Part shown: positions 1 through 64,000 of the stretch, in pieces | Numbering within the stretch: position 1 is the stretch's first letter | How the letters are laid out: each line of letters starts with the position of its first letter | Sequence record: PP047754 | Direction: 5' to 3' (one strand) | Source of the DNA: Escherichia phage KEP4 | DNA: 64,000 nt | Position numbers and translations under genes: made by a program | The notes under the pieces: generated by a model | The model's database searches: none | What the model was told of the DNA's origin: nothing | The model's input: only the letters and a program-made list of their open reading frames with translations

Positions 1-269
1 ATGACGCGTTTACACGTGGTCTGTTCAGCAATGCGGTTCGTCCATATATTCGCCAGCTGGCGAATATGGGCGCGATTTACGATGGTAAAGTCAAGTGTGA
101 TGAAGATAACAACACTGCTGATGTCATTGCGGCAAACCAAATGGTTGCTGGTATCTGGTTGAAACCGGAATACAGCATAAATTGGGTGTATCTTGACTTT
201 GCTGCAGTTCGACCAGATATGGAGTTCAGCGAAATCGAATCCGGTGGCGGCATCGTTGCTGCTTCATAA
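1..269 (+). CDS. tail sheath protein (gp18-like), C-terminal fragment; 5' end upstream of window
   Basis: Open frame runs from the window edge to TAA 267-269; sits immediately upstream of gp19/gp20/gp21/gp22/gp23 in T4 order; followed by a terminator hairpin. Confidence 0.5.
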   Translation, partial: DAFTRGLFSNAVRPYIRQLANMGAIYDGKVKCDEDNNTADVIAANQMVAGIWLKPEYSINWVYLDFAAVRPDMEFSEIESGGGIVAAS

Positions 270-277
270 AATGACCA

Positions 278-298
278 ACCCCGCTTCGGCGGGGTTTT
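278..298 (+). terminator. rho-independent terminator after sheath gene
   Basis: Hairpin accccgc-ttcg-gcggggt followed by TTTT; same core hairpin recurs after gp23 at 6634-6655. Confidence 0.6.
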
Positions 299-326
299 CC
301 TTTGTCTTATTGATTTGAGTTATTGA

Positions 327-785
327 ATGATATACGCATACAAAATTGAAACGATAACTAATGGAAAGGTCTACATCGGTGTGACCAATCACCCACAACG
401 AAGATATGATCAGCATTTTGCGAATGCTTTTCATCATGGAGTCCAAAGTGAATTGTATGATGCCATGCGTAAGTATGGAACATCTGGATTTACTTTCGTT
501 GTAATTGCTCAGACCGATGAAGTCCATAAATGGGAATTAGAGAAGCAACTCATCGCTCAATATAATTCTTATGAGATGGGTTACAACATGAATAAAGGCG
601 GTAATGATGGAAGTCATATGCTGGGTAAAACTGCAGCAAAATTGACATCTACAGGTGAACACATTGGTCTTGTTTCTCTCATAGATCCCCGTTGGGAATT
701 GTGTGAAATCGAACCCGTTTTAAGCAATGTTGACCACGGATTTGATTTTTCTTCCATGAAGATTAAAAGATTGACGACTAATTAG
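327..785 (+). CDS. GIY-YIG family endonuclease (Seg-like homing endonuclease candidate), 152 aa
   Basis: N-terminus IYAYKIETITNGKVYIGVTNHPQRRYDQHF matches the GIY...YIG...R...H motif; inserted between gp18 and gp19, which are adjacent in T4. Confidence 0.6.
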   Translation: MIYAYKIETITNGKVYIGVTNHPQRRYDQHFANAFHHGVQSELYDAMRKYGTSGFTFVVIAQTDEVHKWELEKQLIAQYNSYEMGYNMNKGGNDGSHMLGKTAAKLTSTGEHIGLVSLIDPRWELCEIEPVLSNVDHGFDFSSMKIKRLTTN

Positions 786-815
786 AATTGTGTACTCTTA
801 TTTGGAGATATAAAA

Positions 816-1349
816 ATGGCGACAGTCAATGAGTTTCGCGCAGCCATGTCACGAGGGGGCGGCGTACAACGCCAACACCGCTGGCGTGTGACTGTAAACT
901 TTCCTTCTTTTGTTGCTGGTTCCGACACAATTCGTGACGTGTCCTTGCTGGCTGTAACCACCAACACCCCAACAGGTCAGCTGGGCGAAATTCTGGTGCC
1001 CTGGGGTGGTCGTGAACTTCCGTTCCCAGGGGATCGTCGTTTCGAAGCGCTTCCTGTGACGTTCATTAACGTGGTGAACAACGCTCCATACAATGCTTTT
1101 GAAGTGTGGCAGCAATTCATCAACGGTAGTGAAAACAACCGCGCCAGCGCGAATCCAGATGATTATTTCCGTGATATCATCATGGAACTTCTGGACGCGA
1201 ATGACAACGTGACTAAGACATGGACTTTGCAGGGTGGCTGGCCTCAAAACCTCGGCCAATTGGAACTCGATATGTCGGCAATGGACTCTTACACACAGTT
1301 CACTGTCGACTTGCGTTATTTCCAAGCCGTTTCTGACAAGTCATTGTAA
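816..1349 (+). CDS. tail tube protein gp19
   Basis: 177 aa; C-terminal TWTLQGGWPQNLGQLELDMS pattern resembles T4 gp19; position between sheath and portal. Confidence 0.75.
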   Translation: MATVNEFRAAMSRGGGVQRQHRWRVTVNFPSFVAGSDTIRDVSLLAVTTNTPTGQLGEILVPWGGRELPFPGDRRFEALPVTFINVVNNAPYNAFEVWQQFINGSENNRASANPDDYFRDIIMELLDANDNVTKTWTLQGGWPQNLGQLELDMSAMDSYTQFTVDLRYFQAVSDKSL

Positions 1350-1416
1350 TGTCCTCGGTGCTGGGGGAATGTTATTCCCCCTCACTAATTACAAGAAAAT
1401 GTTGAGGACTTAGATC

Positions 1417-3099
1417 ATGGCTGGATACGGCAGAGGGTTCTTCGGTTTGTTTGGCGGCGGCGGTTTAGTCAATGCCAAAGTCGACACCGATAAGTTAGCC
1501 CAAAAACAAGATGAATTGTTGCTCACCAAGGCGACAGTTGTTGCTCTGGACGATGCTCAAGACGGTTCTATAATCCTTCAGGGCGGTGCAAACACCTACA
1601 ACTATGTTGGCGTTGAGAGTGAACTTCTCAGCGTTAAAACAGTTGTGGAAGAATATCAGTCCATGGCTCAACAGCCTGAAATTCGCAAAGCGGTGGACAT
1701 TATTGTCAATGATGTTGTCACCTGTGAGGAAGATGAAACTCCAGTGACAGTAAACCTTGACAAAGTTGAAGGGATATCTGATACTGTTAAAGAATCTATC
1801 ACCGAATGCTTCAAAGAAGTTATGCACTTGATGGACTTTGACAATACAGCATATCAGAAGATCCGGAAATGGTATGTTGACGGTCGACAAGCATATCATG
1901 TCATCGTTGATCCCACGAATAAAAAAGGCGGGATCAAGAAATTGGTTATGCTTGATTCTCGTTGCATTCGTCCTGTCTATATCGTTGAGAAGGCGATGCG
2001 TGAAGGCGGTATTGAAGCAATAGAATCTGTAACATTGAAGTATTATTACAACCCGAATTATAATCGAAACCAATTCACTGGCCAATCTGGTACTTCCCAG
2101 AACTTCCAGCCTTCACAGCAAGAACTCGTATTCGATGACGAAAGCATTGTTTACATCGATAGTGGTGAAGAGCCATTGGCCAATGGTATTGTCCCAGGCC
2201 TTTTAAATCCTGCTATCCGTCCGTTGAACAACCTGGTTACGACTGAAGATGCGACTGTAATTTATGCCATCACTCGCGCCCCTGAGAAACGCGCATTCTA
2301 TCTTGACGTCGGTACTCTCGGTAAGAAATCTGCTGAAGAATACATGACCATGATGATGGGTAAATTCAAAAACCGCAACGCATATGACCGCACCACTGGT
2401 AAGATAACAGGTAATGCCCATCTTATGGGTATTGCAGAGGATTATTGGTTGCCGCGCCGCGAAGGTCAGAATGCTACAGAGATTGCGACTGTTGGGGGTG
2501 GGAATCAATTGGGCGAAATGGATCACGTGAACTATTTCCGTGAAAAACTCTATGATGCTCTAATGATCCCTAAGAGCCGCCTCCAAGAGGAAGGATCTAT
2601 TAACATTGGGGGTTCTAACCTTGCGGAGATTACACAGGAAGAGCTGCGCTTCAGCAAGTTCTGTGCTGGGTTACGACGCCGTTACTCCCATTTCTTCATG
2701 GAATTCTTGCGCCGCCAGTTAATTTTGAAAGGCGTTACGGATGAAAAGGATTGGAATGAGAAGATCAAACCGTTTATAAAGTTTGAATTCACATCCGATA
2801 GTTACATTCGTGAACAACAAGAAAACGCTATCTTGAATGATCGTCTGGCTTCATTGAACACTGTTGAGCCATTTGTTGGTTCCATTTTCTCCATAGACTA
2901 CGTCATGAGAAATGTATTGCGTATGTCTGATGAAGAAGTTAAAGAACAACAAACGAAGATCGCGGAAGAGAAAAAGAAAGGTCTCTATCCGAAGGTTCAA
3001 GCAGATGAAACTGGCAATTATAGCGGTTCAGATGTTAGTCCGTTGAAGTTTAAACCTGAGACTATCCCATTCTCCGGTTCAACAGACGATAGTATTTAA
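1417..3099 (+). CDS. portal vertex protein gp20
   Basis: 560 aa ORF with RBS; size and position (after gp19, before prohead core/protease/scaffold/capsid genes) match T4 gene 20. Confidence 0.7.
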   Translation: MAGYGRGFFGLFGGGGLVNAKVDTDKLAQKQDELLLTKATVVALDDAQDGSIILQGGANTYNYVGVESELLSVKTVVEEYQSMAQQPEIRKAVDIIVNDVVTCEEDETPVTVNLDKVEGISDTVKESITECFKEVMHLMDFDNTAYQKIRKWYVDGRQAYHVIVDPTNKKGGIKKLVMLDSRCIRPVYIVEKAMREGGIEAIESVTLKYYYNPNYNRNQFTGQSGTSQNFQPSQQELVFDDESIVYIDSGEEPLANGIVPGLLNPAIRPLNNLVTTEDATVIYAITRAPEKRAFYLDVGTLGKKSAEEYMTMMMGKFKNRNAYDRTTGKITGNAHLMGIAEDYWLPRREGQNATEIATVGGGNQLGEMDHVNYFREKLYDALMIPKSRLQEEGSINIGGSNLAEITQEELRFSKFCAGLRRRYSHFFMEFLRRQLILKGVTDEKDWNEKIKPFIKFEFTSDSYIREQQENAILNDRLASLNTVEPFVGSIFSIDYVMRNVLRMSDEEVKEQQTKIAEEKKKGLYPKVQADETGNYSGSDVSPLKFKPETIPFSGSTDDSI

Positions 3100-3140
3100 A
3101 GTTCAACTAAATATAGAAAATTAATTCGGAGATCAAAATC

Positions 3141-3311
3141 ATGAGCGCAATTGATATCGTTCGTGCAGTAATTGACGGTGACACTGAAACTGCTGTTGCA
3201 GAATGCAACATGGAACTTGATGCACGTAGTCAAGAACTATTAAACCAAGGCACCGCATATGTTCTGGATTCTATCGCAGCTGATATGAATTCAAACAACA
3301 ACGGCCAGTAA
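3141..3311 (+). CDS. small prohead core protein candidate (gp67 position), 56 aa
   Basis: Short ORF (below the ORF-track cutoff) with ATG at 3141; sits where T4 gene 67 lies between portal and gp68/gp21. Confidence 0.3.
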   Translation: MSAIDIVRAVIDGDTETAVAECNMELDARSQELLNQGTAYVLDSIAADMNSNNNGQ

Positions 3312-3319
3312 GGAGATGC

Positions 3320-3637
3320 ATGATGGAAATCACAGAGATCGCCACGTTCGCTGATTTCCTGGCCTCTCGTATGGACGAGCAGCGAGTCATCGATAAAGTG
3401 AACGCTCGTGGTAAACGCCGCCGCCGCTTGAAATGTGCCCCTGGGTTCAAATTGTCGGCTGATGGTTCACGTTGTGAAGTTATGGACGCCAGCGAACGTC
3501 GTGTTCGCAAGATCGGCAACCGCAAAGCCCTCCGCTCTAAAAAGCGTATGGGAATGGGCTATCAACGTAAAATCGAGCGCCGCAAGAAAAAGGCTATGAA
3601 GTTCCGCAAAATGATGGGACTGAGTAAGAACAAGTAA
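3320..3637 (+). CDS. prohead core protein candidate (gp68 position), very basic 105 aa
   Basis: AAGGAG RBS at 3311-3316; Arg/Lys-rich; position between portal and prohead protease as for T4 gene 68. Confidence 0.4.
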   Translation: MMEITEIATFADFLASRMDEQRVIDKVNARGKRRRRLKCAPGFKLSADGSRCEVMDASERRVRKIGNRKALRSKKRMGMGYQRKIERRKKKAMKFRKMMGLSKNK

Positions 3638-3644
3638 GGAGTTT

Positions 3645-4313
3645 ATGATGAAACTGTTGCGTGAGATCACAGCGATAGGGAAGGATCTTCAAATCGGTGA
3701 GGCCACAACCTCAACTGGTGGGAAGGCCATGTTCATCGAAGGTCCGTTTGTGATGTGTAACCAAGTCAACCGTAACGGGCGTAACTATGATCTGCAGAAA
3801 GTGGGTATTCCTGCTGTCGAAGCATACGACAAAGAGTATATCCAAGATCGTCGCGCAATCGGTGAAGTCACACATCCTGACTATCCTTTCCCTAATCTGG
3901 TGGAAGCTGCGCTCAAAACCGAATCCCTTCGCTGGGAAGGCACTAATGCCATCGGTCGGGCGCGAATTTTAAATACACCAAAAGGCCAAATCATACGTGC
4001 ATTGGCCGAAGCAGACTTCAATCTGGCCGTGTCTACACGTGGCCTGGGTGAGACCAAGTCAGTAAACGGTTATGATGACGTTCAGCCTGGCTTTATGCTC
4101 ACCGCTGTTGATGCAGTCGACCGTCCTTCTGGACAAGTTTGTTATGTTAAGGCTGTGAGTGAATCTGTTGAATGGCAGCTTGATGAGGCTTCGGGTATTT
4201 GGATGCCTCGTGATGTTAAAGGGAAAGTTGTAGACCAGTTGGTGAAAACCAATATCCAGGTTGAAGACGATTTCCTGCGCCGCCTTGATGCAGCATTGAA
4301 TCATCTGGGCTGA
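3645..4313 (+). CDS. prohead core scaffold/protease gp21
   Basis: 222 aa; T4 gp21-like size and position immediately upstream of scaffold gp22 and capsid gp23. Confidence 0.75.
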   Translation: MMKLLREITAIGKDLQIGEATTSTGGKAMFIEGPFVMCNQVNRNGRNYDLQKVGIPAVEAYDKEYIQDRRAIGEVTHPDYPFPNLVEAALKTESLRWEGTNAIGRARILNTPKGQIIRALAEADFNLAVSTRGLGETKSVNGYDDVQPGFMLTAVDAVDRPSGQVCYVKAVSESVEWQLDEASGIWMPRDVKGKVVDQLVKTNIQVEDDFLRRLDAALNHLG

Positions 4314-4359
4314 ATTTCAGCTCACTAAATACTGAAAAATCGTTCAGAAGGAAACTATC

Positions 4360-5199
4360 ATGAAACCTGAATTGCAAAATCTGTTTGAAGGCGTTAACGG
4401 CATCAGCCCAGATTTCCTGGATAAAGTATCCAATTTGCTGGAATCGAAAGTTGAAGCGGCTCGTCTGAAAGCTATCCAAGAAACCGAAGCAGCTGGCAAC
4501 GTCGAGCGCCTGAATTTGGTAGAATCTCACCAGAAAGAAATCGCCGACCTGAAAGAAAATTTCATTCTGCAATTGGCTGGGAAAGTTGACTCATTCCTCA
4601 ACGCGGTGGTTGAAGAATGGGCTAACAAAAATGCCCCAGCTATTGACGCTCAGATCAAAACTGAAGCTGCTGAACGCTTCCTCACTGGTTTCTCCAACGT
4701 GCTGAAAGAAGCAGGTGTGAGTTTCGCTACTGACCCAGACGGTCAGATTGCTGCCCTCACCAGTCGCCTTGCTGAAGCAGAACAACGCGCCAGCATTGCC
4801 AATACTGAATTGGCTCAGCTCAAAGAAAGTGAAACCAAACGCCAGCGCAATGATGTCATTGATCGTATTTGTGAAGGTATGGTTGACACCAAGAAAGACA
4901 CTGTTGTCAACCTGCTGGAAGGTATTGAATTCCAGACCGAGTCTGAATTTGAATCCCGTGTGCGCACCTTCCGTAACCTGGTAGAAGGCAAAGATGACTT
5001 CTCTGATAAAGTCGGCAAAGACAATGAAAAAGGCAAGCCGGATGGCGACAATTCTGAAAAAGACATCAAAGAAGGTAAAAAACCGAAGAAAGAAGGTGAA
5101 GCCGACGATGATGACGATGACGATGATGACAAAGACGAAGTTGGCAAAGAAGTCAACGAAGCCGTCCGTCGCCAGATCAGTGCTTTGATGAACGGCTAA
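4360..5199 (+). CDS. prohead scaffold protein gp22
   Basis: 279 aa, coiled-coil-like, poly-Asp/Lys-rich C-terminal tail (EADDDDDDDDDKDE); directly upstream of the capsid gene. Confidence 0.7.
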   Translation: MKPELQNLFEGVNGISPDFLDKVSNLLESKVEAARLKAIQETEAAGNVERLNLVESHQKEIADLKENFILQLAGKVDSFLNAVVEEWANKNAPAIDAQIKTEAAERFLTGFSNVLKEAGVSFATDPDGQIAALTSRLAEAEQRASIANTELAQLKESETKRQRNDVIDRICEGMVDTKKDTVVNLLEGIEFQTESEFESRVRTFRNLVEGKDDFSDKVGKDNEKGKPDGDNSEKDIKEGKKPKKEGEADDDDDDDDDKDEVGKEVNEAVRRQISALMNG

Positions 5200-5213
5200 T
5201 TTTAGCAGCCACA

Positions 5214-5237
5214 GCCCTCGAAAGGGGGCTTGATTTT
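5214..5237 (+). terminator. stem-loop / weak terminator after gp22
   Basis: gccctc-gaaa-gggggc hairpin followed by T-rich run. Confidence 0.35.
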
Positions 5238-5290
5238 GAACTACTAAGTAATTTCAACTTAACTGAATATCAATGTAAGGAACGAGCATC

Positions 5291-6613
5291 ATGACTAAGA
5301 AACTTGTAACCGAAGAAATGCGCAAACAGTGGCTGCCAGTTCTCCAAAAAGAATCTGAAGCTATTCAACCTCTGTCTGCCGAAAACGTAACCATCCGTCT
5401 GATGCAGAACCAGGCTGAATGGAACGCAAAAAACCTGGGCGAATCTGACGCACCTGGTTCTGTGAACAGCACTGTCGGTAAATGGCAGCCAGTTCTGATC
5501 GACATGGCAAAACGTCTGGCGCCGATCAACATCGCGATGGACTTCTTCGGTGTTCAGCCGCTGTCTGGTCCTGACGGTCAGATCTTTGCACTGCGCGCTC
5601 GCCAGGGTGTTGGTGACAGTTCCAACACCGCACAGTCTCGTAAAGAACTGTTCATGCAGGAAGCCGATTCCGGCTATTCCGGTGATGGTACTGTACAGGC
5701 TGGCGACCCGTCAGGCTTTAGTCAGGCTGAAATCGAAGGTTCTGGCTCTGGCGTGACCACTATCGGTAAAGGTATGCCGTCAACCGACGCGGAACTGCTG
5801 GGTACTACCACCAATCCGTGGGCGCGTGTTGGTATCACCGTTCAGAAAGCGACCGTTACTGCCAAGTCTCGCGGCCTGTATGCTGATTACAGCCATGAAC
5901 TGCGTCAGGATATGATGGCAATTCACGGCGAAGACGTGGATAATATCCTGTCTGACGTGATGGTAACTGAAATTCAGGCGGAAATGAACCGTGAATTCAT
6001 CCGTACCATGAACTTCAGTGCTGTTCGCTTCAAAAAATTCGGAACCAACGGTGTTGTTGATATCGCGCAGGACATCTCTGGTCGTTGGGCGCTGGAAAAA
6101 TGGAAGTTCCTGACTTTCATGCTGGAAGTTGAAGCGAACGGTATCGGTGTTGACACCCGTCGTGGTAAAGGCAACCGTGTTCTGTGTTCTCCGAACGTGG
6201 CATCCGCTCTGGCGATGTCTGGCATGCTGGACTATGCTCCAGTTCTGCAGGAAAACACTAAACTGGCTGTTGACCCGACTGGCCAGACCTTCGCTGGTGT
6301 TCTGTCCAACGGTATGCGCGTCTATGTTGACCCGTATGCTGTAGCAGAATATATCACTCTGGCATACAAAGGCGCAACTGCGCTGGATGCTGGTATCTTC
6401 TTCGCGCCGTATGTGCCGCTGGAAATGTACCGCACCCAGGGTGAAACCACCTTCGCTCCGCGTATGGCGTTCAAAACCCGTTACGGCATCTGTGCTAACC
6501 CGTTCGTACAGATTCCGGCTAACCAAGACCCGCAGGTTTACGTGACTGCTGACGGTATCGCTCAAGACAGCAACCCGTATTTCCGCAAAGGTCTGATCAA
6601 ATCTCTGTTCTAA
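5291..6613 (+). CDS. major capsid protein gp23
   Basis: 440 aa; motifs GVQPLSGPDGQIFALRA, FAPYVPL and KTRYGICANPF match T4 gp23; strongly biased, highly-expressed-type codon usage. Confidence 0.9.
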   Translation: MTKKLVTEEMRKQWLPVLQKESEAIQPLSAENVTIRLMQNQAEWNAKNLGESDAPGSVNSTVGKWQPVLIDMAKRLAPINIAMDFFGVQPLSGPDGQIFALRARQGVGDSSNTAQSRKELFMQEADSGYSGDGTVQAGDPSGFSQAEIEGSGSGVTTIGKGMPSTDAELLGTTTNPWARVGITVQKATVTAKSRGLYADYSHELRQDMMAIHGEDVDNILSDVMVTEIQAEMNREFIRTMNFSAVRFKKFGTNGVVDIAQDISGRWALEKWKFLTFMLEVEANGIGVDTRRGKGNRVLCSPNVASALAMSGMLDYAPVLQENTKLAVDPTGQTFAGVLSNGMRVYVDPYAVAEYITLAYKGATALDAGIFFAPYVPLEMYRTQGETTFAPRMAFKTRYGICANPFVQIPANQDPQVYVTADGIAQDSNPYFRKGLIKSLF

Positions 6614-6633
6614 TCGACAGGTTTTGATAACAA

Positions 6634-6655
6634 ACCCCGCTTCGGCGGGGTTTTT
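6634..6655 (+). terminator. rho-independent terminator after gp23
   Basis: ccccgc-ttcg-gcgggg hairpin followed by TTTTT; same hairpin core as at 278-298. Confidence 0.65.
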
Positions 6656-6747
6656 CTTTATAGGGATTCACTATAAGACCGCTAATAGTTTTCAATAAAT
6701 GGGCAATGAACGATCATTACCCAACTTTCACAATAGGAATACAACTC

Positions 6748-6942
6748 ATGGCAAAAGAAACTCTTAACAATGAAAACTCCAACTTTGCAGAATGGCATAC
6801 CGAATTAGAGCGCGTTGCCCGTTCTCAACATGGTTCTGCCGCTGATGCAGATGCTTGGCGTGAAGATTATGAATCTGGAAAAACTCCACGTCAGGCTTGG
6901 GAAGACGAATGGGGGTGGGATGATGCCGACTCTAATCCGTAA
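6748..6942 (+). CDS. hypothetical protein, 64 aa, acidic/Trp-rich
   Basis: ATG preceded by an AGGAA leader resembling the conserved cassette leader; start chosen inside ORF-track frame 6706. Confidence 0.35.
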   Translation: MAKETLNNENSNFAEWHTELERVARSQHGSAADADAWREDYESGKTPRQAWEDEWGWDDADSNP

Positions 6943-7153
6943 GATATATCTGGATAAGAACTATTTGGAATCTAAAATCGAAGTTTTCACGGCTCAAAAA
7001 ATATTTGAAGACGGTGAAACGAGATATTATCTGAATCCAGACCTTTATCTCCCAGGAAGTAATTTGAATCGCGACATATCCCAAATAGATGGCACAATCA
7101 TTCGTTGGGAAATAGCGACGCAAGAAGACAACTGTCACAACATAACACTTTGA
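6920..7153 (+). CDS. hypothetical protein, ~77 aa
   Basis: Tandem ATG at 6920/6923 overlapping the stop of the previous ORF; ORF-track frame 6815. Confidence 0.35.
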   Translation: MMPTLIRKIYLDKNYLESKIEVFTAQKIFEDGETRYYLNPDLYLPGSNLNRDISQIDGTIIRWEIATQEDNCHNITL

Positions 7154-7168
7154 AGAGAGAACTACATC

Positions 7169-7615
7169 ATGTCTAAACAAAATTATATCTTTATTAGTCC
7201 AGGACGTTCCCAGTTTTTTCGTAGCGACATCGATACACCTATCGAAGGTTTTCGCATTTTCAAATGCTATAAATTGGCCAGCGGTGACATTGATTATCAA
7301 AGTCACGACAATGACCGCCAAGACTTGGTTGATAACGGTTGGGAAGAAATAGATTCTCCTCAATATCTGACCGTCAACCTTTATTATATGAAGGAAAGCG
7401 GTAAATATTATTCGACTGGGGAGTTGAAAATCCGAGTTTCAGAAGCCCAATCCAATCCAGCAAAAAGTTGGTATGACACGCAAGAGTTAGTGCGTGATCT
7501 CCTGAAGAAAGGCGAACTGCCTGGCTTGGTTAAAGGTTCCCGTTTTGATACCTTCATGTCCTGTGAACAACACCCGTGCTATGTTCCGACTTTATTTAAA
7601 ATCAGCAACATATGA
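7169..7615 (+). CDS. hypothetical protein, 148 aa
   Basis: ATG preceded by gagaactacatc leader (same leader family as the cassette genes). Confidence 0.45.
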   Translation: MSKQNYIFISPGRSQFFRSDIDTPIEGFRIFKCYKLASGDIDYQSHDNDRQDLVDNGWEEIDSPQYLTVNLYYMKESGKYYSTGELKIRVSEAQSNPAKSWYDTQELVRDLLKKGELPGLVKGSRFDTFMSCEQHPCYVPTLFKISNI

Positions 7616-7626
7616 GAGATTAATAT

Positions 7627-8001
7627 ATGAGCAATTTACCACTGCTTCAAGTCGGCGATGTGTTCGTTCTCACAGAAGAAATGACCATTGAAACTCAGGT
7701 GCCTAAACATTTCTTGTATTCTAATTGCAAGGGAGATTGGCAAACGGACTCTGGTTATATCACCCCTGAGGGATTCTTCGGTTACATGCAAGGGCATTAT
7801 GTCGTTACCAAAACAGCTCTACAAGGAGGTAGCGCTGGTCACGACCCATACCCAGACGGTCATCATGTTTGGGCACAGCATACCGAAAATGAACGCATCA
7901 GGATCTGTTTTTATCAGACAGGCAGCTTCAGAAACATGCACCGTAACGTTCCAGTAGTCGGAAAAGCCAAGGCGCAAACATGGACTTGGGAGAAATTATG
8001 A
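7627..8001 (+). CDS. hypothetical protein, 124 aa
   Basis: ORF with ATG start, tightly packed after the previous gene. Confidence 0.45.
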   Translation: MSNLPLLQVGDVFVLTEEMTIETQVPKHFLYSNCKGDWQTDSGYITPEGFFGYMQGHYVVTKTALQGGSAGHDPYPDGHHVWAQHTENERIRICFYQTGSFRNMHRNVPVVGKAKAQTWTWEKL

Positions 8002-8234
8002 GAATCAAAAAGATTGGAGCAAGCCCGTTGACGGGCACTATCTTCCAAGGTACATTGAATACCAAAACCAGTATGTGGGTAGGTGAGAAGACCGACGTGA
8101 CTAACGACTGTGTAGCGGCTACGGCTGAACACATGCGCCACATCAAGAAAGACTACTGCTTCCCTACTAAAGACGGCAAGTTTCTGGTGCTGAGCGCTGA
8201 GGTTCACGACACTCTTCCTGATCGCTTCAAATAA
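7998..8234 (+). CDS. hypothetical protein, ~78 aa
   Basis: ATG at 7998 after GGGAGA; overlaps previous stop by 4 nt. Confidence 0.4.
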   Translation: MRIKKIGASPLTGTIFQGTLNTKTSMWVGEKTDVTNDCVAATAEHMRHIKKDYCFPTKDGKFLVLSAEVHDTLPDRFK

Positions 8235-8245
8235 ATTTAAAATTT

Positions 8246-8337
8246 ATTCAATAAACGGGGTTTACTTCTTCAATAAACCCCGTATACTTCATTCCATAAG
8301 CAGCACAACACTGACTCTGAAATGAAGGAACTACATC
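8246..8337 (+). promoter_or_regulatory. early promoter + stem-loop cassette (PeSL-like), copy 1
   Basis: ttattcaataaa - hairpin cgggg/ccccg - TTTACT (8261-8266) - 17 bp - TATACT (8284-8289) - conserved leader aggaactacatc - ATG. Confidence 0.55.
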
Positions 8338-8802
8338 ATGACAACCGTAAAAATCTCCGTCTGGGCATTCAACAATTTCACCAAATTTGACGCGTTTGTT
8401 AAAAACGCTCTGGGCATCACCAACATAGAATCTTTCACTTCTTATGACCGCGAAGATCAGGTCAAAATGCTTCGTCCTGAAATCGACCTTGATGCAATGC
8501 TGAACGCCATCAAGAATCACGATGACAATCTGGCTGAATTCGAAAACCTCCGCACCTCTATCTTCAAAAAGAATGGTGGCATCCGTAAGCTGAGCAACAA
8601 AACCATCAAATATGTCACCGAAGGGTTCTTTGTGGTGTTCGACTTCATAGAAACCAAGCCGAACGAACTTCGTAAAGATTTAGACGGCAACGTTATCACC
8701 CTGAAAATGTTTGGCGAAGCCAAGGCCGATATGATGCGTGACGGCCTGTGTGATGAGACATTCACATACGACGAATATTGCGATCAGTGCCAAGATCTGT
8801 AA
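8338..8802 (+). CDS. hypothetical protein, 154 aa (cassette-driven)
   Basis: ATG directly after the conserved aggaactacatc leader. Confidence 0.5.
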   Translation: MTTVKISVWAFNNFTKFDAFVKNALGITNIESFTSYDREDQVKMLRPEIDLDAMLNAIKNHDDNLAEFENLRTSIFKKNGGIRKLSNKTIKYVTEGFFVVFDFIETKPNELRKDLDGNVITLKMFGEAKADMMRDGLCDETFTYDEYCDQCQDL

Positions 8803-8870
8803 TTTGTTCTAAACCATTTGAACGGGTATGTTAAAATCATACCCAACCCCTACAAATAGAGGACTATAAC

Positions 8871-9188
8871 ATGGCTTGTAAAACACCAGAAATGAAATTA
8901 GTTGTTTCGTCAAAGGGGCGTCGCAGCCGCAGTCGAAATCTCATCACCCGTTTAGATATTCTACGTCAAAAATATCAAGGTCACAGCGTGTTCACACGCA
9001 TCCGTAACGCATTAAAGGAAGGGCGAATCGAGTTGGAGCTATATCGTCCAAACGGTTCGACTCGTGCGTATCAGACCACCGACGGTTTGCTGGAACTGAT
9101 CCGCCTCTCGGGAATGAGCATAGAACCTCGTTCATCAGGGACTCCCTTGTGCAGCCTGTATGTAATCGGCAATCTTGGGGCGCTGTGA
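8871..9188 (+). CDS. hypothetical protein, 105 aa
   Basis: ORF with GAGGA RBS. Confidence 0.45.
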   Translation: MACKTPEMKLVVSSKGRRSRSRNLITRLDILRQKYQGHSVFTRIRNALKEGRIELELYRPNGSTRAYQTTDGLLELIRLSGMSIEPRSSGTPLCSLYVIGNLGAL

Positions 9189-9193
9189 GTTCT

Positions 9194-9616
9194 ATGAAGA
9201 AGTATATCGTTCTTATAACGGGTTCCCGTTCTATAACTGAGCGGGATAAAATCTTCGCCAAACTGGATGAACTGTTAGATCCCCACGAGATCGAAACTTT
9301 TATAGAAGGTGAAGCGGTTGGTGTGGACTTGATATCTCGTGATTGGTGTGAAATCAATTATGTTCATGTTACACCAATGGAGATCCCTAAGAATTATCAC
9401 ACGATATATGGGAAAGGCGCAGGAAACCAACGTAACAAAGATATGTTAGACAAAGCTACAACCCTGGCCAAACAAAAAGGTCTTGAGGTCTTTGGAATTG
9501 CATTATGGGATGGTTCGTCTACTGGGACGCAAGACATGATTACCCGCATGAAAAAAGCAGGTGTCAATGTCAATATCACTCTCATGGGCAAACCCAAAAC
9601 CAAACGATTGTTATAA
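9194..9616 (+). CDS. SLOG/DUF2493-like Rossmann-fold protein, 140 aa
   Basis: N-terminal KKYIVLITGSRS motif typical of the LOG/DprA/YspA-type SLOG fold; assignment by motif only. Confidence 0.35.
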   Translation: MKKYIVLITGSRSITERDKIFAKLDELLDPHEIETFIEGEAVGVDLISRDWCEINYVHVTPMEIPKNYHTIYGKGAGNQRNKDMLDKATTLAKQKGLEVFGIALWDGSSTGTQDMITRMKKAGVNVNITLMGKPKTKRLL

Positions 9617-9619
9617 ATA
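9612..9619 (+). promoter_or_regulatory. T4-type late promoter TATAAATA
   Basis: Exact TATAAATA about 30 bp upstream of the 9651 ORF. Confidence 0.4.
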
Positions 9620-9650
9620 TGTTTGCCTTCACACCCATATGGAGTTAGCT

Positions 9651-9821
9651 ATGCTGCAATTAATTTTGATTCTTTGTGTCGCTTTTACCATGTACTTTCT
9701 GGCGCGAATCAGTTATATCACACTAAATGATCTGAAAGATACACCACGCGAACCTAAATTTATATTTCTAAAGAAATACACCAAAAAGTTCTGCGAGAAT
9801 TTTATCTATCATCTTCCGTGA
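9651..9821 (+). CDS. small hydrophobic membrane protein, 56 aa
   Basis: GGAG RBS; N-terminal hydrophobic helix LQLILILCVAFTMYFLA. Confidence 0.35.
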   Translation: MLQLILILCVAFTMYFLARISYITLNDLKDTPREPKFIFLKKYTKKFCENFIYHLP

Positions 9822-9822
9822 T

Positions 9823-9830
9823 TATAAATA
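9823..9830 (+). promoter_or_regulatory. T4-type late promoter TATAAATA
   Basis: Exact TATAAATA 22 bp upstream of ATG 9853, overlapping hairpin taccccc-aaaatt-gggggta. Confidence 0.45.
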
Positions 9831-9852
9831 CCCCCAAAATTGGGGGTATTTT

Positions 9853-10581
9853 ATGAACGCACAAATCTACGATGTCCTTTCCTCTGGTAATGCATTTAGC
9901 AACCCGCTTCCGTCCCTCTCCGGTCCCTCACAGGATTTAATCACCAGTGGTAGTACCAATATACCATTGATAACTGCCAACGCGACTCCGGAGATGCAGG
10001 CGGCTATGGTTGCTGGTGGACTAACACCAGAAAAACTCACAGCAGCCACCACCATGTATAGCGCCGCCAACACGGGGATAACGACACTGAACACATATGG
10101 AGACCAAAGTATCAATGACGCGTATTCTCGCATCGGTACTTCCGTGTCATACAAATCAGGTCTGAAGGGTATATCACGAGAGCCAAACAATTGTGATTTG
10201 ATCAACAAGGCTTTTGGTGTTGTTCAGGATTTAGGACGCCAATGGCTGAATGCTATGGAAGGTGCTCTACAGACCGTAACAAACAAGATATCGGAATTGT
10301 ATGACATGATTATGGAAGGTGCCTCAGAAGGGATGGCAAAACTACAGCAATTGGCTGCTGAAGTAACAGGACATATCAATGAGGCAATAACCGCCGTCAA
10401 TGGAGTTATAAACGATATCACCGATGGGATAGCTGCAGAACTTGCTCATATTGAAAGTATGATCAAAGAATGTCTAAACTTCTCTTTTGCGAATGTTCTT
10501 GGAGAATGGGCTAAAGATCTCTGTGCTGGAGGCGTTATTGATAAAATAGGGACTCCAGAATTAAAAGAGTCCCTGAAATAA
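9853..10581 (+). CDS. hypothetical late protein, 242 aa
   Basis: ORF immediately downstream of a consensus late promoter. Confidence 0.5.
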   Translation: MNAQIYDVLSSGNAFSNPLPSLSGPSQDLITSGSTNIPLITANATPEMQAAMVAGGLTPEKLTAATTMYSAANTGITTLNTYGDQSINDAYSRIGTSVSYKSGLKGISREPNNCDLINKAFGVVQDLGRQWLNAMEGALQTVTNKISELYDMIMEGASEGMAKLQQLAAEVTGHINEAITAVNGVINDITDGIAAELAHIESMIKECLNFSFANVLGEWAKDLCAGGVIDKIGTPELKESLK

Positions 10582-11202
10582 TCAATGTCTAGCGGGGAGA
10601 ACTCCCACTGGTTCGATACCTTCCATCACCAGGGAGTTCACCCCAACATCACTCATTCGAATCCATACTTTACCGCCTGGTCTTATTTCATAGATGTTCA
10701 TTTCATTACCCACAGCAGATCCATTAACGAAAACACCCTGAGTGGCAATTCGGATCGGAGATTTGGTGTTATTAACTATCTGAAATGATATTGCAACGTC
10801 TCTGGTGATTTCTACGTCCCTTGCTTGAGTATTCCTTCTGAGTTTGTCAAAGAAAGAAGGGTTGAAAGTCGCTATGATGCTATTATTCTGAGAGTAATAA
10901 ATACTTGCGGATAGATATGGGATCTTTCCTTCGTCACCTTTCCTCAATAGGGGAATCGTGGTTTTCCAGTATGGTCTCAGTGACTGGTTGTTATCATCAA
11001 AACAACCAACAGCTTGAAGAGTCTGGAAGTTCTGAAAATCAGATACTACTTGATTCAGAATATTTTTATTGCATTTATCAATGTCGGCTGAGATGTTAAC
11101 AGGTATGGTTCTGATTTCAGGATCCCAGAGGTCGGTTACAGAAATGACGGACGTGACAAAGATACGGCAACTTGTGAGTGCAAGCACCATTATCATCGTC
11201 AT
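10582..11202 (-). CDS. membrane-anchored or lipoprotein-like protein (start uncertain)
   Basis: 232-codon reverse ORF with no competing forward ORF; hydrophobic N-terminus MTMIMVLALTSC with lipobox-like LTSC; ORF-track start 11280 is a TTG, ATG at 11202 chosen. Confidence 0.4.
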   Translation of the reverse strand: MTMIMVLALTSCRIFVTSVISVTDLWDPEIRTIPVNISADIDKCNKNILNQVVSDFQNFQTLQAVGCFDDNNQSLRPYWKTTIPLLRKGDEGKIPYLSASIYYSQNNSIIATFNPSFFDKLRRNTQARDVEITRDVAISFQIVNNTKSPIRIATQGVFVNGSAVGNEMNIYEIRPGGKVWIRMSDVGVNSLVMEGIEPVGVLPARH

Positions 11203-11265
11203 GATCCATTTTCTGAATCCGCGTATCAGGAACACTAAAACGTTCTCCACAGCAAAGGTGCTAAC

Positions 11266-11760
11266 ATGACAGGTGTACAATTCAAAAACGAAAATCCTAA
11301 TTTCGCGGCTTCCGATAAATGGCGCTTAACTATCGGAGACCTAATATTGCTTACTCGTTCAATACATGACTTCAGTATTCCTGGAGTGTATTCTGAAGGT
11401 ATCGAGGGACCATCCCCTGGCGATGTGCTCAACTCCATACCTTCAGAACGTCTCACGTATGACCCCATCGTATTTACGTTCGTTATCGATGAGAGTTGGT
11501 ACAACTGGGAACAGATTTACAATTGGATTGCGTCCAATGCTGGATCTGATTTAGCTGTTAGCCGTGACATCACCATCGACCTTCTTGATAACATGAATCG
11601 ACCTGTTGGTCTACAATTGTTGTTGGAAGAAGCCCGTCCCACAGCTTTGGACAACGTATTGGTGGATGTGGATGCTGCGGTTCCCCAACTGGTCACGACT
11701 GTCACGTTCAAATATTTGAAACTGACTCCGACTCGCGTCACCCGCGAAATTGATAAATAA
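11266..11760 (+). CDS. hypothetical protein, 164 aa
   Basis: ORF with AAAGGTG RBS. Confidence 0.5.
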   Translation: MTGVQFKNENPNFAASDKWRLTIGDLILLTRSIHDFSIPGVYSEGIEGPSPGDVLNSIPSERLTYDPIVFTFVIDESWYNWEQIYNWIASNAGSDLAVSRDITIDLLDNMNRPVGLQLLLEEARPTALDNVLVDVDAAVPQLVTTVTFKYLKLTPTRVTREIDK

Positions 11761-11801
11761 TAAGTTATAATACAGAGAGTTGAAACAGCAGGGAATAAAT
11801 C

Positions 11802-12257
11802 ATGAGCGAAACAAAACTTGAAACGATGAAAACCGAAGATATAATGGCAGAATTGGAGCCTCTTATTTCGGTAAATCCTGAAGACATGAACTTAGACCAA
11901 ATGTCATTGAAAATTGGTCGTTCGTGGATGACTGTGCAACGCCATTATATTCGTGAAGGAAGATATCTGGAGTATCTAACTGGCAAATTCCGCCAAATAG
12001 ATCTCTATTTACGCCGATTTTATGCAGGGGAATTGCCGCCCAACGTTTATGTTGAACGCCCATTAAAAGTTCGACCCCTGAAATCTGATATAGATGTTTG
12101 GGTAAAAGCAGATGATGATTATATCGAATTGTCTAGCATGCTTCAAGAGCAGAAAGCCAAAGTCAAGTTTATCGAAAGTTGCTTAGATCGTTTGAACAAA
12201 CTCGGATATGAAGTGAAGAATGCTATTGATTGGCGAAAATATTTGGATGGGATGTAA
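11802..12257 (+). CDS. hypothetical protein, 151 aa
   Basis: ORF with ATG start. Confidence 0.5.
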   Translation: MSETKLETMKTEDIMAELEPLISVNPEDMNLDQMSLKIGRSWMTVQRHYIREGRYLEYLTGKFRQIDLYLRRFYAGELPPNVYVERPLKVRPLKSDIDVWVKADDDYIELSSMLQEQKAKVKFIESCLDRLNKLGYEVKNAIDWRKYLDGM

Positions 12258-13003
12258 TGGTTTCTCTACAGGCTTTGCGCAAACTTAATGACTTTGAAAA
12301 TCGTCATCATACATTTCAGCAATATTCCTTGCCGTTTAAGGAACTGACTTGCGTAACTACCGAAAATGGTCGTCACTATGTTTCCCCCACTGGAGTCAAA
12401 CTAACTTCAGTGACGACCATGTTAGGGCGTACTGGTGACCACACATGGTTAGAAGCCTGGCGGGACAAGTTGGGGCATGAAGCTGCTGATATAGAAACAC
12501 ATCGTTGCGCAGACCGTGGGGAAAAACTTCATTTGGCTTGTGAGTTGTATCTCAAAAACAGACCAATGAAGGAAGTTCTGGAAGCTGCAGGGGAATACGT
12601 GTTTATGTTCAAACAGGTTTTCCCCTACCTTAACAAAATGAGCAAGATATATGCACAAGAGATTCCATTATATAGCGAAGTCCTGGGTCTTGCTGGTCGT
12701 GTTGACCTCATCGGGGTTTACGAAGGAATTCCAAGCATAATCGATTTCAAAACATCTAACACCCTAAAAACTCGAAGCATGATAGAAGATTATAGTATTC
12801 AATTGTGTCTATACTCAGTCATGTTTCAACAAATGTTTAATGTCAAGATAGAGCGTTTAATCAATATTATATCCAACGAAAATGCCCTTGTTCCCACCAT
12901 AATCGAATTCGATCGCAAAGACGTTATTTCTAAAATGTTTGACCGTGTCCGTCTGTATCACAAAATGGACAAAGAACAGAAAGGAATCTGGGCGGATCGC
13001 TAA
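12257..13003 (+). CDS. PD-(D/E)XK family nuclease candidate (RecB/Cas4-like), 248 aa
   Basis: GRVDLIGVY ... IIDFKTS (D...E/D.K) and QLCLY motifs; start ATG overlaps previous stop (TAATG). Confidence 0.45.
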   Translation: MVSLQALRKLNDFENRHHTFQQYSLPFKELTCVTTENGRHYVSPTGVKLTSVTTMLGRTGDHTWLEAWRDKLGHEAADIETHRCADRGEKLHLACELYLKNRPMKEVLEAAGEYVFMFKQVFPYLNKMSKIYAQEIPLYSEVLGLAGRVDLIGVYEGIPSIIDFKTSNTLKTRSMIEDYSIQLCLYSVMFQQMFNVKIERLINIISNENALVPTIIEFDRKDVISKMFDRVRLYHKMDKEQKGIWADR

Positions 13004-13032
13004 ATACTCCATAATATTGGGGGAAATTAGTG

Positions 13033-14532
13033 ATGTCTGAGATCCAAATAGTCAAAGTGAACGAAGTTAGAATGCGGATCCTCGCCGAGGATTATATCCG
13101 TGAAGAACTCAACGATTACTTCAAATTTGAAGATCCTAATTTCCAACCGAATCCGTTCAGTAAATGGGACGGCGTAGTGCGGCTGTTCACAAAGAGTTCT
13201 GGGCTTATCGACATCGGCCTGTTATTTGAGGTGTTCAAATTCTGTAAGATGAACGGTTACACCATCAAATTAGATCCGACCTTAAAATATATTCAAGATA
13301 TTCCGGATGAAGAAATTCATGCGTTCATCGATACATTGAATGCGGTGTACCGAGACGAAAACAAACAATATCAAAAAGCGATTGTCCGTGATTATCAATT
13401 TGATTCTGTTGCCACAGCAATACGCCAAAGCAGATGTGTCCTCGAAGCTGCCACGAGTGCTGGCAAATCCTTTATTTTGTACATCATGGCGCGTTACTAC
13501 AGGCAACGCAGAGATGCCCTCGAAAGTAATCTGAGGACGTTAATTGTTGTACCATCCATTCATTTGGTGACTCAGTTGTATGACAACTTCGAAGAATATA
13601 GCCACGGGACAGAATGGAAGCCATTGATGAACGTCCAGACAATATACGAAGGGGCAACGAAAGAGATTTTCAAACCCATAGTTATTTCAACTTGGCAAGG
13701 TATCCAGAACCAACCCAAAGAGTGGTTCCATCAATTTGGAGATATCGTCGTTGACGAAGTACATACATCAAAATCAGATAAATTGTCTTACATCTTGAAC
13801 AACTGTATTAACGCTGATCAACGTTTGGGAGTAACCGGAACCCTGGCGAATACAAAGGTCGCAGGGTTACAAGTCGTTGCTCACTTTGGCGCATATCATA
13901 AAATTATTACAGCGCGCGATTTAATCGATCTAGGATATGCGGCAGACATCAATGTTAATATGATTGAAGTCATACATCCTATGGCAGACTGTATTGAAAT
14001 GCACGGTGCTGAGTATCAAAAGGAAATAGAATTCCTCATTGCTAACGAACGCCGAAATGAATTGATAGCTCGAATGGCTCTATCTTTGAAAGGGAACGTG
14101 GCAGTCATGTTCGAACGTATCGATGCACACATGATGTTGGTTTATGAAATGCTATCGGCAGTCAAGAAAAACGTATTCGTCATCAACGGGGAAGTCAAGA
14201 CAGAAGTTCGTAAACAGATTCAGGCTGCTATGGAAGAAGGGGAAGATATAACACTGTTGGCATCATATGGTACTATGCAACAGGGCGTATCTATCAAAAA
14301 ACTCCATCATCTGATATTGGCCCATCCCAGCAAATCTTATATCCGTGTTATACAGACATTGGGGCGTTTGATGCGTCAGCATTCCTCTAAGGATGTTGCG
14401 CGAATCTGGGACCTGGTAGACAACCTGCGTTACAACGGTTCCTACAACCATGCTCTCAGGCATTCTCATGAGAGATATAAATTTTATCTTATGGAGCGCC
14501 ACCCTGTTAAAATGAAAAAAGTGGCGCTCTAA
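13033..14532 (+). CDS. uvsW: UvsW-like SF2 DNA/RNA helicase
   Basis: 499 aa; Walker A LEAATSAGKS, DEVH box (VVDEVHT); T4 UvsW size; lies after the capsid region as in T4. Confidence 0.75.
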   Translation: MSEIQIVKVNEVRMRILAEDYIREELNDYFKFEDPNFQPNPFSKWDGVVRLFTKSSGLIDIGLLFEVFKFCKMNGYTIKLDPTLKYIQDIPDEEIHAFIDTLNAVYRDENKQYQKAIVRDYQFDSVATAIRQSRCVLEAATSAGKSFILYIMARYYRQRRDALESNLRTLIVVPSIHLVTQLYDNFEEYSHGTEWKPLMNVQTIYEGATKEIFKPIVISTWQGIQNQPKEWFHQFGDIVVDEVHTSKSDKLSYILNNCINADQRLGVTGTLANTKVAGLQVVAHFGAYHKIITARDLIDLGYAADINVNMIEVIHPMADCIEMHGAEYQKEIEFLIANERRNELIARMALSLKGNVAVMFERIDAHMMLVYEMLSAVKKNVFVINGEVKTEVRKQIQAAMEEGEDITLLASYGTMQQGVSIKKLHHLILAHPSKSYIRVIQTLGRLMRQHSSKDVARIWDLVDNLRYNGSYNHALRHSHERYKFYLMERHPVKMKKVAL

Positions 14533-14537
14533 CCATT

Positions 14538-14903
14538 TCAAATATCTTGATTCACATAGGCGGGGGTTGCCTCGCCTTCTTTGTTGGAACCAAATAAACA
14601 GTCGATCGTGCCAATACATTGTTGTAGCACTTTCGGCTCAAGAATCTGAGAAAACAATTCTTCATTAGATGCCAGCAGTGGAACAACTTTCACTTCCCGC
14701 GCCTGGCCTTGTTGAATAATGCCAACATACAGACCTTTGTTATTTGGGAGTAATGGTATCACCAACATCGGTGACACAATAAACCCCGATGTACAGAAAA
14801 GGCTTTGTAAATAAACGCCTTTTAATGACGAACGTTGTTCTGATATGGAAAGAATTGCTTCTTGGTCTTCCCCTACTGCGTATAAACCAACAAATTGCTT
14901 CAT
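14538..14903 (-). CDS. hypothetical protein, 121 aa, reverse strand
   Basis: ATG-initiated reverse ORF convergent on uvsW; no competing forward ORF. Confidence 0.4.
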   Translation of the reverse strand: MKQFVGLYAVGEDQEAILSISEQRSSLKGVYLQSLFCTSGFIVSPMLVIPLLPNNKGLYVGIIQQGQAREVKVVPLLASNEELFSQILEPKVLQQCIGTIDCLFGSNKEGEATPAYVNQDI

Positions 14904-15242
14904 ATATTATTTCTCACGTGTTAGCAAACTTGGCTACATAATAATGTCATGCTCTGTTTAGACCAAATAAAATATTTTACTTGTTGAATAAAAATCGCTT
15001 TCTTGTTGAACAATCCGTGCGTAATATACGAGTTGTGAGCTTTGCGAGCAACGAGTATTATCACGAGCGAAGCGAGTAGACTGATAAAGAAAGGTTTTAT
15101 TAAAACAGAATATTATAAATGCCGTCAGGCATTTATTTATCGCGCGTAGGGCAATTTATCACTTGTTCTATAACTACAAACACGCGATACTAATTTGCGT
15201 CAAATATGACTTGAACCCCACTATATTTTGAGGATACAACTA
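14904..15242. promoter_or_regulatory. 340-bp AT-rich intergenic control region upstream of gp45
   Basis: Largest non-coding gap in the replisome region; contains TATAAATg (15114-15121), clustered GCGAG/CGAGC repeats (about 15038-15078), duplicated cttgttgaa. Confidence 0.4.
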
Positions 15243-15911
15243 ATGCAAGAGATCACTCTCTCCGAACGCACTTTACAACTGCTGGCTAACTTTGAAACCA
15301 TCTGCCCCTCTATCGTTCTGGCACCTGGTAAAAAGTTGCGCACTGTTAACGATTCCAGTACAGTTATCGCTATTGCCGACATTGACGAAGACTTCCCGTT
15401 CGAATTCCCGATTCTGGATCTGACCAAATTGCTGGCAATCCAGCGTCTGCCGAGTTTTAAAGGCGGTAAAATTGAAATGTCGGAAGACCACATTTTGCTG
15501 AAAGGTGAAAACTCCCAACTGCAATTCTGGCGTTCCGCTAAAGAACTGACTGTCGTTCCGGCAGACAGCATCGATCTCCCGTCTGTAGAATTTGAAGCAA
15601 CAGTCACTCCTGAAAAAATGAAAGAGCTGACCCGCGCATGTTCTACTCTGGGCCACAAAACTGTACGCCTGGTTGCCAGCGGCGGTAAAACTCGTCTGGT
15701 GGGCACGACCACTACTATCGACAATTCCAACGATTACACTGTTGAGTTGGGTGAAACAACTCTGGGTGATTTTGCTATGCCTGTTGATGTGGTCAACCTG
15801 AAAATGATCGAAGGCAACTACGTGATCCGCGCCTGTGCCGAAATGCAACTGGTTAACTTCCAATCCGCAGACGGCACCATCAACTATTACGTCGGCATGC
15901 AGCTGGATTAA
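15243..15911 (+). CDS. sliding clamp gp45
   Basis: 222 aa; N-terminus LSERTLQLLANFETICPSIVL resembles T4 gp45 (DTTALLKNFATINSGIML); upstream of clamp loader genes. Confidence 0.8.
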   Translation: MQEITLSERTLQLLANFETICPSIVLAPGKKLRTVNDSSTVIAIADIDEDFPFEFPILDLTKLLAIQRLPSFKGGKIEMSEDHILLKGENSQLQFWRSAKELTVVPADSIDLPSVEFEATVTPEKMKELTRACSTLGHKTVRLVASGGKTRLVGTTTTIDNSNDYTVELGETTLGDFAMPVDVVNLKMIEGNYVIRACAEMQLVNFQSADGTINYYVGMQLD

Positions 15912-15941
15912 TCAATAACGATTCGGCGCTTTATTATCGGT

Positions 15942-15964
15942 GGCGGGGGTTTCCCCGCCCTTTG
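15942..15964 (+). terminator. terminator after gp45
   Basis: ggcggggg-ttt-ccccgcc hairpin followed by T-rich tract. Confidence 0.5.
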
Positions 15965-15989
15965 AAACGTTTTATCTAAAGAGGCTGCA

Positions 15990-16979
15990 ATGTCTAACAT
16001 CACTATCGTCACAGATCAATACGCGTGGGAAAACAAATATCGTCCTGACAATCTGGATGAGATCGTCCTCCCTTCAGACGTCCGTGCAAAAATCCATGGC
16101 TATGTTACATCAGGTAATGGAAACATCCCCTCAATGCTGTTCTATTCCCCTCAGCCTGGTACGGGCAAGACTACTTCTGCTCTGGCTGTGTGCAACGAAA
16201 TCGGTTGTATCAAACCGTTGACGATCAATGCGTCACTGGATAACAGCATTGATGTCATCCGTGACCGTGTTATTCAATACGCAACTGGCGTCAGTGTTTT
16301 CGGTGGCCGCAAAGTCGTTATCCTCGATGAAGTTGAGCGACTTTCCATGGCGGCGCAGGAATCCCTGAAAGGCATCGTAGAGAAAGTCTCAAAAAACTGC
16401 TCCTTCATCCTGACGACTAATGCGAAACAGCGCGTTAACGAACCTCTGCGTTCCCGCTGTCGTGAAATTGATTTTATCTGGTCTGAAAAGGAAGCAGATG
16501 AAGTTAAACTTCAATTCATGCGTCGTTGCGCAACTATCCTGACAGAGGAAGGCATTCCGTATGAAGCTGGTGTAATTGCTTCCATTGTGAAATCATATTT
16601 CCCAGATAATCGCAAAATTATGGGAACTCTTCAGGATAATGCCACCACGTTTGGTAAAATCGATGAACGCGCTCTGGCACAGGTTAAAGCAGGGGAATTC
16701 CAAGCGTTGGTGGATTTCCTAAAAACCAATGATTGGGCTGGGATGAAGCAGTGGGTGACCGACAACCAAAACTACATCACTGAAGATTTTTATTCCCGTT
16801 TCTTCCATTTCTGCGTTCCCCAGAACAAGGAAAAGACTCCTTTGATTCAAAACGAGTCAATCCCTGATCTGGTATGTGTCTGTGGTCAGTCTCAGATTGA
16901 ACATCGTTCCGTCGGCGACGTCTGGTTACACGGCGTTTACTTCTTGACTAACGTCATGCTCAACATCAAATGGAAGTAA
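15990..16979 (+). CDS. clamp loader large subunit gp44 (AAA+)
   Basis: Walker A PQPGTGKTT, Walker B VILDEVERL, SRC motif PLRSRCREI. Confidence 0.9.
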   Translation: MSNITIVTDQYAWENKYRPDNLDEIVLPSDVRAKIHGYVTSGNGNIPSMLFYSPQPGTGKTTSALAVCNEIGCIKPLTINASLDNSIDVIRDRVIQYATGVSVFGGRKVVILDEVERLSMAAQESLKGIVEKVSKNCSFILTTNAKQRVNEPLRSRCREIDFIWSEKEADEVKLQFMRRCATILTEEGIPYEAGVIASIVKSYFPDNRKIMGTLQDNATTFGKIDERALAQVKAGEFQALVDFLKTNDWAGMKQWVTDNQNYITEDFYSRFFHFCVPQNKEKTPLIQNESIPDLVCVCGQSQIEHRSVGDVWLHGVYFLTNVMLNIKWK

Positions 16980-16983
16980 TATT

Positions 16984-17406
16984 ATGGCCGCTCCGTCACT
17001 GTTCGATTACCTCGGTGCGTTGAATAGCACCAAAGAGAATCTGTTGATGACCGAAGACCCCGAAATCAGAAAGGCTTTTGATCCTTTCATGACTCGGCGC
17101 GGCCTTGCTCAGAGTAAAGACACGCTTGTGGTTGCTGAACAAATGAACCGCTTCCATGCCATTACTCCTTGGATGCAATGGAACCTGGCGTTTCATAGCA
17201 TTCCGGCAAAACGTCGCTATGGCAAGTGGTCTAAGAAGGGAGCTATGGATCCTGATGTGAAATTGATTTCTGAGTATTATTACATCAGTCCTGAAAAGGC
17301 TTCAGAATATGTTCGATTCCTGCCGAAAGAAGTCCTGGCTGAAATCAAGGCGAAGGTCGAACGTTCCAACAGCAACGAAAAAGCCAAACCGCGCAAGGCT
17401 AAGTAA
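16984..17406 (+). CDS. clamp loader small subunit gp62
   Basis: 140 aa between gp44 and regA as in T4; KRRYGKWSK motif. Confidence 0.6.
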   Translation: MAAPSLFDYLGALNSTKENLLMTEDPEIRKAFDPFMTRRGLAQSKDTLVVAEQMNRFHAITPWMQWNLAFHSIPAKRRYGKWSKKGAMDPDVKLISEYYYISPEKASEYVRFLPKEVLAEIKAKVERSNSNEKAKPRKAK

Positions 17407-17435
17407 TTCAAATAATTGTTAAAGGGGTATGAGTC

Positions 17436-17900
17436 ATGGCGCGTAATACGCTGGACATCTTAAAACTTTCAGCTGTCAACGATGAGGCCAGCATTGTTGA
17501 CTGTATGGTTGAAGTTCAATTGAACCAAGACAAACCAGGGATTTTCCTGGGTATCAAGGAAACGCTGAGTCGGATAGGGGTTAACACTCGTCAAGAGCCT
17601 AACACCTTGTATCAAACGTGCCATATCCTGCATAAATTTGGCAGATATCACATCGTGCATTTCAAGCATTTGTTCATGCTAGATGGGCACTACAACGGCT
17701 TTACGCGTGAAGATGTCCTGCGTATGAATCGGATTATACGGCTTCTGGAGCAATGGAATATGGTTAAGATCTTGCATCCGGAACAAATAACCGAAGTGGC
17801 TGACATGTCTCGGATCAAAGTTGTAAAACATGACCAAGTTTCTGAGTGGAAATTGGTTCCAAAATACACTATTCGCCCAAGTCGGGCAAAAAGCGAATAA
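17436..17900 (+). CDS. regA: translational repressor RegA
   Basis: Matches T4 RegA in KETLSRIGV ... LYQTCHILHKFGRYHIVHFKHLF ... SEWKLVPKYTI. Confidence 0.85.
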   Translation: MARNTLDILKLSAVNDEASIVDCMVEVQLNQDKPGIFLGIKETLSRIGVNTRQEPNTLYQTCHILHKFGRYHIVHFKHLFMLDGHYNGFTREDVLRMNRIIRLLEQWNMVKILHPEQITEVADMSRIKVVKHDQVSEWKLVPKYTIRPSRAKSE

Positions 17901-17916
17901 CTGGAGTCGCTATATT

Positions 17917-18780
17917 ATGACAACTACATTTAATAAAAACGTGAGATTGAATTTGGCTTTTGGTAATGCGGCTGGAGATATTACAGCCCCTGACTTCGGT
18001 AAAATTCGCAATCAGGCCAAACTGGTTCTGGAAGAGACCCGCGAATTACTGGAAGCGGCTTATTTCGATCATGACATCAAACTTGAGCTGGTGGCAACTC
18101 CAAAAGAAGACACCGATGATGTTGATATGGATAAAATCCTGAAAGCCATCATGGACGCTCAGGGTGATATCACAACTGTTAATGACGGCGTGGCCCATAT
18201 CGCTGGTTTTAATGGTGATGAATGTTTACAACGTGTGTTTGCCTCTAACATGAGCAAATTTATTCGCTCAGAAGATGAAGTCGGTCCGGCACTGGAATAT
18301 TATTATTCACGCGGTTTCCCAGATGGCCAGTTACGCGTTGAAGGTGAATTCCCTCAGGCATGCATCAAAGTGAATGAGACTGTGATGTGGAATGGAAAAG
18401 AATATCCGAAAGGAAAATTCCTGAAAAACATGGCTGTGTTCAAAGAGCCTGATTTCTCTGATATGCTGACGAATACCCCTTCCCGTCAGATCAATGACAT
18501 CGTTGCCAGCATGGCAATTGAAGAAGGTCAGGTATTTGTTGATGATCTGAACGGCGTGGCGTTGGTATCTCCAAAAACGTTGGAAGTAATTCTTTCTATG
18601 GCAGTTGAAAAATCTTCTCGACCCGTAGATGTTAACGGCCAAATTGAAAGTTATGTGCCAGCGTATATCATTAACGATACCAATATGCCTAAGCTGTGTG
18701 GGGTGTGGGGTGCTAATGTTCGTGTATACGCGTGCGCACCTGTTCAAAACACTGTGACACACCTCTCTCGCTTCGATTAA
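17917..18780 (+). CDS. hypothetical protein, 287 aa; N-terminal MazG/all-alpha NTP-pyrophosphatase-like motif (tentative)
   Basis: AKLVLEETRELLEA ... VDMDKILKAIMD resembles the EExxE ... ExxD signature; not verified by search. Confidence 0.3.
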   Translation: MTTTFNKNVRLNLAFGNAAGDITAPDFGKIRNQAKLVLEETRELLEAAYFDHDIKLELVATPKEDTDDVDMDKILKAIMDAQGDITTVNDGVAHIAGFNGDECLQRVFASNMSKFIRSEDEVGPALEYYYSRGFPDGQLRVEGEFPQACIKVNETVMWNGKEYPKGKFLKNMAVFKEPDFSDMLTNTPSRQINDIVASMAIEEGQVFVDDLNGVALVSPKTLEVILSMAVEKSSRPVDVNGQIESYVPAYIINDTNMPKLCGVWGANVRVYACAPVQNTVTHLSRFD

Positions 18781-18804
18781 TATAATCCGTTATTCACTAA
18801 ACAA

Positions 18805-18830
18805 CAGAGGCTATAATGGCCTCTGTTTTT
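18805..18830 (+). terminator. rho-independent terminator
   Basis: cagaggc-tataatg-gcctctg hairpin followed by TTTTT. Confidence 0.6.
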
Positions 18831-18849
18831 GTATTCTAGAGAGGATACC

Positions 18850-20076
18850 ATGAAAGATAAACCGTGTGACATTCCTTATTGCGGTGTTCGGGAAGCTAAA
18901 ATTAAATCTGCACATCCCATGTTAAGCCCATTCCATAAACAACTCGCATACGAATGGATGAGCGAGCGCTATAAGATCCACGTGAGAAAGGACGTCCAGC
19001 GTCTTCCTGCTCCTTGGACGGATAATCCCATACTACGGCAGGTCAAGTTCTGTAACGTCCGGAGAGAGCACGACAGGCAGTCTCTTAACCTGATCAATAA
19101 TATCGTCAAGAACGACGCTCTGAGCATGGCCGACAAAATGTTCAACTGTGTTCTGTTCCGCATGTTCAATCTCTGGGATCCGATCAAGGTGGCGCTCGAG
19201 GGCGCTATGACGATTTCAGACTTTGCTAAAATCAACCTGGACGAGACCCGCGCCCGTCTTCAGAAGTTTGAATCTGAAGGTGGTAAGATCTTCACCAACG
19301 CATTCAACACAGGCGGTCTAAAACAATGTCTGGCGTTCCCCGAACTTGTTGTCAACCACAAGGAGCAGCGCTTCGGTGGCATGATGGTTAAGGTACACCG
19401 TGTTGGCCAGGGTGTCGTGGATGAATTGGATTACAAGGTCGCCAAGAAGCTGGTTGAAGAGAATCCTGGGGAGTACACCATTGAGGGTTGGGAGCCGTAC
19501 ATGCCAATGCGTGTCATCCGCTCTTTGAAGGCATTCGTCAACAAGTACCCCGATTACTTCAATGATCTTTTACGTCTTGACTCTCCGCTGAAAGTTTACC
19601 AGCGCATGTATGATGACATTGAAGGGCTTGGGCCATTCCTGGCATATCAGATCTGGGTGGACTTCACATACATCCCTGAGTATCCATTCAGTGAGAATCA
19701 TTTCACTATTGCTGGTCCAGGTTGCCGTGCGGGTATTGACCTGATGTTCCTGGATAAGGACGGCATGACTCATGAAGAATGCATATTCTGGGTTCGTGAT
19801 CATCAGTATCAATTGTTTGCTCAGTATGGTTATGTCCAAGAGCAGTTCTGGTCAGCCGAAGCGCCGGAAGATCAGTGCATGAACGTCATGCAGCTGGAGA
19901 ACATGTTCTGTGAATTGAGCAAGTACACCCGCTGTGTTGAGGCTATCGAGAGAGGGGAAAAGCCACGCGGCAAGGTCGGTTATGATGGAGGCGGGAGATA
20001 CAAAAATCGATGCGATGAAATTGTCCTCAATCGCGGATCGGTCAATTTATTAGATCGTTTGAAGAAACCTGAATAA
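18850..20076 (+). CDS. hypothetical protein, 408 aa, with helix-hairpin-helix-like motif; candidate DNA base-modification enzyme
   Basis: GAGAGGA RBS; DIEGLGPFLAYQIWVDF fits an hxGhGxxxA HhH signature as in DNA-glycosylase-like folds; no P-loop. Confidence 0.3.
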   Translation: MKDKPCDIPYCGVREAKIKSAHPMLSPFHKQLAYEWMSERYKIHVRKDVQRLPAPWTDNPILRQVKFCNVRREHDRQSLNLINNIVKNDALSMADKMFNCVLFRMFNLWDPIKVALEGAMTISDFAKINLDETRARLQKFESEGGKIFTNAFNTGGLKQCLAFPELVVNHKEQRFGGMMVKVHRVGQGVVDELDYKVAKKLVEENPGEYTIEGWEPYMPMRVIRSLKAFVNKYPDYFNDLLRLDSPLKVYQRMYDDIEGLGPFLAYQIWVDFTYIPEYPFSENHFTIAGPGCRAGIDLMFLDKDGMTHEECIFWVRDHQYQLFAQYGYVQEQFWSAEAPEDQCMNVMQLENMFCELSKYTRCVEAIERGEKPRGKVGYDGGGRYKNRCDEIVLNRGSVNLLDRLKKPE

Positions 20077-20189
20077 AGAATCGCGTTACTTCGTTCTTCA
20101 ATAACTTTTTCAACGTATATATTGACCTCACTTTAACGACGCGCCCCGATAAGGGCGCTCACTTTGAACTGAAACAGGAAGACTATACC

Positions 20190-22205
20190 ATGGCAGAATT
20201 CAAACCCTTCGCAACGGCAGTTAATAACAACGTGCTGGCGATGTCCGCAACTGGTCTGTTCATGACCAATATCGATAAAGATGCTCTTTGGGATCTGTAT
20301 CTGGCATCTTTCCCTGCTGGTACCAACCCGCTCTACCGTGAGCGTACTGAGCACGACTGCACCTGCTGTAAACAATTCATCCGTAACATCGGCGGTGTGG
20401 TCACCATCGACTCCGACCTGAACGTAATTTCTATCTGGGACAACATTGATCTGGGTAATGAATATGACGTGGTGGCTGCGGCTCTTTCCGCGTATGTCAA
20501 ACAACACGCAATCGTCGATGTTTATTTTAACGATTCTGCCAAAGTCGGCCTGTCTCACAATCACGAAATGAAAGACGGCAATGTCCGCACCTACAACCAC
20601 TTCCACACCGACCTGCTGGGTAGCTATGTTCTGCGTCCGGACGCAATCGCTTCGAAAAAAGGTGAAATCCGCCAGGCTATTGAATTGTTTGAACGCGGTC
20701 TGCGTGAAATTACTCTGGAATCAGCTGAAATCGTTCTGGAACTGATTGACCAGAATTCTCTGTATCGCGGCGCAGAACACAAAGCAGCAGTGAAGGGATT
20801 TGTTGAAACCAAAAAGGCATATGAACAAATCCCCGAATCAGCCCGTTCTCTGTGGGCATGGCATACTGGATACCGTTCAAACAATCATGTTCCACACGGC
20901 ATCCGTAACACAGTTATCGGCACTCTGCTGACAGATATCAGCGAAGGCGTGGAACTGGAAAAGGCTGTTAAATCGTTTGAATCCAAAGTTGCTCCGGCGA
21001 ACTACAAACGTCCGACAGCGCTGGTTTCAAAATCCATGATCGAAAACGCTCAGAAAGAAGTTATTGCTCTGGGTTTGGAAGACTCACTGGCGCGTCGTTA
21101 TGCGGTTTATGATGATCTGACAATCAACAACGTTCTGTTCGCAGATCTGGCTGCTCAGAAAGCGATGGATCCGTTTGCTCAGCTGGCTGCCGAAGTGAAA
21201 ACTCCGACCAAGTCCCTGGAAAAAGTTGAAGAGATCAGCGTTGATGATTTCCTGAGCAATGTTCTGCCAAAAGCGCATTCAATGGAAGTGCTTGTAGAGA
21301 ATTCTCATACTAGCAACCTGATGTCCCTGGTTGCTCCGGCGAACCCAGATGCGCCTAACCTGTTCAAGTGGAACAACGGTTTCTCCTGGTCTTACAACGG
21401 TGAAGTGACCGATTCCATTAAAGAACGTGTAAAGGCTGCTGGCGGTAAAGTTGACGGGTATCTGCGCGTTTCCTTGGCGTGGCACAATAACGACGACCTC
21501 GATCTGCATATGTTCAACAACATGGAGCACGTTTACTTCCGCGATCGCCGCTCTATGACAGGTGCCCATCTGGATATCGATATGAACGGTATGGATGGTA
21601 TTGATCCAAACCGCGCTCCGGTGGAAAATATCATCTTTACAGATGAAAGCAAGCTGCGCGATGGTGAATACCGTTTCGAAATCCACAACTACAATCAACG
21701 TGAAAAAATCGACGAAGGGTTTGAAGTCGAAGTAGAATACAAAGGCGCAACGCATCGTTTCAGCCATCCTGGCCTGAAAGATCAGGGACGTATCACCGCA
21801 GTCATCTTGACTGTTAAAGACAAACAAGTTGTTGGCATTAAGTCCGAACTGGCTAATGTTGATAAGTCTAAAGAAGTTTGGGGTATCAAGACAGCGACCT
21901 TCCAGAAAGTACAGCTGGTCCTGAACTCACCAAACCATTGGGATGGCGAGCAGACAGGCAACAAGCACGTGTTCTTCATCCTGGAAGGTTGTGCTAATCC
22001 TGAAGGTACTCGTGGTTTCTACAACGAATATCTGAAGCCAGAACTGGATAAACATCGTAAGGTTTTTGAAATGTTGGGTAGTAAAATGAAAGTCCAGCCG
22101 AATGAAAACCAACTGTCCGGTCTGGGATTCTCGACGACGCAACGCAACCATGTGTTCGTCAAAGTGTCCGGCGCGTTTAACCGTACTGTAAAAGTCATTT
22201 TCTAA
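20190..22205 (+). CDS. hypothetical protein, 671 aa, highly-expressed-type codon usage
   Basis: Strong AGGAAG RBS and cassette-like upstream region; N-terminal Cys cluster HDCTCCKQF; no recognised catalytic motif. Confidence 0.5.
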   Translation: MAEFKPFATAVNNNVLAMSATGLFMTNIDKDALWDLYLASFPAGTNPLYRERTEHDCTCCKQFIRNIGGVVTIDSDLNVISIWDNIDLGNEYDVVAAALSAYVKQHAIVDVYFNDSAKVGLSHNHEMKDGNVRTYNHFHTDLLGSYVLRPDAIASKKGEIRQAIELFERGLREITLESAEIVLELIDQNSLYRGAEHKAAVKGFVETKKAYEQIPESARSLWAWHTGYRSNNHVPHGIRNTVIGTLLTDISEGVELEKAVKSFESKVAPANYKRPTALVSKSMIENAQKEVIALGLEDSLARRYAVYDDLTINNVLFADLAAQKAMDPFAQLAAEVKTPTKSLEKVEEISVDDFLSNVLPKAHSMEVLVENSHTSNLMSLVAPANPDAPNLFKWNNGFSWSYNGEVTDSIKERVKAAGGKVDGYLRVSLAWHNNDDLDLHMFNNMEHVYFRDRRSMTGAHLDIDMNGMDGIDPNRAPVENIIFTDESKLRDGEYRFEIHNYNQREKIDEGFEVEVEYKGATHRFSHPGLKDQGRITAVILTVKDKQVVGIKSELANVDKSKEVWGIKTATFQKVQLVLNSPNHWDGEQTGNKHVFFILEGCANPEGTRGFYNEYLKPELDKHRKVFEMLGSKMKVQPNENQLSGLGFSTTQRNHVFVKVSGAFNRTVKVIF

Positions 22206-22243
22206 TTGATTTTGACCACAAATTCGTAATAAGGAACAATGAA

Positions 22244-22615
22244 ATGTTTGATCAAGCAACCCGTTTAAAACTGCGTTTCAACTCTAACAAAGGTCTGCTA
22301 TCTGTTGAGCAGGTTTGGGATCTGAATCTGAACGCACTGAACGAGCTGGCGAAAGATCTGAGCCGTCAGGTGAAAGAAGCAGCCAGCGATGAAGAAGACT
22401 TCATCGGTGTGAAAAGCGCGGTCGATTCTCAGTTACAACTGCGGTTCGATATCGTGAAAGCGATCATCGGTGTTAAACTGAAAGAACGCGATGAAAGCGC
22501 GACCGCAGCAGAGCGTAAAGCGAACAACCAGGCGATCATGGAACTGATCCAGCGTAAGAAACAACAGGAACTGGAAGGTCTGTCTGTTGAAGAACTGGAA
22601 AAACTCCTGAAATAA
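22244..22615 (+). CDS. hypothetical charged/helical protein, 123 aa
   Basis: AAGGAAC RBS; followed by a strong terminator. Confidence 0.5.
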   Translation: MFDQATRLKLRFNSNKGLLSVEQVWDLNLNALNELAKDLSRQVKEAASDEEDFIGVKSAVDSQLQLRFDIVKAIIGVKLKERDESATAAERKANNQAIMELIQRKKQQELEGLSVEELEKLLK

Positions 22616-22636
22616 TCTGACGGCTCCGGCCTGAGA

Positions 22637-22663
22637 AACCCCGCCGTGTGCGGGGTTTCTTTT
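22637..22663 (+). terminator. rho-independent terminator
   Basis: aaccccgc-cgtgt-gcggggtt hairpin followed by TCTTTT. Confidence 0.6.
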
Positions 22664-22674
22664 GGACAAAAATC

Positions 22675-23085
22675 ATGAAATCTATTACGTGTGATTACTG
22701 CGGTCAACCTGCCCAATACGTCGGGTGTGATGTTGTATACCCCCACCGCCCCGACCTCCGCAATCTGAAGTTCTGGGTATGCTCGCCATGCGACGCTCGT
22801 GTGGGTTGCCATACCCATGGGGATGGTAGACAACCTCTGGGAAGGATGGCGAATGCCGCTCTCCGTGCTGCTAAGCAGGAAGCTCATAGATCGTTTGACC
22901 CTATCTGGAAAGGTGGGCAGAGGAGCAGGAGTGATGCTTACAGCTGGCTGGCTCATAATCTGGGGATCAAGAAGCGCGATTGCCATATCGGCTTGTTCGA
23001 TATCGATATGTGCCGTAAAGTAGTCGCTGTGTGTAATCAACTAAAGGCACAAGATAATGTCAAAGGAAATACAAGAAGCATTTGA
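22675..23085 (+). CDS. zinc-finger protein (phage DUF3268-like), 136 aa
   Basis: CDYCGQPA ... VYPHRPDL ... FWVCSPCDARVGCH Cys-rich pattern. Confidence 0.45.
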   Translation: MKSITCDYCGQPAQYVGCDVVYPHRPDLRNLKFWVCSPCDARVGCHTHGDGRQPLGRMANAALRAAKQEAHRSFDPIWKGGQRSRSDAYSWLAHNLGIKKRDCHIGLFDIDMCRKVVAVCNQLKAQDNVKGNTRSI

Positions 23086-23308
23086 AAATTTATCTCAGGT
23101 AATGACCGACTGTAACCGCCGGAATTATTGTGATGAAGCGTATACCAAATTGAAAACTACTGTTGAAACCGAGCTGGCAGGTCTTTCCGTTTTCAAAGAT
23201 ATTCAGACCGAAGCGCTATATCTGTCGGATGAAGATTTAAGGCGTTGCCCCCGCAAGATTTACCAATTACTGGATCGTTTGGTGAAAGTGGGGGTGAATA
23301 ATGGGTAA
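23057..23308 (+). CDS. hypothetical protein, 83 aa
   Basis: ORF overlapping its neighbours at both ends. Confidence 0.3.
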   Translation: MSKEIQEAFENLSQVMTDCNRRNYCDEAYTKLKTTVETELAGLSVFKDIQTEALYLSDEDLRRCPRKIYQLLDRLVKVGVNNG

Positions 23309-24026
23309 TCGTGAAGGGATTAAACTCACACCAGAACTTCTGAAGTCACATATTGCTGAAGTGATTTATGAAGACCGTGAAGTTGGTGGTCACCGCGTCA
23401 TTACATGCCATTTCAAGATGGACAATGGGTTCGTTGTGTGGGGTAAGAATAGTTCCACATCGGTAGACCCTGCCAACTTCGATGAAGAAATGGGCAAGCA
23501 GCTGGCCTATGAAAAGACCTTTTCTCAACTGTGGGAACTGGAAGCATATCGCGCGATGGTAGAAAAGCAGATCATCGATGTGTCTGCCGAAGATGCTAAG
23601 ATCAACATTGATGAATATGTGTCAGAAAGGGAAGCGATACATGAGATGGGTGGTTCTGAATTTCTTAAGGGTAAAGGACAATCCATCGTGTTTCGTCATC
23701 CCAAAGATCCAAGTCGGGGATTTCGCGTTGAATTTGTTCGCACCGATAATGAACGTTATAACGAACGACGCAATGGTGAGGCACGATCTTTGGTGGAAGC
23801 GTATCTTCGCTCGTTCATGACTTCTGAAGAACTAAATTCTGAACTTGTCTTGCGTTTGGCGAAAACGTGTAATGCTGCTTCAGGGGATTATCCGTGGTGT
23901 GACCTGTCAGAAGACAAACGCCAAGCAGCCTGTGATCGTGTTAAGAAATTCTTGTTAGATCCGAAAGCCCAACCTGGTGATTCCGTAGGGGCACTGTATA
24001 GAGCCATTGTGGTGTCCTACTTGTAA
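23301..24026 (+). CDS. hypothetical protein, 241 aa
   Basis: ORF with ATG start and GGTG RBS. Confidence 0.5.
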   Translation: MGNREGIKLTPELLKSHIAEVIYEDREVGGHRVITCHFKMDNGFVVWGKNSSTSVDPANFDEEMGKQLAYEKTFSQLWELEAYRAMVEKQIIDVSAEDAKINIDEYVSEREAIHEMGGSEFLKGKGQSIVFRHPKDPSRGFRVEFVRTDNERYNERRNGEARSLVEAYLRSFMTSEELNSELVLRLAKTCNAASGDYPWCDLSEDKRQAACDRVKKFLLDPKAQPGDSVGALYRAIVVSYL

Positions 24027-24293
24027 TTCTTCAAAAGTCTTTCAAAATCAATAACGTCCGGCAAAATGCTGGGCGTTTCAATTAATAAGCCAAGGTATAA
24101 TGGCCCAACTGAAAACGCGGGGGAATTTCTTTGTCCAAGCCATTCATTCGTTCCGGAGTTGATTCTCTAGACTCCCAATTTAAGCCGAGCGAAGTTTTAA
24201 TCCAACAAATTGAAACCAATCGTGAATTCATAGAACACATGTTGGCAAAGCCGGAAGGTGAAGCCGCTCAAACCACCAAAGAAGGTAATAACG

Positions 24294-26510
24294 ATGATTG
24301 AATCATTAACATTTAAAAATGCGGTAGCAACCGTCGCGCCGTCTAACCATGTAATCGTTGTGGATATCTCCGGTTCCATGTACCGTTCACTTCCTGAAGT
24401 TCGCAAGCATCTGAAGGAAAATCTCCCGTCTCTGGTTAAACCAGAAGATACCGTCAGCATTCTTTACTTTTCATCCCGTGGTGATTTCGGTACGGTATTC
24501 GCTGGCCGTCAGATCAATAGCGCGACCGATCTCAGTGAAATCAATAAACTGATTGACCGCTTCCTGCAACCGTCCGGTTGTACGGGATTTGTAGAACCTC
24601 TGAAGTTGGCTGCTGAAACCGCGTTGAGCCTGAACAAACCTGGTTATGTCAATAACCTGGCGTTCATGACCGACGGCTATGACAACTGCTGGCGCTCTAA
24701 TGAAATTCTGGCAGCAGCTGAAGTACTGCCCAAGGCGTTCGATAATATTACATTCATCGAATATGGCTGGTATTGTAACCGCGAACTTCTGGCTCTGATG
24801 TCCGAGCGTTCTGGCGCGACTCACGTGTTTGCCGAAGGTCAGACTGAATATCAGACCGAACTGGAAAACGTACTGAAATCATCTACGCCGAAAGTGGTTG
24901 TTGATGTTCCCCTGGTTTACACTCATGCCATCTACGTTGAAAACGGCGTGGCAACTGTGCTAGCCGTACAACCCGATGAAGAACACCCGATTGGCCACGT
25001 CAGCATCCCTGAAAGCGTTTCTCAGCTGTGGGTTGTAAACCCTAACATGATCGACCAGCTGGATAATCTGGCAGACACCCAGGCGGCATACGTGCTGGCA
25101 TTCTATGGCGTGTACACCATGGACGCCGATCTGGTCTGGGCCGCGCTGAAGAAGACGGGTGACGTCCGCTTCATCAAACAATACAGCAACTGTTTCACCA
25201 AGCAGGACTATTCCAACATCAAAGTCGATCTGACCCAGGCTATCGTGGATGAAACTCTACGCGGCGTAGATGGCATCGATTACAATATGGTTCCAGCTGA
25301 AGATGCAACGACCATTGTTGATGTCTTGACCTACCTGGCCGAAGCCGATGTCTCTGTTGTCACTAAGCATCCATTGTTCTCTTACAACAGCATCGGTCGC
25401 GGCACTGTGCAGAAAGTTGATGACACTGAAGACAAGCTGGCTGAACAAATCGCCGAAGCCAAAACCAAAGCAGAGCGTAAAGCGCTGGCTCTCAAACTGG
25501 CTGAGCACGAAGATTGGACACCGGAATTTACTCCGGTTGATGACAAAGGGATTGTCCCAATTAGCAATCTGGTCTACAATTCAGAGCGCCCTAACATCAG
25601 CATTCAGACCGTTCAGCATGGGACGGTTGTTGTGCCGGAGTTCGTACAGAAGAAATATGAACTCCCTGAAGAACTGGGAACCTGGCGTTATCGTAATTAC
25701 ACCATCGTCAAAGATGGAATCATCAACCTGAAGACGATGCCGATTACTGCCGAATCTCCGATTGTCCGAGCTAAGGTTGTCCAAGATTTGATCGCCATGG
25801 GCGTTAATGTATTTGGTGGACCGGAAATCTTCATCGTTAATTTAGAAAGCGTTCCGATGGTCAACCGCGCCATGACCAAGAACATCAGTGCTGCCGAATT
25901 CTTCGCTGACAACGTTCGTCGCGAAGCGCTGAAGGCAAAACAGAAAGTTCTGAAATTCTATCGTGATGAACTGGTTGGCAAAGGCAATGCAACTGGTCTG
26001 GCTTCTAAATATGGTAAAGAAGCCGCCGATTTCTTGTCGGCAAATGGCATTCGCGACTACGGGTTCTCGCCGAAAACTACTTCTGTGGAATCAACCGATG
26101 TCTACATGAGCCGTGAGCTGAATGTGAAAATCAAAGGTGCTTCGTCGCTGCCGAGCATTGCGTCAGTTATCAAAAAGCAAGCAGATGGTAAAAAACTGAA
26201 TGTCGCTGATCAGTTGATTGCCAATGCTTTGGCCGAATACGACGCTTTTGTTAAATCGCCAATGATCACCAGCGTACCTGAAGAGACTCAGAAAAAGCTG
26301 ATTGAAAGCTGGATCGGGGACGCAGCAAAAGCGGCCATTAACGAAGTCCGCGCCCTGAACAAAACTCTGTCTAAAGTAGTTTACGGCATCGTCGCTGGTC
26401 ATGGTTGGTTCACTGATTTGGATCTGGAAGAGTCTACGATGGATGTAGAAGTTGATGGGGTGAAATACACCGTCACTGCCGAACTGGCCGAAAAAGAAAT
26501 CAAAATCTAA
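24294..26510 (+). CDS. von Willebrand factor A (vWA) domain protein, 738 aa
   Basis: MIDAS motif VVDISGSM (DxSxS) near the N-terminus, then MTDGYDN; ORF-track start 24258 is a GTG, ATG 24294 chosen. Confidence 0.6.
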   Translation: MIESLTFKNAVATVAPSNHVIVVDISGSMYRSLPEVRKHLKENLPSLVKPEDTVSILYFSSRGDFGTVFAGRQINSATDLSEINKLIDRFLQPSGCTGFVEPLKLAAETALSLNKPGYVNNLAFMTDGYDNCWRSNEILAAAEVLPKAFDNITFIEYGWYCNRELLALMSERSGATHVFAEGQTEYQTELENVLKSSTPKVVVDVPLVYTHAIYVENGVATVLAVQPDEEHPIGHVSIPESVSQLWVVNPNMIDQLDNLADTQAAYVLAFYGVYTMDADLVWAALKKTGDVRFIKQYSNCFTKQDYSNIKVDLTQAIVDETLRGVDGIDYNMVPAEDATTIVDVLTYLAEADVSVVTKHPLFSYNSIGRGTVQKVDDTEDKLAEQIAEAKTKAERKALALKLAEHEDWTPEFTPVDDKGIVPISNLVYNSERPNISIQTVQHGTVVVPEFVQKKYELPEELGTWRYRNYTIVKDGIINLKTMPITAESPIVRAKVVQDLIAMGVNVFGGPEIFIVNLESVPMVNRAMTKNISAAEFFADNVRREALKAKQKVLKFYRDELVGKGNATGLASKYGKEAADFLSANGIRDYGFSPKTTSVESTDVYMSRELNVKIKGASSLPSIASVIKKQADGKKLNVADQLIANALAEYDAFVKSPMITSVPEETQKKLIESWIGDAAKAAINEVRALNKTLSKVVYGIVAGHGWFTDLDLEESTMDVEVDGVKYTVTAELAEKEIKI

Positions 26511-26518
26511 ATCTAATT

Positions 26519-26540
26519 GGCGGGGAAACCCGCCTTTACT
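26519..26540 (+). terminator. stem-loop after vWA gene
   Basis: ggcggg-gaaa-cccgcc hairpin followed by TTTACTTT. Confidence 0.45.
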
Positions 26541-26548
26541 TTCAGGAA

Positions 26549-26866
26549 ATGAATATGAGCAACAAACCGACTTATGTTGATGTCATGCGCGATTTGGCCC
26601 AATACGCATGTGACAACCTGAACATGGAAACTTGGCGCGACGGCGATCATAAAGAAAAGTTCGATAATATCGACGACAACATCGATGCGTTGGCTCCTCT
26701 TCGGGCCAAGAGCGATCTCGGCGGTGATGATCTTGACATGATTGAACTCATCATGGAAGTTGAAGAACAATATGATGTTGAAATCAGTGATGACTGGGTA
26801 GGCAAACATGGTGATGATCCCACGCTCGGCGAATTAGCTGAATTGGTAGTTGCCCTCAGCAAGTAA
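26549..26866 (+). CDS. acyl carrier protein-like protein with Ser-to-Asp at the attachment site, 105 aa
   Basis: DLGGDDLDMIELIMEVEEQYDVEISDD aligns with E. coli ACP [27 protein letters not shown]; the phosphopantetheinylated Ser is Asp; AGGA RBS. Confidence 0.55.
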   Translation: MNMSNKPTYVDVMRDLAQYACDNLNMETWRDGDHKEKFDNIDDNIDALAPLRAKSDLGGDDLDMIELIMEVEEQYDVEISDDWVGKHGDDPTLGELAELVVALSK

Positions 26867-26874
26867 ACCAAAAG

Positions 26875-26986
26875 AATCCCCAATATTTATTGGGGATTTT
26901 TACTTTTAGGGGTTTACTTCTTCTAAAGAATATCCTATTATTCAATAACTGGCTAACGTGGGGTTGGCTAGAAAAGGAGATACAAA
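26875..26986 (+). promoter_or_regulatory. early promoter + stem-loop cassette (PeSL-like), copy 2
   Basis: Hairpin aatcccc/ggggatt + TTTTT, TTTACT (26913-26918) - 17 bp - TATTAT (26936-26941), ttattcaataa box, AAAAGGAGA RBS. Confidence 0.5.
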
Positions 26987-27226
26987 ATGAAACTACCAGG
27001 TCATATTGAAGTTTATATGCGGTTATACAAAGAAGGTAACGCCGCTGCTAAAGAACTACACGAACTGATTTTGTCATACGGCGTTAAGTCTGTTACAGAA
27101 GTAAAGAACAACAAAATAGACGGCGAATATGTGTCAATCAATGGGCGTGGTCTGAAAACCAACCCAACATATTTTGTGGGTGTCCATTTAGACACAGGGA
27201 AAGAAGTCGTGGAGATCGTGGCATAA
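26987..27226 (+). CDS. hypothetical protein, 79 aa
   Basis: ORF after AAAAGGAGA RBS. Confidence 0.45.
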   Translation: MKLPGHIEVYMRLYKEGNAAAKELHELILSYGVKSVTEVKNNKIDGEYVSINGRGLKTNPTYFVGVHLDTGKEVVEIVA

Positions 27227-27465
27227 TGTCTAATAAGAAAGTTGAAACGACGGTAGAAATTGATCGTAATTGGGGATTACTCCGCGCTAAAGGTTTTCGT
27301 CGTGTTTATATGACCAAGGAAGTTTATGTTCAGCGTCGCGACGTTATTATCAGCAAGAAAGGTAAAGAGTGGGTTGCTGAAGAAGTTGACATTGAAACAG
27401 GTGTCGTGGGCAAAGTAAAAGCGAAGGCGGCTATTTTGTTTTCTCTTCTGAAGCATATCAATTAA
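27226..27465 (+). CDS. hypothetical protein, 79 aa
   Basis: ATG overlaps previous stop (TAATG). Confidence 0.45.
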   Translation: MSNKKVETTVEIDRNWGLLRAKGFRRVYMTKEVYVQRRDVIISKKGKEWVAEEVDIETGVVGKVKAKAAILFSLLKHIN

Positions 27466-27478
27466 TTCTATAAACTCC

Positions 27479-27506
27479 GGCGGGGTATGATTACCCCGCC
27501 TATTTG
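27479..27506 (+). terminator. rho-independent terminator
   Basis: ggcggggta-tgat-taccccgcc hairpin followed by T-rich run. Confidence 0.55.
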
Positions 27507-27549
27507 AAATTGCAGGAACTTATATCATGATCTCTGTCGAGGGTATAAT

Positions 27550-27837
27550 ATGACAAAGGAACAAGAACTCGCTTTGTTCTCTATGGTTCGCAGTAATGTT
27601 AAATTGAGTTTTAGACAAGTGGACTCCATTATTGATCTTATGAAAATTAAGAATTCCATAGATAACGATCATTTGCGCACCGCTCTTTTGGGATTGTTGG
27701 AATTCGTTTTGCGCGGATCTGATCTTGGACCAGTGAATGATATTGACGACCTGACCAAATTGTTAAACACTGGCGGTGATGGTTTCGATACCGCTCGTAT
27801 TCTGATTAACTGTGGTCCTAACAAAGAAGAGGTATGA
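27550..27837 (+). CDS. hypothetical protein, 95 aa
   Basis: ORF with ATG start. Confidence 0.4.
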   Translation: MTKEQELALFSMVRSNVKLSFRQVDSIIDLMKIKNSIDNDHLRTALLGLLEFVLRGSDLGPVNDIDDLTKLLNTGGDGFDTARILINCGPNKEEV

Positions 27838-28029
27838 TGTGGACAAAGATTTGGTTTGGGAAATCGTGAAAGGTATCCTGGTAATAATTGCTGTGGTCTT
27901 TATCCTAGGAGGAAACTTCTTCTATTGGTTATTGCGGTATGAAGAGAAGCGTCGAGAGCGGAAAGAACAGAAGAGAAAAGATCGATGGATGAACTAACTA
28001 AGGGATAACCCTATATCCCGAGGTGTGTC

Positions 28030-28479
28030 ATGTTTCTTACATCCTTTATTGACTGGATGAATATCATAAATGGCCTGAGGATTCCTGTTGGGAATCTTGG
28101 GCTTTCTCGTTCTTCTATGCCGCAAATCGATACCGACAAACAAGAAGATTTTCACAAATATCTTGAAGACAACGGCGTGTCCATAGATGCTGCGCAAGTG
28201 CCCATCAAAATGCTTCGTCTTACCCAGAACGAAATCAATAAAATGAAGGTCTGGAAGATCATGAAGCAAATCAGAAATAAGAAACCTATGGGTAGAGTTT
28301 GGGTGTCTTCTGACAATTACGTTGTTGACGGTTCTCACCGATTTGTCGCTGCGTTGAACATGGATGGTAAACAGCGCATGAAGGTCTACAAAGTTGATTT
28401 GCCTGCGATGGAATTCGTAAAACTCGCCAAACAATTTCATGGTGTGCGGTACAGAACGGTCAGCGATACCCGTTTCTGA
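28030..28479 (+). CDS. ParB-like nuclease domain protein, 149 aa
   Basis: VVDGSHRFVAA resembles the ParB/Srx DGxHR box; GAGGTG RBS. Confidence 0.45.
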   Translation: MFLTSFIDWMNIINGLRIPVGNLGLSRSSMPQIDTDKQEDFHKYLEDNGVSIDAAQVPIKMLRLTQNEINKMKVWKIMKQIRNKKPMGRVWVSSDNYVVDGSHRFVAALNMDGKQRMKVYKVDLPAMEFVKLAKQFHGVRYRTVSDTRF

Positions 28480-28558
28480 ATACGATAGTTTATTGAAACC
28501 CTTTACTCAACATGGTGAGTCGACTATCATTTTATCCAATGAAATAAGGAGAATCACC

Positions 28559-29248
28559 ATGAAACGTTTAATCCTCGGGGTTGTGCTGGCAGGTCTGGCA
28601 TTACCCGCCGCCGCCAAGCTGAACTCCACAGGTGACAAACTGTGGTCTGATCTTTCCTACTGTGCTGGGTTCTCCCAGGCGGTCGCTATCGACAAGTCCG
28701 GTTCCATAGAGAATTTCGCTGAACTTTGGAACACGGGTAACGTCTCCACTGCTGTTGTTAATGCTGGGATTGAGTTCAACCGTTACAAACAGGGAGCCTA
28801 CAACTTGAAAGGCTACCTGAATGACGATGAATTTAACCGAGGAGGCATGGAGGCTGGCGATCTCATCATGACTGGCCGTATGGGCACACAAGGCCGTATG
28901 ACTGTAAGGCAATGCCGTTCTCTCCCCTCTCCGGCATTACAGAAGGGTGTGCAAATCGGGCGTCGACATTTGGATCTGATCAATGATGGCAACCAATGCA
29001 TCAAGGTGTTTGAATATAGTGCCGACCAAGAATCAGATCGACGTTTGAAAAAGGAATGGCGGACACGTGCCCTTGGATTGAGAGCATGGCTCGTAGAAAA
29101 CGATTATTACTACGAGGATCGTGTTCAGAACGGATTGAAAGATCTTTCTACTAATTTGTCTGTCAATCTAGACGACCCAAGGCTTTCGCGTGAACTCAAG
29201 CAAACACGGATTGACTGCGACAATATGATGAAGGAGAACGAAAGATGA
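28559..29248 (+). CDS. secreted/periplasmic protein with signal peptide, 229 aa
   Basis: AAGGAGA RBS; N-terminus MKRLILGVVLAGLALPAAAK is a classic Sec signal peptide. Confidence 0.55.
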   Translation: MKRLILGVVLAGLALPAAAKLNSTGDKLWSDLSYCAGFSQAVAIDKSGSIENFAELWNTGNVSTAVVNAGIEFNRYKQGAYNLKGYLNDDEFNRGGMEAGDLIMTGRMGTQGRMTVRQCRSLPSPALQKGVQIGRRHLDLINDGNQCIKVFEYSADQESDRRLKKEWRTRALGLRAWLVENDYYYEDRVQNGLKDLSTNLSVNLDDPRLSRELKQTRIDCDNMMKENER

Positions 29249-29565
29249 GAAACATAATATTCTTGTTATTCTTTTCTATGTTGGCATCATTCCAAGTTGT
29301 GGCAACTCCGGCTAGCAAATTGAATATCTGTGCGGCCTGGTTGTCTACTTATCAACAATTTCACCCTGATGATAAAGATACATCCATCCTTTTATCAGAT
29401 TATGAAGGTGAGTTGAAACGCCTTGATCTCTACAGCGTGGATCAAATAGAGAATGCTTTGGATTTGCCAATGATGGAGTCCGCTGCCGACAATAGCAAAC
29501 AGACGATCAAAGATCTGACTATGTGTCGGGAAATAGCGACTAATTTCGTTGGAAATCAAAGATAA
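29245..29565 (+). CDS. small secreted/periplasmic protein with signal peptide, 106 aa
   Basis: Overlaps previous gene by ATGA; N-terminus MRNIIFLLFFSMLASFQVVA. Confidence 0.5.
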   Translation: MRNIIFLLFFSMLASFQVVATPASKLNICAAWLSTYQQFHPDDKDTSILLSDYEGELKRLDLYSVDQIENALDLPMMESAADNSKQTIKDLTMCREIATNFVGNQR

Positions 29566-29615
29566 TTTTCAGGTTAAAATTTAACTTCCATTGAACTGAA
29601 AGGAAATACTTCGTG

Positions 29616-30578
29616 ATGATTATTACTAAAAAGATCGCCGAATCGATCGTTGAAAAGAATAAGATGTTCGCGCCCAACAAAGCAAAGGTCATTCTGATTC
29701 ACGAAGACGGGCGCGTCATCTTCGCTGAGAAGTTTGAGCAGGGTTGTGCTTTCTGGTTCGCAGATACTATGCGCGAAAGCAAGCTGCAGGGCATCATCTA
29801 TAAATTGACTCTGGTTGCCAAGCGCAATGATCAGGGTGATTGGGTTACGGTCTGCGATTTCAGCTCTAAAGTTGAAACTAAACCCAAAACCCGCCAAGAA
29901 AGGATTTTAGAGGCTCAGGAAAAACTTCGAGTCGCTCGCACATCATCCGCGGAGAAGCCGGAAATCAAACCAGCCGTTATGCCTGTCACCAAACTGCCTC
30001 CAGTGAGTGAAAAATCTGTTGAGCAGTACGCCGAGAAGCGCAAGGGTGACGGCATGTCTGTTTCTAAGATGTGTAAGATTGTTGAGCCTTTTAAGGGCGA
30101 TTCTCCACATGAGCCGAATCCAGTATCTGAATCCCAGCGTTTGGTGAAACTGGAAGACGGCCATGTTGTGGAGAAGTCTGTTTTGACAGTAGAACCGTTC
30201 TTTCCAGATACAGCAAAAGTCAAATCGCTGGCTGAAAAAGTTCACGGTTCAGAATTCATCTCCCTGCGCGAACTCGAACCACCTACCCGCCGCCGGATCG
30301 CAAATGAGTTATTTGTGTCTTTCAGACCTGACGGGAAGATCATCCTGTGTAAAGCCCTGCGGGATTCTCTACCTTGGACAACCTTGAACATGGTAGTGAC
30401 ACGCGACTTCAATAGATTCGGTATCATGCAAGGCAAGGATTACAACGTTAACCAGAGCGGCACTTACGTCAATCGTGCCATGTGTTCCAAGTTGGTCTTC
30501 CCTGAAGATACCGGAACCATACGTGTTCGTTTAGAATGGGATGAAACCCTGAACATGTATGTTGGTGATATAAAATAA
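29616..30578 (+). CDS. hypothetical protein, 320 aa
   Basis: AAAGGAAA RBS; ATG 29616 (GTG 29613 also possible). Confidence 0.5.
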   Translation: MIITKKIAESIVEKNKMFAPNKAKVILIHEDGRVIFAEKFEQGCAFWFADTMRESKLQGIIYKLTLVAKRNDQGDWVTVCDFSSKVETKPKTRQERILEAQEKLRVARTSSAEKPEIKPAVMPVTKLPPVSEKSVEQYAEKRKGDGMSVSKMCKIVEPFKGDSPHEPNPVSESQRLVKLEDGHVVEKSVLTVEPFFPDTAKVKSLAEKVHGSEFISLRELEPPTRRRIANELFVSFRPDGKIILCKALRDSLPWTTLNMVVTRDFNRFGIMQGKDYNVNQSGTYVNRAMCSKLVFPEDTGTIRVRLEWDETLNMYVGDIK

Positions 30579-30590
30579 TTCAATAACATT

Positions 30591-30620
30591 AAGGCGGTTA
30601 TTATTAAACCGCCTTTTATT
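30591..30620 (+). terminator. rho-independent terminator
   Basis: ggcggtt-attatta-aaccgcc hairpin followed by TTTTATTT. Confidence 0.6.
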
Positions 30621-30635
30621 TGAGAGATCTATATT

Positions 30636-31304
30636 ATGAATAAGAAGAGTCGTATCATCATCGGCGCGGATCAGGGAAATCTGTATTTTGATACAACTGG
30701 TGCTATCGCCCACGCCATCCTTCCAACAGGTATTTCTGTTTATTGCGTCGAACATCCAGATCCAGCGATCAAACGACTTTGTTACATCCATCGTGAAAAG
30801 GGATTGATCGTATTACCAGAAGGCGCAATTATGCGCGCTCGTTTTTGGCCGATTGATTTTAATTCCATGAGCAATAGGGAGATCGACGCCCGTTTCTTCG
30901 CATATAATATGAACCGGACTCTAAAAAATGAAACTCAGAGAGTTGTTCATTTCGACAATGAAACTCATGGAGTGACGTTAGAATTCAGAATTCGTGGTGA
31001 AGCTATTCAGGTGAAGAAATCAAGCTGGAAAACTGAAGGGACGTTCACATATGATTATGCGTTAATCGACAAATTGTGCAATCAGTTTCGCATTAGTCTG
31101 ACTGCCAACGACGATTTAGGTCAGTATGTTGTATGGACAGCCCGTTCACCACATATGAACGGTATCATGATGGAGAGTGAAACTCGTAATCGCGCTGTGC
31201 TCCAACTGCTGCTGTTAGACGCGTATTCTCGCAACCCGTTGGAATATCTGTCTCGGGAACAGATTGATAACGCGCTTTCTCATTGTAACCGTCTGGAGGT
31301 GTAA
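30636..31304 (+). CDS. hypothetical protein, 222 aa
   Basis: ORF with ATG start. Confidence 0.5.
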   Translation: MNKKSRIIIGADQGNLYFDTTGAIAHAILPTGISVYCVEHPDPAIKRLCYIHREKGLIVLPEGAIMRARFWPIDFNSMSNREIDARFFAYNMNRTLKNETQRVVHFDNETHGVTLEFRIRGEAIQVKKSSWKTEGTFTYDYALIDKLCNQFRISLTANDDLGQYVVWTARSPHMNGIMMESETRNRAVLQLLLLDAYSRNPLEYLSREQIDNALSHCNRLEV

Positions 31305-31305
31305 T

Positions 31306-31593
31306 ATGTCCGGCGTATGGTGTGATGTATTATTAGTGAGATTTTCAAATGGGATGGATAACCAGATTATTTCATTCTTTTATCCTGTTCCCTTTTCTTC
31401 TATGGGTCTGACTGTCAAGCGCGTTCTTGACATAGAAGAAAACCTCAACGCTATGCCGTATATGGCGCGACCACACGTGCTGGGTTGTGAACTGTTAAAC
31501 GAAATGATGATTGATGAGAATCTTGTTGAAACAATTATCACGCGTGAACAGATGAAAACCATACTGGCTCAGGGAGAACCCCATGTCGAATAA
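31306..31593 (+). CDS. hypothetical protein, 95 aa
   Basis: ATG after GGAGGTG; ORF-track start 31264 is an alternative codon. Confidence 0.4.
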   Translation: MSGVWCDVLLVRFSNGMDNQIISFFYPVPFSSMGLTVKRVLDIEENLNAMPYMARPHVLGCELLNEMMIDENLVETIITREQMKTILAQGEPHVE

Positions 31594-31903
31594 ACCGTTT
31601 GAACTTAAATTTCGCGTTTGGCATATTCCCCAGGTTCCTGGGATCGCTTTTCATGTTGAGGTTCCAACATTTGAAGAAGCGCAGCGCCTGAAGAATGCTC
31701 TGGGTGATTATGATTTGTTCCAGTTCAACAACAATATCAAGCCGGATTATTGCAATGCTTCGGGCATTCAGATTTATCAACATGATCTGACCGATGATGA
31801 TCTTAATGATATGGGTCTGGATGATCGTTGGGTTGATATGGAAGATGTTGACGAACTCAACGATTATTTCGAGCATCTGCGCAGTACAGGGTGGGAAATA
31901 TGA
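31583..31903 (+). CDS. small acidic protein, 106 aa (DNA-mimic-like composition)
   Basis: AGGGAGAA RBS; C-terminal half very Asp/Glu-rich (DLTDDDLNDMGLDDRWVDMEDVDELNDYFEHL). Confidence 0.45.
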   Translation: MSNKPFELKFRVWHIPQVPGIAFHVEVPTFEEAQRLKNALGDYDLFQFNNNIKPDYCNASGIQIYQHDLTDDDLNDMGLDDRWVDMEDVDELNDYFEHLRSTGWEI

Positions 31904-32208
31904 TTTCAAAATATATTGTAAAGCCTGGGGATACTCTGTCCAGGATCGCTCTAAAATTATATGGTGATGCCCAACAGTATATCAAATTAGCCAGATTCAA
32001 CAATATCCAAAACCCAGGCCATATCACGGTTGGTCAGATTATTTGTTTACCCACACCTGTCGAAGACAAAGAACACATTATGATTCCGGTTCAACCGACT
32101 CAGAAGTGTTTGGATGCGATAGCTGGTTTATTTCGGCCAGGTTTTTGTGATGGAACTATTGAACGTCACATTTATCAAGCGATTGTGGAAAACGCAGGTG
32201 TAAAATGA
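31900..32208 (+). CDS. LysM domain protein, 102 aa
   Basis: YIVKPGDTLSRIALKLYGDAQQYIKLARFNNIQNPGHITVGQIICLP matches the LysM peptidoglycan-binding motif. Confidence 0.6.
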   Translation: MISKYIVKPGDTLSRIALKLYGDAQQYIKLARFNNIQNPGHITVGQIICLPTPVEDKEHIMIPVQPTQKCLDAIAGLFRPGFCDGTIERHIYQAIVENAGVK

Positions 32209-32414
32209 TCGGATTAATTCGTTACCTGTTCATATTCGTAATTTCAACATTCATTTTATTTTTCTTTTTCAAATACTTGAAAGAGACTAAAATCTACCGA
32301 AGTAAACGTTGGCGCAAACGGGTGAGGGTAACTTTCCTGCTGCTGATTTCTTCGGTTACAATAACCGCACTCACATTGGGTGCATATATCTACATTTTTG
32401 AAGGGGTACATTGA
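32205..32414 (+). CDS. small membrane protein with two predicted TM helices, 69 aa
   Basis: Hydrophobic segments LFIFVISTFILFFFF and VTFLLLISSVTITALTLGAYIYIF separated by a basic loop; start and stop overlap both neighbours. Confidence 0.45.
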   Translation: MIGLIRYLFIFVISTFILFFFFKYLKETKIYRSKRWRKRVRVTFLLLISSVTITALTLGAYIYIFEGVH

Positions 32415-33205
32415 TGTTCAAGAAATTGGTGTTCGGTGCAATTATGGTTCTGGCTGCAAGTCTACTTTCTGGTTGTGGCGGCGTTATCGATGAAGGTAAT
32501 GTCGGCGTTCGCACCCAATGGGGTGAAGTAGACATGAACCCTGTAACAGCGGGGATCTACACCAGCTTTGTTTCAAGCGTGGATGTTTACACGACCAAAG
32601 AAGCCGTTGTGAGTCTGACTAAAATGACGCCAAAGGCCAAAGACAACCTGACTCTGGAAGACTTGGATGTGGATGTTTATTACACACCCAATGTCGCAAA
32701 GGTTCCGTGGTTCCATACCAAATTTGCTGGCCAGAGCGCCGAACTCGATGATGGCACGATAGCGGTGGGTTTCAATCTAGTTAAAACTGCTGCAGCATCT
32801 TCTTCGATGGACGCCGTTTCTTCTCTTGATTCTATGACAATTCACACCCAACGTGCTGAATTAGAGAAGATGATTAAAGACCGCACTCAGCAACAATTAG
32901 AGACTGCTGCGCCTGGCATGTTCACAATCACACGCGTGTTGGTCAAAAAGGCGCTGACGGATCCTTCTATTGAGCAGTCTATCCGTGATAATGTTATGGC
33001 GGACAAACGATTGGATACGGCAAGAAAGAACGTTGAAATTCGCGAGCAAGAAGCCCAAGCGAACCAGAAACTGACCACTTCGCTGACGCCTGAATATCTT
33101 CAACATGAATATAACATGGTATTACAATCATGTGCCAATAGTGGAAAATGTACTCTGATCGTTGACGGATCCGGCTCAGGTAAAATGCTGAACGTCGGCA
33201 AATAA
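32414..33205 (+). CDS. SPFH/band-7 (HflK/C-, stomatin-like) lipoprotein, 263 aa
   Basis: Lipoprotein signal MFKKLVFGAIMVLAASLLSGC (lipobox LSGC), then GNVGVRTQWGEV SPFH-type N-terminal motif and coiled-coil region. Confidence 0.5.
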   Translation: MFKKLVFGAIMVLAASLLSGCGGVIDEGNVGVRTQWGEVDMNPVTAGIYTSFVSSVDVYTTKEAVVSLTKMTPKAKDNLTLEDLDVDVYYTPNVAKVPWFHTKFAGQSAELDDGTIAVGFNLVKTAAASSSMDAVSSLDSMTIHTQRAELEKMIKDRTQQQLETAAPGMFTITRVLVKKALTDPSIEQSIRDNVMADKRLDTARKNVEIREQEAQANQKLTTSLTPEYLQHEYNMVLQSCANSGKCTLIVDGSGSGKMLNVGK

Positions 33206-33288
33206 ACGCTTTATTCAATAATATTTGTTAGGTAAGCTGTAGTCCTCTTGTAGTGAAACATTGTAAACAACTAACTGGAGTAATCCGA

Positions 33289-33567
33289 ATGAACCGTACT
33301 GATTTTATCGCTCACATCGCCCAGACTCAGGGTATGACCAAAGGCGAAGCAGAGAAGATCGTGGCATCCTTTATCAACGGCGTAAAAACTGCAGTCGCAG
33401 CTGGCCAATCTGTCCAATTCGTCGGCTTTGGCGCGTTTGAAGTTAAACATCAGGAAGCGCGCACTGGCCGCAACCCGCTGAACGGGCAAGCGATTCAGAT
33501 CGAAGCGAAAAATGTTGTTAAATTCAAAGTCGGTGAAGGTCTGAAAGCTGCTGCCAACGGCCAGTAA
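33289..33567 (+). CDS. HU/IHF-family histone-like DNA-binding protein
   Basis: 92 aa; VQFVGFGAFEVKHQEARTGRNPLNGQAIQIEAKNVVKFKVG matches the HU signature GFGxF...R.GRNP.TG. Confidence 0.85.
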   Translation: MNRTDFIAHIAQTQGMTKGEAEKIVASFINGVKTAVAAGQSVQFVGFGAFEVKHQEARTGRNPLNGQAIQIEAKNVVKFKVGEGLKAAANGQ

Positions 33568-33615
33568 TCACATCCAGAGCGGTCGTGCCTAGCACAGCGT
33601 GTTAGGCTAAAAGAG

Positions 33616-33645
33616 AAAGCCGAGGTTAATGCCTCGGCTTTTTCG
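33616..33645 (+). terminator. rho-independent terminator after HU gene
   Basis: aagccgagg-ttaat-gcctcggctt hairpin followed by TTTT. Confidence 0.65.
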
Positions 33646-33692
33646 TTGTTGGAATTCGGGTAAACTATAACAGAACCCAAAGGAGGAACAAC

Positions 33693-35414
33693 GTGACAGC
33701 ATTTAATCAATACCGAAAGGCGATTGACGCCATAGGCCGTAAGGTTCCTATAGAAGAAATACAAAGCCTTGCCAAAAACGAATTTCCATATGACAAGGCG
33801 AACCAAGGCCAGATGGAATGTATCGTCGAAGCCGTTGATGCCTTGGTCAACAAAAAGGTCAAACACGTGATCATTGAAGCCCCAACTGGCGTGGGGAAAT
33901 CTTTGATTGGGACAACAATTCATAAAGTGATTCGCCATTTGGTTTTACAGGCCGATCCTTATGGGCAATTCCGCACGTCTATCAGTACGCCTACCAAAGG
34001 TCTACAAGATCAGTATGCTGCTGAAAAGGCGGTAGCGATAGACATCCTGAAAGGCAAGAAGAACTATCGTTGCCACGTACACCCAGATGTGTATTACAAC
34101 GCTGTGCAATGCCGTATAGCATGCCGCGACGGGCATTGTAGCAAACGCCGTTGTCCTTATGTACAGGCGCGTAATTTGTGGACGGATATTTCATCATTGC
34201 GTTGTACTAATGCTGCCATGATGATCGAAATGTGTACAACCATCTGCATGAAGCCCGAAAACCGTTCCGATATGCTGATCCTTGACGAGTGCCATAAAAT
34301 GCCCTCTACGCTCCTAGAGCACACGATCATGGAATACAATACAAAGGCCGTGGAGGGGCTGCGTTCTATCCCTGAGGGCAAGGAGATCGTCTCTACCATT
34401 GGTGATATCGTAGAACGTACCAAGGACTATGTCCTGGGCAAGTTATATTCTTTGTCTGGTGAACTACATTCAATGTTTGAAGACCTCCATCTCAAAGTAG
34501 AAAATTTGTTGGAAGTTCTTGAAGAATTGGTCGAAGATGATCGCTTGAGTGAAAGCCAAGTGATGAAACTCGCCGACATTATAGATGTCTTGCATAACTT
34601 GAGTGATTATTGTGGTATTATGTCACAAACCCAAGCAAGTACATTTATTGTGCAAGATAAGGGGGAAGATTTTATCCGGTTTAAACCTGTTATGCCTTCT
34701 GATGTAAGCGAATTCGGGTTATTCCGAAAAGCCGATTATCACGTTCATATGTCAGCAACGATCTGTGGTATAGATTCGTATGCTCGTTCATTGGGTATTC
34801 GACAGGGGGATTATCATTCCATTCAGATCGGCAATCCTATCCCAATTGAAAACAGAAAAGTCAACTATATGCCCATAGTGAAGATGACTAACAATATGGG
34901 CGACTATGAAATGAAAAGGTTGACGGAATATATTGATGAAATAATCGCGTTCCACCCAGGTCAGTCCGGCATTATCCATACAGTGAGTTATGATCGCGCC
35001 TTGGCAATACAAAAATTCAGCAAATATCAGAATTTTATCCATGTTCCGCGTACCCGAAAGGCGTTGATGGATATTATGGAAAATGCTTTTAGAACAAAGT
35101 CCCCATGCGTCATTGCCAGTCCGGCTATGGAAGAAGGTTATGATTTCAAAGGGGATTACAGCCGTTTCCAAATACTGATCAAAGTCCCTTATGATTATCT
35201 GGGCGATCCACTGATAGCACATATCAATTCAGTGGATCCGTCGGCATATTTCCGCAATGCAGTACTGCGCATTGTTCAAATGTGTGGACGTTCGGTCAGG
35301 GGTGTTGATGACTGGGCTGCGACATACATCATTGATTCATCCTTTGAATCTCTTATGATGCGCAACCCAGAATTCTTCCCAACCTGGTTCACCGATGCAG
35401 TGTTTGAGGTTTAA
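33693..35414 (+). CDS. DinG/Rad3(XPD)-family Fe-S helicase, 573 aa
   Basis: Walker A APTGVGKS, DECH box LILDECHKM, four-Cys cluster CHVHPDVYYNAVQCRIACRDGHCSKRRCPY; GTG start 7 nt after AGGAGG. Confidence 0.65.
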   Translation: MTAFNQYRKAIDAIGRKVPIEEIQSLAKNEFPYDKANQGQMECIVEAVDALVNKKVKHVIIEAPTGVGKSLIGTTIHKVIRHLVLQADPYGQFRTSISTPTKGLQDQYAAEKAVAIDILKGKKNYRCHVHPDVYYNAVQCRIACRDGHCSKRRCPYVQARNLWTDISSLRCTNAAMMIEMCTTICMKPENRSDMLILDECHKMPSTLLEHTIMEYNTKAVEGLRSIPEGKEIVSTIGDIVERTKDYVLGKLYSLSGELHSMFEDLHLKVENLLEVLEELVEDDRLSESQVMKLADIIDVLHNLSDYCGIMSQTQASTFIVQDKGEDFIRFKPVMPSDVSEFGLFRKADYHVHMSATICGIDSYARSLGIRQGDYHSIQIGNPIPIENRKVNYMPIVKMTNNMGDYEMKRLTEYIDEIIAFHPGQSGIIHTVSYDRALAIQKFSKYQNFIHVPRTRKALMDIMENAFRTKSPCVIASPAMEEGYDFKGDYSRFQILIKVPYDYLGDPLIAHINSVDPSAYFRNAVLRIVQMCGRSVRGVDDWAATYIIDSSFESLMMRNPEFFPTWFTDAVFEV

Positions 35415-36178
35415 TAACCCGCAATAAACGATAAATGGCACTTGATATTTGGTTCAAGTGTCGTTATCGTGATAATCATATTGTCCACATCTTGGCTGAA
35501 AGATATATTTGCGATCGGTTTGGTTTGAACATGATTATACAGGCTATAAATCAGATCTTCACCACGATAACCGATTTTGCCATCAGTGTCCTGCCAATGA
35601 CCGAGGGTAGACTCTCGAGCGTGTACTCGGAATTCGACCATATGAAACAATGCTTTTGGGATTGTCTTCAGTATGCTGGTCCCAACAACCGGAATATCAA
35701 TAGAAGAGTCGTTGGAGTTTCCTTCATAAACAGATTCCCAACCAAATGTTGGATCCCCACCAGCTACAGGAGTTCTTTTCCAGTATTGGAATTCTGGGTT
35801 TCCGGCGGAGTTCTTTTGTAGGAGTATTACTTCACCGCCTTCAAAATTGGAAGTGTCTATATCGTCCCTTGCTAATAAATCTGCCGGAGAACCAATAAAT
35901 TTCCAAGTTTCGCGATCTAAAATAGACTTATAATGATCGGTGAATACGTTACTGTCGTCAGCTGAATTAATTGCGTCTTTAAGACCTTGACCTGTGACCA
36001 TCTCATTGAGTTTGATCCACATGTTCTTAACAGCTGACGCAGCTGCGACCTGACCTTCAGTCCCACCCGCCGTGTAGTCATATACGATGTCCAGCTTTTG
36101 GATGGAGTCGTTTATGGACAAGAGCAAACGCTCAATTTCTGGGGCGGTCAGACTGAAACGATATGCGCGTTCTGACAT
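35411..36178 (-). CDS. hypothetical protein, 255 aa, reverse strand
   Basis: ATG start with GAGGAAC RBS on the - strand; convergent with the helicase gene, 4-nt overlap. Confidence 0.5.
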   Translation of the reverse strand: MSERAYRFSLTAPEIERLLLSINDSIQKLDIVYDYTAGGTEGQVAAASAVKNMWIKLNEMVTGQGLKDAINSADDSNVFTDHYKSILDRETWKFIGSPADLLARDDIDTSNFEGGEVILLQKNSAGNPEFQYWKRTPVAGGDPTFGWESVYEGNSNDSSIDIPVVGTSILKTIPKALFHMVEFRVHARESTLGHWQDTDGKIGYRGEDLIYSLYNHVQTKPIANISFSQDVDNMIITITTLEPNIKCHLSFIAGY

Positions 36179-36220
36179 GATTCGTTCCTCATCGATAAAA
36201 CCAGTTTGGGATACTTATAC

Positions 36221-36748
36221 ATGATTGAAATATACACTGACGGGGCATCATCCCCTCAGAAGACACAAGCCGCAGGTTGGGCATTTGCTATCAGTCCAAT
36301 CACTGGAGAGCAATGGAAAGTGTTTTATGGGTATTTACCCCCACCGTCAACGAATAATATCGCTGAGTTGCTTGGGGTTATAAACGCCTTGAAGATTCTA
36401 TGGAAATTCTCTAATTGCGGGGAACGCTGTATTCCCCCAGCCCGTATTATATCCGACAGCCAATATGTTATCAATAGTGTTTTGGAGTGGCGTAGAAAAT
36501 GGGAATATGAAGGGATGCCGCCTAAGAACACAGAACTCCTACTCGAATTGTTCAATTATTATGACAAAGTTTGTTCAATTTGTGAACTTGAATTAAAATG
36601 GGTGAAAGGTCATGCGGGGAATATCGGCAACGAAATCGCGGATCAGTGGAGCGTCAGAGCCAAAGAAAATAGCTCGATGGTTCTTGAAAATAATCGTTTC
36701 CTGGTCAGAAAGGTTGTTGGTTCTTTCAATGAATTCATTGGTATTTGA
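36221..36748 (+). CDS. ribonuclease HI (type 1 RNase H)
   Basis: IYTDGAS, NNIAELLGVINAL, KWVKGHAGNIGNEIADQ match the RNase HI DEDD catalytic motifs. Confidence 0.8.
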   Translation: MIEIYTDGASSPQKTQAAGWAFAISPITGEQWKVFYGYLPPPSTNNIAELLGVINALKILWKFSNCGERCIPPARIISDSQYVINSVLEWRRKWEYEGMPPKNTELLLELFNYYDKVCSICELELKWVKGHAGNIGNEIADQWSVRAKENSSMVLENNRFLVRKVVGSFNEFIGI

Positions 36749-36759
36749 GGATTATCACG

Positions 36760-37530
36760 ATGGGTATGAATTTTGTAGACAGGGGTGATAACGTCACCAA
36801 ATATTTCACTGACGAAGATAACGATCGAGTTGTGGGGATATTGCGTGATTGGATCCCTGCTCGTAAAAAGGCATTAGCCGAAGGAACACCCCTACCAAGA
36901 ATCCCCAATTATGTGGCCATGAATGTTCAGATGATAATCAAGAATATGAGTATGCGCTACAACTACCGTGATTATCCATATCGTGAAGACATGGTGAGTG
37001 AAGCGGTTGTGAACATCCTTCGTTACCTTCACACCTTTGATGTTAGCCATATCGGCAAGAAAGGAAAGATCAACTTCTTCTCTTGGGTGACTATGTGTGC
37101 CGATCGCTCATTCGCCAAGAAACTCACGAGTGAAGAAGAACACAACTACATTAAATTGCGTTCCTTTGAAGAAGCAGGTGGGTTCGCAGCTTTATCGGAT
37201 GACCCAGACTTCCAACAACAAACCTTCGTTGATAGCACTGGGATAACGATGGACTTTCGTGAACGCATCGGTAATTTCGAAAATAAGAAAGAAGCCCAGC
37301 GTGAAAAGGAACGCCAAAAGCAAACGGCTATCAAAGAAGAGGAAAAGAATAAGAAAATCCCTCGCGGTATACTTCAATGTCTTACGAAGAGTGAAAATAC
37401 CATTACTGCTGACGCCGAAGATAATTCAGATAATGACTTCGGCTCTACTCAATTTAGTCTTGAAGATATAATGGACAGTCCCACATTGTTAGCCGAATCA
37501 GTTGGAGAAAAGAATAATGGCGATTGCTAA
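36760..37530 (+). CDS. late-transcription sigma factor gp55
   Basis: NYVAMNVQMIIKNMSMRYNYRDYPYREDMVSEAVVNILRYLHTFD parallels the T4 gp55 N-terminal region; adjacent to gp47/gp46 as in T4. Confidence 0.6.
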   Translation: MGMNFVDRGDNVTKYFTDEDNDRVVGILRDWIPARKKALAEGTPLPRIPNYVAMNVQMIIKNMSMRYNYRDYPYREDMVSEAVVNILRYLHTFDVSHIGKKGKINFFSWVTMCADRSFAKKLTSEEEHNYIKLRSFEEAGGFAALSDDPDFQQQTFVDSTGITMDFRERIGNFENKKEAQREKERQKQTAIKEEEKNKKIPRGILQCLTKSENTITADAEDNSDNDFGSTQFSLEDIMDSPTLLAESVGEKNNGDC

Positions 37531-38632
37531 AATTGGCGATTTACACATCGGGAGCCGCAATGGTTCCCGTTACGTTCGTGAATTCATAAAGAATTATCTC
37601 ATCAACTATTTTATTCCCGAATTGGTAGATGCAGACATTAAAGAAGTTTGGCAATTCGGCGACACATTTGATGTTCGTAAATTTATGTACGGGCGCGACA
37701 AAGATTGGTTGAAAGATGAACTGACTCCAGCCCTGAGAAAGGCGGGTATCAAATGGAATGGCATCGTTGGAAACCATGATATCACCTTAGAAGAATCTAA
37801 CCGTATCAACTGGCCATCCTATCTGAATGAATTAGCGCCAGACGTCTATCATTATTACAGTGAACCCACTGAAGTTTCGATTGAAGGCGAAAAGGTATTG
37901 CTTCTCCCATGGATCAATAAAGAGAATTATGATGCATCTGTTAAAGCGATACAAGATACAGACGCCAAGTACTGTTTTGCGCATCTGGAGTTGGCAGGGT
38001 TCAAAATGTACCAGTCCTCTGTTTGTGATAAAGGTCAGATCGACGTGGCGCTCCTTTCCAAGTTCGAACGCGTGGATACCGGACATTTCCATACCCGTTC
38101 GATGGAAGGTAACATTCAGTATATTGGGACTCCTTATCACCTTACCTGGGAAGACCATAAAGACGGGACGAACCGAGGATTCTATGTAGACGACATGAAA
38201 GGCGGGGAATTGTTTATTCCCAACAACGAGCAACAAACGTTGTTCCGATTCATCGAATACGACTACACCCAAATGTCTTCCGACACCGAAGGAAACTGGA
38301 TTGACCCAGATTGGCTAAACAATGGTTTGGGTATTGAAGGGCAAATCGTTAAAGTGATTGTACAGAACCGCGATAATGCCAAGCATTATGAAAAGTTCTG
38401 CGACGCGCTGAAGCGCTGTAAATGCATCGATTACAACTTTATAGATCGGACTATCACAGTCTCGTCTGAGAAGGTAGAAGTCACTGAAGAGATGGTGGCG
38501 ACTGATGCTGTGGAAGTCCTGAAGAAAGATATCCGCGCCGCCAATAATATCCAGCGCCCTGAAAATGTTTGCAAATTAGCAGAACAATTCTATAATGCTG
38601 CCCAACAACGCCTGAACACATTGGATGCATAA
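37517..38632 (+). CDS. recombination endonuclease subunit gp47 (Mre11/SbcD-like)
   Basis: N-terminal IGDLHIG phosphoesterase motif, GNHD; start overlaps the gp55 3' end. Confidence 0.8.
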   Translation: MAIAKIGDLHIGSRNGSRYVREFIKNYLINYFIPELVDADIKEVWQFGDTFDVRKFMYGRDKDWLKDELTPALRKAGIKWNGIVGNHDITLEESNRINWPSYLNELAPDVYHYYSEPTEVSIEGEKVLLLPWINKENYDASVKAIQDTDAKYCFAHLELAGFKMYQSSVCDKGQIDVALLSKFERVDTGHFHTRSMEGNIQYIGTPYHLTWEDHKDGTNRGFYVDDMKGGELFIPNNEQQTLFRFIEYDYTQMSSDTEGNWIDPDWLNNGLGIEGQIVKVIVQNRDNAKHYEKFCDALKRCKCIDYNFIDRTITVSSEKVEVTEEMVATDAVEVLKKDIRAANNIQRPENVCKLAEQFYNAAQQRLNTLDA

Positions 38633-38634
38633 TA

Positions 38635-40968
38635 ATGAGAAACGTAGATCTATTATCAAAATTTGGTTCGCTGTTGAAAGAAGCGGACGCTCCTGTTATT
38701 GTTGAAGCACCATTTGAAATCCGTGGGGATATTACTCACAAACTGACTTTCCATCGTGGTCGCGCTAAGAACTTTCGTTCTATCGGTAATGAATTCATGG
38801 AAATTGATTACCAACGCAATTCGGCAACCTTGGTTACATCCGATGACAATGGCGCTGGTAAATCCACCATGCTTGTCTGGCTGCTGTTCTTCGTTCTGTA
38901 CAACGACACGTACAGCAAGAAAGAGAAGAAAGCCGGATTGGTTAACTCTCAAAACAAAAAAGAATGCGTGGGTGAAGTTGAGTTCTCAACTCGCGGTAGT
39001 GAATGGAAAGTCCGTCGCGGTATCAAACCAGATTTTGTAGAAGTTTATCAGATGGTGGAAGGAGAGTGGAAGCAAGTCGTGAACGATGCGGCCAAAGCTG
39101 ATATGAACAAGTACATCGTGAATCTCATCGGTGTGGACCAGAAGATGTTCGAGAACTCTTTGGTTCTGGGTAAGGAGAAGTTTATTCCTTTCACAGAGAT
39201 GTATACTGCTGACCGCCGCGCCATGGTTGAAACAATTTGGGACTTGGGTTTCTTCAGCCTGATGAATGAGGATGTTAAAGCATCTATCAAGGCGGTAACG
39301 AACGAACTCACGACGGTCACCAATGATTACGCCTTTCATGATGTGAATCTAAAAGGCCAGCAAGCGCAGTTGGAACAGATCAATAATTCCAATGCGATGA
39401 TTCAGCAACAATCTGCGGATATCCTTGTCCAAGAGAAGGAACGTCTGAATAGCCTGAATTCAGATATCGGCGCAGTGCAGGAACAACTGACAGAGTCCCG
39501 TGCTCAAGACTCTAAATTGGAATCAGAATTATCAGAAGTCCGTAATCGTCTGAACGCTGAAATGAAGGTGGATATCGATGCCATCAATGACGAGTATTTT
39601 GCCAAAATTCAAGCGGTTCAGGATGAGGCTGATACCAAGGCTGAAGACTATGAACGTATCGAGGTGTCTGATGGCGAACGTTCATTACAAGAAATTCGGG
39701 AGAGAATGGCGGTAGTCGCGGAACGTAAAAATGATCTGGTCAGCCAACGGAATGCTAACCTGGATGAACTGAACAAAGCATTAGCGCGGCGTCAGCAGGG
39801 TGAGAACTTCCGTATCAAATTCGTAACAGAAATGGAAGGACATGAATCTGCCATCAAACGTTTCCACGATATGGGCACTTGCCCTACGTGTACGCAATTA
39901 GTGTCGGACGATACCAAATCACGCATTGAAAGTCAATATTATCCACAAATCAGTGAACTGACTGACAAGATTCTTCAGGTTGACACAGCCCTAGAAGAAG
40001 TTAATTCCCTGATTGAGAATTACAATGTCAGAGATTCAGAATTATCTTCTCAGATTTCGGTTATTGACAAAGAACTGGATGCTTTGCGCAATGAAATCCG
40101 AGAAGCGGAATCAGCGATCGCAGCTTTAAAACGCGACATCCAAGGATTCTATGATGTCGCTGCTGTTGAGAAAACATCTTTACAGCGGGAACAACAGTCC
40201 AAAATTAACGATATCCTCAAGGCCGTAGACACCCGTTATGAAGATATCACAACTTCTATTCGCCAAGCCCGTGAGCAGCTCTCTAAGAGTATCAACGACA
40301 CGGCTGATAAACTCACCAGCCTGAAATCACGCCGTGCCCCTCTGGAGGCATCCATTGCCGATTTAGAGCGTAAATTGGCGGTTAAGCCGACACCAACTGA
40401 CGCCCTGGAAGAAGAGATCGCTCGCATCACGGCGTTAATGGAAGATCTGAATGCGCGGCGCGTAGAGTTGGATGAGAAATTGCAAGACCTGAACCATCTT
40501 CTGTTCTTCCTAAAAGATGATCAGACCAAGGCTCGAATTATCAGCCTGTATTTGCCTTTCCTCAATAGTAAAATAAACGAGTATCTTGAAGCACTCAATA
40601 TGTTCTTGGATATTGCTGTTGATGATACATTTGAAATCACCATGAGCGCTGCAGGTCGTAAAGGGCAAAGCATCTTCTCATTATCTACTGGTCAGCGTAG
40701 TCGCCTGAACCTGGCTGTGACATTAGCTTTACGCGATGTTGCAAACCTCAAGGCGTCGGTGCAATGTAACCTGTTTGTGTTAGATGAAATCCTTGAGAAC
40801 ATGAGCGAGCGCGGCGTACAAGAATCGGTTGAGATGCTGAAGCATAAATTTGGCGGGAACAATCTGTTCGTTATCAGTCAACGCGAGCAGGAATTCCAAG
40901 AGTATTTCCAACACAACATCCGTTATGGTCTGCGTAATGGCATGACTGAAGTGATTAAGAAGGATTGA
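38635..40968 (+). CDS. recombination endonuclease subunit gp46 (Rad50/SbcC-like ATPase)
   Basis: Walker A NGAGKSTM, long coiled-coil, ABC signature LSTGQRSRL, Walker B LFVLDE. Confidence 0.85.
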   Translation: MRNVDLLSKFGSLLKEADAPVIVEAPFEIRGDITHKLTFHRGRAKNFRSIGNEFMEIDYQRNSATLVTSDDNGAGKSTMLVWLLFFVLYNDTYSKKEKKAGLVNSQNKKECVGEVEFSTRGSEWKVRRGIKPDFVEVYQMVEGEWKQVVNDAAKADMNKYIVNLIGVDQKMFENSLVLGKEKFIPFTEMYTADRRAMVETIWDLGFFSLMNEDVKASIKAVTNELTTVTNDYAFHDVNLKGQQAQLEQINNSNAMIQQQSADILVQEKERLNSLNSDIGAVQEQLTESRAQDSKLESELSEVRNRLNAEMKVDIDAINDEYFAKIQAVQDEADTKAEDYERIEVSDGERSLQEIRERMAVVAERKNDLVSQRNANLDELNKALARRQQGENFRIKFVTEMEGHESAIKRFHDMGTCPTCTQLVSDDTKSRIESQYYPQISELTDKILQVDTALEEVNSLIENYNVRDSELSSQISVIDKELDALRNEIREAESAIAALKRDIQGFYDVAAVEKTSLQREQQSKINDILKAVDTRYEDITTSIRQAREQLSKSINDTADKLTSLKSRRAPLEASIADLERKLAVKPTPTDALEEEIARITALMEDLNARRVELDEKLQDLNHLLFFLKDDQTKARIISLYLPFLNSKINEYLEALNMFLDIAVDDTFEITMSAAGRKGQSIFSLSTGQRSRLNLAVTLALRDVANLKASVQCNLFVLDEILENMSERGVQESVEMLKHKFGGNNLFVISQREQEFQEYFQHNIRYGLRNGMTEVIKKD

Positions 40969-40970
40969 TC

Positions 40971-41279
40971 ATGGGAAGTCTGATTCGTGTTTCTAAGATA
41001 TCCAAGGGCGCTGAAAAGCGCCTGTACAAAGCCGTTCGCCTGATGATCCTCTACAAGTACACTGCTGAGAATCGGTGCTGGCGAAAGAAAACACGTGCCC
41101 GATATCAGTTAGCTCAGTACAATATGAGGCGTCATGTCGTCCGGTTGGCGTTGAAGATCGCGGGGAATTACAAGTATTGGACTTGTGAGGCTGTTGGTAG
41201 CCGCAAGGCTATTGACCTCATAAATGACCGGAATCTGTCTTTCCTGATCAATCTATCGGATTATGAGGACATGTCGTGA
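40971..41279 (+). CDS. hypothetical protein, 102 aa
   Basis: AAGAAGGA RBS; overlaps gp46 stop. Confidence 0.4.
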   Translation: MGSLIRVSKISKGAEKRLYKAVRLMILYKYTAENRCWRKKTRARYQLAQYNMRRHVVRLALKIAGNYKYWTCEAVGSRKAIDLINDRNLSFLINLSDYEDMS

Positions 41280-41605
41280 AAGTCGTCCACTTCAAGAAGG
41301 AGCCATATGACGTCTACATTGGGCGGCCTGGCAAATGGGGTAATGACTTCGAAGTCAAAGACCATGGGCGCGGCGTTTGTATCGAGTTATTCGAAGACGA
41401 TTTGTATGTGCGTCTGATTGAAGGGGAAATCACTGAGGATGAACTCCTTGAACTGGACGGAAAGATTCTAGGGTGCTGGTGTAAACCACGCCCCTGCCAC
41501 GGGGATGTTTACGTCAAAGTGATCGGTCGTATTAAACTATTCCGTAAGTTGGGTAAATCTTTTACTGAATATTTGAGACAAACATATGTCAGAAGAGAAA
41601 GATGA
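41276..41605 (+). CDS. hypothetical Cys/His-containing protein, 109 aa
   Basis: GTG start after GAGGA; CWCKPRPCHGD motif. Confidence 0.35.
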   Translation: MKVVHFKKEPYDVYIGRPGKWGNDFEVKDHGRGVCIELFEDDLYVRLIEGEITEDELLELDGKILGCWCKPRPCHGDVYVKVIGRIKLFRKLGKSFTEYLRQTYVRRER

Positions 41606-41870
41606 AATACAGATTGCTTGTGATATCGCTGTGGAATTATGGAATCAGCGAAATAAACATCATCAGGTAGCATTGACACCAAAACGTTACCTAGAGCAAG
41701 GTGGGTTGATCGTTGTTGACGCCGTCTTGGGTTTCAACAAGTACACAGATATGCAAATCCTCCAAGGGGATTTCATAGTGGCATCAAAATCAGCATGGGA
41801 CGATCCTATGGAATTTGTCTACGGTTGGTTGGAATGCATCGAGGAATCATACCATCTGATCTACGAATAA
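41586..41870 (+). CDS. hypothetical protein, 94 aa
   Basis: ORF with ATG start. Confidence 0.4.
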   Translation: MSEEKDEIQIACDIAVELWNQRNKHHQVALTPKRYLEQGGLIVVDAVLGFNKYTDMQILQGDFIVASKSAWDDPMEFVYGWLECIEESYHLIYE

Positions 41871-41875
41871 GGTGA

Positions 41876-41907
41876 AGGGCACTAAATATCAAGTGCCCTT
41901 TATCTTT
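41876..41907 (+). terminator. rho-independent terminator
   Basis: gggcac-loop-gtgccc hairpin followed by TTTATCTTTT. Confidence 0.5.
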
Positions 41908-41966
41908 TAACCCTGTCAGGAGGCTCAATCGAGCTGCAAGTCGACAAACACATAAGGAACGCCATC

Positions 41967-42584
41967 ATGACGATGACAACGTTGAAGGCCATGGCCTTGT
42001 CCGTGACCTTTACCATTGCCAGCGGGAGTGTGCACGCTTCCCAAAGTACCACCCAATGTGATTACGAATTTTCTGATCAACAACTTTCAACCATGGCCAC
42101 AGCCTATCACATAGGCAAACAACAAGACCTTGGTTTCACCCTCGCCGCGATATCATGGAGGGAAAGCCGCGCCGGAGAAGATGTTGTATCCATGCGGAAT
42201 AACCTGAAATCGGCTAACATGGGGGCATTTCAAAATCGCGTCCAAACCGTCGGGAAACGGGAGGGATGCAAAACACAGAAGTGTTACGCCAACGTGGCGA
42301 TTAAATTGCTGGTCAATCAAGAGTACGCAGCCAATGCTGCCCTTGATGAAATGAATTTCTGGCTAGAATATCATAACCAAAACATCCGCAAATCCCTTTC
42401 CTCTTACAATGCCGGTTTCAGTCGTAACCAAAAATCCAATTCATACGCTGCTGATGTCGTGAAGAAGGCTAAATATCTTCAACGATGTGTGTCTTTCAAA
42501 GGCATGGCAATAAACCCAAAGGTCGACCCAGGAGTGATCGCCATGAATAAGCGCACGATTGAGAAACTCAAGAGGACCCGATAA
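41967..42584 (+). CDS. secreted lytic transglycosylase (SLT domain), 205 aa
   Basis: Signal-peptide-like N-terminus; AISWRESRAG (catalytic ES), GAFQ, SYNAGFS motifs of family-1 lytic transglycosylases; AAGGAAC RBS. Confidence 0.55.
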   Translation: MTMTTLKAMALSVTFTIASGSVHASQSTTQCDYEFSDQQLSTMATAYHIGKQQDLGFTLAAISWRESRAGEDVVSMRNNLKSANMGAFQNRVQTVGKREGCKTQKCYANVAIKLLVNQEYAANAALDEMNFWLEYHNQNIRKSLSSYNAGFSRNQKSNSYAADVVKKAKYLQRCVSFKGMAINPKVDPGVIAMNKRTIEKLKRTR

Positions 42585-43222
42585 TGAATATCACTCCATC
42601 TCAGACCGGATACGAGCACTTAATGGTGTTTATTGCGATTCAGGGGGCAAAAGAAGGCATCATCAGTTCTGAATATTCTGGAACGATGCGCCTGGCTGAT
42701 TATGTTGCTCCCGAAGCGTTTATCAAGAAATGTATCGACGCATGGTGCCTTTATGCTATCGGCACGTATCCTACTCCTCCGGCAGGTGAGCTACTGTTTA
42801 CCGTTCCGACCCCAGCCGCTGGCGACACAGACGCGATCTTTGCTGATATGTTGGCCAAAGGTTATCTGGCATATGATAGTGCTCACAATGTCTATGACTT
42901 CTCGGCATTGAATCGTATCTTCGGATACACCATAACATCCGAAGCCAATATTCCGGACTATGGAATTCTGGCATGGGGTATTGACGGTCTCGGCGCAACA
43001 TATGCGTCTTCTGATGTTGGTCCTGTATTGATTGACACAGGTGTGACAATGGAGCAATACATGTCACAATTCCCTCAGCATAATGTTACCGGAAGCGACA
43101 TCATTATTGTCTATCCTGGTTCTAATGCGTTGTCCCGCCTGGTGGACGGCTGGAAGCCTCAGCTGAAAGACATCGTTGCTGGAATCAGATTTCACATCCC
43201 TGTCGTCAATCCCACACCTTAA
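42584..43222 (+). CDS. hypothetical protein, 212 aa
   Basis: ATG overlaps previous stop (TAATG). Confidence 0.5.
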   Translation: MNITPSQTGYEHLMVFIAIQGAKEGIISSEYSGTMRLADYVAPEAFIKKCIDAWCLYAIGTYPTPPAGELLFTVPTPAAGDTDAIFADMLAKGYLAYDSAHNVYDFSALNRIFGYTITSEANIPDYGILAWGIDGLGATYASSDVGPVLIDTGVTMEQYMSQFPQHNVTGSDIIIVYPGSNALSRLVDGWKPQLKDIVAGIRFHIPVVNPTP

Positions 43223-43326
43223 ATTATTCAATAAAAGGGGCGTTTGCCCCTTTACTTCTTCAATAACCCACGTATAATTCTAAACATAAGCAGTACGACA
43301 CCAACTTGAAAAGCAGGAACTATATC
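43223..43326 (+). promoter_or_regulatory. early promoter + stem-loop cassette (PeSL-like), copy 3
   Basis: ttattcaataaa - hairpin ggggc-gttt-gcccc - TTTACT (43251-43256) - 16 bp - TATAAT (43273-43278) - leader aggaactatatc - ATG. Confidence 0.6.
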
Positions 43327-43695
43327 ATGACCAAAACTGAATTGAACAACATTCTGAACGTTGCTGGGTACAAGAATATTCTTCGTGGGAACAACAAAAT
43401 CGCGCGTGACCGTAGCAACAAAATCATCAAGGGGTTCCCCCTGTGTAAAACTGGTCCGCTCGATATCAGCAACCCGTCCAAGCGCTTGTTTAAAGACTTA
43501 TTGCGTGAACTCGGCACTAAAGGCCTGGTGCTAGATAAAAAGGATGACCTGGTTGACTTTGGCATCGCGGTTATGAAGATTGCCAAATTCAAAATAACTC
43601 TGTGCGTACAGACAATTCAGACATATGACTACTCTGAAGGCCGTGACCCGAATTACGAAACAAAATATGTCAACGTAAGGATTGAAGGGTTATAA
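43327..43695 (+). CDS. hypothetical protein, 122 aa (cassette-driven)
   Basis: ATG directly after the conserved leader. Confidence 0.5.
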   Translation: MTKTELNNILNVAGYKNILRGNNKIARDRSNKIIKGFPLCKTGPLDISNPSKRLFKDLLRELGTKGLVLDKKDDLVDFGIAVMKIAKFKITLCVQTIQTYDYSEGRDPNYETKYVNVRIEGL

Positions 43696-43704
43696 TACGA
43701 ATAT

Positions 43705-43730
43705 GCGGGGGCTTGATGCCCCTTTCTTTT
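43705..43730 (+). terminator. rho-independent terminator
   Basis: gggggc-ttgat-gcccc hairpin followed by TTTCTTTT. Confidence 0.55.
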
Positions 43731-43776
43731 CGCTAATTAAGGAAAACCGCACCGATTTATTATCAGGAGAATTACA

Positions 43777-46164
43777 ATGGCCATCCAATCTTTCTTAAAT
43801 TTCCTTGACGAGTCCAAACAATTGGACGAAGCGTTTAACTCCGCTCCATACGAATTGACTTTCGGCAAGAAAAATGCTGGTGACATTTTCTTCACGTTCG
43901 TAGACGAAGATGAAAAAGAATTCCGCATTCAATTTTATACCCCGCAGGGGCTGGGCAAGAACGTTCGTCAGGTCTTCATAGGCCAGAAACGTGGTTCAAC
44001 CTATCCAGACGCAATCGGTCGTTTCAAAAACCCAATGCGTGTCATCGCATCCATGATCGAAGCGACTAAACAATTCATGGCGACACCGCTGGGTAAAACC
44101 ATTGATGGGTTTGCGATTAACTTCTCCAAGAAAGCTCTAGAACGCGGAACGACGTTACTCCCAAAAATTATTCGTCAATCTGGTCTGAAGCAGAAACTCA
44201 ACGTCATGGATCTGACTTATACCCCAATCCCTGACCGTGCCTTCGTATGGGTTGTACGCAAAGGCAAGGATCCTGCTCAGGTATTCGATGGTCCGAAAAT
44301 GAAAGGCGTGACTTGGGACGACCCAGACAAAGTCGGTGACGTTCCTGACCAGGCTGCTCGTGACGCCGCACTACAAGGTGACATGGATGATTTGAGCCAA
44401 TCCATAAATGCCGATTCTCGCTGGATTCTGACCAAAGCTGATCATACTCAGCCTATGCTGGTCTGGTCTGGTAAAGAACGTGGGCGGACTATTACCGCCA
44501 ATATCGCACCTCACGCGAATGAACCTGGTGTGTATGCTGGTAGTATCATGAACGAGAAACGGATCCGCGCTCAATCCCCAGACGCTATTGTACGCCAACT
44601 GGGATTACCGCAGATCCCTGTGAATATTCTGAATGATTTCACCAAGCAGTCGTCCATCTTCTGGAAAGAGATGACGGGGGATTCTGGAAAAATAGACATG
44701 CAGACTTTGCCAAAAACAGGATCTGTGGATGACTTACGAAATCAGGGTTATATTGCTCGCCTTCTGGGGATTGTAGACACATATGCTCCACAACAGGTCG
44801 GTATGTATGCAGGTGAGAAACTAACACGAATCGGCGCGGGCAAATATCGTACTTCGGGTGGTCTGGACATTCAGGTTTATTTCTGGGGAATTGTCAACGG
44901 AAAACTTTCTGTAGAAGTAGTATCAGATTTGTCTGGTCATGACCAACTTATGCTGGAAGGAGACGTGAAAAACTCCGCTTATGAAATAGTGGGCGCAATC
45001 TCCCGTGCAGCCGATTCTCAATTTGCTGGAGAAGTAGAATGCCGTGTGGTTCCTATCAATAACGCCCCATATCCGATTCAAAAAATTTCCCGTTCCCAGG
45101 GATATTCTTACGTTGATTGTGGTTCTTTCACATTGAAGATCGCTGACGCTCTGCTGAATCGGTTTACCTTGGGCAAGGCGGTCAAACTTGATCTGATGAA
45201 AGAGTTTCCTCGTACAACATTCAAAGTCCGCTATGATTGGCGTGGAAAAGATACTCTGTTGGTTCAATCTTCCGACGAGCGTACTATCTTTGGTGAAATC
45301 AACACCAATTCCAGTGAAAATGCAGTGATCACTGCAAACATCAAAGTACCAAGCAACGCTAAATTTTTTGGTGAAACCGTTCATGGCTTCTCTGTGGCTT
45401 GGGACTTCCAGTTCCCTGCGGGTAGCCAGCTGCAAGCCGCACGGTTCGTTACGAACGTGACTTACGACTTCGATCGTAATAAGGCCAACATCACGACCAT
45501 GCTGACAGAAAATGGCCGAAATGTAGTCAATAGCAGCGGATATGACATTCAGTTATCTGTCAAGTCTGTGCAAGATGCATTGAATGAGACTTCACAACGC
45601 CTGAAAGACGCTGCGGCTCAATTGAGCCACCTCAGTTCATCAAACTATAACCCGAACAAGCTGTTCCTGAATGATATCACCGTCAGTAAGTTTGGTGCAA
45701 TTATGTTCCAAGACAAAGATCTGGCACAGTCCAAAAACCGCACGGCAGTCATTGATGCTTTGGCTCGGGCGAAAGATCAGGTCGCTGGTGGTAAGAATGC
45801 AGGCGATCTGGCCACCTATGCCGGATCCATTCGTGATAGCGCTCCTAATGGACGAGATCTGGATTGGCAGGTATACACAGCCAGTAATGGTACAGTTCTG
45901 AATGTTGCCTGGGATATCACTTTCCGTCGCAATACGACCGAAGGAGCATATCGTGAATTCAAGGATCAGATCAACCGTGCCAACCAATACCTGCAAACGG
46001 TATACAACGACGCGAAATCTAAAGGCTATAATCCTACCGAGCCAAATCTCATGACTCTTGAACGCGCTCGCCAATCCGACGAATGGGCTATGAGTAATGG
46101 TGATAGTGCATACAGTGAATATGAACAATCGCTGGGTGGTAATCTTCAGATTAGTCTGAAATAA
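43777..46164 (+). CDS. large hypothetical protein, 795 aa; candidate capsid-packaged internal protein
   Basis: AGGAGA RBS; N-terminus MAIQSFLNFLDE resembles a T4 capsid-targeting sequence with an LxE cleavage site; shares LGLPxIPxNxLxxF motif with the next gene. Confidence 0.45.
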   Translation: MAIQSFLNFLDESKQLDEAFNSAPYELTFGKKNAGDIFFTFVDEDEKEFRIQFYTPQGLGKNVRQVFIGQKRGSTYPDAIGRFKNPMRVIASMIEATKQFMATPLGKTIDGFAINFSKKALERGTTLLPKIIRQSGLKQKLNVMDLTYTPIPDRAFVWVVRKGKDPAQVFDGPKMKGVTWDDPDKVGDVPDQAARDAALQGDMDDLSQSINADSRWILTKADHTQPMLVWSGKERGRTITANIAPHANEPGVYAGSIMNEKRIRAQSPDAIVRQLGLPQIPVNILNDFTKQSSIFWKEMTGDSGKIDMQTLPKTGSVDDLRNQGYIARLLGIVDTYAPQQVGMYAGEKLTRIGAGKYRTSGGLDIQVYFWGIVNGKLSVEVVSDLSGHDQLMLEGDVKNSAYEIVGAISRAADSQFAGEVECRVVPINNAPYPIQKISRSQGYSYVDCGSFTLKIADALLNRFTLGKAVKLDLMKEFPRTTFKVRYDWRGKDTLLVQSSDERTIFGEINTNSSENAVITANIKVPSNAKFFGETVHGFSVAWDFQFPAGSQLQAARFVTNVTYDFDRNKANITTMLTENGRNVVNSSGYDIQLSVKSVQDALNETSQRLKDAAAQLSHLSSSNYNPNKLFLNDITVSKFGAIMFQDKDLAQSKNRTAVIDALARAKDQVAGGKNAGDLATYAGSIRDSAPNGRDLDWQVYTASNGTVLNVAWDITFRRNTTEGAYREFKDQINRANQYLQTVYNDAKSKGYNPTEPNLMTLERARQSDEWAMSNGDSAYSEYEQSLGGNLQISLK

Positions 46165-46215
46165 GTCATAGCCCCTTCGGGGGCTAAATACATCAAAATC
46201 CTTAGGAGATCCACG

Positions 46216-46761
46216 ATGAAACCGTTTATCGAATATTTTAAAGAACAAGCTCAACAACCGCAAACTCATGGCGGCATACAAGGCAAAAGTGTAACCATCA
46301 CCAAACAGGCCGACGGAACCCAATGGTGTACTGGTGCCACCGTGACCCAGATCACTCCAGATAATCAGGCCGACATCTATAATCTGGAATTGACTAATGG
46401 CAACACCATCAAAGTGAAGCTAACTCCAGACCAGACCCACGGCATTACCCAAGGCCAAGAAGTCGTTGCCGTCCATGATGGTTTTGAATTTTTCTTCGGC
46501 AAGTCAGCTGACAAAGGTCAGGTTACTGAAGCGGAAGGCTGGCGTTTCGTCGGTGACCGTGGCGCTCATATTCTGATGTATGACGCAAAAGTTGGCGGTG
46601 CCTCCACTATCCTTCGCAGTCCAACAGATCGAACCAAATTTGTTGGTGGTCTCATCAACGGTAGAAAAATTTTGGGTAATTCCCCAGAAGAACTGGCGGC
46701 AAAATTAGGTCTTCCAAAAATTCCTGATAATTTATTAAAATCGTTTTTTGGTAAAAAGTGA
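46216..46761 (+). CDS. hypothetical protein, 181 aa; candidate internal head protein
   Basis: N-terminus MKPFIEYFKE closely resembles the T4 internal-protein CTS MKTYQEFIAE; C-terminal LGLPKIPDNLLKSF motif shared with the 795-aa protein. Confidence 0.45.
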   Translation: MKPFIEYFKEQAQQPQTHGGIQGKSVTITKQADGTQWCTGATVTQITPDNQADIYNLELTNGNTIKVKLTPDQTHGITQGQEVVAVHDGFEFFFGKSADKGQVTEAEGWRFVGDRGAHILMYDAKVGGASTILRSPTDRTKFVGGLINGRKILGNSPEELAAKLGLPKIPDNLLKSFFGKK

Positions 46762-46773
46762 TTATAAAATACA

Positions 46774-46805
46774 ATCCCCCTAAATACAGGGGGATTTTCT
46801 TTTTA
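46774..46805 (+). terminator. rho-independent terminator
   Basis: atccccct-aaatac-agggggat hairpin followed by TTTCTTTTT. Confidence 0.55.
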
Positions 46806-46817
46806 GGGGTAAATATC

Positions 46818-47171
46818 ATGGTCAATGCGAGTATATTCATCAACCGTGGACTGCTTGCTATAGCCCACTCTCATGCCCTCCACTTCGTTACAACGTCCTA
46901 TGCCAAGCACAAGGCACTCGGGGAGTTCTACGGGGAACTGGAGGACTTGCTGGATACCTTTACGGAAGCGTATATTGGTGCGGGAGGTATATACATTCCA
47001 GGATTCGAGAACATCAAATTGTACAATCCTGAACCGATATCGTATATCAACAGCGTGGTCATCGACGTTAATGGGATCTACAATCAGTGTGATAGCCATT
47101 TACAAAACACGCTTGATGAAATCAAAACTTTGTGCTATCAAACGATTTACAAACTGAAGCAATTGTCCTAA
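46818..47171 (+). CDS. hypothetical protein, 117 aa
   Basis: ATG within ORF-track frame 46758. Confidence 0.4.
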   Translation: MVNASIFINRGLLAIAHSHALHFVTTSYAKHKALGEFYGELEDLLDTFTEAYIGAGGIYIPGFENIKLYNPEPISYINSVVIDVNGIYNQCDSHLQNTLDEIKTLCYQTIYKLKQLS

Positions 47172-47234
47172 CTCAATAGGATCATCGTCAGGTTATAATT
47201 TTGCCCATTCGTCATCAATAGGATACAGATAACA

Positions 47235-47852
47235 ATGGGCAAAATCTTTATACCTTCTCACTCAGAAGGTTGTCAAATCGCTGCAAAATTTCTACACAAA
47301 CAAATGAATTGTGGTGCTGTGTTCGTAGAACCAAATTCATTCGATAATCGTGAATCCCCTGACGCCATCGGGTTCAGACCTGGGGGTTGTTCTATATTAA
47401 TGGAAGTTAAAGTCTCCCGCGCCGACTTCCTGACAGACAAAAAGAAACCTCATCGCATGAATCCTTCCATAGGCATGGGAGCATATCGTTTCTATGTTTG
47501 CCCAGCAGATGTTATTAAAATTGAAGACCTCCCTCCCAAGTGGGGTTTGTTTTACTTCACCCCCAGAAAATCTTTGAAGCCCGTTCACGTTCCGAATATG
47601 CAATATTCCTCTTTGTCTTCACCGGAACATTATGCATCATATTTGTCTAAATCTTTGGGCAAAAGAAGACCTACAGATATCCCTCCTTATCTATTAGGGT
47701 ACAAACAGATGCTGGAAGAATTCGCCCACTTTGAACGCAATCAGGTTGCGGAACAAAATATTCTGTATGGGGCTTGGCGACAGCTTTGCATAGCTCAAAG
47801 TCGCGGGGTGGATTATAATGTGACAGAAGTGTTCCAGAGGCCAAATATCTAA
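47235..47852 (+). CDS. hypothetical protein, 205 aa (possible PD-(D/E)XK-like core)
   Basis: PDAIGF ... SILMEVKVS arrangement reminiscent of a D...E.K nuclease core; weak. Confidence 0.4.
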   Translation: MGKIFIPSHSEGCQIAAKFLHKQMNCGAVFVEPNSFDNRESPDAIGFRPGGCSILMEVKVSRADFLTDKKKPHRMNPSIGMGAYRFYVCPADVIKIEDLPPKWGLFYFTPRKSLKPVHVPNMQYSSLSSPEHYASYLSKSLGKRRPTDIPPYLLGYKQMLEEFAHFERNQVAEQNILYGAWRQLCIAQSRGVDYNVTEVFQRPNI

Positions 47853-48916
47853 TGAAATTCTTGGACGAACAATACATCAATTTTCTCGCCCCCCGACTTG
47901 ATAAATTCAGTTGGGAACGTGTTGGCGCTGTCGCCAAATTTCGTTGCCCATTATGTGGGGATTCTAAGAAGAGTGCCAACAAGCGTCGTGGTCACTTCTT
48001 TTATGATCGTGATGACGATGTGTTTCGTTTCAAGTGCCACAACTGTAATGAAATGAGCGGTTGGGCGTTTGAATTCTGGTTGAAGAAGTTTGACGAGCGT
48101 CTGTATAATGAATACAACCTTGAAAAATTCAGGATCATGGGGGATACCAGTTCCCGCCCGTTACAAAAACTCAAACCACTACAGCGCCTGACCCAGACAG
48201 CACGTATCGGTTCTCAGGTCGCCAAACGGGATGAAGAGCACCTTGGGAATATGATACGCCTTGATCTTCTTGACCGTGATCATATCGCCCGTCGTTATGT
48301 TGAAGGCAGGGGAATGCCGGAGAGCACGTTATCTTTGTTATATTACAGCAGGAATTTTCGTCAAGATCTTCTGAGTTTTGAAACGGATGTTGAGAAGCAA
48401 AAGAAGATACCCGAAGATGAGCGGCTGGTAATCCCATTCTGGACCCAAGACGGGCGCATGAAGATAGTTCAGGGGCGCGCATTCGGCGATAACCTTCCTG
48501 ATGGGGTATTACGGTATGCCACTGTCAAGCCTAAGAACGAAGACACTAAAATCTACGGGGAAGAGCGCATCATTTGGAACAAAACAAAGTTGGTAGTAGA
48601 AGGTCCAATTGATAGCTTGTTTCTACCCAATTGTCTTGCGACTGCCGATGCCGACTTATTAAGTGCTAAGGGGGATATCTATATCCCCGATAACCAATAC
48701 AGGAACAAACAAGTTTGTGACGGTATACAGAAGATGATAGACAGCGGAGTCAAAGTCGTTCTGTTTCCACCGGAAATACCGTGGAAGGATATCAATGATA
48801 TGGTTCGCCCCGACAAGGGAAATATCCCGATACGGGATCTGCTTCAGATCATAGCCAAGAACGTATATCAGGGACTGTCGGCGTCCTTACGATTTTCTGA
48901 CTTGAGGAAGATATGA
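47852..48916 (+). CDS. DNA primase gp61
   Basis: N-terminal zinc ribbon FRCPLCGDSKK ... FKCHNC and Toprim-like VVEGPIDSLFL. Confidence 0.65.
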   Translation: MKFLDEQYINFLAPRLDKFSWERVGAVAKFRCPLCGDSKKSANKRRGHFFYDRDDDVFRFKCHNCNEMSGWAFEFWLKKFDERLYNEYNLEKFRIMGDTSSRPLQKLKPLQRLTQTARIGSQVAKRDEEHLGNMIRLDLLDRDHIARRYVEGRGMPESTLSLLYYSRNFRQDLLSFETDVEKQKKIPEDERLVIPFWTQDGRMKIVQGRAFGDNLPDGVLRYATVKPKNEDTKIYGEERIIWNKTKLVVEGPIDSLFLPNCLATADADLLSAKGDIYIPDNQYRNKQVCDGIQKMIDSGVKVVLFPPEIPWKDINDMVRPDKGNIPIRDLLQIIAKNVYQGLSASLRFSDLRKI

Positions 48917-49122
48917 TGGATTTGAAAGAACTGAATAGTATGGACGATGAAGAGATTCTTCGCGGGTATATGCAAGCCCGTGAAGGATATGTCCTATCTG
49001 GTTTAGAATCTAAGAGTTTCATCCATGGTTGGAGGAACGGAATGGTGGACTTCGGCGGTTGTCCTATCACTGAAGAACAAATGAATTTGGCTCGCCAGTA
49101 TTTGAAAAAGAAGCCGACCTAA
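48913..49122 (+). CDS. hypothetical protein, 69 aa
   Basis: ATG overlapping primase stop (ATGATG). Confidence 0.4.
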   Translation: MMDLKELNSMDDEEILRGYMQAREGYVLSGLESKSFIHGWRNGMVDFGGCPITEEQMNLARQYLKKKPT

Positions 49123-49150
49123 AACTTTTTAACTCAAAAACCTTCTCTCT

Positions 49151-49321
49151 AGGCCTCATTCTACGAGGCCTTTTAAAATACTTCAAAAATAATTTAAAAA
49201 TTTATTGAAAAAGACTTTACTCTTCAATAATCATGCACTATTATAGTTCACATAGGGCGGTACACAACACCCCGCCGAATGAAAAGTGAAACGACCCAAC
49301 TACATTATGAGGAATTACATC
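49151..49321 (+). promoter_or_regulatory. terminator + early promoter cassette (PeSL-like), copy 4
   Basis: Hairpin aggcctc-attctac-gaggcct + TTTT, TTTACT (49216-49221) - 17 bp - TATTAT (49239-49244), leader aggaattacatc - ATG. Confidence 0.55.
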
Positions 49322-49810
49322 ATGGCTACTACCAAAACTCTGATCACCAACGGCACCATCTCTTTTGAACTGAACACCGAAGTTGCAAAAGTTGAAATGT
49401 TCCGCATCGCTCAGGCAGCTGGTTTCACTGGTGGCAAAACTTCCTTCATGAATCTGCTGAACGGCAAAGTGAAAGCGACCAACGGCTTCACCCTGGTAGA
49501 GCAGGTTGTCGTAGACAAAGCCGTGGTTGCCAAAACTGCTGACAAGGTTGGCATGCTGAAAGACCTGGGCCATGACATCCACGTTGTCGAAGCGAATACC
49601 GAAACTTACGGCACCATCGTAGTCGGTAAAGGTCGCATTCAGCTGAACCCGCTGAACAACGGAACCTTCTCCGTGATGGTATTCCCGAAAAAGGGTTATG
49701 ACAACAGTGATATCGTGAAAGCCGCTGGCGGTGAAGCGAAATCCCAGTATGTCAAAATGGGTAAACTGAGCGCCGACGCAGTAGAAACTCTGGTGAACAA
49801 ACTGGCTTAA
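49322..49810 (+). CDS. hypothetical protein, 162 aa, highly-expressed-type codon usage
   Basis: Cassette-driven; codon usage similar to gp23; followed by a strong terminator. Confidence 0.55.
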   Translation: MATTKTLITNGTISFELNTEVAKVEMFRIAQAAGFTGGKTSFMNLLNGKVKATNGFTLVEQVVVDKAVVAKTADKVGMLKDLGHDIHVVEANTETYGTIVVGKGRIQLNPLNNGTFSVMVFPKKGYDNSDIVKAAGGEAKSQYVKMGKLSADAVETLVNKLA

Positions 49811-49815
49811 CCGCA

Positions 49816-49836
49816 AGGGGGAAACCTCCCCCTTTC
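49816..49836 (+). terminator. rho-independent terminator
   Basis: aggggga-aacc-tccccct hairpin followed by TTC. Confidence 0.55.
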
Positions 49837-49860
49837 AAAGTTTTGGTAGGAGAATGAGAC

Positions 49861-50049
49861 ATGAGTAGAGCAATTATCCAAGCCTCTCCTGGCGCTCTAT
49901 GGGTTGCCGACCGAATTCCCAACGCGCACTTTCCTCAGTTCCAAGAGGAACTGGAACAAACGATGTTGAAAATATTTGAAAAATATGGGTATGATTCCGA
50001 AGTTAGGACTTCCTTCAAAGAAATCATGCCTGTCGTCGTAGTCAGATAA
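49861..50049 (+). CDS. hypothetical protein, 62 aa
   Basis: Short ORF with GGAGAATGAG upstream. Confidence 0.3.
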   Translation: MSRAIIQASPGALWVADRIPNAHFPQFQEELEQTMLKIFEKYGYDSEVRTSFKEIMPVVVVR

Positions 50050-50118
50050 TCGACACTAAATCCTCAAGTTCGACTTTCACTTTAAATACCTTCGCATACA
50101 TTGCGGAGGTATTTTCTT

Positions 50119-50913
50119 ATGGCCATTCTAAAACTTGGCAACCGAGGTTCTGAAGTCAAAGCACTTCAACAAAGCCTCAACAAAATCGGTTTCTCCCTTA
50201 CAGCCGATGGCATATTTGGTAAAGCAACAGAGAATGCAGTCAAATCCGTTCAGGCAGGTGCTGGATTGGTTATTGATGGTATTGCTGGGCCAAAGACCTT
50301 CTATGCTATCCGCAACGCTGGAGACGCTCACCAGGAACATCTGACCGAAGCGGACTTGGTTGACGCAGCACGTGAACTTGGTGTTGAGCTGGCCAGTATG
50401 AAAGCTGTGAATCAGGTAGAATCCCGTGGCACGGGTTTTACCAAAACTGGCAAGATCAAAACTCTGTTTGAGCGCCACATCATGTACAAAAAGGTGACGG
50501 CCAAATTCGGGCAAGCAAGAGCCAATGCTCTGTACCAACTCTACCCAACATTGGTTAACCCCAATTCTGGCGGGTATATCGGCGGAGACGCGGAGTTGGA
50601 ACGCCTTCAGGGTGCAATCGCCCTTGACGAGGACTGCGCTTACGAGAGTGCTTCCTACGGCCTATTCCAGATCATGGGGTTCAACTGCCAAATCTGTGGA
50701 TATCCAAATGCCAAAGAGATGTTCACTGATTTCCTGACTGGTGAACGCGCTCATCTTCTGGCATTTGTCAAGTTCATCAAGGCTGATGCCAATATGTGGA
50801 AAGCCCTGAAGAACAAGAATTGGGCCGAGTTTGCTCGTCGGTACAATGGTCCGGCATATGCGAAAAACCAGTATGATACTAAACTGGCGGCAGCATACAA
50901 GAGTTTCTGCTAA
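50119..50913 (+). CDS. endolysin: N-terminal peptidoglycan-binding domain + C-terminal muramidase-like domain
   Basis: GGAGG RBS; LKLGNRGSEVKALQQSLNKIGF ... DGIFGKATENAVKSVQ (PG_binding_1-like); C-terminal YGLFQIMGFN ... WAEFARRYNGP. Confidence 0.7.
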   Translation: MAILKLGNRGSEVKALQQSLNKIGFSLTADGIFGKATENAVKSVQAGAGLVIDGIAGPKTFYAIRNAGDAHQEHLTEADLVDAARELGVELASMKAVNQVESRGTGFTKTGKIKTLFERHIMYKKVTAKFGQARANALYQLYPTLVNPNSGGYIGGDAELERLQGAIALDEDCAYESASYGLFQIMGFNCQICGYPNAKEMFTDFLTGERAHLLAFVKFIKADANMWKALKNKNWAEFARRYNGPAYAKNQYDTKLAAAYKSFC

Positions 50914-50918
50914 TTCTC

Positions 50919-50944
50919 AAGGCCGGAAACGGCCTTTTTCTTTA
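50919..50944 (+). terminator. rho-independent terminator after endolysin
   Basis: ggccg-gaaa-cggcc hairpin followed by TTTTTCTTT. Confidence 0.6.
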
Positions 50945-51020
50945 TCTGATATACAGGTATGCTGGGCGTGTCGCTTAATTAAAGGTGTCGACAACCCCTG
51001 TAGATATAGGAAGGTTCAAC

Positions 51021-51860
51021 ATGCAATCTGCGTCTAAAGTTGTATCCATGAAGCCAGCGAAGACAAAATCTGCTCGTAAGAAAGACACCATCCAGAAGGA
51101 AGAAGACTGGATGAAGTTTTCCAAAGGCGATTTCAAAATTGCTCCGTTCAATGGCCTCTCAGAAAATCAGAACCTCGCATATCAATCCGCACTCAATGAA
51201 CATCTCACTATCGCTATCGGTCCGGCAGGTACAGGCAAATCCTATTGTGGTGCGTCCGCTGCTGCCAAGCATCTGATTGACAAAACAATCAACAAGATCA
51301 TCATCACACGTTCTCCCCTTCCAACTGGCACCACAGCGGGGTTCCGGCCTGGTGACACATATGAAAAACTGATGCCTTATTTGATGCCGCTCATACAGAC
51401 ATTCAAAAAGGTTCTCAAAACAGATACGGGTTCCGACGGTTTCTTCAACTATCTGTGGGAGAAACGCATCATAGAAATTCAAGACCTTGAAACTGTAAAA
51501 GGGATGACTTTCGATGATTGTTTCCTGATTATCGAAGAGGCGCAGGAATGCGATATGGAGCAGCTGAAAAACTTGTTGACTCGTGCTTCAGATTCTTCGT
51601 ACATCTTCGTAAATGGAGATATCAAACAGTCTAACAAGCGACTGCGTGATAGTGCGTTACAGACGTATGTGGATTCCTTTAAAGACTTCAACAACAAGCT
51701 GGAAACAGGTTCCTTGCAAATTGACGGTGTAGAAATCGGGGATGAATATCCAGAGTGGGTTCAACCATTCAGCATCATCGAATTCGATAAGTCTGATCGT
51801 AATGGTCGCGGCAACTTCACCCGCCTGATGTTAGAAATTAACGACCTGTACAACATTTAA
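51021..51860 (+). CDS. phoH: PhoH-like ATPase
   Basis: Walker A GPAGTGKS, Walker B-like FLIIEEAQ, overall PhoH architecture. Confidence 0.8.
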   Translation: MQSASKVVSMKPAKTKSARKKDTIQKEEDWMKFSKGDFKIAPFNGLSENQNLAYQSALNEHLTIAIGPAGTGKSYCGASAAAKHLIDKTINKIIITRSPLPTGTTAGFRPGDTYEKLMPYLMPLIQTFKKVLKTDTGSDGFFNYLWEKRIIEIQDLETVKGMTFDDCFLIIEEAQECDMEQLKNLLTRASDSSYIFVNGDIKQSNKRLRDSALQTYVDSFKDFNNKLETGSLQIDGVEIGDEYPEWVQPFSIIEFDKSDRNGRGNFTRLMLEINDLYNI

Positions 51861-51944
51861 ATACCACACGAACTTCCCCGCCGCCTTCAATCCATGGAGG
51901 CGGTGTATAATAACAGCCTGCATAAACACAAACCGAGGATCGCT

Positions 51945-54221
51945 ATGATTAACATCATAAAGCGGGACGGATCTTCTGTCCCCTTTGACATTGAAAAACT
52001 CCATACCGTTATTGAACGAGCATGTGACGGCCTTGAAGGAGTATCAGTGTCTGAGGTGGAAGCTGCATCGAAGATTCAATTCACCGATAACATGAAAACC
52101 GAACGCATTCAGGATATCATTATCCAAGCTGCGGCCACCTTAATTTCTGTTGATAAACCCAATTATCAATATGTTGCTGCCCGCCTGAAGTCGTATGACC
52201 TGCGCAAGGTTGTCTATGGTCAGTACAAACCACCTCATTTGCTGGATATCTTTGCAAAGAACACCAAGCTGGGTGTTTATGACCGCGAATTCCTCGAACT
52301 TTACTCTAAAGAAGAATTCGAAGAACTTAACACAGTCATCAACCACAAACGCGACAAGAATTTCACTTGGGCAGCAATGGGCCAGCTGACTCAAAAATAT
52401 CTTTTGCGTGATCGTTCTTCTGACAGCAAAGTGTATTATGAAACCCCTCAAGTCATGTACATGGCAATCGCTATGGCATTATTCTCAGCGTGGGATAAAG
52501 AAAGCAGACTGACAATGGTGAAGAAGTTCTATGAATACGCCAGTACAGGCAAATTCAGTCTTCCAACACCTATTATGTCCGGCGTCCGCACCCCGACCCG
52601 ACAGTTCAGCTCTTGTGTATTGATCAAAACTGGTGATACATTGGACTCAATTAATGCCACTGCGAAAAGCATCGTGGATTATGTTTCCAAACGTGCTGGC
52701 ATCGGATTCGATGTTGGAGCAATTCGTGGCATCGGTAGCCCTATCCGTAAAGGGGAAATGGTCCATACAGGTCTGGTTCCATTCATCAAGTATTTGACTG
52801 GTGCCCTGAAGTCTTGCTCTCAAGGCGGTATCCGTGGTGGATCGGCAACATGCTATGTTCCCATCTGGCATTATCAATTTGATGATGTCGTTGTTCTCAA
52901 AAACAACCGTGGATTGGAAGAGAACCGTGAACGCCGTATCGACTATGGGATTCAGATTAACCGCGTCATGTTCGAGCGCCTGGTGAACAAACAGCCTCTA
53001 TACCTGTTTGATCCAAAAGACAACCGCGAAATGTATGAAGCATTTTTCGCAGACGTCAATAAATTCCGCGAAATGTACGACAATATGATCAAGGCCGCCG
53101 ACGCCGGATTATGTCGTTCCAAAAAGCTGCAAGCTGAAGAAGTGTTCCAAATGCTACTAGACCAGCGTTCTGACACTGGCCGGATCTACATCGCATTCGT
53201 TGATCACATGAACGAGTATAGTCCGTTCAATTTGGACACGATTTATAGCTCTAATCTATGTTTAGAAATCGCGCTCCCGACTCGTGAGTTCCAACAGTAT
53301 GATGATGAAGATGGTCGCATTGCCCTGTGTACACTCGCATCATTTAACCTGACGGCATTTGAAGATCCAACAGAAATGGAAGATGTTGCTTTCGTTCTGG
53401 TTTCAGCTTTGGATATGTTGTTGGAATATCAGGACTACCCAGCTCGCCAAGCCCGTTTGGCCGTAGAAGAATATCGTCCTCTGGGTATCGGTATCGTCAA
53501 CGTCGCACATTTCCTGGCCAAGAATTTCACGGGTTATGGATCGCCTATCGGATTAGAACTTCTAGACAAGTGGATGGCGCATCTTCATTTCTACTTGGTC
53601 AAAGCGTCCAACCGTCTGGCCATGCGTTTCGGATCTTGTAAGAAGTCAACTATCCATGATTCCGGATTTGTAACAGCCGACCTTCAGCCTCTCCCGCTGG
53701 ACATCCTACCCAATGGCAAAAAGCCTGTTGGGCAAGCCTATGGTCTTGACTGGGAAGGTCTTAAGCAGAACCTATCCGAGTATGGGATCCGTAACGCCAC
53801 GTTGTTAGCCGTAGCACCAACTGAAAGCTCCTCTCAGGTGCTGAACGCAACGAACGGTATAGAGCCACCAAAAGGTCTCATCAGCATCAAAGGCAGCAAG
53901 GATGGCGTCTACAAGCAGATCGTTCCGGACGTTGAAACCCTTGGTCCTCTATATGACCTGAAATGGAATCTGGATTGTATTGAATACCTGAAGACGGCTG
54001 CGGTCATACAACGTTGGGTAGATCAATCTATCAGTACCAACACATGGTATGACCCAGAGAAATATCCAGAAGGCAAGATCCCGCGCTCTCTTATGATGCA
54101 GGATATTCTGTCTTTCTACATGTGGGGTGGTAAAACTCTGTATTACAACACCAACAAAGACTCCAAGGAAGATGAAGAGTTGAAACAAGTTGAAGAAATT
54201 TGTGATACCTGTGTTGTTTGA
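51945..54221 (+). CDS. nrdA: ribonucleotide reductase class Ia large subunit NrdA
   Basis: N-terminal ATP-cone MINIIKRDGSSVPFDIEKL; about 758 aa; GAGGA RBS before 51945 (in-frame ATG at 51894 has no RBS). Confidence 0.9.
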   Translation: MINIIKRDGSSVPFDIEKLHTVIERACDGLEGVSVSEVEAASKIQFTDNMKTERIQDIIIQAAATLISVDKPNYQYVAARLKSYDLRKVVYGQYKPPHLLDIFAKNTKLGVYDREFLELYSKEEFEELNTVINHKRDKNFTWAAMGQLTQKYLLRDRSSDSKVYYETPQVMYMAIAMALFSAWDKESRLTMVKKFYEYASTGKFSLPTPIMSGVRTPTRQFSSCVLIKTGDTLDSINATAKSIVDYVSKRAGIGFDVGAIRGIGSPIRKGEMVHTGLVPFIKYLTGALKSCSQGGIRGGSATCYVPIWHYQFDDVVVLKNNRGLEENRERRIDYGIQINRVMFERLVNKQPLYLFDPKDNREMYEAFFADVNKFREMYDNMIKAADAGLCRSKKLQAEEVFQMLLDQRSDTGRIYIAFVDHMNEYSPFNLDTIYSSNLCLEIALPTREFQQYDDEDGRIALCTLASFNLTAFEDPTEMEDVAFVLVSALDMLLEYQDYPARQARLAVEEYRPLGIGIVNVAHFLAKNFTGYGSPIGLELLDKWMAHLHFYLVKASNRLAMRFGSCKKSTIHDSGFVTADLQPLPLDILPNGKKPVGQAYGLDWEGLKQNLSEYGIRNATLLAVAPTESSSQVLNATNGIEPPKGLISIKGSKDGVYKQIVPDVETLGPLYDLKWNLDCIEYLKTAAVIQRWVDQSISTNTWYDPEKYPEGKIPRSLMMQDILSFYMWGGKTLYYNTNKDSKEDEELKQVEEICDTCVV

Positions 54222-54291
54222 TTAGGTCTATACAACACAAACGTTTAATATCAGGGGTGATTCGTCACCCCTTATTCATCAGGAAAGAAAC

Positions 54292-55395
54292 ATGAACGAA
54301 CAAAAGCAATTTTCAGTATTTGACCCATCTTCAGATAATACAGGACTGCCGTTCTTTGGCGACCCTGTGAGCATTCAGCGCTATGACATCGTGGCATGGC
54401 CTTTTGTACAGAAGTGGTATGAGAAAGGTCTCAGCCAGTTCTGGCGTCCGGAAGAAGTGGATGTCACCAAAGACAAAGCAGACTTTGCCACTCTATCCGC
54501 TGCGGAACAACACATCTACTTCAGCAACCTGAAACGCCAAACCATGCTGGACTCTATTCAGGGCGCTGCTCCGTTCGAAGCGTTTGGCCCATGGGCATCA
54601 ACTCCGGAAATCCAATTTGCTATTCTGGAGTGGACGCGCCAAGAAGCCATCCACTCACTATCTTACACGCATATCCTTCGTAACACAGTGAATGATCCTG
54701 GTATCGTTTTTGACCATGTTCTGGACGTTCAGGAGATCGTCGATTGCGCCGGACAGATCAGCGTGTACTACGACGACATGGTGCGTTACAGCGGGATGCG
54801 TATGGCTGGACGCGCGTTCACCCGTGAAGACATCATGAACGCCAAGCGTGCATTCTGGCGTGCTCTGTTTGCTGCTAACTCCCTCGAAGGCGTTCGTTTC
54901 TATGTTTCATTTGCGTGTTCTTGGGCATTCATGCAATTCCTCAACAAAATGGAAGGCAACGCTAAAATCATCCGTCAGATTGCTCGTGATGAGCAAGATC
55001 ACCTCATCCTGACCCAGACTTTCCTGAACCGTCTGCCGCTGTTGGACCCTGATTTTGCCATTATTAGAGAAGAACTGCGCGGCGAAATGACCCAGATGTA
55101 TGTCGACGTTGTCAACCAAGAAAAAGAATGGGCGAATTATCTGTTCAAAGACGGCTCAATGCTGGGACTGAATGCCAATATCCTTCATCAAATGGTGGAC
55201 TGGTTGGCAACACATCGTATGGGGGCTATTGGCCACCCATACCCAGGACAAGCCCGTAAAGACAATCCGGTGCCATGGATAAATGAGTGGCTAGATAATA
55301 AAACAATGCAATATGCATTACAGGAAGCGGAAGCTCCTGATTATCTGACTGGTGTCCTTACTGGATCAGTCTCCGACGGTCTGAAATTTGCCTAA
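54292..55395 (+). CDS. nrdB: ribonucleotide reductase small subunit NrdB
   Basis: 367 aa; di-iron ligand motif EAIHSLSYTHI; directly downstream of nrdA. Confidence 0.9.
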   Translation: MNEQKQFSVFDPSSDNTGLPFFGDPVSIQRYDIVAWPFVQKWYEKGLSQFWRPEEVDVTKDKADFATLSAAEQHIYFSNLKRQTMLDSIQGAAPFEAFGPWASTPEIQFAILEWTRQEAIHSLSYTHILRNTVNDPGIVFDHVLDVQEIVDCAGQISVYYDDMVRYSGMRMAGRAFTREDIMNAKRAFWRALFAANSLEGVRFYVSFACSWAFMQFLNKMEGNAKIIRQIARDEQDHLILTQTFLNRLPLLDPDFAIIREELRGEMTQMYVDVVNQEKEWANYLFKDGSMLGLNANILHQMVDWLATHRMGAIGHPYPGQARKDNPVPWINEWLDNKTMQYALQEAEAPDYLTGVLTGSVSDGLKFA

Positions 55396-55404
55396 AGGTG
55401 AGAA

Positions 55405-55629
55405 ATGATTACGATTTATTCCAAACAAGGTTGTGCGCAATGTTTACAAGCTGAAAACATCTGTCGCATTCGCGGTATTGAACACCAAATTCTGAAGCTA
55501 GACAAAGACTACAAGCTGGAAGAATTACAGAAAATCACTGGTAAGCAACGCATGTCTATGCCCGTGATTGTTCTGGCTGACCAAACCGTGACCGACGTTA
55601 CTGGACTCGCCGCAAGTTTGAAACGCTGA
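55405..55629 (+). CDS. glutaredoxin/NrdH-like redoxin, 74 aa
   Basis: MITIYSKQGCAQC CxxC active site; adjacent to nrdAB. Confidence 0.6.
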   Translation: MITIYSKQGCAQCLQAENICRIRGIEHQILKLDKDYKLEELQKITGKQRMSMPVIVLADQTVTDVTGLAASLKR

Positions 55630-55637
55630 TCTTTCAA

Positions 55638-55735
55638 AGCCCCTCAATGAGGGGCTTTACTTTTGAAACCTTTCCGCCTATACTTCCCAGTAATTCATTG
55701 GCAAACGCCACAAATTGAATAGCAGGAACTATATC
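55638..55735 (+). promoter_or_regulatory. early promoter + stem-loop cassette (PeSL-like), copy 5
   Basis: Hairpin agcccctc-aat-gaggggct, TTTACT (55656-55661) - 17 bp - TATACT (55679-55684), leader aggaactatatc - ATG. Confidence 0.6.
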
Positions 55736-55969
55736 ATGACCAACTCTGAAATATATCATGCTTCTATGCATTATCACGACCTACGCGCCCGTCCAGGACA
55801 CGCCAAACAAAAAGCATTCTGGGTGGCAGAACTCAGATTACGCCGTGCTGTCGTTAACCACCAAATAATCATGAATCGGAAAAACGACAAATCACCGTTG
55901 TTGGCAGATTCTTATCTTGAACTCCGCACAGCCTATGAACAAGCCAAACAGCACGTAATAGGAGCATAA
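55736..55969 (+). CDS. hypothetical protein, 77 aa (cassette-driven)
   Basis: ATG directly after the conserved leader. Confidence 0.45.
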   Translation: MTNSEIYHASMHYHDLRARPGHAKQKAFWVAELRLRRAVVNHQIIMNRKNDKSPLLADSYLELRTAYEQAKQHVIGA

Positions 55970-55970
55970 T

Positions 55971-56432
55971 ATGTCCAACAAATTACTCACCAACCCCCGC
56001 CACAACTTTGGTTATATCCAATTACCAGAAGTGATAGACACGTTGTTTGCTGAAGACAAGGAAGAAGTTTGTTGGGCACCAGCGACCCTTATTGAACGCG
56101 AAATTTTCAAATCTGAAGTAGACGTGATGTTCCGCATCGGTTCATCCGGAGACCTCCATTATTTGGGGAAAGTGACCGAGTTAAAGACCTGCCATGCTCA
56201 AAGATTTTTGCGCATTGACACCACTCAATGTGAAGACTTTTCATTCAGCATTCTGCGTGAATATGTTCAGGTCAACCGTCCTGTGTATCAACACCGTCCT
56301 TATTTGACGTCGATGCATATAGACAATTATATTTCTGACATTCATTTACGTGCATCAACTATCCATGAAGAAGATTCTGGTGTCGCGGTTGATACGGTAC
56401 TCAACATGATTGTGATTACGTTGGTGCCATGA
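55971..56432 (+). CDS. hypothetical protein, 153 aa
   Basis: ATG overlapping previous stop (TAATATG). Confidence 0.45.
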   Translation: MSNKLLTNPRHNFGYIQLPEVIDTLFAEDKEEVCWAPATLIEREIFKSEVDVMFRIGSSGDLHYLGKVTELKTCHAQRFLRIDTTQCEDFSFSILREYVQVNRPVYQHRPYLTSMHIDNYISDIHLRASTIHEEDSGVAVDTVLNMIVITLVP

Positions 56433-56433
56433 T

Positions 56434-56772
56434 ATGTATAAATTCCCGATATTAGAGACGGTGTATTCCGTCAATAACAAAGAAGAACCTTTATTTGAAA
56501 ATTTAGATATCCTGTTAAAGGAAAGCGCACATGTTCCTCTTGTCCTCAAAGGGAAAGAAATAGGGTACAGCCATGACTGTCAAATAATGCGTTCTGAAGG
56601 CAGTGATGTCCTGCGCATTCGTTTAACATTTGTGTTGACGGGGAGACTAGATGGTATGGTGGTTAACCTAAAGCCAACCACCATAGTCCATAGAATAGGT
56701 GGGAAATTACTGTACCGTTTACTGACGCATTTTGAAATAATTACCAACCGCTCCAATACCAACGCACCTTAA
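56434..56772 (+). CDS. hypothetical protein, 112 aa
   Basis: ATG overlapping previous stop. Confidence 0.45.
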   Translation: MYKFPILETVYSVNNKEEPLFENLDILLKESAHVPLVLKGKEIGYSHDCQIMRSEGSDVLRIRLTFVLTGRLDGMVVNLKPTTIVHRIGGKLLYRLLTHFEIITNRSNTNAP

Positions 56773-57153
56773 TCAGTTTGTGCGTTTTAACCATATGGTG
56801 TCTGTTATCGGCTCTGGGTTGTTGACCACATAGAACGTGATGGTTACGCCCAGAGAATGATAATCGTCCGACAATGATACATCAACAGATTGCAATTCAG
56901 CTCTTGGCTCAAAAAGAGCAATGGCATCTTCAACTTTGTTCTTCACGTCGACCTGTATCGTGGGATTTGTGTTTTCCCCCAACATGGTATACAACCCTGC
57001 CCCAATACTCGGATACGTCGGCCAATCACCTACCGTCGACATCACTATATTACGCACAGATTGTAGTACAGCATAAATGCCTGTTTTCTTAGTGACATCT
57101 TTGGTGACCGGATGCATGCCAAACTTCAGGTCAATGTCCTTGTACTCTTTCAT
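56773..57153 (-). CDS. baseplate wedge protein gp25 (GpW/lysozyme-like fold)
   Basis: 126 aa; PSIGAGLYTMLGEN ... VEDAIALFEPRAEL pattern parallels T4 gp25 (FGCDLSDQLFEN ... YEPRIDKL). Confidence 0.65.
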   Translation of the reverse strand: MKEYKDIDLKFGMHPVTKDVTKKTGIYAVLQSVRNIVMSTVGDWPTYPSIGAGLYTMLGENTNPTIQVDVKNKVEDAIALFEPRAELQSVDVSLSDDYHSLGVTITFYVVNNPEPITDTIWLKRTN

Positions 57154-57217
57154 GTTAAACCCCTTTGGATATTGCCTCTCCAGCACGAGAGGGCATTATC
57201 TGCCCTCACCAGTGTAA

Positions 57218-58843
57218 TCATGCGCCTTTACCACCAAAATTGCCGCCGTTATCCTCTAACTCCGGTTTTATATCAATTGGACCTGGGCCTGTAGTTGTTA
57301 CAGGAGTTGCCCCCGCACGTGAGGCGGCGCGACCAGCGCCTTCAGCATATTTGATGTTGCCTTCAATAGTCTGCGCCACCGACAACTTATCACAAACTAT
57401 TTCACTAGCCAGTATTTTAGGCACTTTCAAAGTATTGGAAACTTCCAACATTTCACAGATGAGACGCAACACGTTCTGTGCCTGTATCTCTGCCAATTGG
57501 GAAAATTTCATCAACGCCGTGCCAGCGACCACATTGGAGTAGTTAGAAGAGTGCAAGTGGTAAACTTCTCCTGTCTTACGCTGTACTTCAGTCCCGCCGA
57601 TAGTCAGGTTGTGATCACGACCAACATAGTAACGTTTGTCAAACATCGTCAGATCATAATGATCTTTGACTGATTTATTGACCACGTCCCCGTCAGGAAG
57701 CATCTGCTTATAAGACCCCGAGGAGTGCATCCAATGGAGACGTTCCCCGCCTGGTGTGTCATCAACCTCCATAATATGCCCCGACCGAGATGCCATGACA
57801 TTGTTGTAAGGATAACGAGACCCGCCAGCAGAAGGAACCGACACCTCTCCTGTGTTATCAATATCTTGAACACGCCCAGAAGGAGGCGGAGTTTCCTGAA
57901 CTTTTGGTGTACGATCAGGGATTGGCTCAGACCATTTACCATTTTGTTGTGTAGGAGCCGCCGATGCTGTCGTAGCAGGACCAGGCCAACGATAACCCAA
58001 CACAGATGAGCGGCTGAAGCGACTCACCTTCACAGAATCTGATTGGTTGCCTCCAATACACCAAACATAATTGGCATCGAATTTCTGCACGAACGCAACG
58101 TGTCCGAATGTTGGGTTGTTGCCACGCCGGAATACAACAACAGCGCCGTAGCGGGGTTCCGACAAAGGGGAACCCCATTGCAAATATGAACGAGCCAAAG
58201 CCGAGCGCGTTGAAGTGTATCCTGCTTGGATCAACACCCATCCCACAAATGAAGCGCACCAGCTGACTTCATCTTCCGAAGCGCCCAAAGATGTTGTCTT
58301 GTGATATTCCAAAATCCTTGGGTTATTATTGAATTTGCCAGAATATTCTTTGACACCTAATTCACCACGAGCCACTGTCATCCATTTCTCAGGATCATAA
58401 CCGTCTACAGGCGGTTGAGGTTCTGGTTGTGGGTCGTCTTCAATCTTGACAGGAACATTTTCAACGGCGTTATATTTCTGTCTTTCTATAGATTGAACAA
58501 CCTGGCCCAGCGCCAACGGGTTTGTGTCTGAACCATCCGTTGGTGTCGCCGCTGGCCAAACCCAGGCGATACGAATATTTTGGTATGCTTCATCCAAAGC
58601 AAATCCCATAACATCCGACCCGACTGTAATACCCGTTGGAGACCAGCCTAAACCTGCCGAGGAGGCGTTGGATGCTGGCATGAGCATTTTACCCCAAGGC
58701 AATAATTCGGTAGGTAAGAGAGTGGTATCTTCCGTGTGTACACCATAGATGCGCACAGCGACGCGCCCGTTCTGGTCGGGATCATTCACGTCTTCAACGC
58801 GCCCGTAAAACCAACGCAAGTTGTCTAACATATTGAAACCCAT
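57218..58843 (-). CDS. baseplate central spike/hub protein gp5 with CHAP/NlpC-P60-like peptidase domain
   Basis: N-terminus LRWFYGRVEDVNDPDQNGRVAVRIYGVHTEDTTLLPTELLPW matches the gp5 OB domain; middle VSWCASFVGWVLIQAGY ... GHVAFV resembles a Cys/His CHAP core, not a T4-lysozyme domain. Confidence 0.65.
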   Translation of the reverse strand: MGFNMLDNLRWFYGRVEDVNDPDQNGRVAVRIYGVHTEDTTLLPTELLPWGKMLMPASNASSAGLGWSPTGITVGSDVMGFALDEAYQNIRIAWVWPAATPTDGSDTNPLALGQVVQSIERQKYNAVENVPVKIEDDPQPEPQPPVDGYDPEKWMTVARGELGVKEYSGKFNNNPRILEYHKTTSLGASEDEVSWCASFVGWVLIQAGYTSTRSALARSYLQWGSPLSEPRYGAVVVFRRGNNPTFGHVAFVQKFDANYVWCIGGNQSDSVKVSRFSRSSVLGYRWPGPATTASAAPTQQNGKWSEPIPDRTPKVQETPPPSGRVQDIDNTGEVSVPSAGGSRYPYNNVMASRSGHIMEVDDTPGGERLHWMHSSGSYKQMLPDGDVVNKSVKDHYDLTMFDKRYYVGRDHNLTIGGTEVQRKTGEVYHLHSSNYSNVVAGTALMKFSQLAEIQAQNVLRLICEMLEVSNTLKVPKILASEIVCDKLSVAQTIEGNIKYAEGAGRAASRAGATPVTTTGPGPIDIKPELEDNGGNFGGKGA

Positions 58844-59350
58844 TAGTCAATTAGAATCATGGGTTATTTATGGCGGGGATTTGAAATCTGTCGAATAGTA
58901 ATATTATAGGAAGCTCTGCTTCCGTTCAATTTTATTCTTTTCGTTTCTACTCGCTGAAGCTCGTAACACCGCCTTGACAGGCAGTCCCATTCCAATGCCA
59001 TGGAGGCATAAAGGCGAGGAAAATACTGTACACCTCAGAACATGCGTAGAAAAGGATTATTTTTGCTTCAAAACAAATTCAAACCCCAATTTACACAACA
59101 CTTACTTCAGCAACAACGGTGTTATAGCAATTTAAGGTTAAACGTTCCTGTCTTAACCTATAAAACAGGTAAGCAAAGAAAACCCCACATTACGTGGGGT
59201 TGGAAGATTTCTTGGACAAACGTATCTTTAGTGTCTCTGTTAGCAAATCAAGATGCCAAGGCATCGACTCGCTTATTTCAAATATGCTATAGCCATGTGC
59301 CTTTAATTCGTCACACATCACAAAGTAGGAGAGTAAATCAATTTCAAAAA

Positions 59351-60154
59351 TTAAATGAAAATTTCAGTGACACTGTTAAATTTGACTTCATGTTCTTTCC
59401 CACACGAAGGACATTTAATTTTCGTCGCGTAACGGATACGAGGAATCTTTTTAAAGAAATCGTCGGATATATCTTGAACAATCTCAGATTCAATATTTTC
59501 CCCCACCCATTTAACAAATTCATCTTTGACGCGTTGACGTTCTTTAGCAACATCAGGTGCTATGCCAGGCTCTGCCGGATTCTCTACTTTCCAAACCTGA
59601 CCATCATCGTCATACAAACAATCAATAAATGTCGCGATCATTTGCTCCACAGATGATGCTTCGTTGAGCACTGAGGCGTCCGAGAAGGACGGTTGACGCA
59701 TCTTGATGTGATAGCCACCAGGGAGGTCAAATGTTTCCCTGAAGCCTTCTGGGGACACGCATTTCACTTGGTTGAGGGGGATCGGTAAAACAAGTTCTTG
59801 ACCACATTCTTTAAGGCCAGAAACTGGTTCTTCACCTTCATTTGTGTCGGATGGAACTTTGTTGTTACATTTGTATCGTATCTTCATGACCTCGCCGATA
59901 GATATACAGCGCATCTTTAAAAATACTTCTTCAGTAACACCGATTGGCAGTTTACTAAAGGGAACCCCAGCGTCAACACAACTATCAAACAGTTGCTCCA
60001 GCGTCGCCACACGTTCACTCATAGGAGTGTTCGGATCAGCAACCTGAAGTAACATGGTCTGTTGCCCTGCTGTGAAAGCGCGGTATTTAATCACCGTCGG
60101 CCAGAAATCACTTTTGTGTGTTCTCTCAGTTTTGGGCAATGATGGTAAATTCAT
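59351..60154 (-). CDS. late structural protein, probable baseplate component (identity uncertain), 267 aa
   Basis: GGAGA RBS and TATAAATA late promoter upstream on the - strand; co-oriented with gp5 and gp25; C-terminal CPSCGKEHE zinc-ribbon-like motif; ORF-track start 60247 not used. Confidence 0.4.
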   Translation of the reverse strand: MNLPSLPKTERTHKSDFWPTVIKYRAFTAGQQTMLLQVADPNTPMSERVATLEQLFDSCVDAGVPFSKLPIGVTEEVFLKMRCISIGEVMKIRYKCNNKVPSDTNEGEEPVSGLKECGQELVLPIPLNQVKCVSPEGFRETFDLPGGYHIKMRQPSFSDASVLNEASSVEQMIATFIDCLYDDDGQVWKVENPAEPGIAPDVAKERQRVKDEFVKWVGENIESEIVQDISDDFFKKIPRIRYATKIKCPSCGKEHEVKFNSVTEIFI

Positions 60155-60182
60155 AATGTATCTCCACGGTATATTGTAACCA

Positions 60183-60190
60183 TATTTATA
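60183..60190 (-). promoter_or_regulatory. T4-type late promoter TATAAATA (reverse strand)
   Basis: Forward tatttata = TATAAATA on the - strand, about 29 bp upstream of reverse ATG 60154. Confidence 0.45.
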
Positions 60191-60203
60191 ATGAGGACCG
60201 AAA

Positions 60204-60728
60204 ATGCACGCGTTCTGTTTCAGTAAAGTTGGAGAACAACTTACCATTAATTATCCGGATACAAATACGGATTTCTTTGTATTGCTAACGGATTTCGCAA
60301 ATAAATTGGGGATCAAGAATATCGCCATGACTGTGGACGATATGAAATTTGGTCGTCTGGGTGTAAAAGATTTATTGAATTACGGATTCAACGTAATCAT
60401 CGTCGATCAGACATACAGCCCAATTGACGAGGAAGATGTTATTCCAGTTTGGGTTCAACGAGACATAAACACTCTGGATAAACATTATCCCGATTGTGTC
60501 ATCATTGGCGAATTAATACTATATTTTCATAAACGTCGTCGGCTTGAATCAATTAAAAGTTATTTTCAAGATAGCGATGACGGATATAAAATGGATGTCC
60601 TTACGAGCGGTTGGGTTGTGAAGAATACCACAGGCAATGCCGACCGAATTACTTCCCGTCTTTATGAATATGTTAAAGAACGGGATTATGAACTGGAGAA
60701 CAATAATGCCAAACGTAGAACGCGCTGA
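60204..60728 (+). CDS. hypothetical protein, 174 aa
   Basis: ATG after GAGGA RBS; divergent from the baseplate gene. Confidence 0.45.
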   Translation: MHAFCFSKVGEQLTINYPDTNTDFFVLLTDFANKLGIKNIAMTVDDMKFGRLGVKDLLNYGFNVIIVDQTYSPIDEEDVIPVWVQRDINTLDKHYPDCVIIGELILYFHKRRRLESIKSYFQDSDDGYKMDVLTSGWVVKNTTGNADRITSRLYEYVKERDYELENNNAKRRTR

Positions 60729-61191
60729 TATTCAGCAGGTACAAGACGTCATCCTTCAACGCCTCCGCGCTGTGATCACAAATGAAAAGGGAGAAATTGC
60801 GCCAGGGTTTGAAGGCGCATTCGACAGTTTCGTTGCCGATGACCAGGGGAACCCCGTTGTACAAACGATCGCTGGCATGATTATGCTGAATAGCGAATTT
60901 ATGGCTGATGGTAAAATCCATTATTCTCCCAATCTCAGTGTTGACGGAGAATCTTTGGCTTCCGAAGTGGTTGATTTAACGGTTGCCGTTGGTGAGTTGG
61001 GTTATGTTTTGATGGTTTGCACCGCGCATTATGTGGACGCCAACGGCCATGTGTCATATGGTGATGAAGCGCGGGGAATCAAACGTCATGTAGATACTGC
61101 GGCGGTTCTGCAGCAGATCCGTCAGATGCAAGACAATATGGATTCCAAACCCCGCCTGATTTTGCCAGATAGTAAAATCGTGACAAGATAA
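60706..61191 (+). CDS. hypothetical protein, 161 aa
   Basis: ATG after GGAGAA; overlaps previous gene by 23 nt. Confidence 0.4.
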   Translation: MPNVERADIQQVQDVILQRLRAVITNEKGEIAPGFEGAFDSFVADDQGNPVVQTIAGMIMLNSEFMADGKIHYSPNLSVDGESLASEVVDLTVAVGELGYVLMVCTAHYVDANGHVSYGDEARGIKRHVDTAAVLQQIRQMQDNMDSKPRLILPDSKIVTR

Positions 61192-61240
61192 TCCGGTCTA
61201 AATACCCATAACACAATGAAACTTCGTTATGGGTATTTTT

Positions 61241-61840
61241 ATGAAATTTTGCGGAATCGACTATTCTTATGGCTGTCCTGCCATGTGCTTCTGGGATGAT
61301 AAAGATCCTTTGGATTTTGACCATCTTCATTTCTATGCGCATCATACTGTAGAAAAACATTGTCGTCAGGTACGGCATAACATCCTCATTTTACGCCAGC
61401 CGAAATATGAATCCCCAGAAGAACGCTTCTACAATATCTCCAAATGGGCCGAAGCTGTTCTTCTAACCGAGAAGCCTGATTTCATCACCCTTGAGGGGTA
61501 CGCAATGGGCAACTCGAAGAATTCCAATAACATATGCCAGACTGCTGAAAATACATCTTTATTGAAGCAAGCAATGCGCCGGAATAATATGGAATTCCAG
61601 ATCGTCACTCCTTCTTTCGTTAAAAAGCATTTCTGTGGTAAAGGAAACGCCGATAAATTGGTAATGATCGATCATTTCGAGAAGCTGTTCAACGTTAAGA
61701 TGCGTGGTATAATGGACATGTTGGACGTGAAGGATCCAAAGCCTATCGATGATCTTGTAGACTCATTCGCAAACATGGTGTCTGGACCTTACTTCATAGA
61801 AAATTATCCCGATTTCAATAGAGGTGTAAGAAATGATTAA
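61241..61840 (+). CDS. RuvC-like Holliday junction resolvase candidate, 199 aa
   Basis: N-terminal FCGIDYS (cf. RuvC ILGIDPG catalytic Asp) and downstream FITLEGYAMG acidic motif; by eye only. Confidence 0.35.
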   Translation: MKFCGIDYSYGCPAMCFWDDKDPLDFDHLHFYAHHTVEKHCRQVRHNILILRQPKYESPEERFYNISKWAEAVLLTEKPDFITLEGYAMGNSKNSNNICQTAENTSLLKQAMRRNNMEFQIVTPSFVKKHFCGKGNADKLVMIDHFEKLFNVKMRGIMDMLDVKDPKPIDDLVDSFANMVSGPYFIENYPDFNRGVRND

Positions 61841-62129
61841 TTACTGGCTGTTGGCAGACATACTGCTTTTCGCCTTGCTGTTGATAACGGCATTTATTTG
61901 GGTTAAGGGATTTCTGACATTCCTACACTCGTTGAGTGCCATGATATCTTTCTATGCTGTGTCCCCCCATAGTGACGTCAATGTACGAGCAGCAAATCAA
62001 TCTGACATGTTGGCTGAATACGTCATGATGCGTGATAAAGCAACCAGGATCGTCCTGTTTTCTACACTGGCGGGGGCGGTTATTATATTCATACAACACG
62101 TCTTGGAGGCAACTCATGCCGTTTTATGA
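61833..62129 (+). CDS. small membrane protein, two predicted TM helices, 98 aa
   Basis: GAGGTG RBS; hydrophobic segments WLLADILLFALLLITAFIWV and IVLFSTLAGAVIIFI. Confidence 0.4.
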   Translation: MINYWLLADILLFALLLITAFIWVKGFLTFLHSLSAMISFYAVSPHSDVNVRAANQSDMLAEYVMMRDKATRIVLFSTLAGAVIIFIQHVLEATHAVL

Positions 62130-62361
62130 TTATGCCTGTACAGGTTGTGGTAATTCTTTCAGTACCAGAAGGTCTTGTGCTGAACGCCATACGCCTGAAT
62201 TAGATCCATGTTCTGAATGTGGCGGTGAAATCAAAATGGTCATTGGAGCACCAAAGATCGTATCTGGTGTCCGTGGCCCACAATCCGCACCTGATGGCTT
62301 CAAAGACGTATTGCGTCATATTAAGAAGCAGTCTGGGAAGGGGAATACAATCGATGTCTGA
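62116..62361 (+). CDS. FmdB-type zinc-ribbon protein, 81 aa
   Basis: GGAGG RBS; MPFYDYACTGCGNSF ... CSECGG has the CxxC...CxxC zinc-ribbon pattern. Confidence 0.45.
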   Translation: MPFYDYACTGCGNSFSTRRSCAERHTPELDPCSECGGEIKMVIGAPKIVSGVRGPQSAPDGFKDVLRHIKKQSGKGNTIDV

Positions 62362-62596
62362 TCAACAAATAGCACAAGTGCTCACACCAGATTCTTTTTC
62401 TGAATTGGTGTTGATGAGAGCAAGCCAACGCAAGGAATCAATCCTTGAAACGATGGCCAGTGTTTGTGAAGAGTATGACATCGAAGAAGCAAAGGTCAAA
62501 AAATTGATCACGCCTCCTCTTCTGTCAAGGCTAACAGCTGAATGTTCTGATGCTCGGTTGTTGAAGGGTGAATTGAAATCTAAAAAACTCATTTAA
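62354..62596 (+). CDS. hypothetical protein, 80 aa
   Basis: ATG after AAGGGGA; overlaps previous stop. Confidence 0.35.
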   Translation: MSDQQIAQVLTPDSFSELVLMRASQRKESILETMASVCEEYDIEEAKVKKLITPPLLSRLTAECSDARLLKGELKSKKLI

Positions 62597-62605
62597 GGTT
62601 GTAAC

Positions 62606-62845
62606 ATGAGCAAAGAGCAAATCTATAAAATGTTGAAGGCGCAAGAGTATCTGCCAGGTTCTATCCGCTGGCGTCATGGTAGCCTCAATGAACATGCTGA
62701 TGATATGGATCGTGTACGTTACACGACGCCGGAAGGTAAATCCTATGTCATCGAATACCATACATTCTTGGAAGGACACAAAACCTTCTCAGATGTGTAC
62801 GACATTATTGAAATAGACCCAGCAAAACAAATGATTGCGGGTTAA
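62606..62845 (+). CDS. hypothetical protein, 79 aa
   Basis: ORF with ATG start. Confidence 0.4.
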   Translation: MSKEQIYKMLKAQEYLPGSIRWRHGSLNEHADDMDRVRYTTPEGKSYVIEYHTFLEGHKTFSDVYDIIEIDPAKQMIAG

Positions 62846-62941
62846 CTCAATAGCAAAACGCAGTATAATTACACCGTCGGAATAATTGACAAATACATTT
62901 ACAGAATAGCCCGAAGGGGCGGATTATAGAGGAATATTAAA

Positions 62942-63973
62942 ATGGGTAATTTATTTGATCGTCTTAAACAATCTCGTGGCCAACAAGCCGAAGCTATGCA
63001 ACAGCGACTCGCTCAGCAAGGCCAGCGTGTTGGTGGCGGTCGTGACCCACGCATCTGGAAGTGGACCTGGAATGACAAGGGTACTTCTGAAAACATCATT
63101 CGTTTCCTGCCGATCCCTTTGGTGGACATGAAGGCTCAAGAAGAAGGCACTATCCCTGAAGATGCTGTGTTAACTCCGTGTGCCATGATCATGAAACACG
63201 CATTCCAGGGCGCTGGCGGCTGGTATATCGAAAACTCTCCGCAGACTTTCGGTAACGATGATCCTGTTCGTGACCACGATCGTCCTCTGTGGGCACAACA
63301 GAAAGAAACGAATGATGAAAAGCTGAAAACAGTTCTCAAAAAACGTCTGCCGGACACCAAATACTACGCCAACATCCTGGTGATCAAAGATGGCAACAAT
63401 CCGGAAAACAACGGCAAGGTCTTCTTGCTTGAGTTCGGTAATGCCGTCAAGAAAATCCTGGATTCGGCTCAGAATCCTAAGTTCTCAACTGACCCTAAAT
63501 TCGACCCGTTCGATATGTGGGAAGGCGCGAACCTGATTCTGAACCTCTTTGGCGAAGAGAAAGAGTTCGGCAACTGGAAAGGTCTGGTGGCCAACTTCAC
63601 CAATGTGAAGTGGGATACTCCGGCACCTTTGGGGACAGACGAATACATTGAAGAGATCTGGGAAAAAGAACACAGTCTGTTTGAGTTCTTTAATCCGGCC
63701 AACTTCAAATCGTACGAAGATCTGGAAAAACGTTTGCGCAAAGTTCTGGCCATCCCTGATAATCAGCCTCTGGTTGAAGGTGGTGCTTCTACTATGGCAC
63801 ATGCGCCTACCCAGTCTCAGGAACCCCAGCGCCCAACAGCGCAGGAAAGTCTGAACCAACAACAATCTCAGCCTTCTAATGCACAGCAATCTGTTCCAGC
63901 CAATAATGGTGGTGCCGATGCGAAACAGACGGCTTCCATTGATGAGTTCGAGCAGTTCCTGAAGCAAGACTAA
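62942..63973 (+). CDS. single-stranded DNA-binding protein gp32
   Basis: IIRFLP, GWYIEN, GKVFLLEFG, DMWEGANLILNL, FEFFNPANFKSYEDLEKRLRK and acidic C-terminal tail parallel T4 gp32. Confidence 0.85.
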   Translation: MGNLFDRLKQSRGQQAEAMQQRLAQQGQRVGGGRDPRIWKWTWNDKGTSENIIRFLPIPLVDMKAQEEGTIPEDAVLTPCAMIMKHAFQGAGGWYIENSPQTFGNDDPVRDHDRPLWAQQKETNDEKLKTVLKKRLPDTKYYANILVIKDGNNPENNGKVFLLEFGNAVKKILDSAQNPKFSTDPKFDPFDMWEGANLILNLFGEEKEFGNWKGLVANFTNVKWDTPAPLGTDEYIEEIWEKEHSLFEFFNPANFKSYEDLEKRLRKVLAIPDNQPLVEGGASTMAHAPTQSQEPQRPTAQESLNQQQSQPSNAQQSVPANNGGADAKQTASIDEFEQFLKQD

Positions 63974-63980
63974 TTTCGCT

Positions 63981-64000
63981 AAAGCCCCTTCGGGGGCTTT
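63981..64000 (+). terminator. stem-loop after gp32 (runs to window edge)
   Basis: aaagcccc-ttcg-ggggcttt hairpin; T-run not visible. Confidence 0.4.

What the first reader, a model, noticed from the sequence alone, without database searches (positions are those of the whole stretch)
31900..33205. Overlapping three-gene operon: LysM protein, small two-TM protein, SPFH/band-7 lipoprotein
Three ORFs with overlapping stop/start codons (31900-32208, 32205-32414, 32414-33205) encode a LysM peptidoglycan-binding protein, a 69-aa two-helix membrane protein and a lipoprotein with an SPFH-like N-terminal domain (GNVGVRTQWGEV) and coiled coil. Bacterial SPFH proteins (HflK/C, YqiK, stomatin) usually pair with a small NfeD-type membrane partner and scaffold or regulate membrane proteases such as FtsH. 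A phage envelope module of this composition could modulate host membrane proteolysis, lysis timing or superinfection exclusion. The small TM protein is also a class-II-holin-like candidate.
Basis: partly seen in the sequence, partly recalled or inferred. Interest (0 to 1): 0.7.

Follow-up and report, generated by a model that had tools for sequence, protein, structure and literature searches.

The report
Phage membrane-hairpin plus periplasmic SPFH lipoprotein pair
A Vi01-like Salmonella phage carries a prohibitin/HflK-like (SPFH) lipoprotein that is always inherited with a tiny two-helix membrane protein, a pairing found in many large phages but not in bacterial relatives; the neighbouring LysM gene is a separate add-on, and the pair's function (probably envelope protection rather than lysis) is still untested.

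Summary
The three overlapping ORFs are real genes. They encode a LysM protein (31900-32208), a 69-aa two-TM hairpin (32205-32414) and an SPFH/Band-7 lipoprotein (32414-33205). The window is a Vi01-like Kuttervirus, and the SPFH and LysM labels are already in GenBank and in a 2011 paper. The "three-gene operon" reading does not hold. The genes sit in a seven-gene unit bounded by terminator hairpins, in the replication region. LysM is an independent cassette: most Kuttervirus genomes lack it, and Klebsiella relatives have it without the SPFH pair. The conserved unit is the hairpin plus the lipoprotein. A small two-TM ORF abuts the SPFH gene in 20 of 23 non-redundant viral loci and in 1 of 80 bacterial loci (p = 3.5e-17). 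Both genes are under strong purifying selection (dN/dS about 0.02), yet natural deletion mutants are viable. The AlphaFold model matches full-length cage subunits such as prohibitin, erlin, HflK/C and QmcA. The hairpin is neither an NfeD homologue nor a credible holin. My best reading is a periplasm-facing SPFH scaffold with a new kind of membrane partner that serves an accessory envelope function. The biological role and the membrane it sits on remain inferred. I rate it a new variant of a known kind, of moderate interest.

The parts
30591..30615 (+). Upstream terminator-like hairpin (9-bp stem, 5 GC pairs, T-rich tail); left boundary of the transcription unit
   Evidence: annotated as a terminator at the syntenic site in phage Mooltan
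30636..31304 (+). First gene of the unit, 222 aa, function unknown (phrog_5426)
31306..31593 (+). Second gene of the unit, 95 aa, function unknown (phrog_5397)
31583..31903 (+). P22 gp17-like protein (PF17420, labelled 'superinfection exclusion'); its stop overlaps the LysM start (ATGA)
   Evidence: (E = 6.3e-52); dN/dS 0.08-0.11 against the divergent relatives, 0.5-0.6 in the two near-identical comparisons that rest on 6-7 changes
31900..32208 (+). LysM-domain protein, 102 aa, no signal peptide. LysM is aa 5-51. The C-terminal 40 aa are highly conserved and hold two invariant Cys. This is an independent, lineage-specific cassette and not part of the conserved pair.
32205..32414 (+). 69-aa two-TM hairpin protein: short N-terminus, TM1, very basic loop (10 K/R), TM2, short acidic C-tail FEGVH. 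Conserved partner of the SPFH lipoprotein; predicted N-out/C-out.
   Evidence: (phrog_11680); dN/dS about 0.02
32414..33205 (+). SPFH/Band-7 lipoprotein, 263 aa: signal peptide with lipobox, SPFH domain directly after the lipid-modified Cys, two long helices, C-terminal strands
   Evidence: dN/dS about 0.02; 3 spectra in Sajous1 virion-prep mass spectrometry (PMC10892097)
32465..32476 (+). Lipobox L-S-G-C (aa 18-21). Cys21 is the predicted lipidation site; residues +2 and +3 are Gly-Gly.
   Evidence: sequence; conserved in viral homologues
33131..33151 (+). Cys240 to Cys246 pair (CANSGKC), conserved in part of the lipoprotein clade and absent from the TM-anchored bacterial homologues; probable periplasmic disulfide
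32256..33004 (+). Segment removed by the natural 749-bp deletion in Salmonella phage kage (same 66-residue remnant pattern in STP55). It leaves an in-frame 83-aa fusion of 17 aa of the hairpin with 66 aa of the SPFH C-terminus.
33289..33567 (+). HU-like DNA-binding protein, last gene of the unit
33616..33641 (.). Downstream GC-rich hairpin (10-bp stem); right boundary of the unit
   Evidence: scored on the minus strand; annotated as a + strand terminator in Mooltan

Best explanation
The functional unit is a two-gene, translationally coupled module: a 69-aa inner-membrane hairpin and a lipid-anchored SPFH protein that faces the periplasm. After export and lipidation, the SPFH protein sits flat on a membrane leaflet, because no tether separates Cys21 from the first SPFH strand. 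Like prohibitin, erlin, HflK/C and QmcA, it probably oligomerises through its long helices and C-terminal strands into a ring or cage. I think the membrane is most likely the outer leaflet of the inner membrane, where the cage would enclose the hairpin partner and so mark off a membrane patch. The module is an accessory, infection-time envelope function. It is not part of the lysis machinery. It sits in a variable slot of a replication-region operon next to a gp17-like gene labelled 'superinfection exclusion'. The most likely biological role is to protect or re-organise the infected cell's envelope: against superinfecting phages, against membrane-targeting abortive-infection effectors, or by capturing host inner-membrane proteins such as FtsH. 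The LysM gene is a separate cassette that happens to be inserted at the same slot in the Vi01 lineage. Shown: the gene structure, the fold, the lipobox, the pairing, its restriction to phages, purifying selection, dispensability in culture and the independence of LysM. Inferred: oligomerisation, which membrane, physical contact between the two proteins and the biological role.
For: Fold: the AF2 model has pLDDT 85. Foldseek matches full-length cage subunits: prohibitin 8rrh 1.3e-12, erlin 9vvj, HflK/C 9cz2, 7vhq and 7wi3, stomatin 9oh9, QmcA-YbbJ 8z5g. Periplasmic orientation: there is a conserved signal peptide and lipobox. A Cys pair is seen in part of the lipoprotein clade and in none of the TM-anchored bacterial forms. 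The TM-anchored bacterial homologues carry N-terminal basic residues before the TM helix, which predicts N-in/C-out. Pairing: a 55-71-aa two-TM ORF ends within -3 to +29 nt of the SPFH start in 20 of 23 non-redundant viral loci at 35-54% identity, against 1 of 80 bacterial loci (Fisher p = 3.5e-17). The partners share one architecture: net-positive loop 21/21, a single N-terminal basic residue 20/21, an acidic residue in the C-tail 17/21. The two genes are gained and lost together in Ackermannviridae. Selection: dN/dS is about 0.02 for both genes. Not lysis: terminators bracket a seven-gene unit among replication genes, the endolysin lies about 17 kb away, and kage is viable despite its deletion. 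Neighbours in other phages are nucleic-acid enzymes rather than lysis genes. Expression: peptides were detected in a Sajous1 preparation. Inner-membrane location: the nearest bacterial relatives are TM-anchored in the inner membrane, the partner is an integral hairpin with almost no periplasmic exposure, and there is no tether after the Cys.
Against: The classical E. coli +2 rule (Asp means inner-membrane retention, anything else means outer membrane; PMC4623201) predicts outer-membrane sorting. Here +2 is Gly, and in homologues it is Gly, Tyr, Met or Thr. An outer-membrane lipoprotein would be hard to reconcile with direct contact with an inner-membrane hairpin. No oligomer or complex could be modelled here. 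The two-TM partners fall into several sequence clusters that are not all detectably homologous, so the shared architecture could partly reflect convergence or fast drift. Timing of expression is unknown: I found no transcriptome and no convincing promoter in the scan. The 'superinfection exclusion' label on the neighbouring gene is an annotation, not a tested function in this phage. Three viral loci lack the hairpin. No PADLOC defence model matched.
Confidence: 0.55

Rival explanations
1. HflK/C mimic. The phage SPFH cage sits on the inner membrane and captures or excludes host FtsH, as HflK/C does, or displaces HflK/C. This would change the turnover of membrane or regulatory substrates during infection.
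For: It has the same periplasm-facing orientation as HflK/C, and its fold matches HflK/C-FtsH complex subunits (7wi3, 9cz2). The best structural matches (prohibitin, HflK/C) are the SPFH proteins that cage AAA proteases. This is a specific sub-case of the best explanation.
Against: No NCBIfam HflK or HflC equivalog hit at E <= 1. Identity to HflK/C is only 13-19%. There is one SPFH gene rather than a K/C pair. The +2 Gly predicts outer-membrane sorting by the classical rule. A virulent phage has no lysogeny decision to tune. Nothing here tests FtsH binding.
Confidence: 0.2
2. Outer-membrane scaffold. [quoted passage not shown] It might stabilise the outer membrane, block a secondary receptor or DNA-entry route, or alter vesiculation. 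The hairpin would act separately or only transiently in the inner membrane, for example in biogenesis.
For: Residues +2/+3 are Gly-Gly and no homologue has Asp at +2. The classical rule then predicts the outer membrane. A prophage-encoded HflK/C-like protein of Pasteurella multocida was found in outer-membrane vesicles (PMC9872710). Known phage exclusion lipoproteins such as T5 Llp and Cor act at the outer membrane (from my own knowledge).
Against: Strict co-inheritance and translational coupling with an inner-membrane hairpin that has only about 3-5 periplasmic residues. The closest bacterial relatives are anchored in the inner membrane by a TM helix. I could not test whether the Pasteurella protein is homologous.
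Confidence: 0.2
3. Lysis function. The hairpin is a class II holin or pinholin, or the pair is an unusual spanin or lysis-timing device.
For: Two TM helices and a small size are holin-like. No TM protein lies next to the endolysin in this window, so the holin is still unidentified. In phiEa2809 the pair follows genes labelled 'Rz-like spanin'. Spanin mutants can still form plaques under some conditions (from my own knowledge).
Against: kage is a viable isolate with most of both genes deleted, and STP55 and SenALZ1 show similarly short remnants. The pair is absent from Klebsiella Ackermannviridae and from SboM-AG3, which also lyse. It lies in a replication-region operon about 17 kb from the endolysin. 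The loop has 10 K/R, which predicts N-out/C-out, the opposite of class II holins. Neighbours in about 20 other phages are not lysis genes. The lipoprotein has no C-terminal TM helix (so it is not a u-spanin) and is far larger than o-spanins.
Confidence: 0.05

Closest known systems
Bacterial NfeD-SPFH operons (E. coli YbbJ-QmcA, PDB 8z5g; B. subtilis YuaF-FloT, YqeZ-FloA)
   Same: A small membrane protein encoded next to an SPFH protein. The SPFH subunit has the full cage architecture: SPFH domain, long helices and a C-terminal cap (Foldseek to 8z5g, 1.5e-8).
   Different: The partner here is a 69-aa bare hairpin with no OB-fold and no NfeD profile hit. The SPFH domain faces the periplasm and is lipid-anchored, whereas QmcA and flotillins face the cytoplasm. 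The pairing is found in phages and not in the bacterial homologues of this clade.
HflK/HflC-FtsH complex and prokaryotic prohibitins (SPFH3/SPFH4 of Hinderhofer et al. 2009, PMC2636767)
   Same: An SPFH cage facing the periplasm and anchored at its N-terminus. It is among the best fold matches. According to that paper these subfamilies also have no NfeD partner.
   Different: One gene rather than a K/C heteropair. A lipoprotein anchor instead of a TM helix. No HflK or HflC equivalog hit. Any interaction with FtsH is untested.
Stand-alone SPFH proteins of Beta- and Gammaproteobacteria (Steroidobacter, Rhizobacter, Methyloversatilis, Zoogloea and others)
   Same: True homologues at 34-44% identity over the full length, with the same GNVGV start directly after the anchor. 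Some are also lipoproteins with an SSCG or TSCG lipobox.
   Different: No upstream hairpin gene (the only bacterial locus with one is the phage-like Massilia contig L039, so 1 of 80 overall). No C-terminal Cys pair. No conserved neighbours.
Other virus-encoded SPFH/Band-7 proteins (Vibrio phage pVa5, Rhizobium phage Pasto, Streptomyces phage StarPlatinum, Burkholderia phage CSP3 orf75, giant viruses)
   Same: SPFH fold encoded by viruses. All are functionally uncharacterised and are annotated as morons or membrane proteins.
   Different: Most are longer and labelled as membrane (TM-anchored) proteins. Whether they have a hairpin partner was not examined.
Phage superinfection-exclusion envelope proteins (T4 Imm and Sp, T5 Llp, Cor)
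   Same: Small accessory envelope proteins made by lytic phages, dispensable in single infections, and in some cases lipoproteins (from my own knowledge).
   Different: No sequence or fold relationship. None has an SPFH domain or forms cages. An exclusion function for this module is only inferred.

Membership tests
SPFH / Band 7 superfamily (Pfam PF01145) | Profile match above the curated gathering score | tested here: met
   Band_7 E = 3.2e-13, 50.6 bits against a cut-off of 23.6, covering aa 24-216. All 60 homologues but one truncated allele carry PF01145.
SPFH / Band 7 superfamily (Pfam PF01145) | Alpha/beta SPFH domain followed by long helices and a C-terminal strand (cage-subunit architecture) | tested here: met
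   AF2 pLDDT 85. Strands and helices span aa 21-182, helices 184-223 and 226-242, then C-terminal strands. Foldseek probability is 1.00 to prohibitin, erlin, HflK/C, stomatin and QmcA over 230-280 columns.
SPFH / Band 7 superfamily (Pfam PF01145) | Assembly into a large homo- or hetero-oligomeric ring or cage on a membrane | not testable with these tools
   Only monomer prediction was available.
Bacterial lipoprotein (SPase II substrate) | N-terminal signal peptide ending in the lipobox [LVI][ASTVI][GAS]C | tested here: met
   MFKKLVFGAIMVLAASLL-SGC, with the lipobox LSGC at aa 18-21. It is conserved in the viral homologues. Lipidation itself is not testable here.
NfeD family (partner of SPFH1/2/5) | C-terminal soluble OB-fold domain (Pfam NfeD PF01957) after N-terminal TM helices | tested here: not met
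   No NfeD hit at E <= 1. In 69 aa, two TM helices and the loop leave only a 5-residue C-tail.
NfeD family (partner of SPFH1/2/5) | Gene adjacent to and co-transcribed with an SPFH gene | tested here: met
   The stop overlaps the SPFH start by 1 nt (TGATG). Adjacency holds in 20 of 23 viral loci.
HflK / HflC | Match to the HflK or HflC equivalog models; paired K and C paralogues | tested here: not met
   No HflK or HflC NCBIfam hit at E <= 1. There is a single SPFH gene in the unit.
HflK / HflC | Physical and functional association with FtsH | not testable with these tools
   Needs pull-down or substrate-stability assays.
Class II holin / pinholin | Two TM helices with N-in/C-in topology | tested here: not met
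   The loop KYLKETKIYRSKRWRKRVR has 10 K/R against 1 in the N-terminus. The positive-inside rule then predicts a cytoplasmic loop and N-out/C-out. The same holds in 21 of 21 partners. This is a prediction, not an experiment.
Class II holin / pinholin | Required for lysis and plaque formation; usually encoded next to the endolysin | tested here: not met
   kage is a viable isolate with the gene truncated to 17 codons, and STP55 shows the same short SPFH remnant. The endolysin lies about 17 kb downstream at about 50101-50913.
Two-component or unimolecular spanin | i-spanin: type II inner-membrane protein with a periplasmic coiled coil. o-spanin: small outer-membrane lipoprotein. u-spanin: lipoprotein with a C-terminal TM helix. 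| tested here: not met
   The hairpin has no periplasmic domain. The lipoprotein is 243 aa when mature, has a globular SPFH domain and has no C-terminal TM helix.
LysM domain (PF01476), for the first gene | Profile match above the gathering score; beta-alpha-alpha-beta fold | tested here: met
   E = 4.3e-11, 43 bits against a cut-off of 20.9, aa 5-51. The AF2 model has strand 4-6, helices 13-21 and 24-33, strand 47-49, at pLDDT 79-89.
Endolysin (the label many records give the LysM gene) | A catalytic muramidase, amidase or peptidase domain | tested here: not met
   Only the LysM domain is detected. The 'endolysin' label comes from a match to positions 2104-2209 of the 2564-position phrog_7348 profile. 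The C-terminal 50 aa form two short helices.

The most novel reading that the evidence does not exclude
The hairpin plus periplasmic SPFH lipoprotein pair is a previously unrecognised, phage-specific class of envelope module. It would build a prohibitin-like nanocage on the periplasmic face of the infected cell's inner membrane, around a dedicated hairpin partner. Its purpose would be to exclude superinfecting phages, to neutralise membrane-attacking abortive-infection effectors, or to sequester host FtsH. That would make it a new mechanism of phage-phage or phage-host conflict built on the SPFH scaffold.
Probability: 0.25. Interest if true: 0.75.

Novelty: new variant of a known kind. Interest (0 to 1): 0.45.

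Why it matters
SPFH proteins (prohibitins, stomatins, flotillins, HflK/C) are universal membrane scaffolds, and recent cryo-EM has shown their cage architecture. Their physiological roles in bacteria are still poorly defined. A compact, two-gene, periplasm-facing version that a virulent phage deploys during infection could be a tractable model. It is small, dispensable for growth, strongly selected in nature and comes with natural deletion mutants. It could show what an SPFH cage does to a membrane and which partner it needs. If the role is superinfection exclusion or defence evasion, it would add a new mechanism to phage competition, and it would matter for Kuttervirus phages used in biocontrol and therapy cocktails. 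In practical terms, the analysis corrects recurring annotations: the LysM gene labelled 'endolysin', the hairpin gene left uncalled in several records and contigs, and the SPFH gene labelled 'regulator of protease activity'.

Tried and rejected
- PADLOC defence models gave no hit for any of the four proteins.
- A sequence search of the PDB with the SPFH protein gave no hit at E <= 1, so a fold search was needed.
- NCBIfam gave no informative hit for the hairpin or the SPFH protein.
- Clustering the neighbours of viral loci and of bacterial loci showed no conserved partner other than the hairpin. The high-GC loci produced spurious antisense ORF clusters, which I ignored.
- A search for a T4-type late promoter (TATAAATA) found none near the unit. 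With 3 matches in the window against 1.6 expected, the motif is uninformative here. The sigma-70 scan was no better than shuffled sequence.
- Literature searches for Kuttervirus or Ackermannviridae transcriptomes found nothing usable.
- I tried to confirm from the literature my recollection that Gly, Tyr and other residues at +2 can retain lipoproteins in the inner membrane (Seydel et al. 1999). The papers available state only the Asp rule, so I do not use it as evidence.
- The AF2 model of the LysM protein has a low-confidence C-terminal half (pLDDT 54-59), so I ran no fold search on it.
- PHROG matches for hairpin partners from other phages: none. Pairwise phmmer does not link all partner clusters, so common ancestry of all hairpins is unproven.
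- The holin idea was considered and rejected; see the rival explanations.
Full report
**Identity of the window and check of the observation.** The region is 99.9% identical to Vi01-like Salmonella phages such as GEC_vB_GOT, vB_SentM_sal1 and Vi01 (Kuttervirus, Ackermannviridae). LysM is 31900-32208. The 69-aa membrane protein is 32205-32414. The lipoprotein is 32414-33205. The junctions are ATGA and TGATG overlaps. Pfam confirms LysM (E = 4.3e-11) and Band_7/SPFH (E = 3.2e-13), both above the curated cut-offs. The lipoprotein has a canonical signal peptide and lipobox (LSGC, Cys21). The genes are under strong purifying selection: dN/dS is about 0.02 for the SPFH gene at dS 0.5-0.7, and about 0.02 for the hairpin gene.

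**What was already known.** The SPFH/Band-7 domain of this 263-aa protein was tabulated in the 2011 PhiSH19 genome paper. That paper gives 98% identity to Vi01 and no match in SboM-AG3 (PMC3220722). GenBank records variously call the protein 'SPFH domain / band 7 family protein', 'lipoprotein' or 'regulator of protease activity'. They call the first gene 'LysM domain protein', 'peptidoglycan-binding protein' or, wrongly, 'endolysin'. [quoted passage not shown] So the protein is made during infection. I found no functional study. SPFH proteins are also encoded by many other phages and giant viruses, so a viral SPFH gene is not new in itself.

**The transcription unit is larger than three genes.** Two strong GC-rich hairpins, at 30591-30615 and 33616-33641, match terminators annotated at the syntenic sites of phage Mooltan. 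They bracket seven co-directional, mostly overlapping genes:
- two proteins of unknown function (30636-31304 and 31306-31593)
- a P22 gp17-like protein (PF17420, E = 6e-52; 31583-31903)
- LysM
- the hairpin
- the SPFH lipoprotein
- an HU-like DNA-binding protein (33289-33567)

The unit lies among replication and recombination genes: clamp loader, helicases, RNase H, gp55-like sigma factor, gp46/47 and primase. The endolysin is about 17 kb downstream (about 50101-50913), and no membrane protein lies next to it.

**LysM is an independent cassette.** In most Kuttervirus genomes, represented by L013-L015 and L018, the stop of the gp17-like gene overlaps the hairpin start directly (GGGAAATATGATCGG) and there is no LysM gene. 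LysM at 95% identity or more occurs in only 49 phage records. The SPFH gene occurs essentially complete in 164 records. Conversely, Klebsiella Ackermannviridae phages such as Madison carry gp17-like, then a 58%-identical LysM homologue, then HU, with no hairpin or SPFH gene. Phage kage keeps LysM but has lost the pair. The indel is bounded on both sides by the same ATGAT start/stop overlap. The LysM protein has no signal peptide. Its C-terminal 40 residues (IPVxPTQKCLDAIAGLFxxGFCDGxIER) are more conserved than the LysM domain itself, and they model poorly. Only three homologue clusters were found in the 5.8-billion-protein collection. Its function is unknown, and it is not tied to the SPFH pair.

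**The conserved unit is hairpin plus SPFH lipoprotein, and it is phage-specific.** A homologue search returned 60 clusters of 260-320-aa proteins, down to 33% identity. I then fetched 29 loci from viral contigs and 80 loci from bacterial genomes, added loci from encoding contigs and annotated phages, and scored each one.

In 20 of 23 non-redundant viral loci at 35-54% identity, a 55-71-aa ORF with two hydrophobic helices ends within -3 to +29 nt of the SPFH start. These loci include Erwinia phage phiEa2809, 100-170-kb environmental phage contigs, and T4-like contigs where the module follows rIIA/rIIB. The hairpin ORF is frequently not called as a gene. Among 80 bacterial loci, only one has such an ORF, and that one is a phage-like Massilia contig. 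The rest, which are Beta- and Gammaproteobacteria at 34-44% identity, have none (Fisher p = 3.5e-17). The bacterial homologues are stand-alone genes with no conserved neighbours. They are anchored by an N-terminal TM helix or an SSCG-type lipobox.

The hairpins fall into several sequence clusters that are not all pairwise detectable. They do share an architecture:
- a short N-terminus with one basic residue (20 of 21)
- TM1
- a net-positive loop (21 of 21)
- TM2
- a short tail with an acidic residue (17 of 21)

No other neighbour is consistently linked. The recurring ones are an RNase T-like exonuclease, an RNA ligase and RtcB, not lysis genes.

**Structure and topology.** The AlphaFold2 model has mean pLDDT 85. 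It shows an SPFH alpha/beta domain starting immediately after the lipidated Cys, a 40-residue helix, a second helix and short C-terminal strands. Foldseek matches full-length subunits of the cryo-EM SPFH cages, all at probability 1.00 over 230-280 columns:
- prohibitin (8rrh, 1.3e-12)
- erlin1/2
- HflK/C with FtsH (9cz2, 7vhq, 7wi3)
- stomatin
- QmcA-YbbJ (8z5g)

The signal peptide and lipobox place the domain in the periplasm. So does the Cys240/Cys246 pair, which is found in part of the lipoprotein clade and in none of the TM-anchored bacterial forms. The N-in orientation predicted for the TM-anchored bacterial homologues points the same way. The hairpin's loop has 10 Lys/Arg, so it should be cytoplasmic, leaving only about 3 and 5 residues in the periplasm.

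**Which membrane?** This is the weakest step. The classical Enterobacterial rule says Asp at +2 retains a lipoprotein in the inner membrane (PMC4623201). Because +2 here is Gly, the rule predicts the outer membrane. Four observations point instead to the inner membrane: the missing tether, the TM-anchored bacterial relatives, the strict coupling to an inner-membrane hairpin with almost no periplasmic exposure, and the analogy with QmcA-YbbJ. I favour the inner membrane at roughly 60:40 and list the outer-membrane scaffold as a rival.

**Dispensability.** Phage kage carries a 749-bp deletion (window 32256-33004). It leaves an in-frame 83-aa remnant. STP55 matches only the same last 66 residues of the SPFH protein. 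SenALZ1, bastian and one IMG/VR genome show other truncated or shortened matches. These phages were isolated and propagated normally. The pair is also missing from other Ackermannviridae genera. Strong purifying selection combined with dispensability in culture is typical of accessory genes that matter in competition or on particular hosts.

- NfeD-like partner: the analogy of a small membrane partner holds, but membership fails. There is no NfeD profile hit and no room for the OB-fold.
- Class II holin: this is very unlikely. Deletion mutants are viable, related genera that also lyse do not have the gene, it sits in a replication-region operon far from the endolysin, and the predicted topology is the opposite of a class II holin.
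- FtsH modulation: structurally plausible, because the orientation and fold match HflK/C, but untested. No HflK or HflC equivalog match was found.
- Superinfection exclusion: plausible from the context (a variable accessory slot next to a gp17-like gene, and an envelope location), but this is inference only. PADLOC gave no hits.

**Conclusion.** The finding is real, and its domain content is already annotated. The analysis adds four things. First, LysM is a separable cassette. Second, the hairpin and the SPFH lipoprotein form a tightly coupled module that is found in phages and is widespread among large phages. Third, the SPFH protein has the complete cage-subunit architecture and faces the periplasm. 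Fourth, the module is accessory and unrelated to lysis. It is best described as a new variant of the 'SPFH plus small membrane partner' theme. Its biological role is still open and is readily testable.

Noticed in passing
window 28559-29248 and 29245-29565: Relatives annotate these two genes as 'i-spanin' and 'Rz-like spanin'/'lipoprotein' (phrog_3843 for the second, phrog_4260 'unknown' for the first). Both start with what look like cleavable signal peptides (…ALPAAA-KLN; …FQVVA-TPA). Neither has a lipobox or a type II anchor, so the spanin annotation looks doubtful.
   Followed up: partly
window 31900-32208: Many RefSeq and pharokka-style records label the 102-aa LysM protein 'endolysin'. 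The only basis is a match to positions 2104-2209 of the 2564-position phrog_7348 profile. It has no catalytic domain and no signal peptide. Its C-terminal 40 aa, with two invariant Cys, are more conserved than the LysM domain between Salmonella and Klebsiella phage versions.
   Followed up: partly
window 50101-50913 and 49861-50049: The endolysin (peptidoglycan-binding domain plus muramidase-like domain) has no membrane protein next to it. The 62-aa ORF upstream has no TM segment. The holin of this phage is therefore not identifiable from the neighbourhood of the endolysin.
   Followed up: partly
L005 3862-6617 and L006 1575-4330: In two environmental T4-like contigs the hairpin+SPFH module sits directly after rIIA-like and rIIB (PF26926) genes. 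It is followed by a 242-aa protein with N-terminal TM helices and a coiled coil (weak PF27870 T1-F hit). A Bax1-I family membrane protein lies 3 kb downstream. This may be a cluster of membrane-integrity genes.
   Followed up: no
window 31583-31903: Among Kuttervirus relatives the gp17-like gene labelled 'superinfection exclusion' is less constrained than its neighbours in the divergent comparisons (dN/dS 0.08-0.11 at dS 0.34-0.44, against about 0.02 for the SPFH gene). It changes position relative to the SPFH gene in phiEa2809, where it lies downstream and is 157 aa long.
   Followed up: partly
phage records OR844945.1 (Enterococcus phage Efm 3-10) and MN871475.1 (Pseudomonas phage Pa-sanjiao): Both carry SPFH genes about 98% identical to Salmonella Kuttervirus. 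These are likely contaminated or mislabelled records rather than true Enterococcus or Pseudomonas phages.
   Followed up: no
window 31956-31985 and 31915-31942, minus strand: The two best sigma-70-like promoter matches in the scanned 6 kb (11/12 and 10/12) lie antisense inside the LysM gene. The overall number of promoter-like sites is no higher than in shuffled sequence, so this may be chance.
   Followed up: no
L003 4575-4796, L004 4602-4799, L008 3091-3300: In several distant phages a small soluble protein of 65-73 aa, which is not LysM, sits directly upstream of the hairpin gene and overlaps its start. The L003 and L004 versions resemble each other (MRT..P.W.VL.PGD.IREKLTG). It may be a third, lineage-specific component.
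   Followed up: no

What the first reader, a model, noticed from the sequence alone, without database searches (positions are those of the whole stretch)
33693..36748. Non-T4 nucleic-acid enzymes: Fe-S DinG/XPD-like helicase and RNase HI
T4 uses Dda/UvsW/gp41 helicases and a FEN-type rnh. This window instead carries a Rad3/XPD-family helicase with a four-Cys cluster between Walker A and the DECH box, and a type-1 RNase H with the full DEDD motif set, separated by a reverse-strand unknown. This implies a different lagging-strand or R-loop processing toolkit from T4.
Basis: partly seen in the sequence, partly recalled or inferred. Interest (0 to 1): 0.45.

Follow-up and report, generated by a model that had tools for sequence, protein, structure and literature searches.

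The report
Known Kuttervirus Fe-S helicase and RNase HI
The region carries two real but already annotated replication-accessory genes of a Vi01-like Salmonella phage, a DinG/XPD-type iron-sulfur helicase and an RNase HI, separated by a late baseplate-protein gene, so the finding is correct but ordinary.

Summary
The window is a Kuttervirus (Ackermannviridae), about 96% identical in DNA to Salmonella phage STML-13-1 and 94.5% to Vi01. All three ORFs exist as described.

- **Helicase (33693-35414, +):** a divergent DinG/XPD-family SF2 helicase. Walker A, DECH and motif VI are intact. Four cysteines (C127, C140, C149, C154) are invariant in 119 of 119 homologues. Its predicted structure matches E. 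coli DinG best (Foldseek E 3e-26).
- **RNase HI (36221-36748, +):** a type-1 RNase H with the catalytic D, E, D, H and D residues all conserved, 30% identical to E. coli RNase HI.
- **Reverse-strand gene (35411-36178, -):** a late virion protein whose fold resembles T4 gp9.

All three are annotated in more than 240 phage genomes; in Vi01 they are "ATP-dependent helicase" and "rnhA".

The lineage keeps gp41, gp59, gp61, UvsW, UvsX/Y, gp32, gp46/47 and ligase, so the helicase is an addition, not a replacement. I detected no FEN-type rnh and no Dda in the Vi01 genome. RNase HI for the FEN enzyme, and possibly the Fe-S helicase for Dda, are therefore plausible but untested swaps. Neither gene looks recently taken from the host. 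Interest is low.

The parts
33693..35414 (+). DinG/XPD-family SF2 DNA helicase (573 aa), orthologue of Vi01_106c 'ATP-dependent helicase'
   Evidence: ORF. phrog_2488 'DNA helicase' 2.3e-265. Pfam Helicase_C_2 6.9e-12. NCBIfam DinG 2.6e-16 and YoaA 1.5e-14, both far below the equivalog cut-offs. AF2 model pLDDT 89.6. Foldseek PDB top hits are DinG 6fws/6fwr at E 3e-26 and TM 0.63-0.66, followed by XPD and CasDinG.
33879..33902 (+). Walker A / motif I, APTGVGKS (aa 63-70)
   Evidence: G66, G68 and K69 are invariant in 119/119 homologues.
34071..34154 (+). Putative 4Fe-4S ligand segment C127-X12-C140-X8-C149-X4-C154
   Evidence: All four Cys are 119/119 invariant, while C144 in the same segment is variable. 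C127, C149 and C154 align with DinG C120, C199 and C205 in the profile alignment.
34284..34295 (+). Motif II, DECH (aa 198-201)
   Evidence: D, E and H are invariant in 119/119; C200 is present in 103/119.
35411..36178 (-). Late virion (baseplate, gp9-like) protein gene, 255 aa, orthologue of Vi01_105. Its stop codon overlaps the helicase stop (TTAA).
   Evidence: phrog_3833, with no Pfam match. LIMEstone1 ORF093 is annotated 'confirmed structural protein'. Only the C-terminal beta-sandwich of the AF2 model is confident. Best PDB match is T4 gp9 1qex, E 3.9e-08. BFVD hits are gp9/gp10 baseplate wedge proteins.
36212..36219 (-). T4-type late-promoter-like -10 element TATAAGTA for the reverse-strand gene, abutting the RNase HI start codon on the other strand
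   Evidence: The aligned position in LIMEstone1 reads TATAAATA and is annotated as a putative late promoter. Within this window alone the motif is not more frequent than chance.
36221..36748 (+).
   Evidence: Pfam RNase_H 5.6e-25. phrog_531 5.6e-61. PDB RNase HI from Shewanella and E. coli, 4e-11 to 1e-9. 30% identity to E. coli RNase HI. Catalytic D7, E49, D79, H131 and D141 are invariant.
33616..33641 (.). G+C-rich hairpin terminator between the HU-like gene and the helicase gene
   Evidence: A factor-independent terminator is annotated at the equivalent site in LIMEstone1.
13030..14532 (+). UvsW-type helicase (context: shows that the T4 helicase set is retained)
   Evidence: Pfam UvsW_N 5e-08, ResIII 1e-17 and Helicase_C.
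12230..13003 (+). PD-(D/E)XK (RecB/Cas4-like) exonuclease, orthologue of Vi01_138c (context: the only other candidate 5' nuclease, and not a FEN)
   Evidence: Pfam PDDEXK_1 6.9e-07. NCBIfam Cas4 1.7e-08, below cut-off. phrog_298 'exonuclease' 6e-86.
36745..40968 (+). Downstream context: gp55 late sigma factor (36745-37530), gp47 (37502-38632) and gp46 (38635-40968) recombination nuclease
   Evidence: phrog_234 1.2e-53. Vi01 annotation. SMC_N and SbcC motifs.

Best explanation
The region is part of the conserved early/middle replication-recombination gene block of a Kuttervirus (Ackermannviridae). The gene order is HU-like protein, terminator, helicase, late structural gene on the opposite strand, RNase HI, gp55, gp47, gp46.

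Shown:
- The helicase belongs to the DinG/XPD (Rad3) branch of SF2 helicases.
- It has intact ATPase motifs, four strictly conserved cysteines where that family binds a 4Fe-4S cluster, and a predicted HD1 / Fe-S / Arch / HD2 architecture.
- It forms a phage-specific subfamily and is not an orthologue of host DinG or YoaA.
- The RNase HI has a complete active site.

Inferred from what is known of the families:
- The helicase translocates 5'->3' on ssDNA, needs the host Fe-S assembly machinery, and acts as an accessory replication/recombination helicase. Likely tasks are clearing R-loops, D-loops or bound proteins ahead of or behind the gp41-driven fork, which is roughly the job of T4 Dda, a protein not detected in this lineage.
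- RNase HI degrades the RNA of gp61-made Okazaki primers and of R-loops. It stands in for the FEN-type T4 RNase H, which was also not detected.
- The last ribonucleotide or flap is removed by host Pol I or by another nuclease, and the gp30-type ligase seals the nick.

The gene between them is unrelated in function. It is a late baseplate protein transcribed from its own late promoter.
For: - Identity of the phage and existing annotation.
- Helicase family.
- Cys and motif conservation.
- RNase HI family and active site.
- T4 replisome retained: gp41, gp59, gp61, gp32, gp30, UvsX/Y, UvsW, gp44/62/45, gp46/47.
- No FEN rnh or Dda found: T4 rnh and dda gave no hit better than E 0.16 across the Vi01 genome and the window. 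Pfam and PHROG scans of about 20 unannotated Vi01 proteins of at least 212 aa gave no FEN or phrog_107 hit. The polymerase is family B.
- Not host-derived: the nearest helicase and RNase HI relatives are phage or metagenome contigs. Cellular RNase HI reaches at most 39% identity, E. coli RNase HI 30% and E. coli DinG about 15%.
- The helicase sits in replication modules in unrelated phages, next to ligase, primase and PolA in Rhizobium phage TM61.
Against: - No biochemical or genetic data were found for either protein in any Ackermannviridae phage. The polarity, the Fe-S cluster and the in vivo roles are all inferred.
- The absence of FEN and Dda rests on searches of limited sensitivity. The same single-sequence search failed to score the known gp59 homologue significantly, and small or very divergent proteins were not all scanned.
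- Absence was tested on Vi01, not on this phage's own complete genome, which is not available.
- Adjacency of the helicase and RNase HI is not conserved outside the lineage, so a joint function is not supported by gene context.
Confidence: 0.8

Rival explanations
1. The helicase is mainly a recombination/repair helicase working with the adjacent gp46/gp47, UvsX/UvsY and the RuvC-like resolvase in recombination-dependent replication. It would have no functional tie to RNase HI or to lagging-strand processing, and the two genes would be neighbours only by inherited synteny.
For: - gp55, gp47 and gp46 lie directly downstream.
- The helicase-RNase HI neighbourhood is lost in Aeromonas TSW001, Rhizobium TM61 and HRTV-8.
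- XPD, DinG and YoaA are repair helicases in cells (established knowledge).
Against: - In Rhizobium phage TM61 the helicase sits between primase, ligase and PolA, which is a replication context.
- UvsW already provides a recombination helicase.
- No data discriminate between the two roles.
Confidence: 0.3
2. A divergent FEN-type nuclease or a Dda-like helicase is present in the genome but was missed. The RNase HI and Fe-S helicase would then be extras rather than substitutes.
For: - Single-sequence searches missed the known gp59 homologue.
- Many Vi01 ORFs have no assigned function.
- T5-like phages have RNase HI-like hits of about 30% identity in this search; that T5 also encodes its own FEN (D15) is established knowledge, not tested here.
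Against: - T4 rnh belongs to phrog_107, and no tested Vi01 protein matched it or any Pfam FEN family.
- The Vi01 RefSeq annotation names only one RNase H.
- All unannotated proteins long enough to hold a FEN domain (at least 212 aa) were scanned.
Confidence: 0.15
3. One or both enzymes serve host takeover or counter-defence rather than phage DNA replication. Examples would be destroying host R-loop-primed replication or evading hybrid-sensing defences.
For: No direct evidence. RNase HI genes are scattered across many unrelated virulent phages (1338 records). A defence helicase (Hna) appears among the distant fold matches.
Against: - The location is inside the replication/recombination block, with conserved synteny.
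- The catalytic sites are intact and housekeeping-like.
- A PADLOC search was not run, and nothing in the context suggests a defence or anti-defence island.
Confidence: 0.05

Closest known systems
E. coli DinG (PDB 6fwr/6fws), and YoaA
   Same: SF2 helicase with motifs I, II (DExH) and VI. Cys ligands lie between motif Ia and II, and three of them align directly with DinG C120, C199 and C205. It has the Helicase_C_2 C-terminal domain. DinG is the best sequence-profile hit (4.8e-18) and the best structural hit (E 3e-26, TM 0.63-0.66).
   Different: Only about 15% identity. It is 573 aa against 716 aa. The Fe-S segment is compact: 28 residues span all four Cys, against 86 in DinG (C120 to C205). 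The second ligand is offset from DinG C194. NCBIfam scores (59 and 54 bits) are far below the equivalog cut-offs (598 and 680). It forms a phage-only clade.
Archaeal/eukaryotic XPD (Rad3), e.g. Thermoplasma acidophilum XPD (4a15, 2vsf)
   Same: The same four-domain fold class (Foldseek E 5e-24 to 2e-19). Homologues in haloarchaeal viruses are annotated 'Rad3-related DNA helicase'.
   Different: About 14% identity. No TFIIH-type partners. Bacterial DinG is closer by both sequence and structure.
E. coli RNase HI (1rnh/2rn2) and Shewanella RNase HI (2e4l)
   Same: Full-length alignment with D10, E48, D70, H124 and D134 all conserved, and Pfam RNase_H well above its cut-off.
   Different: 30% identity. 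There is an 8-residue Cys-containing insertion after helix A, a basic protrusion shortened by 6 residues, and a C-terminal extension of about 25 residues. The score is below the NCBIfam equivalog cut-off (71 against 160 bits).
T4 RNase H (rnh; FEN / 5'-3' exonuclease family, phrog_107)
   Same: The presumed task: removing Okazaki-fragment RNA primers in a T4-type replisome.
   Different: Unrelated fold and chemistry. No homologue was detected in the window or in Vi01.
T4 Dda (SF1B 5'->3' accessory helicase)
   Same: The inferred role as a non-replicative 5'->3' accessory helicase. Dda was not detected in Vi01.
   Different: A different superfamily (SF1B against SF2 Fe-S). Functional equivalence is untested.
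T4 gp9 baseplate protein (1qex), for the reverse-strand gene
   Same: It is the best PDB fold match (E 3.9e-08). Size is similar (255 aa against 288 aa). The orthologue is a virion component in LIMEstone1.
   Different: Only the C-terminal beta-sandwich is confidently modelled. TM is 0.35, identity 14%, and there is no sequence-level match.

Membership tests
DinG/XPD (Rad3) Fe-S SF2 helicases | SF2 motifs I (GxGKS/T), II (DExH) and VI (QxxGRxxR) | tested here: met
   APTGVGKS (aa 63-70), DECH (aa 198-201) and QMCGRSVRG (aa 529-537). The key residues are invariant in 119/119 homologues.
DinG/XPD (Rad3) Fe-S SF2 helicases | Four conserved Cys inserted in HD1 between motif Ia and motif II | tested here: met
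   C127, C140, C149 and C154 are invariant in 119/119 homologues while neighbouring Cys vary. C127, C149 and C154 align with DinG C120, C199 and C205.
DinG/XPD (Rad3) Fe-S SF2 helicases | Actual binding of a 4Fe-4S cluster | not testable with these tools
   Needs anaerobic purification with UV-vis/EPR spectroscopy and iron/sulfide quantification.
DinG/XPD (Rad3) Fe-S SF2 helicases | Four-domain architecture (HD1, Fe-S, Arch, HD2) and the Helicase_C_2 domain | tested here: met
   AF2 model pLDDT 89.6 and pTM 0.88. The top 40 or so PDB matches are all DinG, XPD, CasDinG or CHL1, aligned over the whole chain. Helicase_C_2 scores 46.2 bits against a cut-off of 25.3.
DinG/XPD (Rad3) Fe-S SF2 helicases | 5'->3' unwinding polarity | not testable with these tools
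   Inferred from family membership only.
E. coli DinG / YoaA orthologue groups (NCBIfam equivalogs) | Score at or above the curated equivalog cut-off | tested here: not met
   DinG NF008729 scores 59.2 bits against 598. YoaA NF053712 scores 53.6 bits against 680. The protein is a separate phage subfamily, phrog_2488.
RNase HI (type 1 RNase H, Pfam PF00075) | Profile match above the gathering score | tested here: met
   88.6 bits against 25.8, covering profile positions 4-139 of 141.
RNase HI (type 1 RNase H, Pfam PF00075) | Catalytic D-E-D-D carboxylates plus the His of the flexible loop | tested here: met
   D7, E49, D79 and D141 plus H131 correspond to E. coli D10, E48, D70, D134 and H124, and are invariant in 63/63 sequences.
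RNase HI (type 1 RNase H, Pfam PF00075) | Basic protrusion (substrate-binding handle) of the E. coli type | tested here: inconclusive
   The W-RRKW segment is present, but the loop is 6 residues shorter and less basic than in E. coli.
RNase HI (type 1 RNase H, Pfam PF00075) | Bacterial RNase HI equivalog (NCBIfam PRK00203) | tested here: not met
   71 bits against a cut-off of 160. It is a divergent phage clade.
T4 RNase H / FEN 5'-3' exonuclease (phrog_107) | Any ORF in the window or in the Vi01 genome similar to T4 rnh or to Pfam FEN domains | tested here: not met
   The best tblastn/phmmer E-values were 0.27-0.5. No FEN or phrog_107 hit appeared among the scanned proteins. Sensitivity is limited.
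T4 gp9-like baseplate protein (reverse-strand gene) | gp9 fold and presence in the virion | tested here: inconclusive
   1qex is the top PDB hit at E 3.9e-08, but TM is 0.35 and the N-terminal half of the model has low confidence. Virion presence comes only from the LIMEstone1 record note 'confirmed structural protein'.

The most novel reading that the evidence does not exclude
In Ackermannviridae the Fe-S DinG/XPD-like helicase and RNase HI are true non-orthologous replacements for T4 Dda and the FEN-type RNase H. Replication of these otherwise T4-like phages would then depend on host Fe-S cluster assembly (Isc/Suf) and on a host nuclease such as the Pol I 5'-exonuclease to finish primer removal. 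That would be an exploitable host dependency and a redox- or iron-sensitive step in phage replication.
Probability: 0.3. Interest if true: 0.4.

Novelty: already known. Interest (0 to 1): 0.13.

Why it matters
It matters little as a discovery. Both genes are conserved and already named in hundreds of Ackermannviridae genomes, and related copies occur in many other phage groups. The modest value added here:

1. There is explicit evidence that the helicase keeps a strictly conserved, unusually compact four-Cys motif and a DinG-like fold. It is therefore probably an Fe-S enzyme, which implies dependence on host Fe-S assembly.
2. The lineage keeps the T4 replisome but lacks a detectable FEN RNase H and Dda. 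This gives a clear, testable case of accessory-enzyme substitution within T4-related phages.
3. The "unknown" gene between them is a gp9-like late baseplate protein.

Kutterviruses are used for Salmonella and E. coli O157 biocontrol, so knowing their host dependencies has some practical interest.

Tried and rejected
- **Late-promoter statistics.** TATAAATA (3 matches against 1.6 expected) and TATAAGTA (1 against 1.0) are not enriched in the window. The late-promoter call rests on the aligned, annotated LIMEstone1 site instead.
- **Sigma-70 promoter and terminator scan of 33100-36900.** The counts are at chance level. Only the hairpin at 33616-33641 is credible.
- **Rfam on 32000-38000 and a tRNA scan of the window.** Nothing found.
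- **Single-sequence T4 rnh and dda searches.** Negative, but the controls showed limited sensitivity: gp32 and dexA were found, gp33 was marginal and gp59 was missed. I backed them up with Pfam/PHROG scans.
- **Vi01_138c 'exonuclease' as a hidden FEN.** Rejected. It is a PD-(D/E)XK RecB/Cas4-like nuclease, and its sequence shows no Cas4-style four-Cys cluster.
- **Recent host capture.** Rejected for both genes.
- **A conserved helicase + RNase HI operon across phage families.** Rejected.
- **Literature.** I found no functional study of either protein in Ackermannviridae. One search was badly specified and returned irrelevant papers.
- **Cys geometry in the AF2 model.** The model coordinates could not be inspected, so Cys-Cys distances were not checked.
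Full report
**What the window is.** A 4.6-kb query around the finding matches 267 phage records. The best are Salmonella phage STML-13-1 (96.0%) and Vi01, Det7 and related phages (about 94.5-95%), all Kuttervirus, Ackermannviridae. The window is collinear with Vi01 record positions of roughly 107.5 kb to 42.9 kb, reverse complement. In Vi01 the three genes are Vi01_106c "ATP-dependent helicase", Vi01_105 "conserved phage associated protein" and Vi01_104c "rnhA-ribonuclease H". They are flanked by an HU-like DNA-binding protein upstream and by gp55, gp47 and gp46 downstream. Other records name the helicase "dinG" (LPEK22), "ATP-dependent DNA helicase DinG" (Aeromonas TSW001) or "Rad3-related DNA helicase" (haloarchaeal viruses). 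The genes and their family labels are therefore already in the public record.

**Observation check: helicase.**
- The ORF 33693-35414 (+) encodes 573 aa. It starts at a GTG placed 6 nt after AAAGGAGG.
- It matches phrog_2488 "DNA helicase" end to end (2.3e-265) and Pfam Helicase_C_2, the C-terminal domain of the DinG/XPD group (46.2 bits against a cut-off of 25.3).
- It matches NCBIfam DinG and YoaA only weakly (59 and 54 bits against cut-offs of 598 and 680).
- Against solved structures, the single sequence finds E. coli DinG (1e-4). A 32-sequence profile finds DinG at 4.8e-18, followed by Rad3/XPD, CHL1 and FANCJ.
- An AlphaFold2 model built on that alignment is confident (pLDDT 89.6, pTM 0.88). 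Its top Foldseek PDB matches are E. coli DinG (E 3e-26, TM 0.63-0.66), Finegoldia DinG, Thermoplasma and human XPD, and CasDinG, aligned over the whole chain.
- In an alignment of 119 full-length homologues reaching down to about 32% identity, C127, C140, C149 and C154 are invariant, as are G66, G68, K69, D198, E199, H201, Q529, R533 and R536. Every other cysteine, including C144 inside the same segment, varies.
- In the profile alignment C127, C149 and C154 pair with the DinG cluster ligands C120, C199 and C205.
The motif CX12CX8CX4C spans 28 residues, against 86 in DinG (C120 to C205).
- Cluster binding and 5'->3' polarity are inferred from the family. They were not tested.

**Observation check: RNase HI.**
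- Pfam RNase_H scores 88.6 bits against a cut-off of 25.8, and phrog_531 "Rnase H" scores 5.6e-61.
- The best solved relatives are Shewanella and E. coli RNase HI (4e-11 to 1e-9). Identity to E. coli RNase HI is 30%.
- D7, E49, D79, H131, N137 and D141, numbered from the ATG at 36221, correspond to E. coli D10, E48, D70, H124, N130 and D134. All are invariant in 63 of 63 aligned sequences.
- The ATG at 36221 is the start annotated in Vi01 and LIMEstone1 and fits the 175-180 aa homologues.
- Lineage-specific features are an 8-residue insertion after helix A, a shortened basic protrusion and a C-terminal tail.

**The gene in between.**
- The ORF 35411-36178 (-) encodes 255 aa with no Pfam or NCBIfam match. 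It belongs to phrog_3833.
- The family is small and phage-restricted: 38 clusters at 90% identity, and 57 representatives by profile search.
- The LIMEstone1 record calls its orthologue "unknown structural protein; confirmed structural protein". That record also annotates a late-promoter -10 element between it and the RNase HI gene.
- At the aligned position LIMEstone1 reads TATAAATA, the T4 late consensus. This window and Vi01 read TATAAGTA, at 36212-36219 on the minus strand.
- The AF2 model is confident only for the C-terminal beta-sandwich. Its best PDB match is T4 gp9 (1qex, E 3.9e-08), and BFVD matches include gp9/gp10 baseplate wedge proteins.
- It is most likely a gp9-like late baseplate protein and has no functional connection to the two enzymes. 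Its stop codon overlaps the helicase stop within TTAA.

**Testing the interpretation ("non-T4 toolkit").**
- The lineage keeps most of the T4 replication and recombination set. This comprises gp43 (family B), gp44/62/45, gp41, the gp59 loader, gp61, gp32, gp30 ligase, UvsX, UvsY, gp46/47, dexA and a UvsW homologue. The UvsW homologue lies in this very window at 13030-14532. The Fe-S helicase therefore does not replace gp41 or UvsW.
- I took T4 rnh and dda from the T4 record. Neither gave a hit better than E 0.16 by tblastn or phmmer against all six-frame ORFs of the complete Vi01 genome plus the window.
- The controls show that this search is not very sensitive. gp32 and dexA were found, gp33 was marginal and gp59 was missed.
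- I therefore also scanned about 20 unannotated Vi01 proteins of at least 212 aa against Pfam and PHROGs. None matched a FEN family or phrog_107, the PHROG that holds T4 rnh.
- The one other annotated "exonuclease" (window 12230-13003) is a PD-(D/E)XK RecB/Cas4-like nuclease.
- In summary, FEN-type rnh and Dda are not detected, and RNase HI is the only phage-encoded RNA/DNA-hybrid nuclease I could find.
- rnh and dda are listed in the replication group of the T4 core-genome table, of which the paper says many Quasicore members are missing in some T4 relatives or dispensable in some hosts (PMC2993671). Their absence here is unsurprising.

**Origin.** Neither gene looks recently host-derived.
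- The closest helicase relatives are phage genomes or metagenomic contigs. By tblastn they include Ackermannviridae, Vibrio and Aeromonas phages, Rhizobium Kleczkowskaviridae, haloarchaeal Hafunaviridae and Lak megaphages.
- RNase HI relatives above 45% identity are all Ackermannviridae-like. Cellular RNase HI sequences reach at most 39%, and they are not enterobacterial.
- RNase HI-like genes occur in 1338 of 50,697 phage records, including T5-like, ICP1 and jumbo phages.

**Gene context.** The order helicase, reverse structural gene, RNase HI, gp55, gp47, gp46 is kept in Vibrio phage D533, whose helicase is 46% identical. In Aeromonas TSW001, Rhizobium TM61 and Halorubrum HRTV-8 the helicase sits in replication or early modules without a neighbouring RNase HI. 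Adjacency therefore reflects inherited synteny. It is not evidence for a two-gene functional unit.

**Most likely mechanism (inferred).**
- The helicase is an accessory 5'->3' Fe-S helicase of the replication/recombination apparatus. It may fill the Dda niche by removing R-loops, D-loops or protein blocks. From my own knowledge of the literature, E. coli DinG unwinds R-loops and D-loops.
- RNase HI removes primer and R-loop RNA. RNase HI leaves the junction ribonucleotide, so a second nuclease is needed before ligation. Candidates are host Pol I or perhaps the PD-(D/E)XK exonuclease.
- Also from my own knowledge, and not checked here: T4 rnh mutants survive by using host Pol I.

**Literature.** Papers on Vi01-like phages list "Ribonuclease" and "putative ATP-dependent helicase" among the conserved genes without further study (PMC10892097). 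I found no biochemical or genetic work on either protein in this family.

**Verdict.** The genes are already known and annotated, and they are ordinary for this phage family. The residual interest lies in the untested idea of accessory-enzyme substitution and an Fe-S dependency in a T4-related replisome.

Noticed in passing
window 35411-36219 (- strand) and 33616-33641: The late gp9-like gene converges on the helicase gene with overlapping stop codons (TTAA at 35411-35414) and no room for a terminator. A late transcript would therefore run antisense through the whole helicase ORF, possibly as far as the two-way hairpin at 33616-33641. Its late-promoter-like TATAAGTA abuts the RNase HI start codon on the other strand. 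This could be late antisense silencing of the early genes.
   Followed up: partly
window 12230-13003 (+), beside UvsY (11802-12257) and UvsW (13030-14532): A PD-(D/E)XK RecB/Cas4-like exonuclease (phrog_298), with D..D/ExK and QxxxY-like motifs visible in the translation but no Cas4-type four-Cys cluster, sits inside the uvsY-uvsW recombination cluster. It could be the 5' nuclease partner in recombination or primer removal.
   Followed up: partly
window 20190-22205 (+): A single 671-aa ORF here corresponds to two overlapping ORFs in Vi01: Vi01_129c (491 aa) and Vi01_128c (183 aa), at 92-96% identity. This is either a frameshift or annotation difference in Vi01, or a genuine fusion or split. 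The function is unknown and there is no Pfam hit.
   Followed up: partly
window ~18853-20076 (+); Vi01 loci L004:6020-6934 and L004:7477-8712: Thymidine-hypermodification genes are present. The window carries the orthologue of the 5-hmdU DNA kinase (Pfam HMUDK_hel 4e-83 on the Vi01 protein). Elsewhere in Vi01 there are HMUD2 and an amino-acid:DNA transferase. This fits the known modified DNA of ViI-like phages.
   Followed up: partly
window 33253-33567 (+) and 32411-33205 (+): An HU/IHF-family DNA-binding protein (Pfam Bac_DNA_binding 1.6e-29) lies directly upstream of the helicase. It is preceded by an SPFH/Band-7 lipoprotein (phrog_200). Both are conserved in Vi01.
   Followed up: no
window 36221-36748, RNase HI aa 60-72: The lineage-specific insertion WKFSNCGERCIPP contains two cysteines and is absent from E. 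coli RNase HI. There is also a C-terminal tail of about 25 residues. The significance of both is unknown.
   Followed up: no

Follow-up and report, generated by a model that had tools for sequence, protein, structure and literature searches.

In a Vi1-like phage of Salmonella/E. coli, two adjacent genes probably both encode T4-type internal head (ejection) proteins. The genes lie on the plus strand of a 64-kb stretch of DNA (the window) that represents a Kuttervirus (Ackermannviridae) genome, and their products, of 795 and 181 amino acids (aa), have the reading frames and N-termini given by the first-pass annotation. That annotation proposed a pair of packaged, injected proteins, a reading that our analysis supports; we infer leader removal, location in the head, ejection and an effector role. 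The gene pair and its flanking hairpins are as follows.

43707..43723, + strand: terminator-like hairpin 5′ of the gene pair
43777..46164, + strand: gene for the 795-aa virion protein, which starts MAIQSFLNFLDE
46169..46191, + strand: intergenic hairpin overlapping the CTAAATAC motif, which lies 32 nt 5′ of the start codon of the 181-aa gene
46216..46761, + strand: gene for the 181-aa virion protein
46773..46796, + strand: strong terminator-like hairpin at the end of the two-gene unit

The CTAAATAC motif is enriched and is found upstream of the 181-aa gene; CTAAATAcCcc is an already known ViI-like regulatory motif. The T4 late promoter, TATAAATA, showed no enrichment (3 matches versus 1.6 expected).

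Orthologues of both proteins in purified virions

Packaging implies that the proteins should be found in purified virions, and orthologues of both were detected there in three independent published studies, of LIMEstone1, Vi01 and Sajous1; this mass-spectrometric evidence concerns orthologues in phages other than the present isolate. The larger protein corresponds to Vi01_094c, Sajous1 gp214 and Det7 gp73, and the smaller to Vi01_093c, Sajous1 gp215 and LIMEstone1 ORF80. The Vi01 orthologues are labelled ‘phage associated protein’. CsCl-purified Sajous1 virions yielded 10 spectra for gp116, 196 for gp214 (the third-highest count), 32 for gp215 and 20 for gp216. The LIMEstone1 ORF78–85 cluster was detected in virions; ORF81 and ORF82, which from their sizes and position are presumably two parts of the 795-aa homologue, were both among the proteins found, and ORF81, the probable orthologue, was covered to 55% by 23 peptides.

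The published reading associates these proteins with the tail, neck or baseplate. The large orthologue has been named a "tail completion protein"; in the proposal of Harris et al. 2024, it forms a tail-borne entry system for iron piracy, the ‘ferrojan horse’, together with a ferritin-like protein and a ‘molybdate-binding’ protein, the latter being the 181-aa orthologue. We found no support for the tail-completion label: homology to gp3- or gp15-type (tail completion/sheath stabiliser) proteins, by sequence or fold, was absent from the tested proteins. We regard a tail, neck or baseplate location as quite improbable. PDB sequence-profile searches placed neither protein in any solved virion structure.

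Both leaders resemble the T4 capsid-targeting sequence

The T4 capsid-targeting sequence (CTS) consists of the first 10 residues, with targeting mapped to positions 4 and 7 and processing to positions 8 and 10 (PMC9026906). All T4 comparators were taken directly from sequence records. The precursors of the internal proteins (IPs) IPII and IPIII start MKTYQEFIAE↓A (arrow, cleavage), for which the record annotates removal of residues −10 to −1 (X04567.1), and Alt starts MELITE↓LFDE, annotated ‘6 amino acids cleaved off’ (X15811.1). The predicted leaders of the two proteins are encoded as follows.

43777..43830, + strand: predicted N-terminal propeptide of the 795-aa protein, residues 1–18, MAIQSFLNFLDESKQLDE
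46216..46245, + strand: CTS-like leader of the 181-aa protein, MKPFIEYFKE, residues 1–10, with predicted cleavage after E10

The likeness to the CTS that the first-pass annotation had pointed out is borne out by position: F4, Y7, F8 and E10 of the 181-aa leader correspond to the four mapped T4 positions. M1, F4 and E10 never vary among 26 homologues of this protein, which have an aromatic residue at position 7, with one His as the exception, and one of F, L, M and Y at position 8; distant homologues start MKKFSEFLAE. The 795-aa leader shows the same pattern shifted by +2 (F6, F9, L10 and E12), plus LDE18↓A. Within this leader, LDE12↓S and LDE18↓A are candidate sites for the protease; across an alignment of 32 sequences, F6, F9 and E18 never vary and E12 is conserved to at least 90%. 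The 12-residue leader envisaged by the first-pass annotation is retained as a candidate, but the best-conserved predicted site is the later one, LDE18↓A. AlphaFold2 (AF2) predicts residues 3–21 to be helical, with low confidence. When all six frames of the window were scanned for [FYW]xx[FYLW][LIMFVY]xE in the first 15 residues of ATG-initiated open reading frames of at least 45 aa, the pattern was found at the 795-aa and 181-aa genes only.

The N-terminal likeness might nevertheless be coincidental, with proteins that reach the virion by another route, or as contaminants, and stay unprocessed. The motifs are short, and P3 at the 181-aa leader site is Phe (Val at the internal VTE105 site) rather than the Leu/Ile that is canonical for T4 gp21. 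However, F4 and E10 are kept in divergent homologues, and the motif is rare genome-wide and falls on virion proteins: in the complete Sajous1 genome, 203 heuristically predicted genes include 4 leader-type N-termini against 0.63 expected (Poisson P=0.004), and there are zero internal occurrences of K-x-[FY]-x-x-[FYW]-[FLIMVY]-x-E. The Sajous1 carriers are gp116, gp214, gp215, gp216 and one membrane protein. Counting against the packaging reading, the neighbouring virion proteins DUF7270 and DUF5856 have no such leaders. Judged from the sequences, the resemblance of the leaders to the T4 CTS is beyond chance. The first of the carriers, gp116, is an ART-PolyVal ADP-ribosyltransferase (ART; E=9e-11) and a functional analogue of Alt.

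The 795-aa protein carries an Alt-like N-domain

Behind its leader, the 795-aa protein consists of an Alt-N-like domain, a variable cargo and a conserved C-terminal tail.

43831..44316, + strand: Alt-N-like domain, residues ~19–180, basic (pI 9.7), the counterpart by homology of T4 Alt residues ~7–180
44413..44676, + strand: small beta-plus-two-helix module, residues ~213–300, after the linker
44677..46164, + strand: cargo region, residues ~301–795

Alignment with T4 Alt, which the first-pass annotation had suggested as a check, relates the N-domain to this protein: hhalign matched residues 14–179 to T4 Alt 2–180 over 162 columns (probability 94.1%, E=1.3e-7), with a score of 54.7 against nulls of 13.8±2.1 and 18.6±2.4. 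This claim is based on the deeper, 89-sequence profile, as a shallow profile of 13 sequences gave only P=0.014 against Alt. Because a word-index search with Alt residues 1–177 returned only 2 proteins, we compiled the Alt profile from seven phage records. Foldseek searches of viral models gave probability-1.0 matches to three Alt proteins. The LDE18↓A site aligns, as a motif-level match, with Alt ITE6↓L, and ITE6↓ is the proven cleavage site of T4 Alt (PMC5694885).

The position of the domain is conserved throughout the family. It is N-terminal in 91 of 91 protein clusters, starting at residue 2–50 of proteins of 279–1677 aa, and a junction of the (L/I)-x-E↓(A/S) type precedes it in 88 of 90 clusters, with L/I at P3 in 78 and A/S at P1′ in 86 of these 88. 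This conserved junction, the persistence of the Alt match after deletion of the leader (E=1.2e-6) and the presence of the proteins in three independent virion preparations likewise speak against coincidental likeness, which is already disfavoured and which we find scarcely credible.

Alt-type ART domains occur in family members that bridge to Alt (P0210, P0209 and P0216), and ADPrib_exo_Tox is present in 5 of 61 relatives; lethal-factor-like and DinI-like domains, too, are found as cargo behind the same N-domain in relatives. The 795-aa protein itself has no Pfam ADPrib_exo_Tox match at E≤0.1 and no significant ART fold match. Since it lacks the ART domain, it does not count as an Alt orthologue and belongs instead to a wider Alt-N-domain family. 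Proteins with a ‘...YHGT...’ motif beside the Vibrio-phage homologues were considered as ARTs and dropped, Pfam support being absent.

Effector cargo or structural component

A disordered linker (residues 184–212) follows the Alt-N-like domain. The cargo comprises two well-predicted alpha/beta domains and then a C-terminal tail, ...AYSEYEQSLGGNLQISLK, that is conserved in the family and in which the Glu sites have only Tyr or Glu at P3. Pfam searches at E≤0.1 and fold matching recognised no enzymatic or inhibitor domain in the cargo, and no polyvalent-protein domain of the 795-aa protein rose above threshold (a weak LPD3 match, at E=0.028, scored 15 bits where the cutoff is 27). Without an identifiable enzymatic or inhibitor domain, the term ‘effector’ is applied by analogy.

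The two proteins could instead be internal head proteins that are targeted and processed in the same way but have a structural or morphogenetic role, like T4 gp67, gp68 or the bulk DNA-associated internal proteins, and serve core assembly, DNA condensation or ejection. Such a role would suit the high abundance of the 795-aa orthologue (third-highest count in Sajous1, with 196 spectra; 23 peptides for LIMEstone1 ORF81), so that this protein could be structural inside the head. Its orthologues are universal and syntenic across Ackermannviridae, including Vibrio and Aeromonas phages, no enzymatic domain was found in the cargo, and both the basic Alt-N-like domain and the basic C-terminal module of the 181-aa protein (pI 10.1) would suit association with DNA. 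However, the middle and C-terminal parts of the 795-aa family share 50–97% identity between close relatives and are mosaic in length (689–964 aa), a variability typical of arms-race cargo rather than of a conserved structural role; the N-domain of relatives carries ART, lethal-factor-like and DinI-like domains; and T4 assembly proceeds without the IPs and Alt (PMC5694885). A structural rather than an effector role is unlikely in our estimate, although it keeps an appreciable chance.

Modular organization of the 181-aa protein

Downstream of its leader, the 181-aa protein divides into two modules of opposite charge.

46246..46530, + strand: conserved acidic N-domain, residues 11–105, pI 5.2
46531..46758, + strand: variable basic C-terminal module, residues 106–181, pI 10.1

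The acidic domain terminates in an invariant junction, ...GQVTE105, at which one homologue (P0146) stops. In most relatives the C-terminal module is swapped for unrelated modules, which in P0143 and P0145 are of the gp216 type. Free-standing gp216, after LKE↓AKVDHR..., aligns in register with these two proteins after VTE↓AKIDHR... (E=2e-18 and 3e-21), and no separate gp216 gene is present on the contig that encodes P0143. The same cargo module is therefore found behind its own leader (LKE↓A) or behind the N-domain of the 181-aa family (VTE↓A), depending on the phage. The mature part of the 181-aa protein matched no Pfam family, and the AF2 model of the protein is unreliable (pLDDT 42).

The LGLPxIPxNxLxxF motif that the first-pass annotation had seen in both proteins belongs to a significant local alignment of 36 residues (39% identity, E=7e-8).

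44533..44640, + strand: copy of the shared element in the 795-aa protein, residues 253–288, ...SPDAIVRQLGLPQIPVNILNDF
46639..46746, + strand: copy of the shared element in the 181-aa protein, residues 142–177, ...SPEELAAKLGLPKIPDNLLKSF

Extension to a module of ~78 residues was not significant (shuffle p=0.85 and 0.21), so we restrict the claim to the 36-residue element. The LGLPxIP motif is limited to a subset in each of the two families, and the element may be one shuffled sub-module common to both proteins.

A T4-like head assembly and processing machinery

The window encodes the head proteins on which such a route would depend, a Portal_T4 protein among them.

3645..4313, + strand: prohead protease of the T4 gp21 family (Peptidase_S77; E=3.6e-28)
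4360..5199, + strand: prohead scaffold of the T4 gp22 family (T4_CASP; E=2.3e-44)
5291..6613, + strand: major capsid protein of the Gp23 family (E=2.5e-122)

The protease is predicted to cut off the leaders, and the scaffold, whose N-terminus reads MKPELQNLFE↓G, is predicted to be their docking partner. The Gp23-family protein has a candidate maturation site, NLGE51↓S. In the virion peptide map of phage AG3, the capsid band has 64% peptide coverage yet zero peptides N-terminal to residue 65, which fits cleavage at this site; for other AG3 virion bands, peptides starting at residue 2 were seen. The capsid band runs at 44.6 kDa against a predicted 47.9 kDa, a difference that is not decisive alone because other bands run small too.

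Proposed packaging and ejection route

In the route that we propose, each protein would be made with a short amphipathic N-terminal propeptide, the CTS, which would tie it to the gp22-like scaffolding core during prohead assembly. Once the shell had closed, the gp21-like prohead protease would cleave after hydrophobic-x-Glu, the leader would be lost and the mature protein would be left in the capsid alongside the DNA, to exit through the tail together with it at infection. The 795-aa protein would belong to the Alt N-domain family without being an ART, its propeptide (residues 1–18) cut at LDE18↓A and possibly at LDE12↓S, with the basic Alt-N-like domain as a conserved carrier for ~600 residues of lineage-variable cargo. 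The 181-aa protein would be IP-like, with its 10-residue leader cut at FKE10↓Q ahead of the conserved acidic domain; the second junction, VTE105↓A, probably frees the small basic, swappable C-terminal module. The predicted neo-N-termini are S13, A19 and Q11, and uncleaved precursors would show AIQSFLNFLDESK or KPFIEYFK.

A broader idea, plausible although we hold it with some doubt, is that the Alt N-domain and a cleavable (L/I)-x-E leader form a general, portable head-loading and ejection carrier, and that the prohead protease also cuts junctions between modules. If so, the carrier would serve T4-related phages (Straboviridae, Ackermannviridae and uncultured relatives) with ARTs, lethal-factor-like, DinI-like and many further kinds of cargo; hydrophobic-x-Glu cuts between modules, such as VTE105, would free small basic cargo peptides inside the capsid, the protease acting as a processor of polyproteins; and Kuttervirus would inject its abundant 86-kDa protein as a major factor, possibly with an anti-defence role.

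Relation to known internal head proteins

T4 Alt (gpAlt) is a head-packaged, injected ADP-ribosyltransferase of RNA polymerase, present at ~40 copies per T4, with a C-terminal processing site at LTE-619. Alt and the 795-aa protein share a homologous N-domain directly preceded by an (L/I)-x-E propeptide, gp21-, gp22- and gp23-type head machinery and orthologues in virions, and are similar in length at 682 and 795 aa. Unlike Alt, the 795-aa protein lacks an ART domain, seems to be much more abundant in virions and has a leader of 18 residues rather than 6, which also resembles the IP-type CTS.

Mullaney and Black reportedly described the CTS of T4 internal proteins IPI, IPII and IPIII in 1996, and T-even phages have hypervariable IP loci. 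The 181-aa protein has in common with the IPs a leader of 10 residues in which positions 4 and 7 are aromatic, position 8 is hydrophobic and position 10 is Glu; both are small proteins with a variable mature part behind a conserved leader, and their genes stand apart from the main structural cluster, beside others that encode leaders. Unlike the T4 leader, which has Ile at P3, that of the 181-aa protein has Phe, and neither its 95-residue acidic domain nor its predicted VTE105 junction, which would set a cargo module free in the manner of a polyprotein, is known for T4 IPs.

Polyvalent and MuF-fused effectors (Iyer et al. 2017; the 2022 NAD-ADPr survey) likewise combine a conserved head-associated N-module with variable cargo that is delivered along with the DNA, and in this phage group one virion protein, Sajous1 gp116, is an ART-PolyVal protein that bears the same leader. 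Their carrier, however, is MuF, portal or DarA rather than an Alt-N-like domain with a cleavable leader, and they have 2–15 catalogued domains, whereas most Alt-N family members have one cargo region. The E proteins of the giant phages phiKZ, 201phi2-1 and SPN3US, which lie inside the head, also carry N-terminal propeptides with x-x-Glu sites, several of them possible in one protein, for a gp21-related protease; those proteases prefer a small P3 (A/S/G-x-E), the propeptides often exceed 100 residues, and we detected no sequence relationship to these ejection proteins.

Ackermannviridae (Kuttervirus, Agtrevirus and Limestonevirus) are widely used in biocontrol, diagnostics and engineering, yet functions have been assigned to fewer than half of their genes. 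Our analysis gives a conserved cluster of abundant virion proteins a concrete, testable role with exact predicted processing sites, and contradicts the published "tail completion / ferrojan horse" annotation. It suggests that a leader of 10–18 residues could load foreign proteins into Ackermannviridae phages for delivery, as the CTS does in T4. For the uncharacterised N-terminal 180 residues of T4 Alt it offers the hypothesis of a carrier domain common to at least 91 protein clusters, and the Alt-N clusters with variable cargo would form a catalogue of candidate injected effectors.

Gene pair and surroundings

The two genes lie exactly where the first-pass annotation, which proposed that they encode packaged, injected effectors, had placed them. 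The region matches members of Kuttervirus (Ackermannviridae, Vi1-like), with identity of up to 98.6% (Salmonella phage ISTP3). Recombination-nuclease genes (gp46/47-like) flank the pair on one side and primase on the other.

Features of the locus
42584-43222 (+): DUF7270 protein, 212 aa (E=1e-124), flanking the pair
43707-43723: terminator-like hairpin bounding the pair
43777-46164 (+): gene for the 795-aa protein, N-terminus MAIQSFLNFLDE...
Between both genes: hairpin overlapping CTAAATAC, 32 nt upstream of the 181-aa gene
46216-46761 (+): gene for the 181-aa protein, N-terminus MKPFIEYFKE...
46773-46796: terminator-like hairpin bounding the pair
46818-47171 (+): DUF5856 protein, ferritin/Dps-like, flanking the pair

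Neither protein has a Pfam family; the pair matches PHROGs 3867 and 4048, both of unknown function. The DUF7270 and DUF5856 counterparts in LIMEstone1 are annotated as 'unknown structural proteins', Sajous1 virions yielded 10 spectra of gp217, the DUF5856 orthologue, and both proteins lack a leader resembling the T4 capsid targeting sequence (CTS). Sajous1, barely and Guerrero (loci L001 9796-10038 and L005 6295-6534) have a 79-80-aa gp216 gene (leader MKGFPDFLKE/A; slash, cleavage position) separating the 181-aa gene from DUF5856, a gene that is missing at window 46762-46817; other relatives have the gp216 module joined to the 181-family N-domain. Further upstream, a 205-aa protein (41967-42584, +) with a signal-peptide-like N-terminus (MTMTTLKAMALSVTFTIASGSVHA/SQ) is called 'RegB' in many annotations, a label that looks wrong: the protein resembles SLT lytic transglycosylases (Pfam SLT, E=2e-4), and purified Sajous1 virions yielded 31 spectra of its orthologue gp211.

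T4-like N-terminal leaders

According to sequence records, the precursors of T4 internal proteins IPII and IPIII start MKTYQEFIAE/A and are annotated as losing residues 1-10, and T4 Alt starts MELITE/L and loses six. The T4 CTS corresponds to IPIII residues 1-10, of which 4 and 7 mainly serve targeting and 8 and 10 processing (review, PMC9026906). Checked against these records, both N-termini bear out the CTS likeness noted at first pass. The 181-aa protein carries F4, Y7, F8 and E10; M1, F4 and E10 are invariant in all 26 homologues, position 7 is aromatic (one His excepted), position 8 is F, L, M or Y, and distant homologues have the leader MKKFSEFLAE. In the 795-aa protein the pattern is offset by two residues (F6, F9, L10, E12) and followed by an invariant QLDE18/AF.

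Across all six frames of the 64-kb window (first 15 residues, ATG-initiated ORFs), [FYW]xx[FYLW][LIMFVY]xE was matched by these two genes only. The complete genome of the close relative Sajous1 has five matching annotated starts, those of gp48 (a membrane protein), gp116 (MKTFLEFYRE), gp214 and gp215 (orthologues of the 795-aa and 181-aa proteins) and gp216 (MKGFPDFLKE/A). Four leader-type N-termini were found there against 0.63 expected (P=0.004; heuristic set, 203 predicted genes), and the MK-type form never occurs at internal positions in that genome. We regard coincidental resemblance as highly improbable.

The most T4-like leader, MKTFLEFYRE/S, belongs to the 149-aa gp116, an ADP-ribosyltransferase (ART-PolyVal, E=9e-11). 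An ART that is found in virions and starts with a CTS-like leader is the functional analogue of T4 Alt. Its acidic neighbour gp115 begins MPISKLFE/A and gave 31 spectra in Sajous1; this gene pair (Sajous1 MW021757.1 71147-72090; locus L007) may encode an Alt-like injected enzyme plus a partner or immunity protein.

Presence in virions

Virion mass spectrometry (MS) of LIMEstone1 assigned the ORF78-85 cluster to "unknown structural proteins" (PMC3296691), and Vi01_094c and 093c (orthologues of the 795-aa and 181-aa proteins) are labelled "phage associated protein", as is 096c. In CsCl-purified Sajous1 virions, gp116, gp214, gp215 and gp216 gave 10, 196, 32 and 20 spectra, respectively, gp214 having the third-highest count (PMC10892097), so that all four non-membrane leader-bearing Sajous1 proteins are in virions. 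The proposal that the pair is virion-borne thus finds support in orthologues, and the absence of both proteins from particles, which the first-pass annotation had named as counting against it, is therefore not what published data show.

The LIMEstone1 795-family gene (ORF81/ORF82) is seemingly split into 18.8-kDa and 40.9-kDa products (PMC3296691 Table 2; BFVD I0J2V5), perhaps through a sequencing frameshift; phage XF4, a member of that species, has a single 531-aa ORF instead. The smaller product probably corresponds to the Alt-N-like domain, a mapping inferred from sizes only, and since both products were detected by MS (PMC3296691), this would mean that the N-domain is kept in virions.

One rival reading has both proteins taking the T4-type head route in a structural or DNA-organising role, which we consider unlikely. 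Harris et al. named the large protein "tail completion protein" and proposed a tail-borne "ferrojan horse" system that includes the ferritin-like DUF5856 protein; such a tail- or baseplate-associated role seems distinctly less probable still. Neither sequence nor profile nor fold comparison supported tail completion, and Sajous1 has gp3- and gp15-like genes annotated elsewhere, separate from the pair. The preferred reading is that both genes probably encode T4-type internal head proteins, loaded by their leaders, trimmed by protease and ejected with the DNA.

An Alt-type N-domain in the 795-aa protein

AF2 modelled the 795-aa protein with pLDDT 75.7. Residues 3-21 form an N-terminal helix of low confidence, and an alpha/beta domain spans about 36-180. 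The linker at 184-212 is disordered and leads into a small beta-plus-two-helix module (about 213-300) containing the motif shared with the 181-aa protein; two larger, well-predicted domains follow. Besides Ackermannviridae homologues, a Foldseek search of viral models gave matches with probability 1.0 to the Alt RNA-polymerase ADP-ribosylases of T4-like phages and matches to large phage proteins that contain zeta-toxin or deaminase domains.

Residues 1-193, used as query in an exhaustive phmmer search, returned 91 clusters, in all of which the N-domain lies at the extreme N-terminus (start 2-50) of proteins of 279-1677 aa; such an arrangement typifies a conserved N-terminal carrier joined to variable cargo. 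The junction hydrophobic-x-E/[A/S][F/L][N/D]..PY directly precedes the N-domain in 88 of 90 representatives (P3: L 61, I 17, F 6, V 3, M 1; P1': A 70, S 16), behind a leader with a median of 17 residues, and Vibrio and Aeromonas phage homologues have the same junction.

Alignment with Alt had been suggested at first pass. The N-domain profile matched a profile of seven Alt N-termini with 94.1% probability (E=1.3e-7, 162 columns; window residues 14-179 against T4 Alt 2-180), scoring 54.7 against 13.8+/-2.1 for column-shuffled and 18.6+/-2.4 for block-shuffled controls; without leader and junction the match persisted (E=1.2e-6). LDE18/A aligned with Alt ITE6/, an experimentally established cleavage site (PMC5694885). 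Among 61 N-domain family members, five have an ADPrib_exo_Tox domain and others have lethal-factor-like or DinI-like domains. Three family members (P0210, P0209, P0216) have hits both to the window N-domain (E about 1e-14 to 1e-16) and to the T4 Alt ART domain (E=4e-15 to 1e-5). The 795-aa protein shares the N-domain and (L/I)-x-E junction with T4 Alt but lacks an ART domain; it is an Alt-N-domain family member and not an Alt orthologue.

The C-terminal tail ...AYSEYEQSLGGNLQISLK (window about 46055-46161) is kept across most of the family despite differing middles, and a second tail type, ...GGMGHALFLNVW, also occurs. By comparison with the C-terminal 63 residues of Alt, this tail could serve for docking or as a C-terminal propeptide.

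Modules of the 181-aa protein

The motif reported as common to both proteins proved to be a significant 36-residue local alignment (795-aa residues 253-288, 181-aa residues 142-177; 39% identity, E=7e-8); its extension to a whole module failed a shuffle test and was rejected. In the 181-aa protein, a conserved, acidic N-domain (residues 11-105) ends at an invariant ...GQVTE105, and the module beyond varies among homologues, one of which terminates exactly at VTE105. The window version (residues 106-181, pI 10.1) is of the type bearing the 36-residue element.

In two divergent relatives (P0143 and P0145), the module after VTE/A is homologous to free-standing gp216 past its leader (LKE/AKVDHR... 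against VTE/AKIDHR...; 48-49% identity, E=2e-18 and 3e-21), and the two junctions coincide in the alignment. The P0143 contig has three leader-bearing genes in succession and no separate gp216 gene. A bare 10-residue leader and the 181-family N-domain can therefore each precede the gp216-type cargo, in both cases with a hydrophobic-x-Glu/Ala junction; this argues that the junctions are putative protease sites as well as module boundaries.

Head machinery and predicted processing

The window encodes a T4-type head-maturation set.

Head genes in the window
3645-4313: prohead protease, T4 gp21 family (Peptidase_S77, E=3.6e-28)
Same window: scaffold, gp22 family (T4_CASP, E=2e-44), own N-terminus MKPELQNLFE/G
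Same window: capsid protein, gp23 family (E=2.5e-122), candidate maturation site NLGE51/S
Same window: portal, T4-type

In the published map of the capsid band of the relative AG3 (64% coverage), no peptide lies before residue 65, so that three good tryptic peptides of residues 13-47 are missing, and other bands retain residue-2 N-terminal peptides (PMC3121705, supplement 3); judged from the missing peptides, this is consistent with T4-like propeptide removal. N-terminal targeting leaders would load both proteins into the prohead, where the gp21-like protease would trim them before ejection along with the DNA, the 795-aa protein using an Alt-type carrier domain with non-ART cargo. For the 795-aa protein, the predicted mature N-terminal peptide is AFNSAPYELTFGK (cut after E18), SKQLDEAFNSAPYELTFGK (cut after E12) or both; for the 181-aa protein it is QAQQPQTHGGIQGK (cut after E10), and for the capsid protein SDAPGSVNSTVGK. 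A cut at E105 of the 181-aa protein would yield AEGWR and a C-terminal ...GQVTE. The intact N-terminal peptides AIQSFLNFLDESK and KPFIEYFK should be absent from virions under this processing model.

Another probable protease substrate is a small, very basic prohead-core-like protein (3320-3637, +; MMEITEIATFADFLASRMDE...RGKRRRRLKC...), whose N-terminal part contains two sites, MDE20 and the Alt-like ITE6. Directly upstream of the tail tube gene, a 152-aa ORF (327-785, +) is likened by position only to Sajous1 gp150, a 'putative endonuclease'; its position also fits the homing endonuclease reported beside the LIMEstone1 tail tube gene.

A shared upstream motif

CTAAATAC occurs five times, always on the + strand (window 4325, 13000, 46184, 46780 and 61198), against 1.2 expected, a count reached in 0 of 100 shuffles. 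Further CTAAATA copies lie at 3107, 26005, 41882 and 42469. Seven of the nine CTAAATA copies are 29-38 nt upstream of a start codon, and the downstream genes are the small core-like gene, scaffold, the 181-aa gene, DUF5856 and three others. The counterpart of CTAAATAC is CTAAATAcCcc, a known ViI-like regulatory motif (PMC7283392). The motif may be the late promoter of the family, which according to the CBA120 paper had yet to be identified; T4 TATAAATA showed no enrichment.

Discussion

Our literature search found no paper joining "capsid targeting" with Ackermannviridae terms, and a 2024 Ackermannviridae review does not mention internal, prohead or ADP-ribosylating proteins. Two surveys of head-packaged effectors discuss the ART domain of Alt and MuF fusions; the passages searched in them neither cast the N-terminal region of Alt as a carrier module nor mention Ackermannviridae. 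The mechanism proposed here is the classical T4 one. What it would bring is a revision of the published annotation of the 795-aa "tail completion protein", a prediction of exact processing sites and a family-wide role for the Alt N-domain.
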